DNA of 61,775 bases, the filler included, from Choristocarpus tenellus KU-1152 (taxonomy: Eukaryota > Protista > Phaeophyceae): the NCBI GenBank assembly GCA_964200185.2. It is 8 parts of 8 records of this genome, joined end to end, with 100 filler letters (N's around TTAATTAATTAA, not from the genome) between each part and the next. Parts side by side here need not be neighbours in the genome. Positions count along the whole stretch, not along the records: positions 38,990 to 47,875 come from CAXNAD020004225.1; 7 more parts are not named here. One strand, 5' to 3'. The notes beneath the pieces are model-generated. The model did no database searches. It was not told the origin of the DNA and saw only the letters and a list, made by a program, of their open reading frames with translations. Both the position numbers and the translations under genes were made by a program. Positions 1 through 61,775 of the stretch are shown in pieces (the first letter of the stretch is position 1; the number at the start of each line of letters is the position of its first letter).

Positions 1-275
1 CCACCCCCACCCTCGCCCCCGCCCCCCCCCCCAAAACCCACTGGCATAAAAGATAATAAGGCCTGGGGGGCTCTGCTTGTACCTCTTGACCATCCCATGT
101 AGTTCTGAATCCTCATCAAATTTGTATAGTCACAATGGTGGCTAAACCTGTGTGTGTGTGTCTGTGTGTATTTTTCCTAATGGTATTGTCTTGAAATGAC
201 ACGCCTGTCATACAACTACTAACAAGCCTGTCAAAACTGGTCACAAAAAGGTGGAGGGCTCGCGGTGGACTTTAC

Positions 276-3200
276 CTCTCTCCTCCTCGCTTGCATTTGC
301 TGTGGCTTCTCCCCTGGTTTTCGAGGCCTCTTAACGTCGTCCTGGTCGGTTTTTAACGAGACAAAGGAGGCGTGTATAACTATTGCATTGCATCAGATAT
401 TAGGGGAAACGTTGCGATTCGTGGAAATGATTTAAAAAAAAAAAAACGGACTAGAGTACAAAATAAAAATAAAACAGAATATTTGGGGCTGGGAGAACAG
501 GGGCAGGGACGCAGCAGGGCACAAAGATGACCATGTGTGTGTGTGTGTGTGTATGTTGAAAACATCGCAGAATAGTAGTGTGGCTGACTGCTGCAACAGC
601 AAGTGCTCATGAGTACGTACATACATACATCATAACGGTGGGTGGGGAGAGGGCATTCGCGATTTCAAATTGCACCAAGAACAACAGCCTCTTCTTGTGA
701 TTCCGCCTTTTGAATGGAGGAGCAAATGGAATAACATTGCTTCTTCTTTTTTTTAGTTTTTAACCTTGAAAAAAAAAAAGGGCATTCGCGATTTCAAATT
801 GCACCAAGAACAACAGCCTCTTCTTTTGATTCCGCGTTTTGAATGGAGGAGCAAATGGAATAACATTGCTTCTTTTTTTTCTAGTTTTTAACCTTGAAAA
901 AAAAAACTTCAATAATTCCAACATGCACGGTCACCGGGCGGCGCCATCACTCTACCCAATACCCTAAAATAGTGATGGCGCCATCACTGTTTTGGCAAAG
1001 TTCGGTGACGCTCAATGTTCTATGTTCAATGGGAGGAGAAAGCTGTCAGCGATTATTATTTCAAAAAGTTATTATTATTATTATTATTATTTCAAGAAGA
1101 TACGGGCGACTCTTGACGTGATTCTTGATGTACCACCACACCTATATATGTATGTATATACACCAAGGGAATAGTGACATTTATGATAAAAATAAATGTA
1201 GTGATTAAATTATCTAAAAAAAAAAACAGACACCGCCACCTGCAGCGCAAACATCCAATAATATAGTTCAGTACAGTAATATGTCGTAGTGGATGGGTAC
1301 TTAAATAAATAATACCATAAACGTACAAACCCTAATAGTACCATATAGTCTTAACCCTAATAGTATCATATAGCCCTAACCCTAATAGTACCATATAGCC
1401 CTAACCCTAATAGAATCATATAGCCCTAACCCTAATAATATCACCATATAGCCCTAACTCTAATAATAGAACCATATAGCCCTAACCCTAATAATAGAAC
1501 CATATAGCCCTAACCCTAATAGAACCATATAGCCCAAACCCTAATAGAATCATATAGCCCTAACCCTAATAGTACCATATAGCCCTAATCCTAATAGTAT
1601 CATATAGCCCTAACCCTAATAATATCACCATATAGCCCTAACCCTAATAGAATCATATAGCCCTAACCCTAATAGTACCATATAGCCCTAATCCTAATAG
1701 TACAATATAGCCCTAACCCTAATAGTTCCATATAGTCCTAACTCTAATAGTACCATATAGCCCTAACCCTAATAGTATCATATAGCCCTAACCCTAATAG
1801 CCCTAACCCTAATAGTACCATATAGCCCTAAGCCTAACAGAACCATATATAGCCCTAATCCTAATAATATCATATAGCTCCAATCCTAATAGTACCATAT
1901 AGCCCTAACCCTAATAGCACCAAAAGAGCACGAGAGAAAAATAAATGTTCATAGCGCCAATTGATCAAGACAGTTGTACTTTTCTAACCTGCAGCGATAG
2001 ACTTGGGTGTTGATGCTCATAAACAAGAAACTCAACCTCAAAAGTACATTTGCACCAAAACGCCTTCGTGGTGGTGTGGTCCCCATGAGGTTACCTGGTG
2101 TTGCTTGGTACCAGGGAAGCAAAAATAGTAAAAAAAAAATCGGCAGCATGCCAATTTTGTGGACAAACCGGAGATTCCCGTTTCAACCAACCAGGTGTTG
2201 GGGAGATTGACCGATCATTTCGACATTATAAGGTATACCATCAAAAATACTTGTGTACAGAATGCTTCTTTCAGAGTCATACCATTCCATCAGCTCTATC
2301 AGGCTCAAATTATCTTGGGGGGGGGGGGGAGTGGTGGCTGTCCATTCGGGGCCATTTTTTCATCTTTTGAATTTTGGGGGAATNNNNNNNNNNAAAATCT
2401 TTGTGTAAAGATTGTTTTTTGGTGAGGCAGCCTTTTCTATCTCTCTTATCATCTTCAATTTTTTTTGGGGGGGGGGGGGGAGTGGTGGCTGTCCATTCGG
2501 GGCCATTTTTTCATCTCTTGAATTTTGGGTGAATTTGGTTACATGCGTCAAATCAATAGTGTAAGTGCACTTATCCTGACAAGGACCCGAATGGACACCC
2601 TAGTGTAGACCCCCTCCCCCCCCCAAGATACTTTGAGTCTTACTTCTATACTTACCTCCCTGCTTGGTACCTTGTATGATTTAAAAAATAAAAATGCATA
2701 TGCTTCGTGATTTTTTTTTAAATGTGTGATTTCTACTGTAGGACAGAGCACACAGGACAGAAAAAAAAAGAAAATTATTGAAAAAACTGACGGGCACGCA
2801 CAAGAAAAAACAAGAAGTCACAATGAAACAGACTCGGCATCCCAACTGTCAGTCAGTAATATATTTTGCTTGTAGGAAGGTCTGGGGTTGGTCCACACAA
2901 CAGGGAACCTAAGAGCACAATTTCTTACATTGTACCCTAAATTGCACCCCCCTAATTGTATCTTTCCATGTCGGTAGGCGCAAAAAATGATAAAAAAAGT
3001 GGGAGGGGGGAGATAGACCTCATAGGTTGCACCTCATCTGGTGGTCTTGGCTGTGCCCCAAGGCCAAGCCTAAAATGCCTTGGCTCCACCTGCCCGAAAA
3101 GTTCCGAGCCTGCATCCTGGTCTTCGCTGGAAGGCCCTGTCCAGCCCATGCCACGAAGGAGGGCTGCACCAAACTCTGCCACAGGGACAGCTGAGACACA

Positions 3201-3845
3201 AGAAGGGTGTTTTTAGGGATGCATTTATAAAGTGACAAAGGGAGAGGGAAAGGGTCAGGTTTGAAGTATGAAGCATCAGGGCAGAATGCACGTTGCCTCT
3301 AACCCATGTGGATCTCTGTACAGGGTGGTGGACACTGAGCAGGAGGCCATCTAAGTAAGAAAGACCAACACTATTGAACATAAAATTCCTGTCCCAATCT
3401 CTTGGGTTTCAGGATTGTGTCCTTTTTCACAATCCATTCCTTGATAATGCGTACCACACACACATCGCAAAACTTGGTTGACCGTGCCTGAATCAGCTTG
3501 TGGCGTTCAGTTGTATGCCATAGAAGCAATAGTCCACACTAGAAAGGTAGGTGGGCACACTCGATAATTTCTAGCTAACATTTCAGCTCTATTAGACAAC
3601 ACAATACCCGACTAGCCTTGAAGGGTGTCGCCTACACGCTAGATGCTGAGCTCTCACTACTGCTGTTATTGTGTCTTGCCAAAGTGCAATCAATTGTCCC
3701 CCAAGTCGCTGTCCCTCATTTGAATGTTTGCAGATCAGGAAAGGAAATAGCTACGAGGAGGGAGGGGGGGGGGGGNNNNNNNNNNAACACCAGTCCCTCT
3801 CTCTCCCGGCTGTCTCTGGTGTTTGGGTGAAAGGAAAAAAAAGAA

Positions 3846-3883
<38 letters not shown>

Positions 3884-4585
3884 GAGGAAAATGAACATAA
3901 ACTTGACGCGAGAGCAATCTAATTGATCACCTCGATATGCGTCGCTCTTTACATCGATGTCATTTGCCCGGTGTTTCAGGTCATGCTTGAACTTTGCATC
4001 CTCGCCTTTCAATTCGGTTATACCAGGTATCATACTCTGAGCCAGCAAGGTCTTCCTTTTGACCGAAGTCCCACTGTCATCTCCGGCACCAGGTAACATA
4101 CCGATCACACGGGTTGATCCCATTCCAAGATCACCACCTAATCCTCTGGAGAGATCTGCAAGCCCATCGAAATCACGGGATTCGTTGGCGATAGCCTCCG
4201 CTGCTAACTGGTCAAGCGATTTCTCCAAAGGCAGGGAATCTGGTCCCGATGTTGGAGGTTTTGGTTCTGCTCTTTTCTGCGAAACCCCATTCACAAGGCT
4301 AGTACCAGACTCCTCCCAGGTATTAGCCGCCAGGGGAATTACCAATGGCCCTTTTGTCTGTGTCGGTTGCGCACTAACGACTTCTCCGTCCCCAATCCCT
4401 GTGACATAATCCTTGACTCTGACCTCGACCACATTCTGTTCTCCGATGACTGTCGTTCCCAAGGCGGACTTGGGTTTGGTTGGTACAGTCCCACCCTTGT
4501 TCTTTCCCTTGCTCTTGGTGAGGGACATTGAAAATACCTTCTTACCTCCATCAGGTGGTGACACCCTGTACCCATCTTTGGACAT
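276..4585 (-). CDS. Spp2/MOS2/GPKOW-like G-patch splicing factor (spliced, 3' partial)
   Basis: Exons 4585-3931, 3190-3033 and 341-276 have GT-AG borders and consistent phases (1,0). The spliced product reads ...DIDVKSDAYRAVPVAEFGAALLRGMGWTG...PRHFRLGLGAQP, the Spp2/MOS2-type G-patch signature. The third exon is less certain and the gene probably continues off the window. Confidence 0.85.
651..906. repeat. Tandem duplication of a ~129-bp unit ending in an A-run
   Basis: GGGCATTCGCGATTTCAAATTGCACCAAGAAC...TTAACCTTGAAAAAAAA occurs at 651-779 and again at 780-906, near-identical. It lies in an intron of the G-patch gene. Confidence 0.9.
1327..1918 (+). repeat. Telomere-motif (CCCTAA)-containing ~25-bp minisatellite
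   Basis: More than 20 copies of consensus TAACCCTAATAGTACCATATAGCCC with variants, located in an intron. Confidence 0.95.
2303..2638. mobile_element. MITE family A copy (TIR GACTCAAAGTATCTTGGGG...CCCCAAGATACTTTGAGTC)
   Basis: Terminal inverted repeats plus the internal inverted pair GTCCATTCGGG/CCCGAATGGAC. Homologous copies lie at 24625, 35522, 35730 and 50850. This copy spans a 10-N gap with a duplicated left part. Confidence 0.7.
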
Positions 4586-5041
4586 GATCGAGCCTTGAAT
4601 GATGCCAAGCCCACGTGAGACGGTGATGGTAGGCAAAGCAACGCACAAGGACAAGGAACGAGAGTTGTATCGGAACTTCAGGAAAACGACCTCTAAACAA
4701 ACATGATACCTAGACTTACTTACTCGGGGCACAGCAGTGCCATGGTGCCGAAGATAACTTACCAGTGGGATTTCTAAGGCTTGGAGAACCCCCTTTTTGC
4801 ATTGCTCCAAAGTTACTCACAGTGAAACGAGAATGGAGTAAGGAAACAGAGGGAGTTCAATTCTACCTATGGCGTGTTGATGAGGTTTTTTATGAAGACA
4901 CTTCAAATTATAGACCACACTTAGACTCGAAAATCTGTCGGAAGACCTATCCCACGAGTGGAATGACGGGTCCCTGTCTTGCGTAGTTTATTTTGGGTAG
5001 ATTGAGGATGCGGAAGTGAAGCTCTAGTAGAAATTTGTGCA

Positions 5042-6131
5042 ATGGTTTCTCGTATGGTGCTTGGTCCGCTGTTGGTCCTCCTGACTTTTTGCCTCTCCTC
5101 TTTCGATGCTTTTGTACCTGGTCCATGTGCCCGAGGCGCAATGTATCAAGGACAAGCACTTCATGCTGCCGACGCTCTCTTTGCAGCAGGTATGTACCGC
5201 AATATCCCTCGTCCCTAGGTTCTATTCGTATGAACCCGCTCAGTCAGGCGTTCGCATGACCAGTCACCACCTTAGTGCACCTGGGGTGTTGTGTCAACTT
5301 GAAGAGTCAACCCTAATCGTCACTTCGCATTGCGATCATTGTCAAGTCTATTTTTTTCCATTCCTGGCATTAGTTCAAGGCCACACTGTCATGCAGAGAG
5401 GGTTTGGGGGATGGCTGTGTCCCTGATCAGGATTATGCTGTAGAGATTTTAGTATGATTTTCGAGGAAACTTAGTGCTGAGTCTTGCGCAATAGCACCTG
5501 CCACATAGAGTCGTTTCGATTATGCTTTCGTGTTGCAACATCACCCATATTGTGTTTTTTGCATTCGCCTCGTACACTTGAAGAAGTGGCTGCATCAGGT
5601 CTTGCTGTGGCTGGGGCACTTAAGATAATGTCGACTCTCCGGCATGCTTTCACACTTGCAGACTACAGGACGACTAGGTACGTGTGAACTGGGATTTAGT
5701 ACCACAATGCAAGGTGTTTTTTTCCGAAGTAGATCTCATTAAGGACTCCACTAGAGTACCTCTGGTATGATGGAGGGCAAGCCTGTTCTTGATGATGCAA
5801 AGCGTACGGTGTGCTTTCCCTTCTTACTTACCTTCCTTCCCACGGTCCCTTCTTGATTTCTTCATTATACTTACGCTATAGCGGCAATGACCTCCGACTT
5901 GATGACCGAAGACTTGATGGCAAGTTGCAAAAAATAGGCTCCAACCAACATTGTACGGGTGATGATACTGACGAGGGAGGGGAATATTGGGGGGATGAAG
6001 TTACACGCTATTCGAGACTGGGGCCTGGGGAGGGATCTCTGGCTGATATCTGGAGGGAAATGGGGATTGTTGAAGCAGAAAGCATATGTTCAGGAGAGCA
6101 AAAAGAACCCAAGGGTGGGTCAAGAGAATAA
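5042..6131 (+). CDS. Putative plastid-targeted protein of unknown function (spliced, 3' end uncertain)
   Basis: Exons 5042-5189, 5584-5677 and 5882-~6131 splice in phase (1,2). The N-terminus MVSRMVLGPLLVLLTFCLSSFDA-FVP resembles a stramenopile signal peptide with an ASAFAP-type cleavage motif. Confidence 0.5.
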
Positions 6132-9100
6132 CATCCATCAAATGAGGTTCACCCGTTGATTAAGTGTTGTAGGTGTGTATGTAGCTCTCTTATGCTTCCA
6201 ATATGCCTACAAGTACCGCATGGGATAATAAGCGTTGAAAGGTGGGAATTTGTGCCAAGCTATAAATATCCGTTTTCATGGTGCCTTGGTCTTAGCCCCT
6301 GTGGTATAGATAGGAGGATATCTATGTAGACATTTGTGTTGATGACATTATTGTGAAACCAACGTATGCAAGAAGAGCAGAGAGTTTGTAAGTATGGTAC
6401 CTCAACATCCATGGTATTAAACTTTTAGAAAACACAAAAAAGTGAAAGGTTTGGAACCAACTTCAATAACTCAGTGCCCTGCCATGGTCAAATGAAGTCT
6501 AAACGATCCTGAGCAAGACACCACTATCCAGAGAACTCCGACTTCCTACTACACTTCTTCGTTTAAATGTGTACAAAACTTCATGCACCAAATATCCATG
6601 CATAATATCTTCTATTCAGTTGTAAATCTCCAATATATACTTCATGTCATGGTCAAATCCAGAGGTTAGGCTATCTGCACATATCTTCATGTGTGGTTGA
6701 GGACAACATCTGGAAAAATGAGGATATGTGTTGGCTATGTGTAGTGTACATGAAGATGTCCTCATATCAAGCAATAGCTTGCACCATATAGGATGCCCCA
6801 ACACTCTGGTAATATGCCGTCCATCACATCATGTGGTAACTACAAAGTCTACACAAGACCTGTATGCCTGCCCGTATGGTCATACTGCATTATGTATGAT
6901 TATGATAAAATGATGAGCCACAAAATTATAGCATAGCACCATTTTTCAGAGATGAGATGTGGGGTAAAGTGAGGAAAAGGAAGTAAAACCTATTTGCAAC
7001 GGAAACTCAAATATTCTAAAGTGATTTGCAATCTTGGTAAGACAAAACATGGTTTGCAGAATATGTAGGAACCTGGTGCAGATTCCAGGGAAGTGTGACC
7101 AGAGTCTTATGCAGTGCAATAAAGGTCGAGCATATGCATACCATAACCCATGCCTAGAAGTTTCAAGGCAAAGAATAACCCATACTGCATGCATGTATGT
7201 TTTGTAGCTCTTCAGAGTGTAAGACTAGCCCAAACCATGGTCCACATACCACTATACAGTATGTAGTATGTTCCAGGGTGTTGACATTATGCATATTTCA
7301 TCTATACCTGATCTGTATTGGAATCTAACAGTAGTTGCAGTGTGAAAACTTATGTACAAATTTGTATGCAGGGAGTGCGATAACTACGACTGTGCAGGGC
7401 TTCAACAGTACAGACATCAAATCCATAGATTGTTGCATACTCCTTTGAGTACAAGAGCACATTCAAAACAACCAACTCCAGACAATTTCCAAAGGTTGCC
7501 ACCCACAGCATATCCACAAGATATCCAAAGAAATATTTCTGGGCTATATGAGTTCCCTTGAGGCCATGCAGGCATTCACAACCACAACATAAAAAAACAT
7601 CCTTCATGGCTCTAAGATTAAATTCACTCCACTACAAACCCTGGGCCCCACTTGACTGAACACAACCCTTGTCTTTGCACTGGCTACTCACACAGGTCAT
7701 TATCAAACCTCCTCAGTATTTATGGAACTCTTACAAATTTGACAGATTCTGAAATTGTCTTATTTTTCAGGGTCCGGATATCACGCAACCAATCAATGTG
7801 CCGTATCTCGACCACATGTGAAGGTGTCAGTAATGTCCCACTTTGAACGCAACAGGTTTGGTGGGCTTGATGGAACTATCAATTAAAAATATTTGGAGGG
7901 AGTCAAAGGCAGTGACTGTCTTTTTGAAATGTCATTTAGTGGCATATCATATATTTCAGGCATATGCCCCATCATAATTCTAGACGAAAGTTACACGCGG
8001 TCCGTGTAGTGAAAGATGTACAACTAAGTAGGGAATTGCGATATCATACCAGTATGAGGAACAACAACAGGGGCTCCCCACATCATGGTTGTAGCATCTG
8101 GTCGTATACGTGGTACAGTACCTCCTTCCTACCTTCCCCCAACCGCCACTATTGCAATTTCCCTTGTTTAAGAACCCACTTTCGATCTTCTTCGTGTATT
8201 GTCAAAAGCCGTTTCCTTTCCATTGTCACTCTCCTCCCAGCTACTCATCTCTATCACCTCACCCTCCACAGTATTGGAAATATCATAACCTCGAACCTGT
8301 TTCCACGCCATGCGAGAAGGTTAAGATCTATATTTGCAAATTTAAAATTCAAGGGTCAAGCATTTCGAGTTTTGGCGCTGTGCCCTTTTCTCAACTCCTT
8401 TCAAGGTGCTCAAGACATGACAGGTTTGGAGTCACTTGGTGTGCAAACGTTTGGAGCTATATATATTTCAGAATACGTTCGGCAAATGAATTAGCTCAGA
8501 AGGATAGCATTTATTCTCACTTCTTTACATGGGCGAGCAGCATCTGTGAACCCATCCGATGTCCTGTGCAGGTGCCTCCTATCTCCTTCCACCTGAAGAT
8601 GAGATAGTACAACAGGGAAGTCCAAGAGGCTGTTAGGGTAGGCCAGCATGGCCGTCACAATCTACCTATAGCACATAATTACGTTACTGAGAATTCCCTC
8701 CTCCAAGAAAATATGTCTTTGGCCCCTAAGGATGCTCTGATAGTGCACTTGCCGTTACAGCAAGTGTCCTTGGGACTAGGAAACAAGTTGTCTTCGGAAT
8801 TTCCACCCTACCTTGAGCCTCGCCCTAACAAAACTCTGTCGTATGTAGGTGATGACGCAGAGCGGTAAAAATGATGGAGCGATCAAACCCACAAAAAGTG
8901 AAAGCTTCCACTCGTTGAAAATAACGTAGAGGAGGCCTGCCCTTACAAAGTTTCGCTGTAATCCCACCAGGGCTTTATATGAAACGATATCCACAGCAGC
9001 GGAAAGAATTATTGGCCTCCAGTAAATATTTGGTGCTTTTGTGGATGCCATCCTTGGTGATGACTTACAATGTGCCAATTTTTGGAGGTTCTTAGACTTA

Positions 9101-9294
9101 AAATTCAAGTTGAGAGAGAATGAATCCACGGTTTTAGTAGAACCTTGGAGGCTAAACAACTCGGTAACAGAAACGGTACACAGTATGTACCATATACCGT
9201 TTAGGTGAAGGAAAAGAGTGGTGGCTCTGGACTGCGATCGTTCACAGGACGGTCAAGCGTTGCCCTGTCCGCACGCCACCACCGTTTAGGAACC

Positions 9295-11766
9295 ATGGCC
9301 GCTGGACCGGTAGCTGACACCAAGACCAAGGCGATGAAGGTTAAGCCTTCGCACAGCAAGGGGGTGAGACAGAAGAGGAATAGTACAAGGGAATGGTTGG
9401 ATGTAGGGTCTGCCCTTCTCCGATCCCTGCAATGATGAACTATCTAGAAATATGTGGTTATCGATGTCGTTAGTATCATTTTCACGTCAAGTCTCTCGCT
9501 TTAACTAACATGAGATTTTGGCAAATCTATACTGACCTTTTCACCACTTCTAACTAGGGCGATTAGACATGACTGTCTCGCACCATTTCCAAGGGGGAGA
9601 TGTGGCTTTAGGATGTTACAGGTTTAATCATTTAGATCCGATCTTCCCTGTGTAAAACAGTACTCAAGTATGCTTAGCGAGTGGGTAGGTTTGTATGCCC
9701 ACTTACACCTGATTTGCGTTTCGGTTGGGATGGGGTGAACTAAAACTGTGTCGTAGAGAAAGATGCATGGTCCAATGCGAAAATGAATACCCACAAGTTC
9801 TGGCGAGTGAGGCACCGAAGATTGGTTGCACTTCAAGGTCCAAGCAGGACTATGCTCTGTAAGAATGGCACAAAGGTATGCCCAACTTATCCTGACTCAC
9901 AATTAGGAGTTGAGCAATGCGACCACACTGATCATCTCCTGATGAATGCATAGTCACCAGTTTAGTAGTCCCTTGTTAGTAAAGTGGATTATATCGAGAA
10001 TGCCTATCCCAATCCAAGGTATCAACTTGAGGCTATGCTTTTCCGTTGCGTGTTGTAACCTCCAAAATTTCGCGCTTATATATCATCCAAACTCAATCCA
10101 TCGTGTGTTTTGTTGCGTTTTTTTGTCTTTCTTGATGGGCTCTACAGAAGCTTGGCAAGCGCGTGAAGCTTGTAAGGGAAGTGGTGCGAGAGGTGGCTGG
10201 GCTTATGCCCTACGAGAAGCGCATCCTTGACATGATCAAGACTGGTGGAGCCTCAGCAGAAAAGCGCATCTACAAGTTCGCTAAGCGGAGGGTGAGTTCA
10301 CTTCCTGACACAAAATGTTTTCGTTTTTTCTGCTTGTTCCCATGGTGCTTTAAATCGTCTTATATTTTCGAAGATGCAACATGAATCATGCATGCCCTCA
10401 GGGCCTGCAATCATGCTGCATATTTTATTTATTTATGGTAATAGTACAGGAACGAATAATAAGCGTTAGGGTAATGAAGAAACCTTTGCCCAGTGCATCA
10501 GTTAGTCCACAGATTCCTCCATCTAAAAAATTTATTACTGATGAATGATGCAGAATGTATTGCCTGTGATTTATCCCTTGGGAAGGCAACTAATATGCAT
10601 TGTAATGTGTATCTAGAAGAGTCTGAGTTTGAGAGAAAGTTCGGCACTCTCTCCATGTAACCATAATTTGTGTGGCAAGAATTGACGCAACTATGATCTA
10701 TATGTTTTGTGGAGTGATTGTTGCTTGCCACCCATTTTTTTAGCATGTTGGCATCCTGTGGACTGTGTGCTGGGTTGGGCACTTTTTACTTGTTTCATAG
10801 TGCTGGTTGCTGTTAACTGTGGAAAGAGGAGAGCTCTTTCAGAAAATCAAATAGCATACTTTCCAGCAAGGATGTGCAAGCATTGGTCGGTCCTTGAATG
10901 ATAATGGGCATTAATGAACCCCCATGTCAACAACTCTTCTCCTTATGAAGGATGCATTTTATAGGTGTTTCGTGTGATGTGATGCCGTAGATCAACACTT
11001 GACTCTGGTTGTCCTGAGGAAGCGTTTATATTAAATCTTGAGGTGCTGCTGTTCCAGTGGGGCAGACGGTTGCTTGAGTGTATTGGAGTCACCATTTGCC
11101 TTAAGGCCTGGTATGGCCTTGTCCTGTCATTAGTTTTCTTGGTTAGATTACTAGTATTGTGGAGAGTTTGGGATGAAGTGGGCAGCTCAGTTAACAGTTA
11201 TTGCTGCTTGGACTCTGTGGAACAGGGTAAGTCCTAGTCGTTTGTCACTCGTGGTAAAAAATTGTTGTAGTTTGTGTGATACATCCTGGGAAAAAGGGTT
11301 GAGCTGTTGTAGGTACATCTTTATCTGATGCTGCTCTAGGTACCCATTAGTGCTTTCAACTGTGTAACAAGGCTAAGGTGTTTTTTTTTTAAATAAAAAT
11401 TGGCAATGATTGATGTGGTTCGAGACTTTCGATTTTTGATGTACTACTCGTAGGTTCATCTATACTGATGCATGTGTGCAATTCAACTCCAGGATATGAC
11501 TTGGTATCCCTGTTCCCTATGCTGGAGCACACCTTTGATACCTTACTCTAGAAGCAACATCTCCCAGTCAGAGGTGGAGACACCTGATATATACATATAT
11601 ATACACTGTGTTGCTTGTGCGTCATTTTGTGCCCTCCGAGCCCCATCTAATGTATCTTTTCTGTGCTAACTGTTCACAGCTTGGTACTCACAAGCGTGCC
11701 CTGCAGAAGCGCGAGGACATCAAGGAGGTCTACTCACAGATGCGTGCTCGCCAGGCATTGGCTTAA
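9295..11766 (+). CDS. RPL36: 60S ribosomal protein eL36, complete, 99 aa
   Basis: Exons 9295-9363, 10148-10291 and 11680-11766, all phase 0. Product includes KPSHSKGKLGKRVKLVREVVREVAGLMPYEKRILDMIK...KFAKRRLGTHKRALQKREDI. Confidence 0.97.
9429..9537 (+). ncRNA. Candidate intronic box C/D snoRNA (RPL36 intron 1)
   Basis: Canonical box C ATGATGA at 9432-9438 and box D CTGA at 9532-9535, in a ribosomal-protein intron. No target was verified. Confidence 0.25.
11403..11471 (+). ncRNA. Candidate intronic box C/D snoRNA (RPL36 intron 2)
   Basis: C-like box ATGATTG at 11406, box D CTGA at 11465-11468 and a short GCA/TGC terminal stem. It shares GCAATGAT...ATCTATACTGA ends with the intron-1 candidate. 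Confidence 0.25.
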
Positions 11767-14581
11767 GTCCTGTTCCAAAGACTTGGCTGGGGTTGGCTGC
11801 CGATGTTTGGAAGGACAACCTTGACCTGATCTTTCCAACGAATGCAAATGCTTGACTGTTTTCTCTTCTCTTTTCCCCTTCCTGAACAATATGCCAGCAG
11901 GGCCACAAAGGGGTCTGGGGCAGGGGATGGTGGTGGTGGTGATATGATGTGATGTGATTGTGACAAGCTGGGTAGGGCAGGTGCAAATGGATGTTTAGTG
12001 CAGTTGTTGTTCAGGCTAGTGGTTTTTTTCCTACCTGCCTCATTGCAACTTTCATCGTTTTCTGCTTGCTGTTGGCATAATCATAATCATAATTCCTGGT
12101 CCTATTTTTCATGGAGGTATCCTTACTCCATTGTTTGTGACACCTGTAAAACCCCAACCTAGAATGCCTTGATGTATTTTGGAGTGGGTTCAGGGTCGAG
12201 CCATCACCCAATGTCTCTGTACTATCTCTCGGTTCACTGTGCAGGATGTGTACATTGTGCCAAGAGTGCCCTAAAGTTTGCAATCCATTTGGACTGATCT
12301 ATTCTATTCCTGCCATCATGGCCCTAATTTGCTCCTCCGTGTGTTACAGATTTTGATATCAGTATGCACTTCTTGAGTGTTTGAAAACAAAGTAATGGAT
12401 CCACTATACAATGCATCCCCTTTCAGTAATGCTCTGTTCAATATTTTGAATGTTGCGAGTAACTCTTTGGTGTGGAGCACTACATATTTTTTTGGTGATT
12501 AAGAGTTTCTGCAGACATCAATCCACTTTTGGTCATGCTTCTGGTTTTTTCTCTGAGATTAAGCAGGTGTGACAAGAAAGAGAGTGACTGTTTGCCTCAT
12601 TGAAGTAGGTGAACAGAGCAGATCAAGGAAATAAATAGACCTATCAAATCGATTGCGCACTGATTTTGACGGCAAATGGGAGACTCTTGTCAATCTGATA
12701 ATAGGGGATTGGTGTGACATTACAAGGTATATTGCCAACACTGCTGACCATATGCATTCAACATTTCATACCTTCATCTTTTTTGCCAAGCCACACTATT
12801 CTGCAGAGTCCATGACTTTTATATATAATTCCCCTGATGTATATCCCTTCAGTGACTCCAAATCTCTTGGAGTCGACAGAACGTTGAGCAACATGTACTA
12901 TGAAGCTGTGCCCTGTGTTTAGTGGAGGGTTTGGTCTTTTCACTTTAGACACCCTGGGATTTCAGCCCGGTAGTTCATATTTCAAATACCTCAACCACGC
13001 ATTGCAGCACTTCCATTGAGGTAGGCAGTCCCGGGTGAGACTGCTGCTTTTTGAGGTACATAGACAATATGCTGATGAAATCAGAGGCCAGGGCACTGCA
13101 CGATTTGATCCATGCAACATTACCCCACTGGTCTTCATTTCAATCTCTATGTTTCCTGATGGGTGTATGTCACTTGCTGGATTGTAGTCGATAGTGCTTG
13201 TTTTGCTTGGTATTCCCCAAATCAGTTGTTTTTGTACAGATCAATGTTGAAGACATCTAAAGTTCCTCCACCACGTCAGTTTTACTCATATGGTTGTAGA
13301 TCACACACTGGTAGTATCCGATCAGTAGTATGATTGTATGCCCTCCGAAACAACCTTTCTGTGGATCATCTCAAGTTTCTCCATTTGCTCTTTTGCATCA
13401 GCTTCAATAACCTCTTAACACGACGTCTGGTGTCATTCTCGTCTTATTTCTTTCTTGCGACAGCTATGGTCATCCTTCCTCGGCCTAACCCTCTTGCTTT
13501 ATAGTGTCCACTTGTCTGCAGTTGCCTCTGAGTCCAGCCCTCTAAATCTTGTGCTTTTTCTGTTAGTTGCCATAAAATTCTGTGATCACCTAATCCTAAC
13601 TTAATCCGTTGATGGGGGATAATATAGCATTGTGTTGGTACGGGTGGTACACTCTCTCACTTTCACTGTTAGCATTGCTTGTCATGTTTCAGCAAATGCA
13701 TTTCTCACAACAAAGTTGTGATGCAACAGGTAAGTGTAAGATAATATACAGTGGACTTCTCACTTTTGGTTGGGTTATATCTTTGACTGCACAAAATTCC
13801 TTTTGAAGATGTAATTGATAATGATATACTTACGTCTGGATAGATTTAACCTGTGCCCATTTAGGCTTACTGGCGCTGAAAAATAAGGAACAAGGAAAAA
13901 AATATTCAGGAATATATAGATCTCCTTGTTGATTCCTCGTCCAAACTATAGGTCAAGTTATAAAATGGGATACACCAGAAAAAAACGAAAATTCTGTCCA
14001 ATGGAAAAACATTTCACAGCTTCATGGTACCGTCACCAACATACATGACTATCCTGATTATCTGTTGACATTTTCTTTTATGCTGTTCCTTCTAACCCGA
14101 ATAGAATGTAATAAATTCCGATGGGAATAAAATGTAGTATATATAGAGTAAAACAGAAGGAATATTCAACCATGCAAATACCTATCAAAATTATTCACCA
14201 ATAGCGCTTGCAACCCTCTCTGGCTGAGACAACGGTACTCATCAAGAAAGGCACGGGATATGATCACAAAATGAGACAAGGTCAATGACTATATTACTCA
14301 TGTACTTTAATTTAACTTCCATTTGCTTAGTAAGATTGGTGATATTTTTTGGTGCGGGTTGGAACAACTCCTCGAGGTAGAAATAACAGCAAGGAAGAGG
14401 ATACTTCACATTGAAGAGAGTACTCCTGCTGTGGGCATTGCTGTACTTATTACTTAGGATGCACCTTCCTTCTGTTAGAAGATGATGCAGGGTAAAAGTA
14501 CCTGGGGGGGGGGGTTGGGAGCCAATTGGGGGCGAGCCCGCTTGAGGCAAGGGTAGAATACAACGGTCAGGGGAGAAAACA

Positions 14582-14681
14582 NNNNNNNNNNNNNNNNNNN
14601 NNNNNNNNNNNNNNNNNNNNNNNNNTTAATTAATTAANNNNNNNNNNNNNNNNNNNNNNNNNNNNNNNNNNNNNNNNNNNN
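14582..14681. other. Artificial contig-joining linker (N-TTAATTAATTAA-N)
   Basis: A 100-nt spacer with stop codons in all six frames. Identical linkers occur at 24793-24892, 32023-32122, 35610-35709, 38890-38989, 47876-47975 and 50750-50849. Confidence 0.99.
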
Positions 14682-16558
14682 CCCCCCCCCGCGAGTACCA
14701 ACACTGAATCCGTCCCCCCCCCCCCCCTTTGAACACTCAGAGATCCAATGCAGCCTCTAAAAATAGTTTAGAAAAAAACTAGAAACAGTTTGTAGTCCAT
14801 ATAGTGTGGACTCTCCATCACCAAGGGGTCACAAAATTAGATGCTAACACAAGAAAACTAAGATATGAGGTTCCTTCTATTTCAAGGTTACTGGGCATTA
14901 TGCCTGAGCTGTTGGGCCATAGACTCTTGAAGCAAGTTGGATGGAGCTGAAATCTTATTTGGTAATCGGAGGATAGAAACAGAACACAACCGAACTTGAG
15001 AGAAAAAACATACATGCAAAGAGCCAGGTGTGGCTGACAAAAAGGTGTGATGAACACTCTGCATATAGCATCTAATAGGATGGCCAAATTAAGGTGTAAC
15101 ACAAAGATACCTCTTTAACACCCGCCCCCCCCCACTCCCACTTCAGTGAGACTATCACAAGTACAGGGAACAGGCTACATCCCACCAGCCCCCAAGATGA
15201 ACTCAATGTATAAATTGATATACATTAATTATTGTTGCCATGTGAAGTCATCAATATATCATAATTGATCTTGTGCATTAGTGTTTGCAATGTGCTTCAT
15301 AATATATATATATACCTTTCTCAACGTAGCAACCATTATAGCTGTCTTGAATGGGAGATGGGTAACACCTCCAACATTCTTAGCCTGTGGGTGAGTCATA
15401 AATTCTCACTTGAACCAAGCTTGAATTCTGTAGTACAATACAACAACACAGATTCATGAGGAAAATATGACAGGAATGGCCTTGCACAGGGGCCATGGAG
15501 TACGGCAGTAGATAGATATTATGCTTGTATCCTCAAAAACACTTCGAGTGTTTTTGAAGTTAACCCACCTCCTGTCCTCCTACCAGCTCTCATCCTCTAG
15601 GAACTTGTAGTGTGTGTGACAGGTATTGGTCCTTCATTTTAGACCAGTACCATCACTCATGTTGCTACAGCTTGTTTTATGGTCAGTCCCAAGGTATTGC
15701 AGGCATCAGTGGGTACCAACACATACCAGTTAGTACATTGAGCAGACTAATGACTTTGGGTACTTACCAAGGTACCAACCAGATGTACTGTAGTGGAGTG
15801 ATCCAGCCTGGTCTTCACACTGTGCATATGCCATGTATTGTTTTATTGATTTTGTAAACGGGGGAAGGAGTTCCTCATTTTGGTTTTACAGACACCCTCT
15901 CTGGCAGGGCAAGCGATATTACTATAGATTTGCAGCGTCAGTGGCGTATGATGCCTAAATGTAGGGTCTTTGGGGTAAACGTGTCCGTAGTTGGAGTGTA
16001 CGGTACCATCCTGGTTCTGTGAGGTAGATGTGCTGCTCCACCAGCTCAATTTAGGACTTTTTTCGTTTTCAACATTCTGTGTAAGTCTCAATCAAGCCAG
16101 CAAGGTGCTCCACGCAAACACTGTTTTTAGACCTAGAAAGATGTTGAGCTTCTAGGGACTCGGTTGTAAGCGCATCATCTCTAAAACGTTTGACAGCAAG
16201 GGTAAAGAGCCACCACCTGGAATCCCTGCGCATGAAGTAGGTTCCCTCGAAGTGTGTGAGAACAGTGGAGCCTCTTTTTGAATCTGCGATTTCCCACTTC
16301 ATCTTCTTATTATTTCGTATCTGATAGCGGACTGCATTCCACATTCCCATGCGACGTAGTTTCAAAACACCTGCAAACTGCAATGCCCCCGTAAGATCCA
16401 ACTTGAGAGTCTTGAAGACGTGCCTCGTACACAGGCAAATCCCAAAAAGGAAAAAAAAGAACAATAAGGAAGTTTTTGGAACAAAAGATGCAACTGCAAA
16501 GTATACGTTCTTACAATGGTGCACTGACCGTAGGGGAAAAACTATTAAGTCAAAACTG

Positions 16559-16597
<39 letters not shown>

Positions 16598-16804
16598 GCA
16601 TCAGGAAAAAGAACAGCTAGGGCTAACTGTATGCAACGACACCACTCTGGCAGACAAAAAGGCACGTAAAATACACAGAAAACAAAAAATAAAGAAATAA
16701 TTCCAACAAAGCAGCCTTAGGCATCAACTTCAAAAATAGTGCTGAAGTATTAATGCACAAGCCCAGAAGATTGCAAGTCTAGCTTCTCTACAGGGCAAGA
16801 GCTT

Positions 16805-18073
16805 TCAATAAAACGTATTGTTGAGACGAAAAATGACTTTTAGCCCTGCTGGCAATGATCCTCTATCCAATGTATGAGTGAAGTTAGGGCCAAGACTCAA
16901 CTGCTGAAGACCTGCTGGCCACTCAACCCCATATATACTTTGGTTAAACTCCCATCCAAAGGAGAGCTGCTTGAGTTCAGCAGGCCACTCAACCCCATCG
17001 ATCGCCTGGTTAAACCTCCATCCAAACGTCAGCTCCTCCAGTCTAGCGGGCCACTCAACCCCATCGATAACCTGACCAAATCGATTTCCAAAGTTCAGCC
17101 TCTTGAGCCCATCTGGCCAAGTAATCCCATGTACTGGTCGGTCACCCCCCAAAGTAAGTTCCTGGAGCCCAGTTGGCCATACAACCCCTTCCAACTCCCG
17201 ATCAAATTCATCACCGAAAGCAAGTTGTTGGAGTCCAGCTGGCCACAGAACTTCACCTACGGGTTGGTTAAAACTCCTCCCAAACGTCAGCTGCTGGAGT
17301 GAGGCTGGCCACACAACCCCTTCGACATCCTGGTTAAATTCATCCCCAAAGGAGAGTTGTTGGAGTCCAGTCGGCCATACAACCCCACTTATCATCTGAT
17401 CAAAGTCTCTTCCAAACGTCAGCTGCTGGAGTCCAGTTGGCCACGCAACTCCACCTACCTCCCGGTCAAAACGCCTCCCAAACGTGACCTGCTGGAGCGC
17501 AGAAGGCCACACAACCCCTTCGACGTCCTGGTCAAAATCTTCCCCAAACGTGAGTTGCTGGAGTCCAGTCGGCCATACAACTCCACTTATTGTCTGGTTG
17601 AAGCATCTTCCAAAGGTCAACCGCACGAGTTCAGTCGGCCACACAACCCCTTCGACCTCCACGTTAAATACATCCCCAAATGTGAGCTCCTGAAGACCAA
17701 CTGGCCATGTAACCCCATCGACCGCCTGGCGAAACCACTTCCCGAACCTCAAATGCTGTAGTGTGATGTGCGAACCTGTATTTACAAACGTGTTTTCCAC
17801 TAATTCCAGTCCCTCGAATTGCCATGTCACCTCGCAGATACGAGGAAGTGGAACCCGTGAAGCCTTCCCTCGCCCCCTTGCCCTTTGCTGGTAATCGTGT
17901 TCCAGTAATTGGAGAGATGCCTCTTCCATGATTTTTAGGTTGAAGTAATATCTATTTCGACACTCCACGCATACACTCAGACATGTGAGTTGGAGCTCGT
18001 GAAGTTCATCGGTGCAAAAATACCCTGATTCGAGAGCTGCATCCAACGCCATCAAAAACTGGTCCCCTTTCAT
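16805..18073 (-). CDS. Intronless FNIP-repeat (22-aa LRR-like) protein
   Basis: About 14 tandem 22-aa repeats of LQQLTFGxxFNQxVxGVVWPxG. The first in-frame ATG is at 18073, followed by a ~100-aa non-repeat N-terminus. Confidence 0.92.
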   Translation of the reverse strand: MKGDQFLMALDAALESGYFCTDELHELQLTCLSVCVECRNRYYFNLKIMEEASLQLLEHDYQQRARGRGKASRVPLPRICEVTWQFEGLELVENTFVNTGSHITLQHLRFGKWFRQAVDGVTWPVGLQELTFGDVFNVEVEGVVWPTELVRLTFGRCFNQTISGVVWPTGLQQLTFGEDFDQDVEGVVWPSALQQVTFGRRFDREVGGVAWPTGLQQLTFGRDFDQMISGVVWPTGLQQLSFGDEFNQDVEGVVWPASLQQLTFGRSFNQPVGEVLWPAGLQQLAFGDEFDRELEGVVWPTGLQELTLGGDRPVHGITWPDGLKRLNFGNRFGQVIDGVEWPARLEELTFGWRFNQAIDGVEWPAELKQLSFGWEFNQSIYGVEWPAGLQQLSLGPNFTHTLDRGSLPAGLKVIFRLNNTFY

Positions 18074-19597
18074 CTCGTTCTCATGCAAGCGTTTTCAAGA
18101 GCGAGGTGAAACAAGCCAGGAATTGCGAGAGGACGTATTTACTCAGCATGTAAGGACTTAATTGTTTAAACATTCTGACTAACTAGTTCGTGTGAACTGC
18201 TACTACTACTACTACTACTGCTACAATTATACTCCTTTTTGTATTAATTAATGTCAACAGAAATGGTGGTACATTATTACACAATATTAATGGAGCAGAT
18301 CAAGAAAAATAGAGACAACTCTATGTGGTTCCATTTTCTTTTCCATATATGTATCTTTGGATCAAATACCAGTTGTATTGGATTGTTGGTTTTGTATCAC
18401 ATCCTACTTCTGGTCTGGTCAGTTATGTCGACGCCATTAGAAATCCCACATGTTACCCTACACCCCTCCCACCCCAACTGGCTCAGTCAATGGTAAGGCG
18501 ACAAGCCCCTCGTCAATCTAATACTATACAAATTCACAACAAGGCACATCATAGATCTTAACGGTGGGGCAAGAGTGCCAACCGTTATTCCTGACACCTT
18601 GTGCTCAGTGACAAGGTGGGTGTTGAGCAATGCTAAGACTACAAGATGGTCACCACCACTACTAAGGTCTCCAACCTCTCCACGTTCGCTGAAAGTAGGG
18701 AAAGGATTTCTTCGGTTTTGCAGTTCTTGTTGAGGCCACCCTAGCTGTTTAGACCTACGAGCTTGCGCTCCGTGACCCCCTCGTGATCTGCGGGACTTGA
18801 TTTGGGTGTGGAGTCAAAGGAGGTACCTTAAGCGGTAAGTTCAACGTTGAGTTCAGCGGCTGGTGCAGGAGCAAGTGCAACAGCGAGCGCTGGGCCAAGC
18901 TCAATAGATACAGCTTAGGGTAGCTCTCCAGCAGCTACGGTAACATCAGGAGGTGATGAGGTGGCAGGTGCATCAGTGTCAACCCCTTAAATTGTGGACG
19001 TGGATAACGAAGACGGCCACAACAAACATGATTGCCCTGACCTCGGTAAAGTCAGGCACACGATCGCAGGCACGAAAATGGCCATTACGAGAGATGCGAC
19101 AGGTGCGCATGGATGGGTCATGAGAGTAAATAAATCCTGACTACTCGAGACAGGTAGGGGAGGAGACCCCCTGGTACCTAAGGCGACTACAAAGGGTGCG
19201 AATCTGGTATCCACCTTAGATTTCCCTCCCCATTCTGGATCTTAAAAGGTGGGTGACATTACTTCCAGATTGAACAGATTAGAAGATTTCATAAAGTTTT
19301 TTCGGTTATGTAGAATGCCACAACCTCTGACTGTTCGTTCCTCTTTGTTTTCTTTGTTTTTGTATCATTTTTCACGTGAAGATTGTTAAACATTTTTTCT
19401 TGTATTTTAGTGCATACCCAGAGTAAAGAGACAACTATGATGAAGTGTGCGGAGTGGCTTTAGATAAAAGAGCTATCGAAGCCGGGGAGAATTCAGTATC
19501 TGGTAGGACAGGTGGTTATGAGGTCGTCAAGTAGTGCTGCTCTACTCAACTATTGACTTTAGACGTTATACAAGTGAGATTTTGTAGATTGTAGGAG

Positions 19598-20302
19598 AAA
19601 CATGGTATTGTGAAGGACGTACAGGAGAAGTACCAAACGATGTGATCGTAGGGATCGTGGTAGGATAGATAGAACTGACAGCCCTGTCATCCTGCTGTAT
19701 TCGAGTATATGTAGTGATGTACCAGGGAGATTTTGTTGATTATGGGAGAAGGAACATGATACTGCCCAAGGACTTACAGGAGAAAGGACATGATAATGTT
19801 TTCGCAGAGACTGTTATAGGCCCGTAGTCCCGATGATGGGTCTGTTTGAGTCCTTAGAATCACCTATTCATCTATGATCCAATGGCAGTCTCTGTGGAAA
19901 CATTACGGGTACTATCTACTGTAGGTCCTTGGCAATACCATGTTACTCCTCCAACGATCAATATCTGCCTAGTACATCACTGCATACAAATCACTGGAAC
20001 ACAGTAGTGGCCAAAAGCCGGATGAAGTTAGGTCTGTATGGGTCCTTGGAATCAGATTTTCGTCTACTCTTCTATTGCAGTCTTTGTGGAAATATTCTTG
20101 AACCCAACATTGGTTTAACTACTGTATTCCAGTGATTTGTATGTATGTAATGATATGCTAGGGAGATTTTATTGATTGAGGGAGGAGTGACATGGTATTG
20201 CCGAGGACCTACAGGGGAAAGGACGTGAGAATGTTTCCGCGGAGACTGCCATAGGACTGCATATGAATAGCTCTGACTCCAAGGACCCATACAGACCTGA
20301 CA
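19598..20302. repeat. Degenerate nested direct/inverted repeat cluster (foldback)
   Basis: A unit containing ACATGGTATTGCC(A/G)AGGACCTACAG occurs at ~19600, ~19705-19820 and ~20110-20300 on the + strand. Inverted copies lie at ~19838-20010 and (partial) ~20030-20100. Confidence 0.75.
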
Positions 20303-20555
20303 TCAACATTTTGATGTTAGGGCAGTAGTAACAGTATTGTTGGAGAGTGCTACTGTTTTGGGAAAGTAGAATTTGATGATGTATGGTGTCTGTGATTCAA
20401 AAAAAGGGGAGAGTGTGGATAGTGTTGCTGATAAATGCACTATAGGTACCGCTGGTGGAGTAGATCAGAAGAGATAGGGCCAGTTACATGTTTACCTAGT
20501 ATTAGATTATCTGTTTGTGTATCACATGATACTTGTGATCCAGTGATAGCGTTCT

Positions 20556-21165
20556 TTCTGGTCATACATGTGGATGTTGCAAATCGCACATGATAGCTTA
20601 CACCTGTCTCCAACTGCATCATTCAATCGAATTGAGACCGCAAGCCCCTCGTATATCAGATACTATATGTTCACATCAATCAACATATTGCGTTCTGCCA
20701 AGGCATCATAGATCATTTAAAACCTGGGTCCATAGTCGAATACTTCAACATCTAATACCTGAACATCATCCTTACAAACACATTATCCTTGCCCACTCGC
20801 ACAATAAAGCACTGCAATACCGGGTGGAAAGAGGGTGAAAATATAACTCTTGAAGGATAAAATGTGGACAGCATGTCCGACGAACACACTTGGTGGCAAA
20901 TCACAGGTTGAGAGTATCGTGGAGGAAGGTTTTGGTCTGTTAGGGATCTCCTGTGTTGTCAATTGTTGATGTATTCCACACTGAACCCGCGGTTAAGATC
21001 ATCAGCCATGTGCCTTGGTAGAGGACAATATGTAGGTTTGTGTGAATATATAATATTAGTGTTACAAGGGGCTTATGGTCTCAATTCCATTGACTGATGT
21101 AGTTGGGATGGGACAAGTGTAAACTATGATGTGGGATTTGCAATGTCCACATTGATAACCAGAAA
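20556..21165. repeat. Degenerate ~240-bp inverted repeat pair
   Basis: 20556-20790 aligns by eye with the reverse complement of 20920-21165 (shared TTGCAAATC-CACAT, GAATTGAGACC, AAGCCCCT, CCAAGGCA). A third copy lies at ~18410-18570. Confidence 0.7.
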
Positions 21166-24100
21166 AAAATGCTAAGATTGGACCTGAGGGTAGACCTGAA
21201 CTGAAAATATATATGGAAATACTTAACTGACCCTCCTTTTCTAATCTACTCCACCAGTTGTGTCTATAGTGTATCAACGGCACTATTGACCATCGCCCAA
21301 GACACCACCAATTATTTTCCCCAAGTTTATCAGCTCTTGTTTAGTTCTCCTAGTTCAGGCATCACGCTCCAGTTGGCATTGTTTGAAATCTTCCTGCGTG
21401 CGGATCCTGTCTTGAAACCTTTCAAGTTTACCTTGTTCTTCTGCGATCAACTCATGTGATCCTAAATGTTTGGTGGGTTTTTGCCAGTTTCACAACTTCT
21501 CCCAGCTCAACTGCTGTAACGTTTGAGCTGGTTCTGTTATGTTTCTTTCCATGCAGGTTTGTTCGCATCCACCTTTTCCGTGTGAGTCGGAATTTATGTG
21601 GGCAACTTAATTATTAAGGACCTCATGCAAAAGATTCTTGAAGAGAGGCTTGGGCAGGTTACTGTTCCTTGAGTGGGGAGTAACCGTGGGGTGGAAGTAG
21701 ATCCAGTGACCAAGTGGTCGAACCATTTCGAGTAACTTGGGTCTCTTGTTGGGACATCTAGAGTCTACAAATAACTCACTCTCTTGAGTAGAACAAATAC
21801 CAAGATTATCTAAAATAAAGTTACCTAATTTTTGGTAACTTTAGTAAAGTAAAGTCGTACTGTAGACATAGTTGTCAGTACATCGTAGCAGTCATGTTTG
21901 CCATCCAGGGTGTATCAACTACCGTGAGGAAGTCCTAAACGTCGAGTGGCCTGAGAGGTACAATATTGATAGAGGTGTGCTCCATTGATTGCTTGCATTG
22001 AAATATCCATTAGGGCCTATCCTTCACGAGGAACCTGGTCATGTCCACACCCTACTGTGATTTGTCCTGTGAGAGGATGGCATTTTAGAAAGTGTACGTA
22101 TCATCATGGTCGGTAGTGCATTTTACATGCAAATGAACCCATCATCACTATTGTTCGGAATGGCGTTAAGTGTGGGGGGCGAAGAGACCCACCAAATCGC
22201 AACCAGCAGAAGACGCTGCTGCTAAAGGTCAAGCTGAACCCAGTAACAAGGCCAGCAGAAGAGCCTACAGGCGCCAACAAGCTTTGAAGATAATGCATGT
22301 AGCTGCTAAGAGCGGTCATGGAGGTCCCTCTCCCCAGCTCCCACGGGGACTTTCACAGGTGTCGAGGAGCCTCAAACTCAGAGGAGCAAACGTAGCACTC
22401 TAAGCTTTTGGTAGGGGACAGAGCAATATTTCACAGGACCATACCCAGTATCTCCAGGAGCCTACACAACAGAATTACACAGGAAGGAGGAGAAAAAATG
22501 ATATTCCCTCCTTCCACACACAAAGTGGCCCCATAATTAAGAAAAGTTTATTTCTGCAATTGTGCAAAACGGTGTCTTTCTAATTTATCAGGATCCATAA
22601 AATGCAGCCCTGCCTACCTCTCAATTGTTTTGACTCTGCAGTCATTTGATGACTGGATATTGCGCTGTAGATAAATCATTCCCCTTTGGCTACCTAACAA
22701 TACTATTACAATTACTGGTGGGAGTGGAAGATGGGCTGAGTTGATTATACCAATCTGATGACATACTATACGATGTGATCATTTCCATCCTTATATCTCG
22801 AGGAGGAGAGGAGGTTCAACTTGGGTTTGACCTAGGTAGGGGAGGCAGTGGGGCAGGTAGTTGGGAGGATAGATGTTTACGGTATCTCATAATATTTCCA
22901 GTGATACACATTTTTGATATCTTGTACCCTATATTTTCTTGTTTTGTTGGACTTTATTGTATTTGTCATCTCTTCTGGTGCTGTGGGATCACTTCGTCTC
23001 GTTTTCCCAATCGCTGTTTTGCAACAAACATCTCAATATGGGGGTGGTTGCAGGTGACTATTTTTAGACTGCACATTCTCCAAATTATATGCCTCCCAGC
23101 AAATTTAGTACTCCTTGTAAACCGTGTATAACAGCCTTTCTAGCAAAATGTCGGTAATAGTTTCTACATTCTACAAGAAGTGCATGCCGATCAATTCCAG
23201 TTGCATCTCTTGTCAATGAAGGGACTACTCAGCCATGTGTTGGAGGTTATGAGATATTTGAACATCCACGATCCTGCAGTGCAATGGTCCGGATTATCTG
23301 TGGTATGTTCTGAAGGAGACTACATACATGGTATTTGTGTTTTGCAATATAAAGCACCACACCAGGTTCATGCGCTAACTACATATCCCAGAATTCCTTA
23401 CAAAGTACTTCGTAGGATAATTAATTCGTCCTTCGAGTGGTAAGGAAACATATGAAAGCAGTGGGAACAAAGGTCTATGTAAGGCACAATGATCTTCCCT
23501 TAAATGCTGGTGATTTTTGTGATACATTACGAAAAAGGCATATCATCATCACACCAGAGGAAGGGAAGAGGAGCCTCCCCTTGGTGCTGTACTCTGTACC
23601 ATCTGTTTTTGAGGTAACACTGTATTGTGAAGCTCTCCTTGTCTTTATGCTTATATTTCATTCTTCAGTATTGTGCAAGGCGTCAAGTTATAGATATTAT
23701 TTCTTCTACAGTGTGATGAAAGTGAGTAGACAGGAGTGTTAGGGTGAAGGTACCAAAAACTACTTGGAAGCTGCAAATGACTGGTAGGTACAAGAAAGCA
23801 TGTGGCCAGATATTTCTCAGCACAACAAGTAGTCTTATCCTTATTTCAGATCAAAGTTAATACTTGAACATGCATGAACTTGCGTGGTAAGAGTAAACAT
23901 GGAGTTTAGTTGTCTCCTGGGGTGGATGGATATGACATCTTGATATATATGTGTTCCAGAAATGGAGAGAGATTGCAGTTATGACTTATTTGCACATATG
24001 CACATATTTGAAATGCGTTGCAGTCAAAACGCTCGAGGCTAAAACATGTGTTGTATATTTTATCTCTACAACACTTGGGTCCAAAACATTACTTCGTAGT

Positions 24101-24624
24101 ATACTCGTATTACTGGGAAGTAATGTGTGTTGCGTTTCATAATACTCCACTCAAAAATATACAAAACATTGCATTTTTATCGTTCAAAGGTCTTTTCGCA
24201 ACAAAAAAATGCTTTGTCGTAATGTGATCTTACGAGGCAGCATTCCTGCCTAACAGTCTCAAGTAATGCTATGGCATAACATTACTGTGTCGATGCATAC
24301 TACTAGTAACACACTTTTAAATACCACCATCAGAAGCGTTGCGCTACAAAATTTATATTGAAGTGTAACCCCCATCATTGTGTAATGCTGTCAACATTCA
24401 ATGTTCTGAGGTCATATTCTAGTATTTCCCGAGGGCCCCATGTTTGTGTGTCTGATATTGCCTACTGCTGCACCTGCATATATGACATATAGTGAGTAGG
24501 GTTGACCTGACTATATGTGAGGGAAGCAAGAGAAAGATAAGAGAAACAAACCTGATTCATAAGGTCAGCAAGGACAGAATATTATTATAGTTGTAGATGA
24601 GCATCCTTCTACATTGTGGTAGAT

Positions 24625-24792
24625 GACTCAAAGTATCTGGGGGGGTGGCGGCTGTCCATTTGGGGTCATTTTTTTCATGTCGCAATTTTTGTGTGGTTTG
24701 GTTGCATACGTTGGATGGATAATGTAATTACAATTTCCTTGTCATGACCCAAATGGACACCCTGGTGTAGAAACAAGCCCACCCCCCCCCCC
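24625..24792. mobile_element. MITE family A copy, truncated at contig end
   Basis: Starts GACTCAAAGTATCTGGGGG and contains GTCCATTTGGGG...CCCAAATGGACACCCTGGTGTAG. Confidence 0.7.
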
Positions 24793-25432
24793 NNNNNNNN
24801 NNNNNNNNNNNNNNNNNNNNNNNNNNNNNNNNNNNNTTAATTAATTAANNNNNNNNNNNNNNNNNNNNNNNNNNNNNNNNNNNNNNNNNNNNGTAGTCTA
24901 GAGTGACACAAACCAATCTACCACCACCCTCCTCAAAGTCACGGATGCAAGCTAAGGGATACACCACTTTCTTATCTCTTAATCTGATTGGTTAGGGGGA
25001 GACAAGCTGAGGTCTGAGCTCTCCAATGAAGTTCAAGGATATACTAAAGCTTCTTCCGTGGTGTGATATGTCTTAGAAAGACTTCCATGGAGGGGTTTTT
25101 TTCCTTTCTTAACTCATCACCCACACTGGAGAAGCAGTGCATGACACACACCCTCAACCCTTTACACTTGCCAACAAAATCGTTGTTGCACCTCCCCCCC
25201 CCCCCCCAACCTGCGAGAATCTCAAAACCCACACCCCTGAAGAATAATTTTGCAATAAAATACAGCGCTTGGAAATCTCTGAAGTCGCAATTGCCTCACA
25301 ACACAATTAACCATCACTGCCGTTAGGCAACAATACATGCTGCTTCCTTTCTTTATCTATCTGGTAAATATCCCAGGCAGGCAACGCCTTTCAACCCAGG
25401 AAAACCAAACCAGGGAGAAGTAATTTAGTTAC

Positions 25433-27581
25433 CTGGTCTTCAGTAGCTCAGCAGGGGTGCGTACAGCCCAATAGGGAAACTGTGCCAGCCCCACGGCAGC
25501 CAAAGTGCACAGATCGGCATATCCGTCTCCAAACGAGTTCCTAAAGGCAGTTTGGAATGCATCCTTAATAGAAAAGAAAAGAGCACCTACCAACAGGAAG
25601 GACGTAATGATGGGAAAAGGGGAGGAGGATCGAGATCTGAACTGGAGCAAGTTCTCAAAGATGATGCACTAAAGCAATCCAGGGGAAGAATTCGGTTTCG
25701 TTGTTGATTTTGTAGAATGGTGTACCCGTACCAGGTACATCTGGAAAGCCTACGGCACCCTGTCCTCAAAGAACGTGCTCCTTTCAGGGTCAACATAGGG
25801 TGGTCACCAAACAAGGGCAAAATACAATTGGGTAACACCACAAGATCATTGCTCCAAGCTGGAACATAGTTCACACCAGCTATCCTCGACCATGGATGAC
25901 CTACAGTCAACCAACCGACCAACCTGGGGCTCAGCTGCTACATATCCAACACTTGTTAGAAAAAGACAGTATCTAAACTACATAGGGCCATGTGTATTTC
26001 CCCTTGGACTTTTCCTAGCTTTTATGGAGAAGTACTCAGGTCCCTGATCCAAGCTTTCACCAAGTGTTCTCATGACGCTTGCCTGGGCACCCACCTAAAC
26101 TTTGAGGTTCAGTCAGCACATTGCCAGCTGATTTTGGCCGTTGGATGAACCAGGTACACCTATTTCATTCCATGAGCTGTAACCTAAGTGCCCTCCACCT
26201 CGACACCTCGAAATGCTCATTACCTTACCCTTAACACATAGCTGACAAAAGCCCCAAGAAGACAAAAATAGTCTATGGCACAACAGCAACATTTGCCCTG
26301 GTTGATAGATAGCAGCCACTGACAATAAAAAGGTCTGATTTCGGTTACCAATCTGGTCCTGAATCAACATCACGTCAAGCATGAAAGGCACACAAGGCAA
26401 AAAAAGTACATCAGTTGTTGCTACTAACCCTTACCCCAACCCTAGTCGTCATGCCTTCCCTCTGTTGGAATAGCTACCACTTGACAATGAACTAGTACTT
26501 TGGAGAATTAAATGTGCTGATGGCCAAGAGTGGAAAAATATGGTATGGATCACTTGCGTCTGTTGTTCGTGTTCTTTGTAGTGATAGTTATTTGCGCCCT
26601 GGTGAATTCTCGATCGTGAGGGATGATCAAGGGCATCAAAACAATGGAATTCACTGACCAGATGGAGCGCCCACGACTAGAGGAGGGAGGACGCCATTAT
26701 AGAGTCCTCTGTACAAACCCTCGCTTTTCTTCGTTCCCTTCCTGTTCCCAGGGACTTGTAGGCGGGTCTGGTAGGGTAAGACATTGGCAAATGGGAGGTA
26801 GGTTGGTAATTAAGTCCCAGTCCTGTGCATTCGTATAGCCAAAGCGGTAGTCTCTGCACTGCAGAGTCAACACACTTTTGCGTTAAGAGAAGACCTCCTA
26901 CACTCCGTTCGGACGCCGACATCGTTGGTGGTTGTCGTAAAGATTGCACATTGTATGGCTTCAAACTGTTAACAGGCCCTGACCTTCACCGTGTCGATGG
27001 GGTACAGAATTAGTTGCTTGGACGTCGACACTGCTGCCCCTGCCACCAACCCAGAAAACGCACTAGTCGCAGTCGACTCTGGTGGGAGCCCAGGGCGGTC
27101 CTTTCTCTTGGTTGCTTTAATCAAGCCGATCAGGAAGTGAGAATTGTGATGAGGGCTTTGCTAGCAAGGAACATTAGCACAAACGAGGCATACGCCAATA
27201 GATACATCTTACTAGTTGAGGGACCTTAACAACTGCGTGGGCTCCAGCTTTGTAGGTTATAGGGATTTGTGTTCTACAAACTTCGAGGGGACACTCACAC
27301 TTGGATACGTCTTACTAACCTGCAGATATTTCAATTGAGGGACTGGCTGCGGTTGCCTTTTGCCCTCCCGCACCACCTACAACAGTCCCAGTAAATGCCG
27401 CAGCCGAGATAAGCCTGAGAAAATCCCCTCGAGTAGTTGTGACACCTGACACAGACGTACTAGCACGACAAAAGGACAGACTTGGCGATACTCGCGAAAT
27501 CAATCCACAAACTGTCTTAGATAAAACAAGAAAGTAGACTAGAAAAGAGGATGCAGGTCGAAATCTGGTCAGGTACGCCAT
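25433..27581 (-). CDS. Mitochondrial carrier family (SLC25) protein, SAM-carrier-like, with N-terminal targeting extension (3' partial)
   Basis: Exons 27581-27320, 27114-26984, 26767-26659 and 25586-25433 splice in phase (1,0,1). Carrier motifs are YPIDTVKTRLQ, GLYRGLYNG and TPAELLKTR. Substrate is inferred only. Confidence 0.9.
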
Positions 27582-27795
27582 TGTACGCAGACTTGGTATC
27601 CTGTTGTAAGGAGAACCAAGTGAACATGTTTTTTGATGCTCATTTTCCATTTTTAAAGTCCCGTTTTACTCTGTAGTGCTCTGTGGTGTCTCGCGTAGCG
27701 AATCAACCTAATCCCGTCAGCAAAGAACGGAAGGATCGTCAAATAGGATTGAAGTTGTGTAGGGGGACCATTGGTGTGGGCCGGTGGGTACGAGA

Positions 27796-30700
27796 ATGCT
27801 AGTACCAAATACCGCAGCTCTACTGGCTACGGCTTCATTGACTCCGTACAGTTTCCAACCTGCACTTGTTTTTCCTGCTTGTCCAAGTGCTAAGGGCACG
27901 TTTTCGGCACTTAGGCAACCTGAACATGATACAAGGTACCAGTTGCACGGTAGGGATTGGAGGACAATAAGATGTCGTCACGGGTTGCTTATGAAAGAAG
28001 GCGATGGGGGTGAAAGTGATGTCACAATTGAGCTGGTTGTGGAAATAAAACATGGCATTAAGGTAAGGAATGATCTTTGCGTGGGTAGTGCGCTCCCGAA
28101 CATGGGATTAAGAAAGCAGGCCGACACCCGTGCGCGCGCACATACTCACACACAATCTCTTCGTTGAGAGTGCGCCATCCTTGATTGAATTCTCGTCCGA
28201 TCCTTCTTCCTTGTGGCGCTTGGAATCCAGAACATCGACAGGGTGGAGTGGGATTTGCTTCTTGATCCTGACGACTCGCCCTTTTTGGAGTACGATTGGA
28301 TCTACGCAATGGAGGAGAGCGGTTGCGCAACACCTGAGAAAGGTAGTTTGATTGCCCAGGTTCATCGGAGGTGGAAGTATGGGGTAGAAGAGCAGAAGAT
28401 ACACGTCAATACGTGTATTCGGCAAGTAAGTTGAACAAAATCGCCTCACCTACATTTAGGAGGGTATGCTCGTTTGAAAACGCTTGATCCCTATCACATG
28501 ATCTCTTGCAGGATGGCAGCCGATGCACTTGACGGTGAGAGAGAACAAGAAGTCAGGTGTCATTGCTGCAGTGCCTCTCTACGTTAAATACCACTCCATG
28601 GGGGAATTTATCTTTGACCAGGTACACACGAGTGTCCATACACCATCTCAATGGGACACAATATCAACCTGCTTGCTGTCGCTCTTGCCTCCTTTGTGAT
28701 GGCATGGTGACTAATGTTGGGCTGACCTTGTCCAACAAATAGAGAGAGTACCGAAATCCCTCAGATGCAAAGCAGTCAGCAGTTATGAAGTAAGGAGCAA
28801 AATATAGTGAGCTTTGACGCAGGTTTCTTGGGTTTCTGCGACGCCCCGAGAAACATTGTCAGAGGTTGGAGATGATGCTAGGTCGATTTTCTGGAAGGAC
28901 TATAGGTAAGTTGTAGAATGCCGGGCAAAAAGCTACAATGTATTACAAGGACTTGCCTTGTTTATGTATCCCTTCCGCAAAATAGTGGAGTTGAAGACAA
29001 CAATAGATACAAACAACGTCGTGAAGGGTACCTTGCATAGTATACACCTTGACGTTTCTTGCATAACCTCCTGTAGCCAAGCCTTAAAGAGCATGATTCT
29101 GTGCAAAATATTCATCACGATTGTGCTCAAGTCCTTCGCCTTCGTCATGGTTGTGTGTTCGAGACACGGTGTGGTTCTCTCTCAATCATTGCTCTGTACG
29201 CCACCTGCCCTTCACCCCACCTGTGGATATTCTGCAACCTTGTACATTTTCTCAATCAATTTATTCCTGGCATACCTGGGAAGCAGGGGTGGGCTGAAGC
29301 ATCTATGGCTTCTGGTCTGCCGTATTACCCCAAACTGTTGGTGGGAATTCCCTTCACCCCTGCTGCTGGGGCACGGGTACTAGTCTCCAATGAGATTGGG
29401 AAGGAGTACGAGAGGAATGTACGACAGTCTGTTGCCCGATTCCTACGGTGAGGCAAGACAAGAGAGTTGAGTAAGGCGCTCACACATGAATACGAGGGAG
29501 ACTGTGTATGTGACTCCAACTAGCTCCTAGAGTTGTGGTCTGAGTCGGTAGAAACGAATTGGTTTGGCACTATTGTCCTTCCTGGCATAACGGGCGTTGT
29601 TTACCATGAAACGAAACTCACCAAGTGATTTGGGCTGACAGAATCAGAACGTGTGAATGATAAATACTCGGAAGTAGTCTGAAGCAGTGATGAGCAGGTC
29701 CTGAGTGAAAGTATCTTAGAGGGTACGAGTTTTGTCCTGTTTTTTTTCCATTTGGGGCTTGGGTTTCCTTGTTTGTTTGTTTTTCCTACTCCAAAATGTA
29801 TAGGGTAGGTAAAATGTATACTTTTTGAAAAGGTGTATCCGAAACATAGATATTGACACTTCCTATCAAACACGATAACCAAAATTACATCAAAATTGCT
29901 ACATTAGATTTTTGACACCCAAATGGACGCAGTGCTACCCTCTAAGATACTATGGCTCTCCGAGTACTTGCTGCAGAGGATGCAAGGCTGAAGGCTATTT
30001 GCAGTCAGTGTTCTACGTACTGTTTTTGGTATCATTCCCTCTTCAAGAATTCACAACCAACTGCCTTTTTGTTTTTCACCCGTTGTATACATGGCTAGTG
30101 ACATCATCATGTTCCAAGAATCAAATCTTTTCACCCCCCTCCCCCACACGACAAATGCCCCGTATATATATTCCGTGAATATTCATTAGCCTAACTGAAT
30201 CAAATAGTAATCTACTATGATATCCTTTGTAGAATAATCTTCATTTAATTAAGTGCAAAAGCAATTGTTATCCAAGAAATATTTGGTTAAAACCTGAATG
30301 CCATAAATCTGGACGGGACGGATTGTACCTCTGCTTTATATAACCCTGGTCACTTGAATTTAGGAACGATTTTTTATATTATTCTCGAAGGTACTGGAGC
30401 ACTGCATCTTTTAGCTGCAGTAGAGTGCGTATGTGACCCTATTCCTTTTAGGTTGAGTTTCATCCATCACATGTATAGCATTGCCATGGCATGTAGGCTG
30501 CTCTAGAGGAAGTGGTGCACATGGTGTATCATTTATTCCCGAAGAACAGGTCAGCAAATAGTTGAGCCTTCTGCCAGAGTGTAGCCTCTTTTTTTAAGCT
30601 ACAGGAGCTCTTGGTTGTTCAGGTATCCCTCACGCTCACCAACAGAAGCTGCTGCTTCCAAAGGACCCCCAAAGGTATTGATGCACACGTTAGATTGACA

Positions 30701-31757
30701 CTTGAACCAATAAGTAAAGATCAAGACTCGCTTCCAAACAATGATTTACTGCATTCTGCAGGCAGCTGGCAGTGGACAACCAACTGAGCTCAGTCCATGT
30801 AAACTTCTGCACAGATAAGGAGGTGGGAAGACCCAAGGAATCACTTGCTTTCATGTTTAGATTGTTTGGTGGATTGGTGGGAATAAAATGGAGGATCTGA
30901 TGCATTGTATAAATCTTGTTCCCCTTCCCCCCACCCCCCACCCCCCCCCTCCCTCCCCCCCCAAGACCCCTCACTGCCTTAATACAGTATCAACAAAGAA
31001 TTTGTCATAGTGTTGGGGTTATCGTGAAGACACTTCTTATGGTCACCTGGAGCTTGAGAGGGGAAGCAGTACCTTACTATGTTGACTTGCTAAAAGGAAA
31101 TTTTTACACTTGCTCTATGACATTCTTACCATCACATGTGGAAGATACCCTTGTATTCAGATTACCCATCCCTAAACCTACCTATAGCCCTAACCTGCAC
31201 ACAAGAATGACAAGCTGTCTAGGCTATGTGTCTTGCTAGAGAGCAACCACTGACAAGACACATTCGTGACCATATCTCTCAAATCTCCTCTCCCCTACCT
31301 TGTTTTTTCCTAGAACCTCTGAGCCATGAGCTACCTACTACTGCCTTCACAACCCCAGCCTGCTTCCTCCCCCCCTCTTCCCCTCCCATCTCCACACTAT
31401 ATACTGGGATCCCCATTTCTGCGTGCTGCTGATTGTGGTATGATACATGACGCACCCGACTTCCATTTGCAGGTGACAGCTTTCTGCCAATCTGGCTTCC
31501 TTCATCGAAAGAGCTTGCAATACCACTGGCAAAACATTGATAGAAGGGAGATGGGTGGGGAGGGTGATGACAGTGGTAGTCCTGGGGCGGAGGAGAGGCC
31601 TCCTCTGCCTGAGGGTACGAGCGATGAGCCCTGTGAAGGTGGGAGAGGGGGAGAGACAGGATGGGTGAGGGGGGCTGCCGAGACCGTCGGCAGTCGTCCC
31701 AAGTACGAGGATTTTGATGCATACCTTGGGAATTTTGCATCGAGGAGGAGGATAAAG
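27796..31757 (+). CDS. DUF482 / FemAB-like GNAT-fold protein (3' partial)
   Basis: Exons 27796-28062, 28231-28342, 28512-28621, 29287-29447, 30762-30822 and 31473-31757 splice in phase. Motifs include SPFLEYDW..AMEESG, GWQPMHL, PLYVKYHSMGEFIFDQGWA, YYPKLLVGIPFTP..G.R, SSVHVNF, QYHWQN and YEDFDAYL. Confidence 0.92.
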
Positions 31758-31904
31758 GTGTGAATCTCCTTGTGGTTGTGCATAGGGTTAGGGTTGATAT
31801 TTCCTTTATTTTTTGCTGTTTGTGCTGTTTGTGTTTGGAAAATAATGAAATGTTCTGCGGGCTGCTCAAACGGTTGCGCCTATCTTGTGCCCTGTCTCTC
31901 AATC

Positions 31905-31968
<64 letters not shown>

Positions 31969-34900
31969 CGCGCCCCCACCCCCCCCACCCCGAGAACAAC
32001 CCCCCCCCCACCAACCCACCCCNNNNNNNNNNNNNNNNNNNNNNNNNNNNNNNNNNNNNNNNNNNNTTAATTAATTAANNNNNNNNNNNNNNNNNNNNNN
32101 NNNNNNNNNNNNNNNNNNNNNNTTTGTTTTTTTTTTTGTTTTTTTTTTTGTTTTTTTTTTTTTTTTTTTTGTGGTTTTGGGTTTGTGGGGGGGGGATTTA
32201 ATGTTTATCAGTTGGGTCCTACTTGTTCTGTTTTTTTTTATTTTTTGTTAGCTTCCAGTCCAAAGATTGAATGCCATGCGTTGTCGGATCTTTGCTCCTT
32301 GGAAATGTGTGCTGCATGGGTGTGTGCATTAGTGTGTCCTTACAGTGAATACCTGATTAACCTAGAACAGTTTATATTTGTAACACTTCTCATGGATACA
32401 CGTATGTATGCACACTCTCTGTTCCTTTGCTTTGTTATTGGGTTTTTTTCTCACCAAACCTGTAACTGCCCGCCCCACTCGTCCTCCCTCGTCGATGCCT
32501 CCCGCCTGTTCCCTTGCTGAGCGCAGGTACTACCAGATCATCAGTGGAAATCGCAGTCTCATCCTCAAGGTTTTTGGCCTTCTCCTCCTGTTTGTGTGGC
32601 TATTCTTAGGGGTCTTTCGATGACAGCCCCTCCCATCCATGACCACCCTCTTCCCCTTCGCTACAGTAGTAGCAGTAGAGTCTGAACGACCAACCTCCTT
32701 ATTTTGTGTGTGTGTGTGTGTGTGTTCCAGCCTGTGCATGGAGATCAAACAAATCTGTGAAGTTCTGACGATAAAGCTAATGTGATGCTTCATCTAGTCG
32801 AAAACTTTTTTATTATTATTATCTAGAAGAAGCCTATTCGCTCCTAGATTTTTGCTCAATGCAAGACACAGAGGGCCGTAGAGGGTTCTCTCTTGGTCAG
32901 CTGCAAACATTAGTATCGTGTCAAGACATGGTAGGTCCACGGCATGTTGTGCAACATCTCGTGAGGTACAAGTGTGTTCCTGACCATGATGTCTTGGGCA
33001 GGGGGGTGAAGGCAACTGTCACTCCTACAGGGCACCATCTTTTTTCAAGTTTTTTTTTTATGGATTATTAGGTTGGTAATGCTATGTCGTGACACAGAGA
33101 CAGGTGACCCCACCACAGTAGGCTACTTGAGGCGTGTGAAGCACGTGCTGTTGTTGGTGTTGATGAAACGGTCAAACACCGAAGAAGTGGACTGATGTGT
33201 GGGGTGAGGGGATGCCATCACTTCATCTGTGTTTAATTTGCATTCCGACCTACATGTGCCCACTATTGATACCTTGCTGCTTTTAGTGAATGTGGTGAAA
33301 GAGGGGTCTTTTCTGTACAAGAGCACAGGATTGACATTAGTTTATCTTTCCGACGATTTTTTTTGCCCATTCACTGCACTATGTCCTGAGGTTGGAGCGA
33401 CCAAGAAGATGGATGTAGCAAGAGGACATTGTGTTGTTATCTATGTTTTGGAATTTTGTCCTATTAGCGTGTTTGCGCAAATACTTTACGGTTTGCTTTT
33501 TGATATACCTGGACAAATCACATTTTAGAAAATACTTCTGAAGTACTTTGAAGTATGTATGTGTGTGTATCAGTTTGTGTTGCAAAGCATCCAAATCTCT
33601 CATACTTGCATCTGTCTTTCAATCACGGAGTGTTTTTTTTATAGGCAAGTGATTGGGGTGGCACCAATTTGCCGAAAGTGGGAAATAAATATCATAACAT
33701 TTGGAGCGATTGGTGATTCTGATGTATGGAGGCAAGGGTGCCATATAATCACCCACTGAAATAGTACAAGAAAATGGAATGCAATGAAGTCGATCACTGC
33801 ACCAAGTCATTTCGAAAGTAATACTACTGTCAGGGGCAGGTTCCATTTTGGATCTCGTACTGATGTGGATAACGAGCGCACCCTTTTGATCATATTTGTC
33901 ATGCCAATTTATCAAAAAGCAATCACGAAGTGAACGATGAACTTCTCCATGCATGTATTCGCAGTGTGAAGACAACCTATTATTGATTATTAAACATTTC
34001 CAAAGATTTATCAACTACGTGCACAAATTTCTTAGAACTCTTTATCATTGTTAGTAGATGATGGTGTTGCGGAAATCTGTTGTGTAGTATAATTGTTTTG
34101 TTTCTGGTGTGTGGACTCAACTCGGATGAGGTGACCATGGTAAGCAACTTCTCGATTGAAACAAGTGTAGCATGTGCATCATCTGTCGAGGTGGTTCGGA
34201 GCAGCTTTCTGCGCCCCACTATTATTATGCGAAAATTGCAGTCATCAAAAGAGAGGATGACTAAATAAGACGCACTGAGAGGTATATAATGTAATTACAA
34301 AATATGGATCCCCCCCAAAAAGGCCACAAATCATGTCATTTTGTACATGGTGAACAATGCCTTTGCGCAATTGTGATGAATTGTTTTTTCGGTCTCTCTT
34401 CCACAGACACCTTCGTTTTGGGGGACTTTTATTTTGTTCATAATAAACCGTATCATAGATTGTATTGCACAACAAGGGTGAAGAAAGGCAAATTATGCAA
34501 AATGACCAAGACGTGTGTGTGTGTCTTGGTAGGACTCCAAAGTGAATACATACCACAAGATGACGGCAGACACACAGACATAACTACTATTACTTCAAGT
34601 GCACCAGAGGTTGGTGGGTCGGGTGAAAAAACTATTGAAAGCAAGTACCCTAGTCAGCACACATTAAATTGCGTTTCCGTTTTAGACGTTACATATATTC
34701 GTAGTCACGGACCAAAAACGATTCAGTAGAGTAGTAAGCGACCATGTACCACATAAATAAATGCAACGGTATGAGAAATAATATGCATCACTCAGATAGA
34801 ATTAGATTGACTCTGTAACGGTGAGGCACTGATCTATAGCATTCAAGAGTCGCCAGTAGCACAATCAAGTCTATTGTAGGAAAAACCTGAGGAAAGTACT

Positions 34901-35521
34901 ATGCTTCTCCGAAAGTAGTTAGTATCCTCCACAGTAGCAACTATTTATCTAGTCAACAAGGCACGGGAAGTGGTCATTTTGGTGTTGTTGACTAGGTGTT
35001 GCCCATCTCCCCTCCCTCGGTCTATGATGTCTTCTGTGTGCTTGCTACTGGGGTGCACGGTAGTGAGACAAGCGTGTGCTTGCAGATTTAACCACAAGAA
35101 GTGACCATCCTTTGGGCTGTGCTGACCTCTGTGCACGGTTCTTATTGCTAGTATGCGAAAACATGGTTCATCCCCTGGTTGGAAAAATGAGCCATTCAAG
35201 CTTGGGCCTTAGCTGTTCCATCCTAAGAACATAGTTGAACTATTATTGTGCTCTTGAGATTGGGATGTGAACAACACAGTACAGGTGTACAGGGGAAGTC
35301 AAGTCATCATTCCAAAAACTTGTCCGAGTCCTGCAGGTTGTCTCGTGGTGGCGATACATAGACCTTCAAAGTATGCATCTCAGATCTATATAGATTCTAC
35401 AACCATGATGGTGCGTGTGTGTGTTTGCATCTCCAACAATTGTCTCTTCAAACGAAGGGGGTTTCTCGCAAATGTAGAAGGCCAAGCCTCCCCAAAAAAT
35501 TCAAGAGACTCTGCTGCATAT

Positions 35522-35911
35522 GGCTCAAAGTATCGGGGGGGGGGAAGGGGGGGGGGTGAACGCCAGGGTGTCCATGCGGGCCCTGAAGGGGAGGAAAGAA
35601 CTTATAATANNNNNNNNNNNNNNNNNNNNNNNNNNNNNNNNNNNNNNNNNNNNTTAATTAATTAANNNNNNNNNNNNNNNNNNNNNNNNNNNNNNNNNNN
35701 NNNNNNNNNCCGGCCCCCCCTCTGCTGTGGGCTCAAAGGGTGGGGGGGGGGGGGGGGGACTATCCATTTGGGACCCATTTTCCATGTCACGACTTTTGTG
35801 TGATTTGGTTGCATGCATCGGATGGATAATGTAAGTTCACTTTTCCTGGTCAGGGCCCAAATGGACACCCTGGTGTAGGCCCCCCACCCCCACGCCCAGA
35901 TACTTTGAGTC
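35522..35911. mobile_element. Two MITE family A fragments on either side of a contig join (35522-35609 and 35730-35911)
   Basis: GGCTCAAAGTATCGGGG...CCAGGGTGTCCAT before the linker, and ...CCCAAATGGACACCCTGGTGTAG...CAGATACTTTGAGTC after it. Confidence 0.65.
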
Positions 35912-38216
35912 ATATTGATTGCATCTTTCTGCTCCTCATGGCCGCTATCTTTCTGCTCAGGTACTCGGGCGACTCTCTGGGGAGTTCTGCCTGCATTTGG
36001 CAGCCTGTGTGCAGCCCGACTTTTGGTCTATATGGCCATGGGCTCCTCCACTAGGACGTGAGTGGGTAAAGGAGGGGGTATGCCGGGCAAATGTTGTGAA
36101 AGCCTGGAGTGCTGCACATATGGCTGCACCTATCTTGAATATGACTGCCAGCTTTGTTTGTCTGCTTGTGTACTGTCTTGGTAGTGTCCTCGCTTGGGTG
36201 TCTGGCGTTGTCTGACTTAGAGCCACTGTCCTGGGGTAGTGACTGTTCCCTTCCGTTTGCTGCAGGTTTGTTAACTTGTTGTAGGTTGGCATCGCAGCTT
36301 CCACAGGACAGGGGAATTCACCATTTTGCTCTCCTCAATCCAGATAATGGACCTGGTTTCTTTGTTTCAGAATCCTCACTGAGTTGTGATGTCTGTGTAC
36401 CAGGAGAAATTGGATCGGGGACCGTACCATGAGGAATCTTCTTTATGGTGCTTGTAATCAGGCTCAGGGCGCACAAAGAATTAAGTCTCTGTTCGGTTTG
36501 TGTTCCTCATTGTTTTTCCACCGTCTTGAAATGGTGTTGAACTCTCCATTATTTGCTGGTATGGTTTCCTCACCACCCTTCTTGTTTCTGCCTGGTATCA
36601 CCTCCCCCTCCCCCACAGGACTTTCTATCGCAGGAGACGAAATAATCACCTGCGGTCACTTATACACTCACAGAGCAAAGGGGTGACTGGGGGTAGTGTT
36701 AGGGCAGAAGGTGCCACGGGTGCCCCCCTGATAAGCACAGGAAAGCAAGAAGGGGGAAACTGCCGAGAAGGAGATGGAGGGGAGAGTGGGGTGGGGTGAA
36801 GGCCTATGAAGCATTGTTGGAGTTGCATTTGTGCATTAGCCTTGTCAATTTAATCATTGGACAGGCAGACTGGAAATTGTGTCAATCGTTTGGTTGTAGT
36901 GTGGGAAGGGGAGTGGATATCTTCGAGGCGTAAAAGACACACACACACACACACACACACACAATATTGTCTGTTTCTTTCCTACAGAATTGCCTTTTTT
37001 TCATGTTGTGATAGTGGGTAGATGTTTTTAATAACCTTCATCTCGGTAGACCAATGGGCGGGACTGGATTCCATGGTGTGGACTGGTAAGATCGGTCAGC
37101 TTGGTTGAGGGAAACCTGCAGGAAAAATCGGAGGATGATTTTTTTTTGCATGGGGGGCTGGATGGACCTAAAGGAGATCAGAGGCTGGTTCAATTTTGTA
37201 CGGTGGACTGGCTCTATCTGGAGCCCTTGAGTTCTCAGAGTTTGTATGCCAGTTATTAGAATTGGAAGGTTCATATCCACCTACTCTTTTTAGAGGAGAA
37301 AATGTCGTAAGGCTACTGGGCAGACACATCCTTCAACGTTCACAACACTCCGGACTATGCAGACTGTTTGGTTGTTGCGAGGTATGTGGACCTATTACGT
37401 CACAGTGGTGCCTGCAGAAGTGTCAGGCTGCGGAGCTTGACAAAGGCTAGGAGTCGTATCCTTGCTACATCCCACCTTCTTCTGTCACTTGGCGGCATAG
37501 TGATTTGGCTTACATGTTGTACATATACAGTAGATCTGGGATGGATTTATGAAGTAGCTTGCATTAGAATAGTGATTTTTGAGTAAGTGAAGTGACCGTC
37601 GAGGTGTGCATTTGCCAATGAAAGGTGTTTCCATTATTCATTACTAGTGTGGGGCATTTGTCTGAGGTAATCTTCCTCTTCCTGTCCCCCCCCATTTGAT
37701 TGATCGATTGTACCTATTTTATGACTCTTTGATAAATGTCTCCTTTTTTTTTCAGACTGTGCAGTGATAGTATTATTAAAATACGCAGTACTTTATTTTT
37801 TTTTGTAATGTGGACTAATGCAGTGCCTGTATGTCGGCCACTCAACACCAGCTAGTGTTTTGTGTTACATAATTACACCCTTGCTTGTTCTACAAAATAG
37901 CACAAAAGAGGAACATACGACATACAAAGAATGAATTCACCGCTACGACTGTGTAGAGATTGAGGTAGAAGGTGACATTATTTGAACAGTGTTGCATCCT
38001 AGAGTTAACTGTTGTTATGGTTCAATTCGGGTACACTTCTCAAGGATCCAAACTATGTCTTGGAAGTAGACCTCTATCTAACACTCCAAAGTAGTAGAGT
38101 TGTTTTCTTTGTGTCAAAACGTGCATTCCTGTAGACCTCTCTCATTATCCTGTAGCCAACATAACAACACCTACCTACCTTTTGTTAAAAGGGCTAACCG
38201 TTTTTAATTTTGTTTA

Positions 38217-38889
38217 CTCCCTCCGTTTGGAATTAAGTGTAACATAAATTTTGCAGCCCTGATTTAGAAGCAATATTTTTCTCAGATGTTCATATTTTAT
38301 GGGTGTATTGCACAGACACTAAAAAGGTTGCCCACCAAAATTTCATGCAAAATGAGGCAACCTACAACTATCTATGATTCTACCCCCAAAGCCATTCCAA
38401 ACTCCACTACAGCATGATATTTTGCTGCATCCACCAGGGCATTAGGGGAGCTTGCCCGCCTTCTCAGCTTTTTCCTTGCTACGATCTGGGAATTTGACAA
38501 CATAGTCACCCTTGGACCCAAACACTTAACCATAAACTGCAAAGAGGCTCTAACAGACCCACTTGAGTGTCTGTTGGGAGTTCACATCAAATGCCTCTGT
38601 TCTGACCTCCACCAGTTCCTCTGTGTTGGTCACCATCACATCTTCCTTCAGTTGTTGGATGGAATGAAAGAATCCCAGGTTGTTGACATTGAGGTCAGGT
38701 GAGTTGGCTGGCTGGGTCTCTATGACAAGTCATCCCCCCACCAACGCCTTGATTGCCTCCATGATCCCCCCCCCTTCCTTGGTGTGTGATTTTGCCACAT
38801 CTTGCTGCATGAAGGTGGTGTGTCCTTCCGATCTAAGCGCACAGGCCTCAATTGCCAGGATGACATCCTTGATCATGACCTTCTCATAC
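38217..38889 (-). mobile_element. Plant-type (DD39D) Tc1/mariner element, 3' part, with degraded transposase
   Basis: The minus strand 38889-38442 translates, with stops and a frameshift, to MQQDVAKSH...QPANSPDLNVNNLGFFHSIQQL...EELVE..EAF. TA followed by CTCCCTCCGT at 38215-38226 is the Stowaway/plant-mariner TIR signature. Confidence 0.88.
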
Positions 38890-39297
38890 NNNNNNNNNNN
38901 NNNNNNNNNNNNNNNNNNNNNNNNNNNNNNNNNTTAATTAATTAANNNNNNNNNNNNNNNNNNNNNNNNNNNNNNNNNNNNNNNNNNNNAAAAAAGCATA
39001 ATAAGGAAAATTCATGAAAAGTAAAAAGTACCAAACAACCACCAACCCCAATGCCCCCCCCCCCCGCACACTGCAAAACCCTCCCCCAACCCGAAGACAC
39101 ACACGCCTCTACCCCCGGAAAACCACCCTGGAACTACACGGCCGTAGTGGGAGCGCGACAAATCCGTCACCAATGAACTTTCACCCCCCAAAAAAAAAAA
39201 ACTGGCTCTCTTTGAAAAAAAATATTCTTTACACCTCTCCGTCATGTCCTTTCCTTTTTTTTTGTTTTAAGGGACGGGATTTAGGGTTAAGGGTTAA

Positions 39298-39530
39298 GTT
39301 ATGTAAACGTCTATCTCATCGCACCTTAAACCATGAGGAAAACCTCTCTTATTTAGGTTATGTAAACATCTATCTTATCGCACCTTGAACCGTGAGGAAA
39401 ACCTCTCTTATTTAGGTTATGCAAACGTCTATCTTATCGCACCTTAAGCCATGAGGAAAACCTCTCTTATTTAGGTTATGTAAACGTCTATCTTAACGCA
39501 CCTTGAACCATGAGGAAAACCTCTCTTATT
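39298..39530 (+). repeat. 59-bp tandem repeat, about 4 copies
   Basis: The unit GTTATGTAAACGTCTATCTTATCGCACCTTGAACCATGAGGAAAACCTCTCTTATTTAG starts at 39298, 39357, 39416 and 39475. It is preceded by TTAGGGTTAAGGGTTAAG. Confidence 0.95.
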
Positions 39531-40080
39531 CCACCGCTTGTGCCACAACCAACCACAATGCGGACCGTCTCCCGAACGGGAAAAGCTTGATCGCGGGCTT
39601 TCAATAACCTTTTTCAAAGGGCGGTTCCCCCCCGCCCGGGGGATAAGATAGGGAGGGGAGGAGGGGCTGAGAAGTACACCCTTTTAAACAATGTACAGAG
39701 GTTTCTGAGGCCAAGAAATAAGAGCTACATTTCACTGCGAGCGTCATTATGTCGACTCTTTAGCCTTCTAAAAACAAAGGCAAGAACCATAGTACCCCCC
39801 CTGCCCACAACCTCCTCCATTGAGGCCAGACATCTAAACCCCCACAACTCCCCAAAACGTTTCAATGCACTAGACACGATACTACCTCACCCTCATCTTT
39901 CTTGCAGTAGGTAGCTCTTTTAATTGTTGCCGGAGGAAGGAGGCCTGCCGCCCCTGCCCCCGCCCCTGCTCCCCGCCCTCCCTCTCCCCCCCCTGTGCTC
40001 TCAACACTGTGACAGACCCAAGCTACTCAAATTCGCCCGAGACAAACACAAAGCTAGCAAATGAATCCGCTATACTTTAC

Positions 40081-40376
40081 CTTCTCTGCTCGTCTTTTTC
40101 GATCAGCAATGGTCCTTGCTTGCACCTCAGTTCGACTAAGATGTCCATTAGCATAGAGCTCCTCCAGACGAGCCGGGGAAGGTGCACCTAGAGCAATTAT
40201 GCGCTCCACATTCTTAAGGCCGTTTGGGGGTGGGGGGGGGGGGGGGGGGGTGGGCCGGAGGACTGGGAACGGAAATGGAGGGGGGGGAGGTGGGGGGAGG
40301 GGNNNNNNNNNNTAGCGGGCGCGGGCCCCAGCGCCGGAGCCAGGCGGGCGAGCCCGTGGGGGGCGGGGGGGGCCGT

Positions 40377-40426
<50 letters not shown>

Positions 40427-42966
40427 GGGCACGAAGACTTGGAACTGATATTGATGAGGGTGAAGTGAGAGGTAGGGGACTTGAAGGGGATGCAAGCTGC
40501 AAGCACCAAGCCTGGGGAGCTTCAAAAAAATTGGGAAGGGGAACCAGAGACAAGTTTTTCGTCACAAGGCCAAGCAGTAGCCTGGTGACCCAAGAGCAGT
40601 CATGACTTCCAACAAAGAGCATAGTGAAGAGGAGACTTCTTTATGGGGTTCGTTTCTTCCAGGTGAAAAACAAGATGCGGTCAGTTGTAGGTTCGCCCCA
40701 AGCTCCTGCTTGAACTTTGAACTGACCACAAACAAGCAACAGACTGAGTCTGGCACCTGGAGCAATTTGGCACATCTGTTGAAGTAAACCGAATTCGCGT
40801 TCTTGTTTGGGCTTCCGTCAGGGAGTTCCTCGTGATAGTCTTCCAGTGCAGCCACCAAGATGAAGTTAAGCTGGAGAGCCACATGCAGGCTGGGGGCAAG
40901 GCAACGAAGGCAAGAATGATAGAAGGGAAAGGTCTTTCTCACACAAAACACCTACGCCAACGTAAACAAGTACAACACAGGTAGCAGCTAAATGTGGTGG
41001 GCAATGGCCAAACAGTTTTACCACCTGCAACATCAACAACATGATCAACAACAACATCACTCACAGATCACCACATACACCAACAAAGAATCGCCACACA
41101 CAAGTCTCCCAATCAGCGCGCACTTGGATCCAAGGCACTAATCAAACCTCGAGTTGAACCTGCAAGAAAAAGTTGAAACCGCCTATTTTAGCAACCAGAA
41201 TACATCCACAAAAACACCTGTACTTCAACCTCAATGAACAAGCGAGAAGGGATAAGAAGAGGGGCTGTCCCACCTCTGCTGACACACTACCAACGCAAAC
41301 TGCTCAAGAGCAGAGCTGGGCATATCCACATCGAGGTGAATGATCATGTGCGCCAGCTGGGGCAGGTAGAACTCAATCCCATTGAATACTGTTCTTTCGT
41401 TCGAGTTCTGGTAGATCCTCACAAGGCCAACGGATAGAGACAGCGGGGGGTACAGGTGAGGGCGAGAATGACGTGTGAGGCTGTACACTAAATCCATGGA
41501 TGACAAAGACAAGAATGTGGGGGATTGGTGAGGAGGAGAATGATGTACAGACACTGGCAGTGCTGTGCAGATTGTTTATAGGCGCTTGAAGGCCTTGGGT
41601 AGCTAATCTCGCTGAACATTGCAGCCACTGCTGTTAAATGCTACCAACCGGTTCTATATTCATCTCTTTATCTATCATTTCATTTGCTTGTTGTAGACAG
41701 GGTTGATTGTTGCTTGTTGCGGCATGGCGAGCTATGGTGCACGGTGAGGTAGAAGAAAATGCATGATGGATTAGTATTGCAAGGAGTGTACACAATGGAT
41801 GGATGCTTGTGAATCGTTGTTGTGGACTGAGTTGTGTTATGTTGCCGATGACCATGGATTTCCACCCCCCAAAACATAGATTGCTGGTTGAGAATGATGC
41901 AACCTTCAGTTAGGATGCTTGTGAATTCATTCCAACTATTGACTGACATATTGGGCAGGGGGATGAATGTCGAGGCAGCTGACAACAGCACCACCCCAGC
42001 CCCTCTTGCACTGCATCAGAATTATTCTAGATAAAACAATGTGTAACACTCCTATAGTCCGGGCTGAAGTCACAAGAAAGTGTACCTCAATCAGGAGCTC
42101 ACAAATGGTTTCGACGACGGCATGCTTCTTGCGATTGACCCAGATCAGGGTTGTAACATTGCGCATGTCAAGGTTGCCCTGGTCACCCATCAGCTTGTGG
42201 AAAATGCTGCATAGGTATTAGACGCAGGTCAAGGGGTTACGGTTGTGGGCGGGACAGTTGACGAGGAAAGTGTTGTATTAGGCCAGAAGGAATAACAAGG
42301 GGTTGTTAAAGCGAGGGTGAGCGGTGAGGAGCGAGGATAGGAAAGTCTAACATGCATGGTGTCAGGTGGAAACACTTAAATATCAATTTGACAATGAAAA
42401 CGAATTTGGGGGGCTGGGTAAGGAAAACAGGTGTGAGGTCCACCAAAGCTGAAGAAATACAAAGTTTCTTCTTAGTGTCATATAGTAAGTGTACATCAGA
42501 GGAACATCATCACAAACACCAACTTGTCTACAAGCTGGACAGAGATGCTCCCTCGACAAGCGAAGTGATCGGGGTGTGAATGTGAATGATCATACTTACA
42601 AGGAACATTGGAGGAGATTCGAATAAAACCCGACAATGCCATGTGCCCACCCAGAAAGATCCCTAGGCAAGACAGGGAGTGATCACTAATGCAATATCAG
42701 AAAAATCACCATATTGCAAGAATTTGCAGAGGATCTGGCTCCCCAACTCACTCTTTCAACTCGTCAGACATGGTAGCATGTGCATTGGGGTTATGCACTC
42801 GAAGATCGTGGCCATTGCTGACCACAGTGACAGATCCTTCCCCATTATCAGCCTCGATCTTTACACCTCTACCTCCTTCAGCTTGCTGAGCTGGCTGTAG
42901 GGGGATCTGCGCCACAGAGACATCCAAAACAGGAGATTCATGCCGTTGCAAACCTTCCACCTCCAT
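40081..42966 (-). CDS. Phosphatidylinositol 4-kinase type III beta / Pik1-like, N-terminal helical region (3' partial)
   Basis: Exons 42966-42752, 42206-42140, 41407-41274, 40889-40757 and 40212-40081 splice in phase (2,0,2,0). The product contains GIEFYLPQLAHMII...ALEQFALVVCQQSLHVALQLNFILVAALEDY. The kinase domain is not in the contig. Confidence 0.8.
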
Positions 42967-43502
42967 TTTCTTGATAGTCCGCTTCGGGCCTACTTTGAAG
43001 CTCCGATCCTTAGAGGTCGCCAGCTTTTTTTATTCTCCAGACCTTTTTCAGCTCTCCCAACTTCCTCAATTTTGGACTTTGGAATGGGGGCACCGTTACA
43101 AGCCGATGTATATAGTCGATGTGGGATCAAAAAGAGCACTGTAGGTACACGTCGTCCTGCCACAGTAACAATGGTTCATTCCGAGATTTATGACCTTGCT
43201 CTACCTTAGCTTCTATTTCAGGGCACTCAAGGGCACACTCAATCCCCTTGCCCCCTGCTATCAACGTAAAGGATAGGTGGAACGTTGGTGGGTGTTCTTG
43301 GAGTCGATTCCGCATCTTGCCACTCTTTGATGGAAATTGGCAGTATAGATATACGATACCAATATACGACACAATTATACGGTACCGTATGGTAATGTTC
43401 CAGGAGAGGGAGAATAATATATTAAAAAAATACTACCAAAAAAATAGTTTTGGGTAATATCGTAAGGATAATTTCACACTTCAAATAGGTTGCGAGAGAA
43501 CG

Positions 43503-46140
43503 ATGGCAGGTAAAATGTGTGCATGGTAGCATTGCTGCTATCTTACATCCCGCACTGCTGTACGTATCATGCTTCAGTATACTCATTGATGTCTTGGAAA
43601 CAAAGAACCTTCCCCTTTTTGCTTGTCCCTGACTTATCCTGAAGAGTTCACAACTACAATCAAGGAAAACTATCGCCCCGTGTCGGACAATGAGGCAAGG
43701 CGGTCTGTGCTGGTGGAGGGAATTCCTCTTTTAGACCAAGATTTAACGGAGACTTCCGTTATACAGGTAATTTCAATTTGTCGTGGGGCCGCTTCTAGAT
43801 AGGTTGGCAGCTACAGATATGTCCACTATGGGAGATAGTTTCAAGAGATTGTTTACCTAGAGTAAATCATGGATACTTATCTCCAATTTTCACGACGTAA
43901 AGCAATTCGCTCCCTAATCCTCAGGTATTTTCAACCTACGGGGATATATCGAAGCTACTGCTCCAGACTCATGGAGATGGTGAGTTGTGTAATTTGTACT
44001 CCTTGGGGATAAGAACATGTAAACCACATCGAGATCAAGAGCGTAATGCCCCCAAGATCACTGTCGTCCTAAAGCAATAATGTCAATGCATTGACATTAT
44101 GTGGTACGGTGGTACTTCCAGGGCTTTGAAGCTTTTAGGTTTGACCTCTGTTTGGGATGTGTTTCCCGGCGCTTGGAATCCAACAGCCAGGTTACAATTC
44201 TTCCTCAGAACACACGTACAGATATATGTTAACATCCTCTATAACGTACCAATCTGTGACTAAATCTGCCTGACGTGAAAACAGGGACCACGCAAAGGGC
44301 CGTGGTTGTTTTTGGCGACGAGGAAGGAGCAAAAACTGCTCTCCAGGTGGATGCAACATTTATGCCTGTGCATTTCTTCCTGTTGCATACCTATGTTCCA
44401 TAGTATTTTTTTTTATGCCAAATCTCAAGTACAATCTTTTGGCATGCATGAAGTCATGTGCAGTATAACTTTCAGCCTTAACGACCTTCAGCGTATATTA
44501 ATATAAAATTGATCCCAGTCAAGGTTTGTGGGTTGAGCTTGTAGGAATTTCTTGTAAAATGTGTGTGGATGCATCTGCACACCCTAGTTTCTTGTCTCTC
44601 CGTCCAAGTCATGACCCTCTCACACATGTGCATTACGTAATGTCTAAATTTACGTGTTTTGTCAGGTCAACGGACGCGACATCCTTGGCAAACCTGTCAC
44701 TGTATCCCTCGCCGCGTCACTCCTTCAGGAGCAGGAAGTTAGTAACCCCACGCCCCAAGGAGGTACAGGTACATCCCAATGTTGCCTCAAACCCCTCTAA
44801 GAGCAAGTATTTGACAGTATGAACTGTATAGGAAAAAATTAGAGCGTCTTTTTGGTACCGTTTTCATGTTCTGTACTTGATGTGCTTGTTGTCTGACATC
44901 CCCAAGTCTAAAGTACTACTGTTGCTCTATGATCTCAGCACTGTATTTTACGACCAACACTTGTGTTGTGGAGTGCTATGGTAGACTTGCCCCCTCCTTA
45001 AAAGGTATACCTTTTTGTGACAGTCGTCCCCTCTGCAAGTACAGAAGAAACATGCGCTCAAGGTGCTTGGGAGTGTGCAGGGTTTCGATGTGTACCACTC
45101 TTGTTCCACAGAAAAACTTTTTTTTCAGGGGAGGGGGGGGGGAGGGGGACACACAACAAATCCACAAGTAGTCGACCCTTGACGGTTTTACCGCTACATA
45201 CTGTAGGTCCTTTTTGTGCACCTTATTTATCCTCCCCTGTAACAGTCTCAGCTAGCATTGAGAATCGCAATTACTCAATTACAGCACACCCATAATAAAA
45301 ACTGAAAAAAATTGAGGGGTAAATCTCCTTTTTTTGTGATTTTGTGTGAACAAAAAAATAATGCGTGCTGTGTGCATCTTCTGCGGGGCTCGACGGTTGG
45401 GGTGCGTCCATTCACGCCTTCCATTTTTTGCAAACGTTGTACATTTCTAGTTGCTATAGTTCATATATTCTACAGATGGACCAACTTAGCGACTCCTCAA
45501 GTTCTATGTAAGAAGTGGTCCTCCTGCAATCTTCTGGAAACACAAAACAAAAGGCACAATTCACATGAAACTCAGAATACCACAAGTAAACAAGAGTGTC
45601 GAAAACAAAATGCTCATTTCACACACACACACACACACACAAAAGAGAAGTACCTGTGAATTTTACTGGTCGATTTAACTCAAAGCTCATCAATGATTTC
45701 ACTTTTTGATTCGCGACACGAGTCTTCATCCCTACCCTTTCATCCACACGCCATCGCACTGTATAGAAAACCACCTACCCCTCATTGTTGTTGCACTGTG
45801 ATAACACTGCCGGGTTGACGAAACTGGTGACTGCCTCAGAACCATCGCAGCCAGCCCGCCGGTTCACCAGTGCAGAGCTCGTGGGGAACTGGCTGGCGCA
45901 GGGAATCCTGCTGGGTAAGAAGGGGGTGGCACACATCCAGGAGTTTGACGAGAAAATCGGCGTGTCATCAGCGGCTACCTCGTTCTTCGTGCAGGTGTGT
46001 GGGCCTGTGGGGAAGGGGATGAAGGTGGAGACTTGACTTTGCTGGCGACAGGATGCACTAGCGAGGAAGCTTCATGGCAAAGAGGCCATGCAAAGGGGCT
46101 TGGGGTAGTGTAGTGTGGAGTACAGGAACCTGGAACGAGC

Positions 46141-46188
<48 letters not shown>

Positions 46189-46288
46189 GGGGGGGGGGGA
46201 AAAGGGGGAAAAAAAAAAAAAAATAATATTTTTTAGTTTTTTGTTGGTTGTTCTANNNNNNNNNNGGGGTGTGGGAGTGTGGGGAGGA

Positions 46289-46333
<45 letters not shown>

Positions 46334-46803
46334 TTCTTGGGCTGCTTTGTTTGTGATTGACATGCGTGAATAAAAAAAACATTTATCTTTGTAGAGGTAA
46401 TATGTGTATGTCCTACATTGGACTGGGTCAGGCTACGGTAGTGATGGACAAGCACACTAGCATGCTGAATAGGGACATGGGTTGTAGCGATTGGAAGAAT
46501 ATTTATTTTATGGGAACGGAACGATTTTGTGATTTGTGTTCTTTCACCTCAATGATGTGGTTGGAAGTGCTTGTCTGTCCCCATTTGTGCGGTGTTCTGT
46601 CCGCTATTTATACCCCCAACAGAGTTTTGTTTGTATCGTGCGTACTTGGAAGTGTGACTGGATCTGTAACTGAATCTGTAACTGTAACCTGGGAACACTG
46701 TGTTTGGTTTTCTAAGGACTTGTATCCTGATGTAAGAGGGATTTCGGGGCTGAATGGGTACCAAAATGTGACTGAATTATGAACGGGCTACTCGCTATTC
46801 CTG

Positions 46804-46835
<32 letters not shown>

Positions 46836-47663
46836 TTTACGACACTAATAACTTATGAATCTGCCTATTATTTTAGCATCTGCATCGCCAGCAAGGCTTA
46901 GACTATTAAAACAAATTGGCATCACCCCTGACCAAGTCATTCCTTCTGATATAGATAAAACCAAATCCCCAAAAGAATCTCCAAGAAGATTCGCTGAAAG
47001 GCTAGCTTTCGAAAAAGCAACTACGATTGCAAACACAATTGAAAAAGGAATTATTATTGGAGCTGATACTGTCCCAGTCGTTGGAAGATCAATAATGAGA
47101 AAAACAGCCAACCGAGATGATATAAGAAAAAGTTTAGAATTGATTTCAAACAGAAGACATAAAATCTACACAGGCGTATCCGTTATAAAAAAGTATGGTT
47201 CGGAATATAGAACTTTAAAGCGCGTAGTCAAATCAACGCTTAAATTTAAAAAACTGTCAAAAGCTGAAATAGACTACTACTGCACACTTGAAGAAGGCAT
47301 TGAAAAAGCAGGAGGTTATACTGCATCTGGTTATGCAGAGTCATATATCTCATTCCTATCAGGATCGTTCTCCAACATAATTGGGCTTCCATTATTTGAA
47401 ACTATGAATATGCTAAATAGTGTTGGTTTTTATGTCCGACACAAATAAGCCCTATTCTATAAATTAAATTATTTTTTTGTTAATAAACACTAGCTAACCA
47501 TTGCTTTTTAATACTCACTTACCCCATCTTTCCATCTCCACTGGCAACAATCTGAGCAGATAAAGACAAGTGCTCGTGGACTGGACGAGACACACCACAT
47601 CAGTGATACTCTGTCCCAAGCAGCCCGGAATGCCGGTGCCCGTGCTCAGGAGATCGACACCAA
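43503..47663 (+). CDS. RRM protein, BPA1/Vip1-like (3' partial)
   Basis: Exons 43503-43509, 43645-43766, 43925-43979, 44285-44346, 44666-44762, 45840-45994 and 47560-47663 splice in phase. An RRM (SVLVEGIP...VFSTYGDI...AVVVF...ALQVNGRDILGKPVTV) is followed by WLAQGILLGKKGVAHIQEFDEKIGVS and LDETHHIS repeats. Confidence 0.8.
46855..47448 (+). CDS. maf: Maf-family nucleoside triphosphate pyrophosphatase, Rickettsiaceae-like, nested in a host intron
   Basis: A 197-aa intronless ORF with IILASASPAR, EKA, IIIGADTV, H..YTGV, EG..KAGGY and SGSFSNIIGLPLFET. GC is about 36% by hand count, clearly lower than the flanking host exons. Confidence 0.93.
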   Translation: MNLPIILASASPARLRLLKQIGITPDQVIPSDIDKTKSPKESPRRFAERLAFEKATTIANTIEKGIIIGADTVPVVGRSIMRKTANRDDIRKSLELISNRRHKIYTGVSVIKKYGSEYRTLKRVVKSTLKFKKLSKAEIDYYCTLEEGIEKAGGYTASGYAESYISFLSGSFSNIIGLPLFETMNMLNSVGFYVRHK

Positions 47664-47975
47664 GTGTGTAAAAGGATGTTATTTGTTTGTCCTGTCTGGT
47701 TTCCTCTTCCTTTTGACCTACAGCTGCAGTACGGTCTTGTGCCTATGTGCGCGCGCGTGTGTGTGTGTGCAAGATGTTATGTCGGTTATCTTATGTTCTA
47801 TTACGGCAACCTTTCTGGTATGCCCCCCCGACCCCCCCCCCCCCCACCCCATCACCCCCCCCCACCCCCCCACCCNNNNNNNNNNNNNNNNNNNNNNNNN
47901 NNNNNNNNNNNNNNNNNNNTTAATTAATTAANNNNNNNNNNNNNNNNNNNNNNNNNNNNNNNNNNNNNNNNNNNN

Positions 47976-48951
47976 AGTAGTACAATATTTGATAGTGGTG
48001 AAGTAACTGATTAAGTGGTTTCAACACAATGTTTTATAGTATTCTTATGTTTAGGATATTTTATTTCTTTAGGGCTAATAACGACATGTATATATCTAGT
48101 TTTCATTGGTTTCCCCCCTGACGCATCTGCAAAATGTCAGAGGGCATAATAATAAATATGTTGGTGAATTGAGAGAAGTACATAATAATGATAACACGTA
48201 ACGCTCCCATAACACAACTTAACGTCTTTGCGTTACTATATCCTCGAAGTATTGTCTGTAAAACAGACGTTATAATGGTAGGAGGGCATATCCTGTAGGT
48301 AAATCGACATCATACCCATTACATAGAAATAACCACACCAACCACCTTGAGAGTAGCTGGCCACACTCCTCACGGCTGATAAATCTTGAAAGTGTGCAGT
48401 GCGCTTGTTTGTGTGTTTATTCGAGAAGAAAAATATATTTGGCTTTAACTTTGAATGAACAGCTATTTAATTAAGCGATTTATGAATGGTGTGATTCTGT
48501 GGCGGCGTGGTTCCCTCACTCAGGCAAGGGTGGCGAAGAGAATCACCAGGGAAGACGGACCAGACGGGCAAAGACAAACTGTAACCGAGAGGACGAGGTT
48601 ATGGTTGAACAAATGCAAGGCCGAAAGGACTTGAAGGAAAAAGTGGGAAACTGAGGAAGTGGGAAGGATCACGATTCGGATGGGTTTTGGAAAAGAAACG
48701 CTTCAGAGATAGGAGATCCGCCTTCGGAAAAAAGTACTCATAAAGAGACGTTGCGGGAAGACACTGAAATCTATCACTCCGAATACTTATTATTATTATG
48801 CCCTCTGACATTTTTCAGATAGATATGTCAGGTGGGAAACCAATGAAAACTATACACATTGTCAGTATAATAAGCCCTAAAAAAATAAAATGTCATAAAT
48901 GTGACAAACACTAATCCATTTGTTACTTCACCACTATGTTGTACTACTGCC
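47976..48951. mobile_element. Non-autonomous long-TIR (~170 bp) DNA element
   Basis: 47976-48155 is an imperfect reverse complement of 48787-48951 (GTTTTCATTGGTTTCCC/GGGAAACCAATGAAAAC; AAAATGTCAGAGGGCATAATAATAA/TTATTATTATGCCCTCTGACATTTT). The left end is cut by the contig start. Confidence 0.75.
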
Positions 48952-49820
48952 TTACTGCATCTCCAATCTACCTGTATCTGTGCCCTGGAGGGAGGAGGAG
49001 CTAGGGAGGCATCCCAAGAATCCAATAAACCCCCTGGTGATTCCAACTTAAAACGTATGACATATCTAGACAGTGTCACTTGCGTAGTTACCGAGACTTA
49101 TCCTCCACACAGTTGAACCGAAGTTCTCACAATACAACCTCAATCGGTATAACGGTACGTGGCATACGGCAATAACGGTTTAACAGCAGACAAACCTGCT
49201 TTCCACAGATTTGAACGTTACAAATCATAACTGGAGGTGGAAAATTCCTTTTGTCCAGAACAACGCTTGAAGTCATTTGGTTTTCTATAACGTCCGTTAC
49301 CCAGGAAACGGCTCATTGCATTTTCTCATGACGTAACGTTGCGTCCGTTGTTTGCCGAATAGTTGATGGTAAGACAAGATGAAGGTTCAGTCAGGTAACA
49401 ATGAAAGTCTAACTGGGAAGGATCTGATAAAAACCTGGTACAAATGGTGAGGAAGCAGGGACTCACTAAATAAAAGGGCGGAAGGATGGAAACATATGCG
49501 ACAGATTGTGGCAATGGTGAAGATGGGTCACTTCCTAACGAGGAAGATCATTTCATAAGTCGCTATTGTTGCATGGACTAATGTTTGGAGTGCATGGTGA
49601 GTATTACTTTTGACAGGCTAGGTGAAATCAGGCTGTGCAGATAAAGGTTCCTACGCAAGTCCAGTCAGTGTTAGAAACGCTTGGAGGAGATGTCAAGGAT
49701 GTCAAGGATCGAGCCCAGAAAAAGAATGCAGGGTGTACCTACATGGTGATCCACCTATTCTATGGTAGAACGCTTCCTGTAGCCCAAGGCTGCCACCATT
49801 TTTTCCCAGAATATTGATGG

Positions 49821-50629
49821 TCACTCACTGAACTTGACGGAATTTGAGTGGGAAGAAGCGGATGATATATCAATGTTAAATTGAAATTTTTGTAGAAGTG
49901 CTTGAAGGAGGAGAGGTATTATTACAGGCGAATAGCGCGGACATATCTTCTTGTGTTCTAGCAAGCACGAACAGTATACGAGATTTGTAGCAAAAGCTTT
50001 TAAGCGGGGCTGAAGGATAAAGTTGACTGATTTCGACAATCGCTTTGGCAAAGGAAATAATTTTTCACAGTACTCCAACAGTGAGTATAGACGTGGATCA
50101 TGGCTAACTGTCTGGTTCCCAGGATAAAAATCCTTTACAGTATTCCTGACAACACAAAATGACATTTGGATGCAGTTGGAGTTAGGAGTGAGGGAGGAGC
50201 ACGGAGCATAGCAGGCAGAAAGTGGTCCAGTGACAATGCCTTAGACCATTTCCACACTGGGGGCAGCCCTCCCATGAAAAAATCAAGGGGTCATACGAGC
50301 TTCCCTTGTCAATGTGAGGCAGGAGCCCAGCTGCTGGTGGTGGGGTGGTGGAACACACGGCCAAAGATCAAATGGCAGATGCAGCATGTGTAGAGGTTAA
50401 GACCGTCAGGTCTACAATGGGGCTCACAATGGTTATTTGATCTTTACAACCTTGGGCCTTACGATGATGCATCAAGTGGTGGGGAGAAAGGAGCTCAAAC
50501 TTCCCGCACCTGGCTTTCCAACCTACACAGGAAGACTTGGGGCGCATGTTCAAAATAGCTGGAAAAAACCTTAGAATGGAACAAGTCGCACCCAGAGAGT
50601 GTGCAACTCCCCATCTTCCTGCGCAACAC
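49821..50629 (-). CDS. Possible exons of an unidentified gene
   Basis: Putative exons 50629-50523 and 50145-~49821 join in phase 2 with canonical sites. No domain was recognised. Confidence 0.3.
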
Positions 50630-50849
50630 CTGGCTGAATGTAGATGCATGGGAGGCAGTCAAGAATGGCAAGAAAGTAAATACCACACTAGTAGTAGGTA
50701 GTACGTACTAGGTAGTAGTTGTGCAAAATAGGACAATAGTGAAGTGTACNNNNNNNNNNNNNNNNNNNNNNNNNNNNNNNNNNNNNNNNNNNNTTAATTA
50801 ATTAANNNNNNNNNNNNNNNNNNNNNNNNNNNNNNNNNNNNNNNNNNNN

Positions 50850-50899
50850 CCCAAATGGATACCCTGGTGTAGACCCCCCCCCCCTAGATACTTTGGGTC
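50850..50899. mobile_element. MITE family A right end at contig start
   Basis: CCCAAATGGATACCCTGGTGTAGACCCCC...AGATACTTTGGGTC. Confidence 0.7.
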
Positions 50900-51890
50900 A
50901 AAGATTGAAGCTGAAAACATTTCCGTCCAAGTCTAGACTGAGTCCTAACCCAGTCTAGGCAAGACCAAATTCGAGGTGAGAGGGTCGAGATGTTGACACC
51001 TGTGTATCTTTTTGGAAGAAGCATTATTCATTGGTTAAGAAGTCAGAGCTACCACCTTCCCTAGTCCCGATCTTGAAAAATTGATGTGTTGACTGTGTAC
51101 TTCAAATTTTGTGATGACAGGAGTATTGGCTCAAGAAATCGATGAGCTTTCCTGGATTAGTACAAGACTGCATGCTCATTTTTCTCTCTCATCTCGAAAT
51201 ATTTCATTCTCATATATGACCAAACCCTGTCTTACGCACTCCTGGTGTGGTCTTGATATTATACTTTCAACAAGATCTTGGATGCAGCGTGAACAAACTT
51301 GCCTGAGGCACGGTAATCATTGGGCATGTTAGTTCATGGCCATCACTGTAGGACCGACATCCTTGCCACATCTTGCCATCCTTTGCTAAAAATAATCCCT
51401 GAAACATGTTGCAAGAGTCTGAGTCTATTAATGTCAAGCAAGAATTAGTCAGCAAGGATCAAAAGTGTATCAATCGAAGACCAGCAGAGACGGTGTGGAC
51501 TGATTGCACCTATTGCTGCCAACCCCATTGCCATCGCTACAAGACAGGAATCTCGACTGTGTAGATTAATATGACAAAACGGCACAAAACGACTAGGTCA
51601 ATATTTGTCCTCCACGTTTTTACTCCAATCAGAGTAGAATCATCTGATAAAAAATGTATAATTTTTTTTTTGCTCAAAACGTAGCCAGTGTTTGGTTAGA
51701 TATTTATTATTCTTTTTTCAAAGCAAAGTCTTGCTGACACATGGCAGATGTTTTGAGGTGGGTATATATGTCATTCGAGAAAATGACTAGCCTTAACCCC
51801 CTGAGTCAAAATTTGGTGCTACACAACCACCAGAATGATATTAGGAACGACTATAAGTTATTTAGTGTGAATTTCTTATGATATTTATTT

Positions 51891-54800
51891 CTAAGTGCTA
51901 TTTATTCTCGAGGTTGCATTTTGGAGCTCCATATGCAACTTCTCCACCTTAGTAGAGTCTTGGTCGATAGCTGCTTGTTCCTGGTGTTGCCCCGTTTGAA
52001 TGCCGCACTCAAGAATTAATGATCTGAGGGTATAGATGGCTGCGGTACATGATGCATGTCCTGGATGTGAGGAAGATTGCACATTTTAGTTGCGAATATG
52101 AGAGAGATTGAGAGGAATCAGACTTGAGAAAAGTTCCGAAGAGTCAACAGACCTCAAAAGAAAAACCCAAACATTAATGATCTATATGGACATTGTCCAA
52201 CAACCGTAGATAAACACTGCTTCCATTCTTTCCAACGATGATTTTTTTCAATGCATGGCCCATTTGACTACTTCTAGCCAACTCTGTTGTCTTCTGCTGT
52301 ACCTTCTTGTTGACAGGCGTGTATCAAGGGATCAAGAAGTCCTCCTGTAAGAACTGCCTTCACGCCTTGGACCCCTTTGTTCAAAATTGTCATCACCACC
52401 TCGATACCTTCCTCCAACCGTGTGCACCATTTTCCGCCGACATCCATTCCCACTGCAGTGACTGCTTCTTCTAGCATTGCACAGAGACTCCCTATAAAGT
52501 ACTCCTGAATTATATCTGCTGCTCTTGACCGGCACAAGTCAGAGGTGGTGCTGCCTACACCACTGCCACCGCCAATACCATCACCTGTTTCATTGTTCAA
52601 CCCCTTCCAGCTGCTAAATCTTTGTTGTGGAAAACGATATCTGTCATTGCAATCTTGCCACTTTTTGCCTTCCCATTCTGGCACCCCCCCCGATTCAAAT
52701 AAATCTCTGTTCATCGACCTGAAATTGCTGCCCGCCAATGTCAGCTTTTGAAGAACACCAAGCCCAGAGATTGGTGCACTGTCATTCTCGGTATGCCCCG
52801 AAATTCTTACAATAAGGGTCGCAACATAGTTACTGTGGGCCCCTCCAATCCAAGATTTCCTCCGCTCTATTGAGGTTTGATCTTCAATGTCATTGTTGGT
52901 GCAAACCGGATTGGTTAAAGATCTGTGCTCTTTAGAGTTTTCATCAAACCACTCAGGCTTAGTAGGTATGGTTGCCCCAGAGATTCTTGAATCTGACAGT
53001 ACTAGACGCCTTTGTGGGTAGGAGAAGACATTTTTCTGTCTGTTGGACTTGTTGAGTGTACCTGTGTTCTTTTTCAAAGATGAAAGAATGGTTTTCCCAT
53101 AGCAATCTGTCAGGGGTGGTGGCGACTTTCCCTGGCTACCAATGCGAAGGAGATTGAGCAACACATTCAGGGAAATGTGAGCCTCTCTCCATCCATCGTT
53201 TGAAAGAGAAACACTCCCTCGCAATCCACTGCCGCCTCTTTCACTGTTTCCAAATCTCATGGGCAAGGTAAATCCGAAGCTGAAGCGTGGAATGGGCCCA
53301 TACTTTGATCTAACCCAAAAATAAGGGTTGGCGAGTTGGGAATGTAGTGGGTGACATGAGGAGCACAATATAGCTTTCTTAGACCCAAAGATTTTACGAG
53401 GGTAGGGCTGCGTCCGTTGAGGCTCATAAATTCAATGTTGCGATTGAATTTTGACTATCGCGTTTTTTGCAAGTGTCAAAATCCTTGCTCAGGACACACC
53501 TTTCAAAGTCGTAGAGATTTTAGGTAACTGTGTTCACACAGAAAACCAAGAAAGGGCATAAAAAACCCGTGGAAAGCCAAGCCCCGAACGAACAAACAGA
53601 GCAAAACTCCTACCCTCTTAAATGCGTTTACTCTTAGGAAAGAGTAAGTGACAGGTGGGTGATAGGAAAAAACCTCGCGAGTGTAGACTAGGGAGGTCTT
53701 TGCCAGCAATTGGCAGCAATACATCATTGATTGGTGGAACAATAGCTTAGCTTCGTAAGGATAATGTTGTGGATATTCTACTTTGTCTTTATCTTACCCT
53801 TAAAAGCGTCCACAAAATGTTGGTAAAATAGCAACATATGGTGACATTTAGATTAACTGCTACATTCATTGTTGAGAAGCATAGAGGGGACTCTACTTCT
53901 ACTTGTGACTGTTGAGGGGAGAAGTAGGGTGCATAAAGAGTAGAGAGTATGATGTTCTCATAGTAGAAGGAACACGACACAAGGGGGAGGGAAAAGGTAT
54001 TCAATTGTGTTCTATCAAATTGACCAATATAGTAAAATGCTCTAAAGCAAAATACATTGACAAAATTCCTCTGTCTGCAGTTTGCGTGTGGAAAGAAAAA
54101 CAAGTAAAGGCCTACTTCCATACCAGGCTGTTGAAAACGGATGAAGTCCAATGGGTTTACCAACACAACTCTTGACTCCACATGGTAACAGTTTCAAGGA
54201 CCATCAGAGGCTATTCTGCAGAAAGCGATACATGCTATGTCAAGGAATACTCTATGCGGAACATTTGCCGTACCTTTGCACCTCAAGGCTTCCGACAAAG
54301 GTCAGTAAATTGACCATCACCACCTCGACAGTTTTGGTGCCCCCCCATTCATGCAACACAACCATGGGATCCCATGAGTGTTTGCCACCCTTTTCTGAAT
54401 CGGTTTTCCCCAAAGGTGGCAATTCCGTGAGAAGGCAAGCAGCAGATAATGCTGTGAACCTGTGTACGAGAAAAATGGTTAGGGCAACAGGAAATGGGCA
54501 TGTGGGATACACCTGGGCAGTGTGAGTGTGAAAGAGTAAGAAATCATTAACAAAAAGGAGTATGAAGGGTTCCCAAAGGCGCTGTATTTGTATATTTGCA
54601 TGGAACTTTCAGCAATCTTGGATGGCACGCACCTGCTTTAGAGGAGTTTTGAAAGAAGATGCAATGATGAGAGGTAGGGTTACTGCTCTTCAAACTGATA
54701 CTATGCTACTTAAGCACCAACCTAATAGCCTAATAGCTACATGGAACCAGTGGGAGGTAATCATCCTGGAGACTTCCCCAGGAACCTACACCTCAATCTT

Positions 54801-57800
54801 GATACTTCTCCAACAATATATTTACAAATTTTAGCCAGTTAATTTTGAGGTGGGTCATAGAGACCTTAAATAAATTGCTTGATATTTTGATATTGAATAC
54901 CATCAAGTCACCTTCAATGGTTTGCTGGGATGTACTACATCTACAATAATGAACTGCACATTCTGAGTTTCCCAGGTTGAGTATATCATCATTGACACAG
55001 GGGGTCACACTGATAACCCAACTTTGAACTCCTTCCCACAGTAAGGTTTTCTCACAGACAACAGCACAAGCTCTAGATGTGCAAACGCTAGATCAATATC
55101 TTATGCAGCCCTTTTATACACACATTACCCCACTACCTTAGGGCTATTCCTTGGTCCGAAGCAAATCCAATCATGTTCTACTCCAGTATGGGTTATCACA
55201 ATGGTCAATCAAAGTTAAAACAATTACTATGTCACACAACCCACCTGGTCTCCTTCCATTGATCCTTCACCTCGCCCTTACTCATGTACAAGCGTAACCC
55301 TAGTCCACCACTGACATGTGGTTTTGTTGTGAGAAGGTGACTCTTCTCTCCATACCTCTGACTGGACATGCAGCATTTCTCATTGCTAGGTACTGTCAAG
55401 ACACTTGCAATAAACCTGAGAGCACCGCCTTTGAGGAGAGCAAGCCTTGCCATTGGGTTTGTTGATATGTTGTACAGCCCCTCTAGCAGAGTATCATATT
55501 TCACAGGAGGTACAAGGTCCTGCTCAAATACGAACAGTGTTTACCCAGTTGGACGGTGGTCAACCAGCAGTGGAGAAACCCATGGAAATACTTAGCAAGG
55601 AGGAAGATTTAGCTATCTACTCTCATACATTGCACTTGCTGCAGCTACAGAGTATCTGGACAGCCAAGTTATCTTAGAGGGTAAAGCGGTGTCCATTTGG
55701 GAGTCAAAATCCAATGTTGCGACTTTGATGAAATTTTGGCTATCGTGTTTGTTAGCAAAGTGTCAGTATCCTTGTTCCAGACACACCTTTTCATAACGTG
55801 TTACTTTTACCTACTCCTAAACATCGTGGAGTAGGTAAAATGTCATAAAAAAAAACGTGAGAAGCCAAGCACCAAAGGGACAAACAGGGCAAAACTTGTA
55901 CCCTCCAAGATACTTTCACTCTGGGAGGGCCATGAGGCATTTCTATATATACTTCAAAGTGTGAAATATCGCCTGAGTAGAGGGTGAATTGTATATGGTT
56001 GGCACATGTTTGCACCATATTATATCTGCCTCATCGAAGGGGTAAATTGGAGCTTTTGATTGTTTTGACGACTCTTACTAGTGTGGGTGTACCAGCACAC
56101 GGAGGATGAGTCAGAGAGAGAGCAATAGTCACAAAGATAATCATTTGTGTAAGGAAATGAATCTACACAATAGGTTTCTTTCATGCAGAGGTAGAGATAC
56201 AATGTTACCAGTGAGTATGGCGTCAACAGAAGCAATAGATGAACTTATAAAATCCACACCACCTGGAATATGTTTTTGAAGTCATGCTATGAAGTATTTT
56301 AGCATCAAAATCAGACACCCAGCATGCCCCAACTGATGCAGCGTATGGCTAAGGAGTGTAGCCGAATACCTAGCAGATGTAAGATATGATTCAAGGGTTT
56401 GCCGACTAAATTCCTCTGAATATCTATGGAGACCCATATAGGCCCTTTGTATCCTAGTGGGGGATAAGGCGTCCATTTGGGGCCTTTGCCACCCTGTAGT
56501 GATTTCATATCATATGAGTGAACATATCAGATGTAAGGGCAATTTCCTGCACCTTCTTTTTCATCTCCCTGCCTGGACAAAATCTGAAGAAATATCAGTC
56601 GCAAAACGGTCATCAAACTGTGATATACGACAACACCCCATCAGGTCCTGAATGGGCGACATGGGATAACCCCCCCCTACCCTCTTGGATACTACGGGCT
56701 ATATATATGTATGTGTGTGCGTGGGCATGCTCCTCATAACTGTAGTGGTTGGTTCACAGGGAAAGTACACTCATTATCAAGTGTTGAAGGATACATAATA
56801 CTGAGTATATGAACTAAACCATTTCTAATAGAGAATTTCTTCAATTTCATGGCATACTGTTCAGTCAATATCCTACTGAAACGTTTTGGTTCAATATGGG
56901 GGGCTTAGGGGGAAGATGCTGCAAAAGGTCGTAGCAGAGCAGACCCAGATCAAAATATATTAGATTCCTGGCATGTTTGGGAGATATGGGAGGCATGTTG
57001 TAGAAGTTTACAAATTCCTAAATAAGGCAGTGTTTGATCACCACAATGAGTCAAAATGAGGTCTTCATTGTTCAACCCACTCTACACCTGCAATCTTGTC
57101 ATGGCTCTGTCAACGATTGATAAGAGAAGGATCAGAAAATTATATAGTAGACACTTCTTGTAAACTCTTTTCAAATCTTAATTGTGTCACTGCACAAACA
57201 ACAATAAATGAAATCAAATTCCCAACATAGGCATATTCATTTTGGGGATCGACTTTTGCACTTCTACCCAAGCTCCGTCCTTGACCTAAACTTTCTAACT
57301 TGGCTTGGTGTTGTCACACATGTACGTTTCTCCATTCCACTTACACTTGTGCTCCAAAATTAAATTCAACAAACCTTGGCTGGCGCCACTGCACCCTCGT
57401 CATGGATTTGTGCCAGTGCAGTCAGCACCCTCTCTAGCATTTCATCTTCTATATCTGTCCCTGTCACATCTAGGAAATCCCTCCTAAGGGAAGCTGCCTT
57501 GGACTGTAGTCTCAATAGGGCTGAAGGAAGCTCGCCCTGTCAGCAAGGAAGTGGGACAAGAGGGTATCTGTATGATGATTCATATATTTCGAACTCAAGG
57601 TTTGACTTTGCCAACCCTAGTCCCAAGACCTTGCCAACTCGATTCTCAAAAAATATTCTAGAATCTATTTGACATTTTTCCATGCCGGCAAGGAAGCGAC
57701 CATACATGACCAGGAAACAAAAAAGGTGCTGAAAATACCAAGAAGCAGACACAGTAGTAGGTTATAAATTGAACTCTGCTCAACAACGCATCACCTAACA

Positions 57801-60800
57801 ATAACAACCTCTCTTACAGGTTGCTGGAAAGAAGAAAGTATCACAGTTACTGTACATTCCCTCTCACAGCATCTAACTGCAACCAAGCAGCTGAATATGT
57901 TAGAATGATAGGATAGGGATGGTCTATCACTACAACACCTCTCTGGCAATGAGTTACCGTCTCTATCCAGATTAAATGCACCCAGGAACCTATGCAAGAG
58001 TGCAGTGCAACTATCATGTTCCTGACACAATACTACTACAGAAGGATTTGGAGTCACATTCCTCACCTGTCGCAGCCACTCTGGTACTTCCCCCTCTCTG
58101 TTTTTTTTTCTTTCCAAATTTGCCTTCCGGATGATTCCCCTATCCCCTTCCTTCGTGCTGTGAATGCATCTGATATGCTTAAAGAATGCTTGCAAGCCTA
58201 TCTTTAACTGGTCAATACATGACCCCTTTTGAGAACGCCTCCATCCCCATTTTTGAGATACAAACAATTTGTGAGATCCCTCAGATTTTGATATTGGTAA
58301 TGTATCCAAGTGAAAAAAAAAGGGGAATATATCTATCTACCTATATACATCATCACATGTATGCATTTTGGAATCCTGATATAGACCGCGCCTACTCTGA
58401 ACAAGCATGGAAAGGGATCATTGGTGTTCTAGCAATAAACAGGATATTATGACACTTTGTGTATTTGTGTTCTGCAGTAGAGTGGGTCAATTTTTGTTTG
58501 TTATTTATCTGCAATATTTTTACTTTCTGCTTCATTTGGAAAAGTGTTTCCCGTACAGGTAATTTTTCGACTTCAAAGTCAAAAAACTGTTTTTTCTAAA
58601 ATTTAGATTTATGTTAAGTTATATGTATATTCGAACTCTTTTTCTTTTCATTATTATTTATGTACTTAAAAGTGTTGCAACAAATTCTATTTTTGTGAAT
58701 GGGGTAGTAATACTGCTGCCGGTTGGACTGCACACATTGTGAAGGCTTACAACTTCTGGAACGCTACCTCACCTTCTGTCACCTTTGCCATGGAAGTTCT
58801 CAAGTCGCTGCCAACGCTGGGCCATGTACATTCCAGTTGCCTTGAATAACAGAGGTTCACAATAGTTGCATGACACCGATATCATTTTGTATTGGTCCAT
58901 GTTATGAAACTACAGGACAAGGCTAGGTTCACAATCCAAGCTTTGGTTCCAAATATATAAAAGCATCACCATGTCAGACCCTGCTTCACCTCAGTGATTC
59001 TGCAAATACTTCCCCTACAGCAATCCATACATTGCTCGATATTCTAGAATGTAAAACAGAGTGTGAAAGTAGGATCCTCATCCATCCAGTGAAATTTGAG
59101 GGCATCTCAGCGCATAGGGTGCATGTCACAAAAGTGGGGTGTTTCCAGTGATGCATCTTAAAACCCATCTCTACCCGACAGCTTGTTGAAGGACGGCAAG
59201 TTTCAGGTATCTCGAAATACACAGAGACCAGGCCATGTAAGCAATGTTCTGCTTGAGAACAATATCGGTAGCTGATGAGCTACTTCAAAGTTGTGTTCAT
59301 AATCCGAGCATGGGGGTCTACTGGAGGAAACACTCATCATGCACTTTTATCCCTCATGCACCTGTTCTTTGCACCAATCTGCCTTGGCAAGGCTCTTGAG
59401 CTCCTCATAAAGGTCGTTTAGCAGTGAAATCAGGAGGTTAAGCATGACAACAACAACCACCACAGTAAAAGCCATCCCCATGACATATCTGTGGCATTTT
59501 ATGTATAGGCAGGGAGACAAATGGTATGGATTGCAGTGGATACCTACTTCTCTTCAATCTATGTGAGTTTAGGCATGATGAGTATATATTACAGTAACTT
59601 CTACAAAGCATGTTGACAAGATCAAATGCGATCAAGAGATATAAAAATGCATTAGGCGTTTGTCAAAAACCCAACGTGTGCCCTCTTTTCCATACTATTC
59701 GATCGTAAGTTGATGATTAAGTTGAAGTTGAAAGTTGATGATTAAGTTGAAGTTGAAAGTTGATGATTAAATGACGAATGGTATGCAACGCCGCAAGTGT
59801 ATTGGTTAATCTCAGCATCACGTGTCTGACAAACCTCTTGCTCCCTAAATCTGACTATGTGCAGTAGTCATGTTTGCAGGTGTCATGCCTGAACAGGCGA
59901 AATGTTCAGGAAGCTACAACCAAGATAGAACAACAATTGTGGTGTAAATCACACTGATATATCTCCACTCCAACATTTACCCATTCTGCTATCCACAATA
60001 ATATTCTACAATTATATTTACTCAATTTTACACCATCCTTCCCTCACTGCATTGAGATGAGGCAGAAGCGCCGCAGGTCATACTAGGCTAGGTTTGAGGT
60101 CCTCGAAATATAATTCAATTTATCAAGTGTCCTACCGCCAAGTTTGGTACAATTCCTCATCCTCGATATCCTCAAAGTCAAATTCTCCAAGCGCTTCTGG
60201 GTATTGTGTAGCCATGGTTGACCCAATGCTCCGGTGCTTTTTTTCCGCCTGTGACATCAGTGTGTACCTTTTCAAAAACAAAACGTAGACACATTGGAGG
60301 GAGACATTGCCTGAAGTTGTGCCCATACATTGTGAACTATGCATAGGCACTGATCTCGCAAGGAGTTGGAACTTCTTGCTATGACAAGCGCTAATATCAT
60401 CAATGTGCCAAATGCATCGTGCCCAAATGATCTTGCAAGCATGGTGATATTGCAGTGCGTACACAAATAACGGCATGATATCCCGTAGGTTTAGAGCCTG
60501 ACCTTGAGATAGCCCACGCTGTGTAAATAATTGCCAGCAAGGGGCCAAAGCTTCTTAGAAGCTTTCCTGTATTGGGTTGGTGTAGAAAAATCATGGAATA
60601 AACTTCAGAACTTTATATATATCCACTTTCAGTACATAAGAAAATATTTTGGGGTACCTATGCCCTTGAGAGATCTCATGGTTGCATCCGCAACACCACG
60701 CAACATTCAAACAAAGTATCCATCTCTCTCACAAGCCTTCTTGTACGGCTTAATAGTTGACTGTTTCAAACAAGGACAGAATCGTAATTTCATCTCTTCC

Positions 60801-61527
60801 CATCCGCTAATTCCATGCAATTGAGATAATTACCCATCATGAGCATTATCATCTTGACAAGGAGAAAGAAGTCTTCAAAGACCGACTGCAAGGGGTCCAG
60901 AAACTTGACCCATGCGAGCATTAGTGCAGTTGCAACGATCTCTCTCTCTTGTATCTCGAGCAAGGCCAGGGAACTGGAGAAACAGATTTGTGTCAAGTGG
61001 AGTACGATATATTGACATAGAAAAGAAGATCTCCGCTTCAGTGATAACAGGGAGAGACTGTGTGCTTTGCTCTGAATGCAACTAAGGTTGTCAGCATGGG
61101 ATGCTTTCAAAAAATAAATATAATAATCAAAGCCACTATATTTCTAGCAATCGTGTGGGTCTTGTTTTTGAGGGCTAGCAGTGCTTTTCTACTCTTAACA
61201 GCTCTGGTTGAAATATTCCTTATCCTTGACCCCCCCGACATAGTTGAGTGATCAAATAGTTAAATCTCCAGTCCACACTTTTTTGAGTTGGTCATGTCTT
61301 TCTCCATGTGTATGCTTATGTAGTTTATATACCCATTCCCAAGACGTCAAGTATGATGCCTTCATCATTTTAGGTTTTCACCGTATATCAATATAGCTCT
61401 TCTCATCGGTGAAGTCCAGAGCATGGACAGCGGAGTCCTGACTGATATACAGCCCAAAAATAGAAAAGTGGCAGGCGAAGAGCAAAAGATCAAGAAGATT
61501 TAACGGACTCAATATGTAGAAGCGCCC
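51891..61527 (-). CDS. Polycystin/TRP-like cation channel with long C-terminal cytosolic region (5' partial)
   Basis: Twelve exons splice in consistent phase to ~865 aa: 61527-61382, 60973-60834, 60566-60503, 60267-60136, 59488-59362, 58840-58783, 58197-58067, 57536-57375, 55519-55245, 54459-54274, 53309-52303 and 52060-51891. Recognisable segments are S3 (SPLNLLDLL), S4 (ALMLAWVKFL), S5, the pore (TQYPEALGEFDFEDI), and S6 with a TRP-like helix (VMLNLLISLLNDLYEELKSLAKADW). Confidence 0.82.
53382..53640. mobile_element. MITE family B copy (related to family A), intronic
   Basis: Aligns by eye with 55662-55925 (CAATGTTGCGA, GACACACCTTT, AAGCCAAGC, GCAAAACT..TACCCTC). Confidence 0.65.
55662..55925. 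mobile_element. MITE family B copy, intronic
   Basis: Imperfect TIRs TATCTTAGAGGGTA/TACCCTCCAAGATA and a perfect internal 13-bp stem TTTTACCTACTCC/GGAGTAGGTAAAA. Another left end lies at 61734-61775. Confidence 0.7.
59707..59770 (+). repeat. 25-bp tandem repeat, about 2.5 copies
   Basis: AAGTTGATGATTAAGTTGAAGTTGA repeated. Confidence 0.85.
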
Positions 61528-61775
61528 CTGTTCATGAGAGTGGCAACGCGGGAGGTTTGAAGGGTCAAGAAAATAGATTAAAATGCCAATATCCTCTGGC
61601 CACCATTGGTGGCTACTGCGATGTCTGAGGTTGTCATCAGAGATCAAAAAGGTCATCAGATTGACAGCAGGAAAATGTCTCACCTATTATCCTCAAAAGT
61701 GATTTCTGAGATATTGAGAGTGTAGGGAAACTTGAGCCAAAGTATTTTAGAGGGTAGAGCCACGTCCATTTGGGG

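Follow-up and report, generated by a model that had tools for sequence, protein, structure and literature searches.

Introduction

Rickettsiaceae are obligately intracellular bacteria. That pieces of such inhabitants end up in the genome of the host cell is well known from Wolbachia, the DNA of which is found inserted in insects and nematodes, and from the nuclear copies of mitochondrial and plastid DNA (NUMTs and NUPTs). Inserts of this kind lack the hallmarks of transposons, often reside in introns or between genes and are mostly non-functional. The locus described here resembles them in being a fragment from an intracellular bacterium that was inserted without transposon hallmarks. It differs in the family of the donor and in a host that is evidently not of the arthropod style, and it comprises a single small fragment.

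The closest precedent is Volvox carteri. Its nuclear genome contains a rickettsial insert of ~9 kb with four gene-like regions, which was compared across 13 strains (2015, PMC4324946). There as here, DNA of Rickettsiaceae in the nucleus of a eukaryotic microbe or alga is read as the trace of a past endosymbiont, and the transfer from bacterium to host is thus of a kind already known. Unlike the Volvox insert, the present one measures 677 bp, comprises one intact gene and lies in a spliced intron.

Few such nuclear traces have been documented. The present one is a base-resolved case of bacterial DNA within a eukaryotic nuclear gene that does no harm there, with exact break-points, a microsatellite at one of them and preserved splicing. 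What sets it apart are the base-level break-points, its place within an intron that functions and the fact that the donor clade has been seen only in metagenomes. If the host is an alga or a protist, the insert is a datable molecular trace of an association with Rickettsiaceae outside the arthropods, and the occupied or empty site offers a simple PCR marker for when this association existed.

The window, i.e., the whole stretch of DNA that was analysed, comprises 61,775 nucleotides, filler included, from Choristocarpus tenellus KU-1152. The piece studied is window 38990-47875, one 8,886-bp record (contig CAXNAD020004225.1 of assembly GCA_964200185.2), and all coordinates are those of the window. 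We consider it highly probable that a fragment of a Rickettsiaceae chromosome was captured in a nuclear intron of the host, where it now probably is a recent, passive passenger.

The bacterial segment

The Rickettsiaceae-derived segment extends over 677 bp of the plus strand (46833..47509). Its bounds are exact against the bacterial contigs, both in BLASTN and in a DNA alignment (A1). A preceding sequence-only reading had estimated an insert of ~0.7 kb at 46828-47515; the size stands, the bounds have to be corrected to those of the homology. By BLASTN, the segment is 91% identical to the metagenome contigs L001-L004 and 78-79% identical to L005, L007 and L009, which include Rickettsiaceae metagenome-assembled genomes (MAGs). 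Its GC content is 34.1% (34% when rounded) versus 48.0% in the rest of the piece.

The segment begins with a 16-nt remnant of the 3' end of infA, the gene of IF-1 (46833..46848, plus strand), which reads ..ILRH plus a stop codon and corresponds in the alignment to the terminus of the PF01176 gene of L001-L006. The remainder of infA is missing, and (CA)n takes its place upstream of 46833. A 6-nt spacer separates the infA tail from maf, and maf is followed by a bacterial 3' spacer of 61 nt (47449..47509, plus strand; alignment A1), at the end of which the homology stops. Because the homology spans exactly 46833-47509, the segment consists of the infA tail, the 6-nt spacer, maf and the 61-nt spacer. 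These contents are collinear with the bacterial gene order infA-maf-tRNA-Leu-mgtE, and the infA tail, the short spacer and the 61 nt after maf find their counterparts in L001-L009. In L001-L006 the distance between infA and maf is 5-6 nt, except that the truncated infA of L004 is 77 nt away; in this contig tRNA-Leu lies at 4739-4827 and is followed by mgtE. The contigs bearing the bacterial relatives of maf are up to 117 kb long and carry ordinary bacterial genes. As judged from homology at the DNA level, which includes the non-coding flanks and the infA tail, the segment is of bacterial origin. A search of the whole piece with BLASTN and TBLASTX against all bacterial loci fetched disclosed no credible further bacterial DNA outside 46833-47509. 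A 24-aa fragment that TBLASTX reported at 39529-39600 was regarded as noise.

L004 deserves a side remark. The gene call for its infA gives no more than 47 residues, and ~2 kb upstream lies a DDE transposase (1490-1954 and 3765-3908). If the donor clade is subject to gene erosion and to the activity of insertion sequences, this would be consistent with a life restricted to hosts.

The maf gene and its product

The open reading frame of maf (46855..47448, plus strand) is intact; it has 594 nt, 197 codons and 35.7% GC and is predicted to encode a nucleoside triphosphate pyrophosphatase of the Maf family. The intronless Maf frame of 594 nt and ~36% GC that had been read from the sequence was thereby recovered in full. 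Pfam PF02545 (Maf) is matched with an E value of 5.5e-49 and 166.8 bits (cut-off 27), residues 4-189 covering positions 1-186 of the 187 of the profile, and TIGR00172 is passed with 137.5 bits (cut-off 117.15). The family motifs, SxSPxR (here SASPAR), E41, K54, D71 of GADT and K83, are conserved and align with those of E. coli YhdE (4p0e); SxSPxR, the conserved glutamate, the lysine and the aspartate of GADT are the active-site motifs of the family. By its full-length profile match and these motifs, the predicted protein qualifies as a member of the Maf family. Compared with six bacterial orthologues of equal length, the frame contains neither a frameshift nor a stop.

YhdE and YceF of E. coli (PDB 4p0e and 4p0u) and Maf of B. 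subtilis (1ex2) share family, length and aligned motifs with the window protein at E values of about 8e-24. The glutamine in the GIQG motif of YhdE is replaced by serine in the window Maf (TASG) and in its nearest bacterial relatives, L001-L004 (VSG). Because the latter have it too, the exchange is a trait of the lineage and not a sign of decay. TASG is encoded at 47314-47325 (Maf residues about 154-157), and the glutamine is retained in more distant relatives such as L005. The exchange may mark a shifted substrate preference in a subclade of the Rickettsiaceae.

The Maf domain of the eukaryotic ASMTL (PDB 2p5x) belongs to the same Pfam family (E 3e-20), but is far more distant from the window Maf than the bacterial relatives, which are 81-91% identical. 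An origin from eukaryotic Maf/ASMTL was ruled out by this identity to bacterial contigs and by the attached bacterial flanking DNA. The window Maf is not of the eukaryotic type, because it carries the latter.

The host intron and its splicing

The flanks of the segment are genuine eukaryotic nuclear DNA, as seen from a spliced GT..AG exon and from a PI4K-like multi-exon model on the same contig. Around the insert, a multi-exon gene with GT..AG introns runs on the plus strand. The locus was compared with sequencing runs of one study. Three of these (X1, X2 and X3) represent three samples of one organism (A) and contain 87-100% of the sampled words of 46340-47760. X1 and X3 are DNA-like, i.e., they lack the spliced form and their contigs cross exon borders; X2 is RNA-like.

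The GT..AG intron that houses the insert (45995..47559, plus strand) is defined by spliced cDNA-like contigs in X2 and in a further run, X4; a 10-N scaffold gap lies within it. The upstream exon (45767..45994, plus strand; ..GVSSAATSFFVQ) takes its 3' end from the cDNA consensus and its likely 5' end from an AG at 45765-45766 and the open frame. The consensus of the loose ends of the cDNA contigs equals 45961-45990, i.e., it falls into this upstream exon. The downstream exon (47560..47665, plus strand; IKTSARGLDETHHISDTLSQAARNAGARAQEIDTK..) is contained in cDNA-like contigs of X2 and X4 that cover 47556-47665 and run on at both ends into further exon or coding sequence. Upstream exon and intron both have 'gcag' as their last letters; for this reason the join is placed at 45994|47560, and it is in frame (..SFFVQ|IKTSARG..). 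The intron 45995-47559 with its in-phase join ..SFFVQ|IKTSARGLDETHHIS.., originally deduced by reading alone, is thus borne out by the cDNA-like contigs of X2 and X4.

In X2 the spliced exon reaches a depth of about 5,700, the maf-bearing contig one of 31.5, which is an about 180-fold difference. As spliced contigs join 45994 to 47560 at so much greater a depth, the intron is real and is efficiently removed. The bacterial segment stops 50 nt short of the 3' splice site. It is directly followed by the 3' end of the intron (47510..47559, plus strand; contigs of X1, X2 and X3) with an intact pyrimidine-rich tract and the AG acceptor.

The host gene had been addressed as an RRM gene. When five exons were searched singly with Pfam, no RRM match was obtained, and a match to NCBP3 stayed below threshold. 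The Atlas feature search with a 76-aa exon yielded weak leads (0.76-0.86) to eukaryotic RRM-domain proteins. The C-terminal exons of the host gene may resemble RRM proteins of the Vip1/BPA1 type.

Some observations on transcript depth may be added. In X2 the left part of the intron (46372-46794) is ~5x deeper than the maf part (46843-47585), 154.6 versus 31.5; in the DNA-like runs both parts are equally deep. The excess could stem from a transcript of its own, from an intron piece that is stable or from repetitive sequence. X4, the only run besides these three and labelled as another organism (B), contains an identical spliced exon (47556-47665) at a depth of 4, compared with about 5,700 in X2 of the same study, and of this locus it contains the spliced exon only. 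It could reflect a close relative or a carry-over between libraries.

The junctions

Between maf and the downstream exon the sequence is continuous, without N or gap, as already noted from the sequence. The right junction is crossed with 0 mismatches by single contigs assembled separately from the three runs: 46843-47760 in X1, 46843-47585 in X2 and 47386-47760 in X3. The RNA-like X2 contains the same contig from maf to exon, and the insert therefore belongs to the pre-mRNA. In the DNA-like runs, the depth does not step at this junction, as far as contig-mean k-mer depths, a coarse measure, can tell (16.6 versus 24.2 in X1; about 3.7-5.8 on both sides in X3). At 47509, no run contig of X1-X3 leaves the insert toward the bacterial tRNA-Leu.

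The left junction is a microsatellite, (CA)n(TA)n, at 46804..46832 (no strand assigned), which is absent from the bacterial homologues; the (CA)n reported to abut the insert is therefore indeed there. By contig coordinates, the contigs of X1 and X2 start near 46809; in consequence, they carry some 24 nt of the (CA)n(TA)n repeat, which is absent from the bacterial genomes. The bacterial part is thus joined to the repeat within contigs. Of the spanning of both junctions, the test proposed at the outset, run contigs supply the right junction and, on the left, the part up to the repeat: no run contig crosses the microsatellite into unique host intron; all of them stop there and overlap by about 20 nt of CA repeat only. 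Further upstream in the same intron lies the 10-N scaffold gap (46256-46265), flanked by poly-G of 45 and 42 nt, and the link between the left intron flank and the upstream exon passes solely through this gap.

Poly-G of 19-49 nt flanks both 10-N gaps of the piece (40303-40312 and 46256-46265, the poly-G lying within 40232-40425 and 46143-46332). It looks like read artefacts of two-colour chemistry that were built into the scaffold, so that the letters beside either gap should not be relied upon. X3 also contains a 59-nt contig with a depth of 2.4, in which a match to 42 nt of maf (47232-47273), with 2 differences, gives way to unrelated letters (GCCAAATCATTTGAGAT). Erroneous sequencing might account for it, as might a trace of a second maf-like copy or of the bacterium itself.

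One of the three runs is probably the source of the assembly, and perhaps all represent one strain. Coming from one study and perhaps one strain, X1-X3 demonstrate the presence of the junction in the reads but not the fixation of the insert in the species.

The donor

The proteins nearest to the window Maf are 91-80% identical and stem from metagenome and run assemblies. When prokaryotes were scanned with a single representative genome for each species, two MAGs labelled 'Rickettsiaceae bacterium' (L009 and L010 in GTDB) came closest with 81-82% amino acid identity; the other matches of alphaproteobacterial type in that scan reached 43-49%. A maximum likelihood tree was built from 134 Maf proteins, i.e., the window protein, the matches of the similarity search with at least 170 aa and 16 genome loci. 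Therein the window Maf is sister to P0002 and P0003 (SH-aLRT 97), and these three are nested in a clade with both Rickettsiaceae MAGs. This clade, in turn, lies inside one of 120 rows (support 99) that also contains Ca. Trichorickettsia and a Rickettsia endosymbiont. Outside remain 13 other rows labelled as alphaproteobacterial or Bdellovibrionota and, on a long branch, a MAG labelled 'Rickettsiales' (L021). The expected nesting in Rickettsiaceae was hence found; the placement is one by the depositors' MAG labels and a single protein of 198 columns.

A second protein points the same way. The PNPase encoded on the 117-kb contig of the relative L005 is 66-75% identical to that of Rickettsiaceae MAGs and 62-64% identical to that of Tisiphia, Rickettsia and Trichorickettsia. 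From the Maf tree, the identities to the MAGs and the PNPase of L005, the donor is to be sought in an uncultured lineage of Rickettsiaceae. The named genera Tisiphia, Rickettsia and Trichorickettsia are at 54-64% identity, when the matches of Maf and of the L005 PNPase are taken together. Megaira, mentioned earlier as a genus that infects algae, did not appear by name among the matches of either protein, most of which are nameless. The donor clade, with 81-91% Maf identity, is known from metagenomes alone; for this reason the insert links an uncultured clade of Rickettsiaceae to a concrete host.

Origin, age and function

How might the segment have come to its place? A piece of the chromosome of an uncultured Rickettsiaceae, comprising the infA tail, the whole maf and part of the following spacer, would have been captured into the nuclear genome. 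It would have landed beside (CA)n(TA)n, within an intron that belongs to an expressed multi-exon gene, 50 nt short of the 3' splice site. DNA released from an intracellular bacterium was probably joined in when a double-strand break was repaired by end-joining. The insert is now transcribed in the pre-mRNA and spliced out, as X2 shows, and the host gene works normally. Neither a target-site duplication nor terminal inverted repeats were detected around the insert. Insertion of the transposon type was ruled out on these grounds; their absence would fit a capture by end-joining rather than transposition.

The age can be judged from the substitutions. When the changes on the window branch were polarised with three outgroups, 8 proved to be synonymous and 10 non-synonymous. 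This corresponds to an omega of about 0.38, compared with one of about 0.20 on the bacterial sister branch. The non-synonymous changes on the window branch are fewer than expected under neutrality (one-sided binomial p 0.039). Because of this deficit, the 9% that separate the window maf from the closest relative sampled appear for the most part to have arisen under selection in bacteria, and therefore little neutral decay since the insertion is to be assumed. The intact frame, the unaltered AT-rich composition and the lack of an excess of amino acid changes likewise speak for a young insertion. 'Recent' here is a matter of such indirect signs, no relative having shown an empty site and a donor with a 100% match being outside the sampled genomes. 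The intact maf suggests youth of the transfer, not use by the host, and nothing points to an expression of Maf by the latter.

Could the segment have got there in the computer? Reads of co-occurring Rickettsiaceae might have been misjoined into a host contig, and the scaffold, built from short reads, with two 10-N gaps and long poly-G, is of a kind that invites such suspicion, as does a left junction placed in a microsatellite at which every run contig comes to an end. Two wrong joins would, however, be needed, which moreover had to place 677 bp precisely within one intron. The right junction was rebuilt mismatch-free in three separate run assemblies, one of them RNA-like, no branch leads off to a bacterial continuation at 47509, and the depths in X1 and X3 match. 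Also, in the very same contigs the bacterial part is attached to (CA)n(TA)n, a repeat not present in its bacterial homologues. With the right junction in three runs, matching depths, no bacterial branch and the contig of X2, a chimeric assembly is very unlikely. Less probable still is that the host expresses maf, be it as a nested gene or by intron retention, and that selection keeps it. The frame is complete, of course, the motif residues are retained, maf has the orientation of the host gene, and the window branch has an omega of less than 1. Yet an omega below 1 is equally expected if nearly all of the divergence from the nearest relative sampled preceded the transfer and arose in bacteria, where the sister branch shows about 0.2. 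In the RNA-like run, moreover, the maf contig is about 180x shallower than the spliced exon and shallower even than the contig of the left intron part (31.5 versus 154.6), and the gene displays no adaptation of eukaryotic style: its GC content is bacterial, it has no intron, and bacterial spacer is still attached to it.

The least probable reading accepts the insertion as real and attributes the DNA to Rickettsiaceae of a prey organism or another eukaryote, in which case it would tell nothing of an infection of this lineage, or assigns the contig itself to a contaminating eukaryote. That the view is confined to one 8.9-kb contig may be taken in its favour. Rickettsiaceae being obligately intracellular, however, infection of the cell itself is the simplest route to repeated close contact with the nucleus. 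The host gene, moreover, attains a depth of about 5,700 in the RNA-like run, which is what the main organism (A) should show. Somewhat apart stands the idea, to which we concede a small chance, that maf is a very young acquisition before or during domestication, translated from retained-intron or nested transcripts, or else the tip of a larger, ongoing flow of DNA from a still resident, undescribed Rickettsiaceae symbiont into the nucleus of this host. A captured Rickettsiaceae fragment thus continues to be our preferred explanation. The nuclear insertion is very probably real; it is probably recent and probably a passive passenger of its intron. The DNA homology, the right junction in three runs and the splicing agree with the recent insertion of endosymbiont DNA into a host nuclear intron that had been proposed from the sequence, and it is a reasonable inference that the insertion records an infection of the host lineage by Rickettsiaceae.

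Other features of the piece

Far from the insert, on the minus strand, a multi-exon gene model of 290 residues (39471-42966) gives a faint Pfam match to PI4KB-PIK1; one exon of this PI4K-like model, at about 41300-41440, reads ..NGIEFYLPQLAHMIIHL.. A unit of ~60 nt (..gttatgtaaacgtctatcttatcgcaccttgaaccatgaggaaaacctctcttatttag..) was seen by eye in about four head-to-tail copies at 39290-39530, and these tandem copies are preceded by a short telomere-like stretch, tttagggttaagggttaag.
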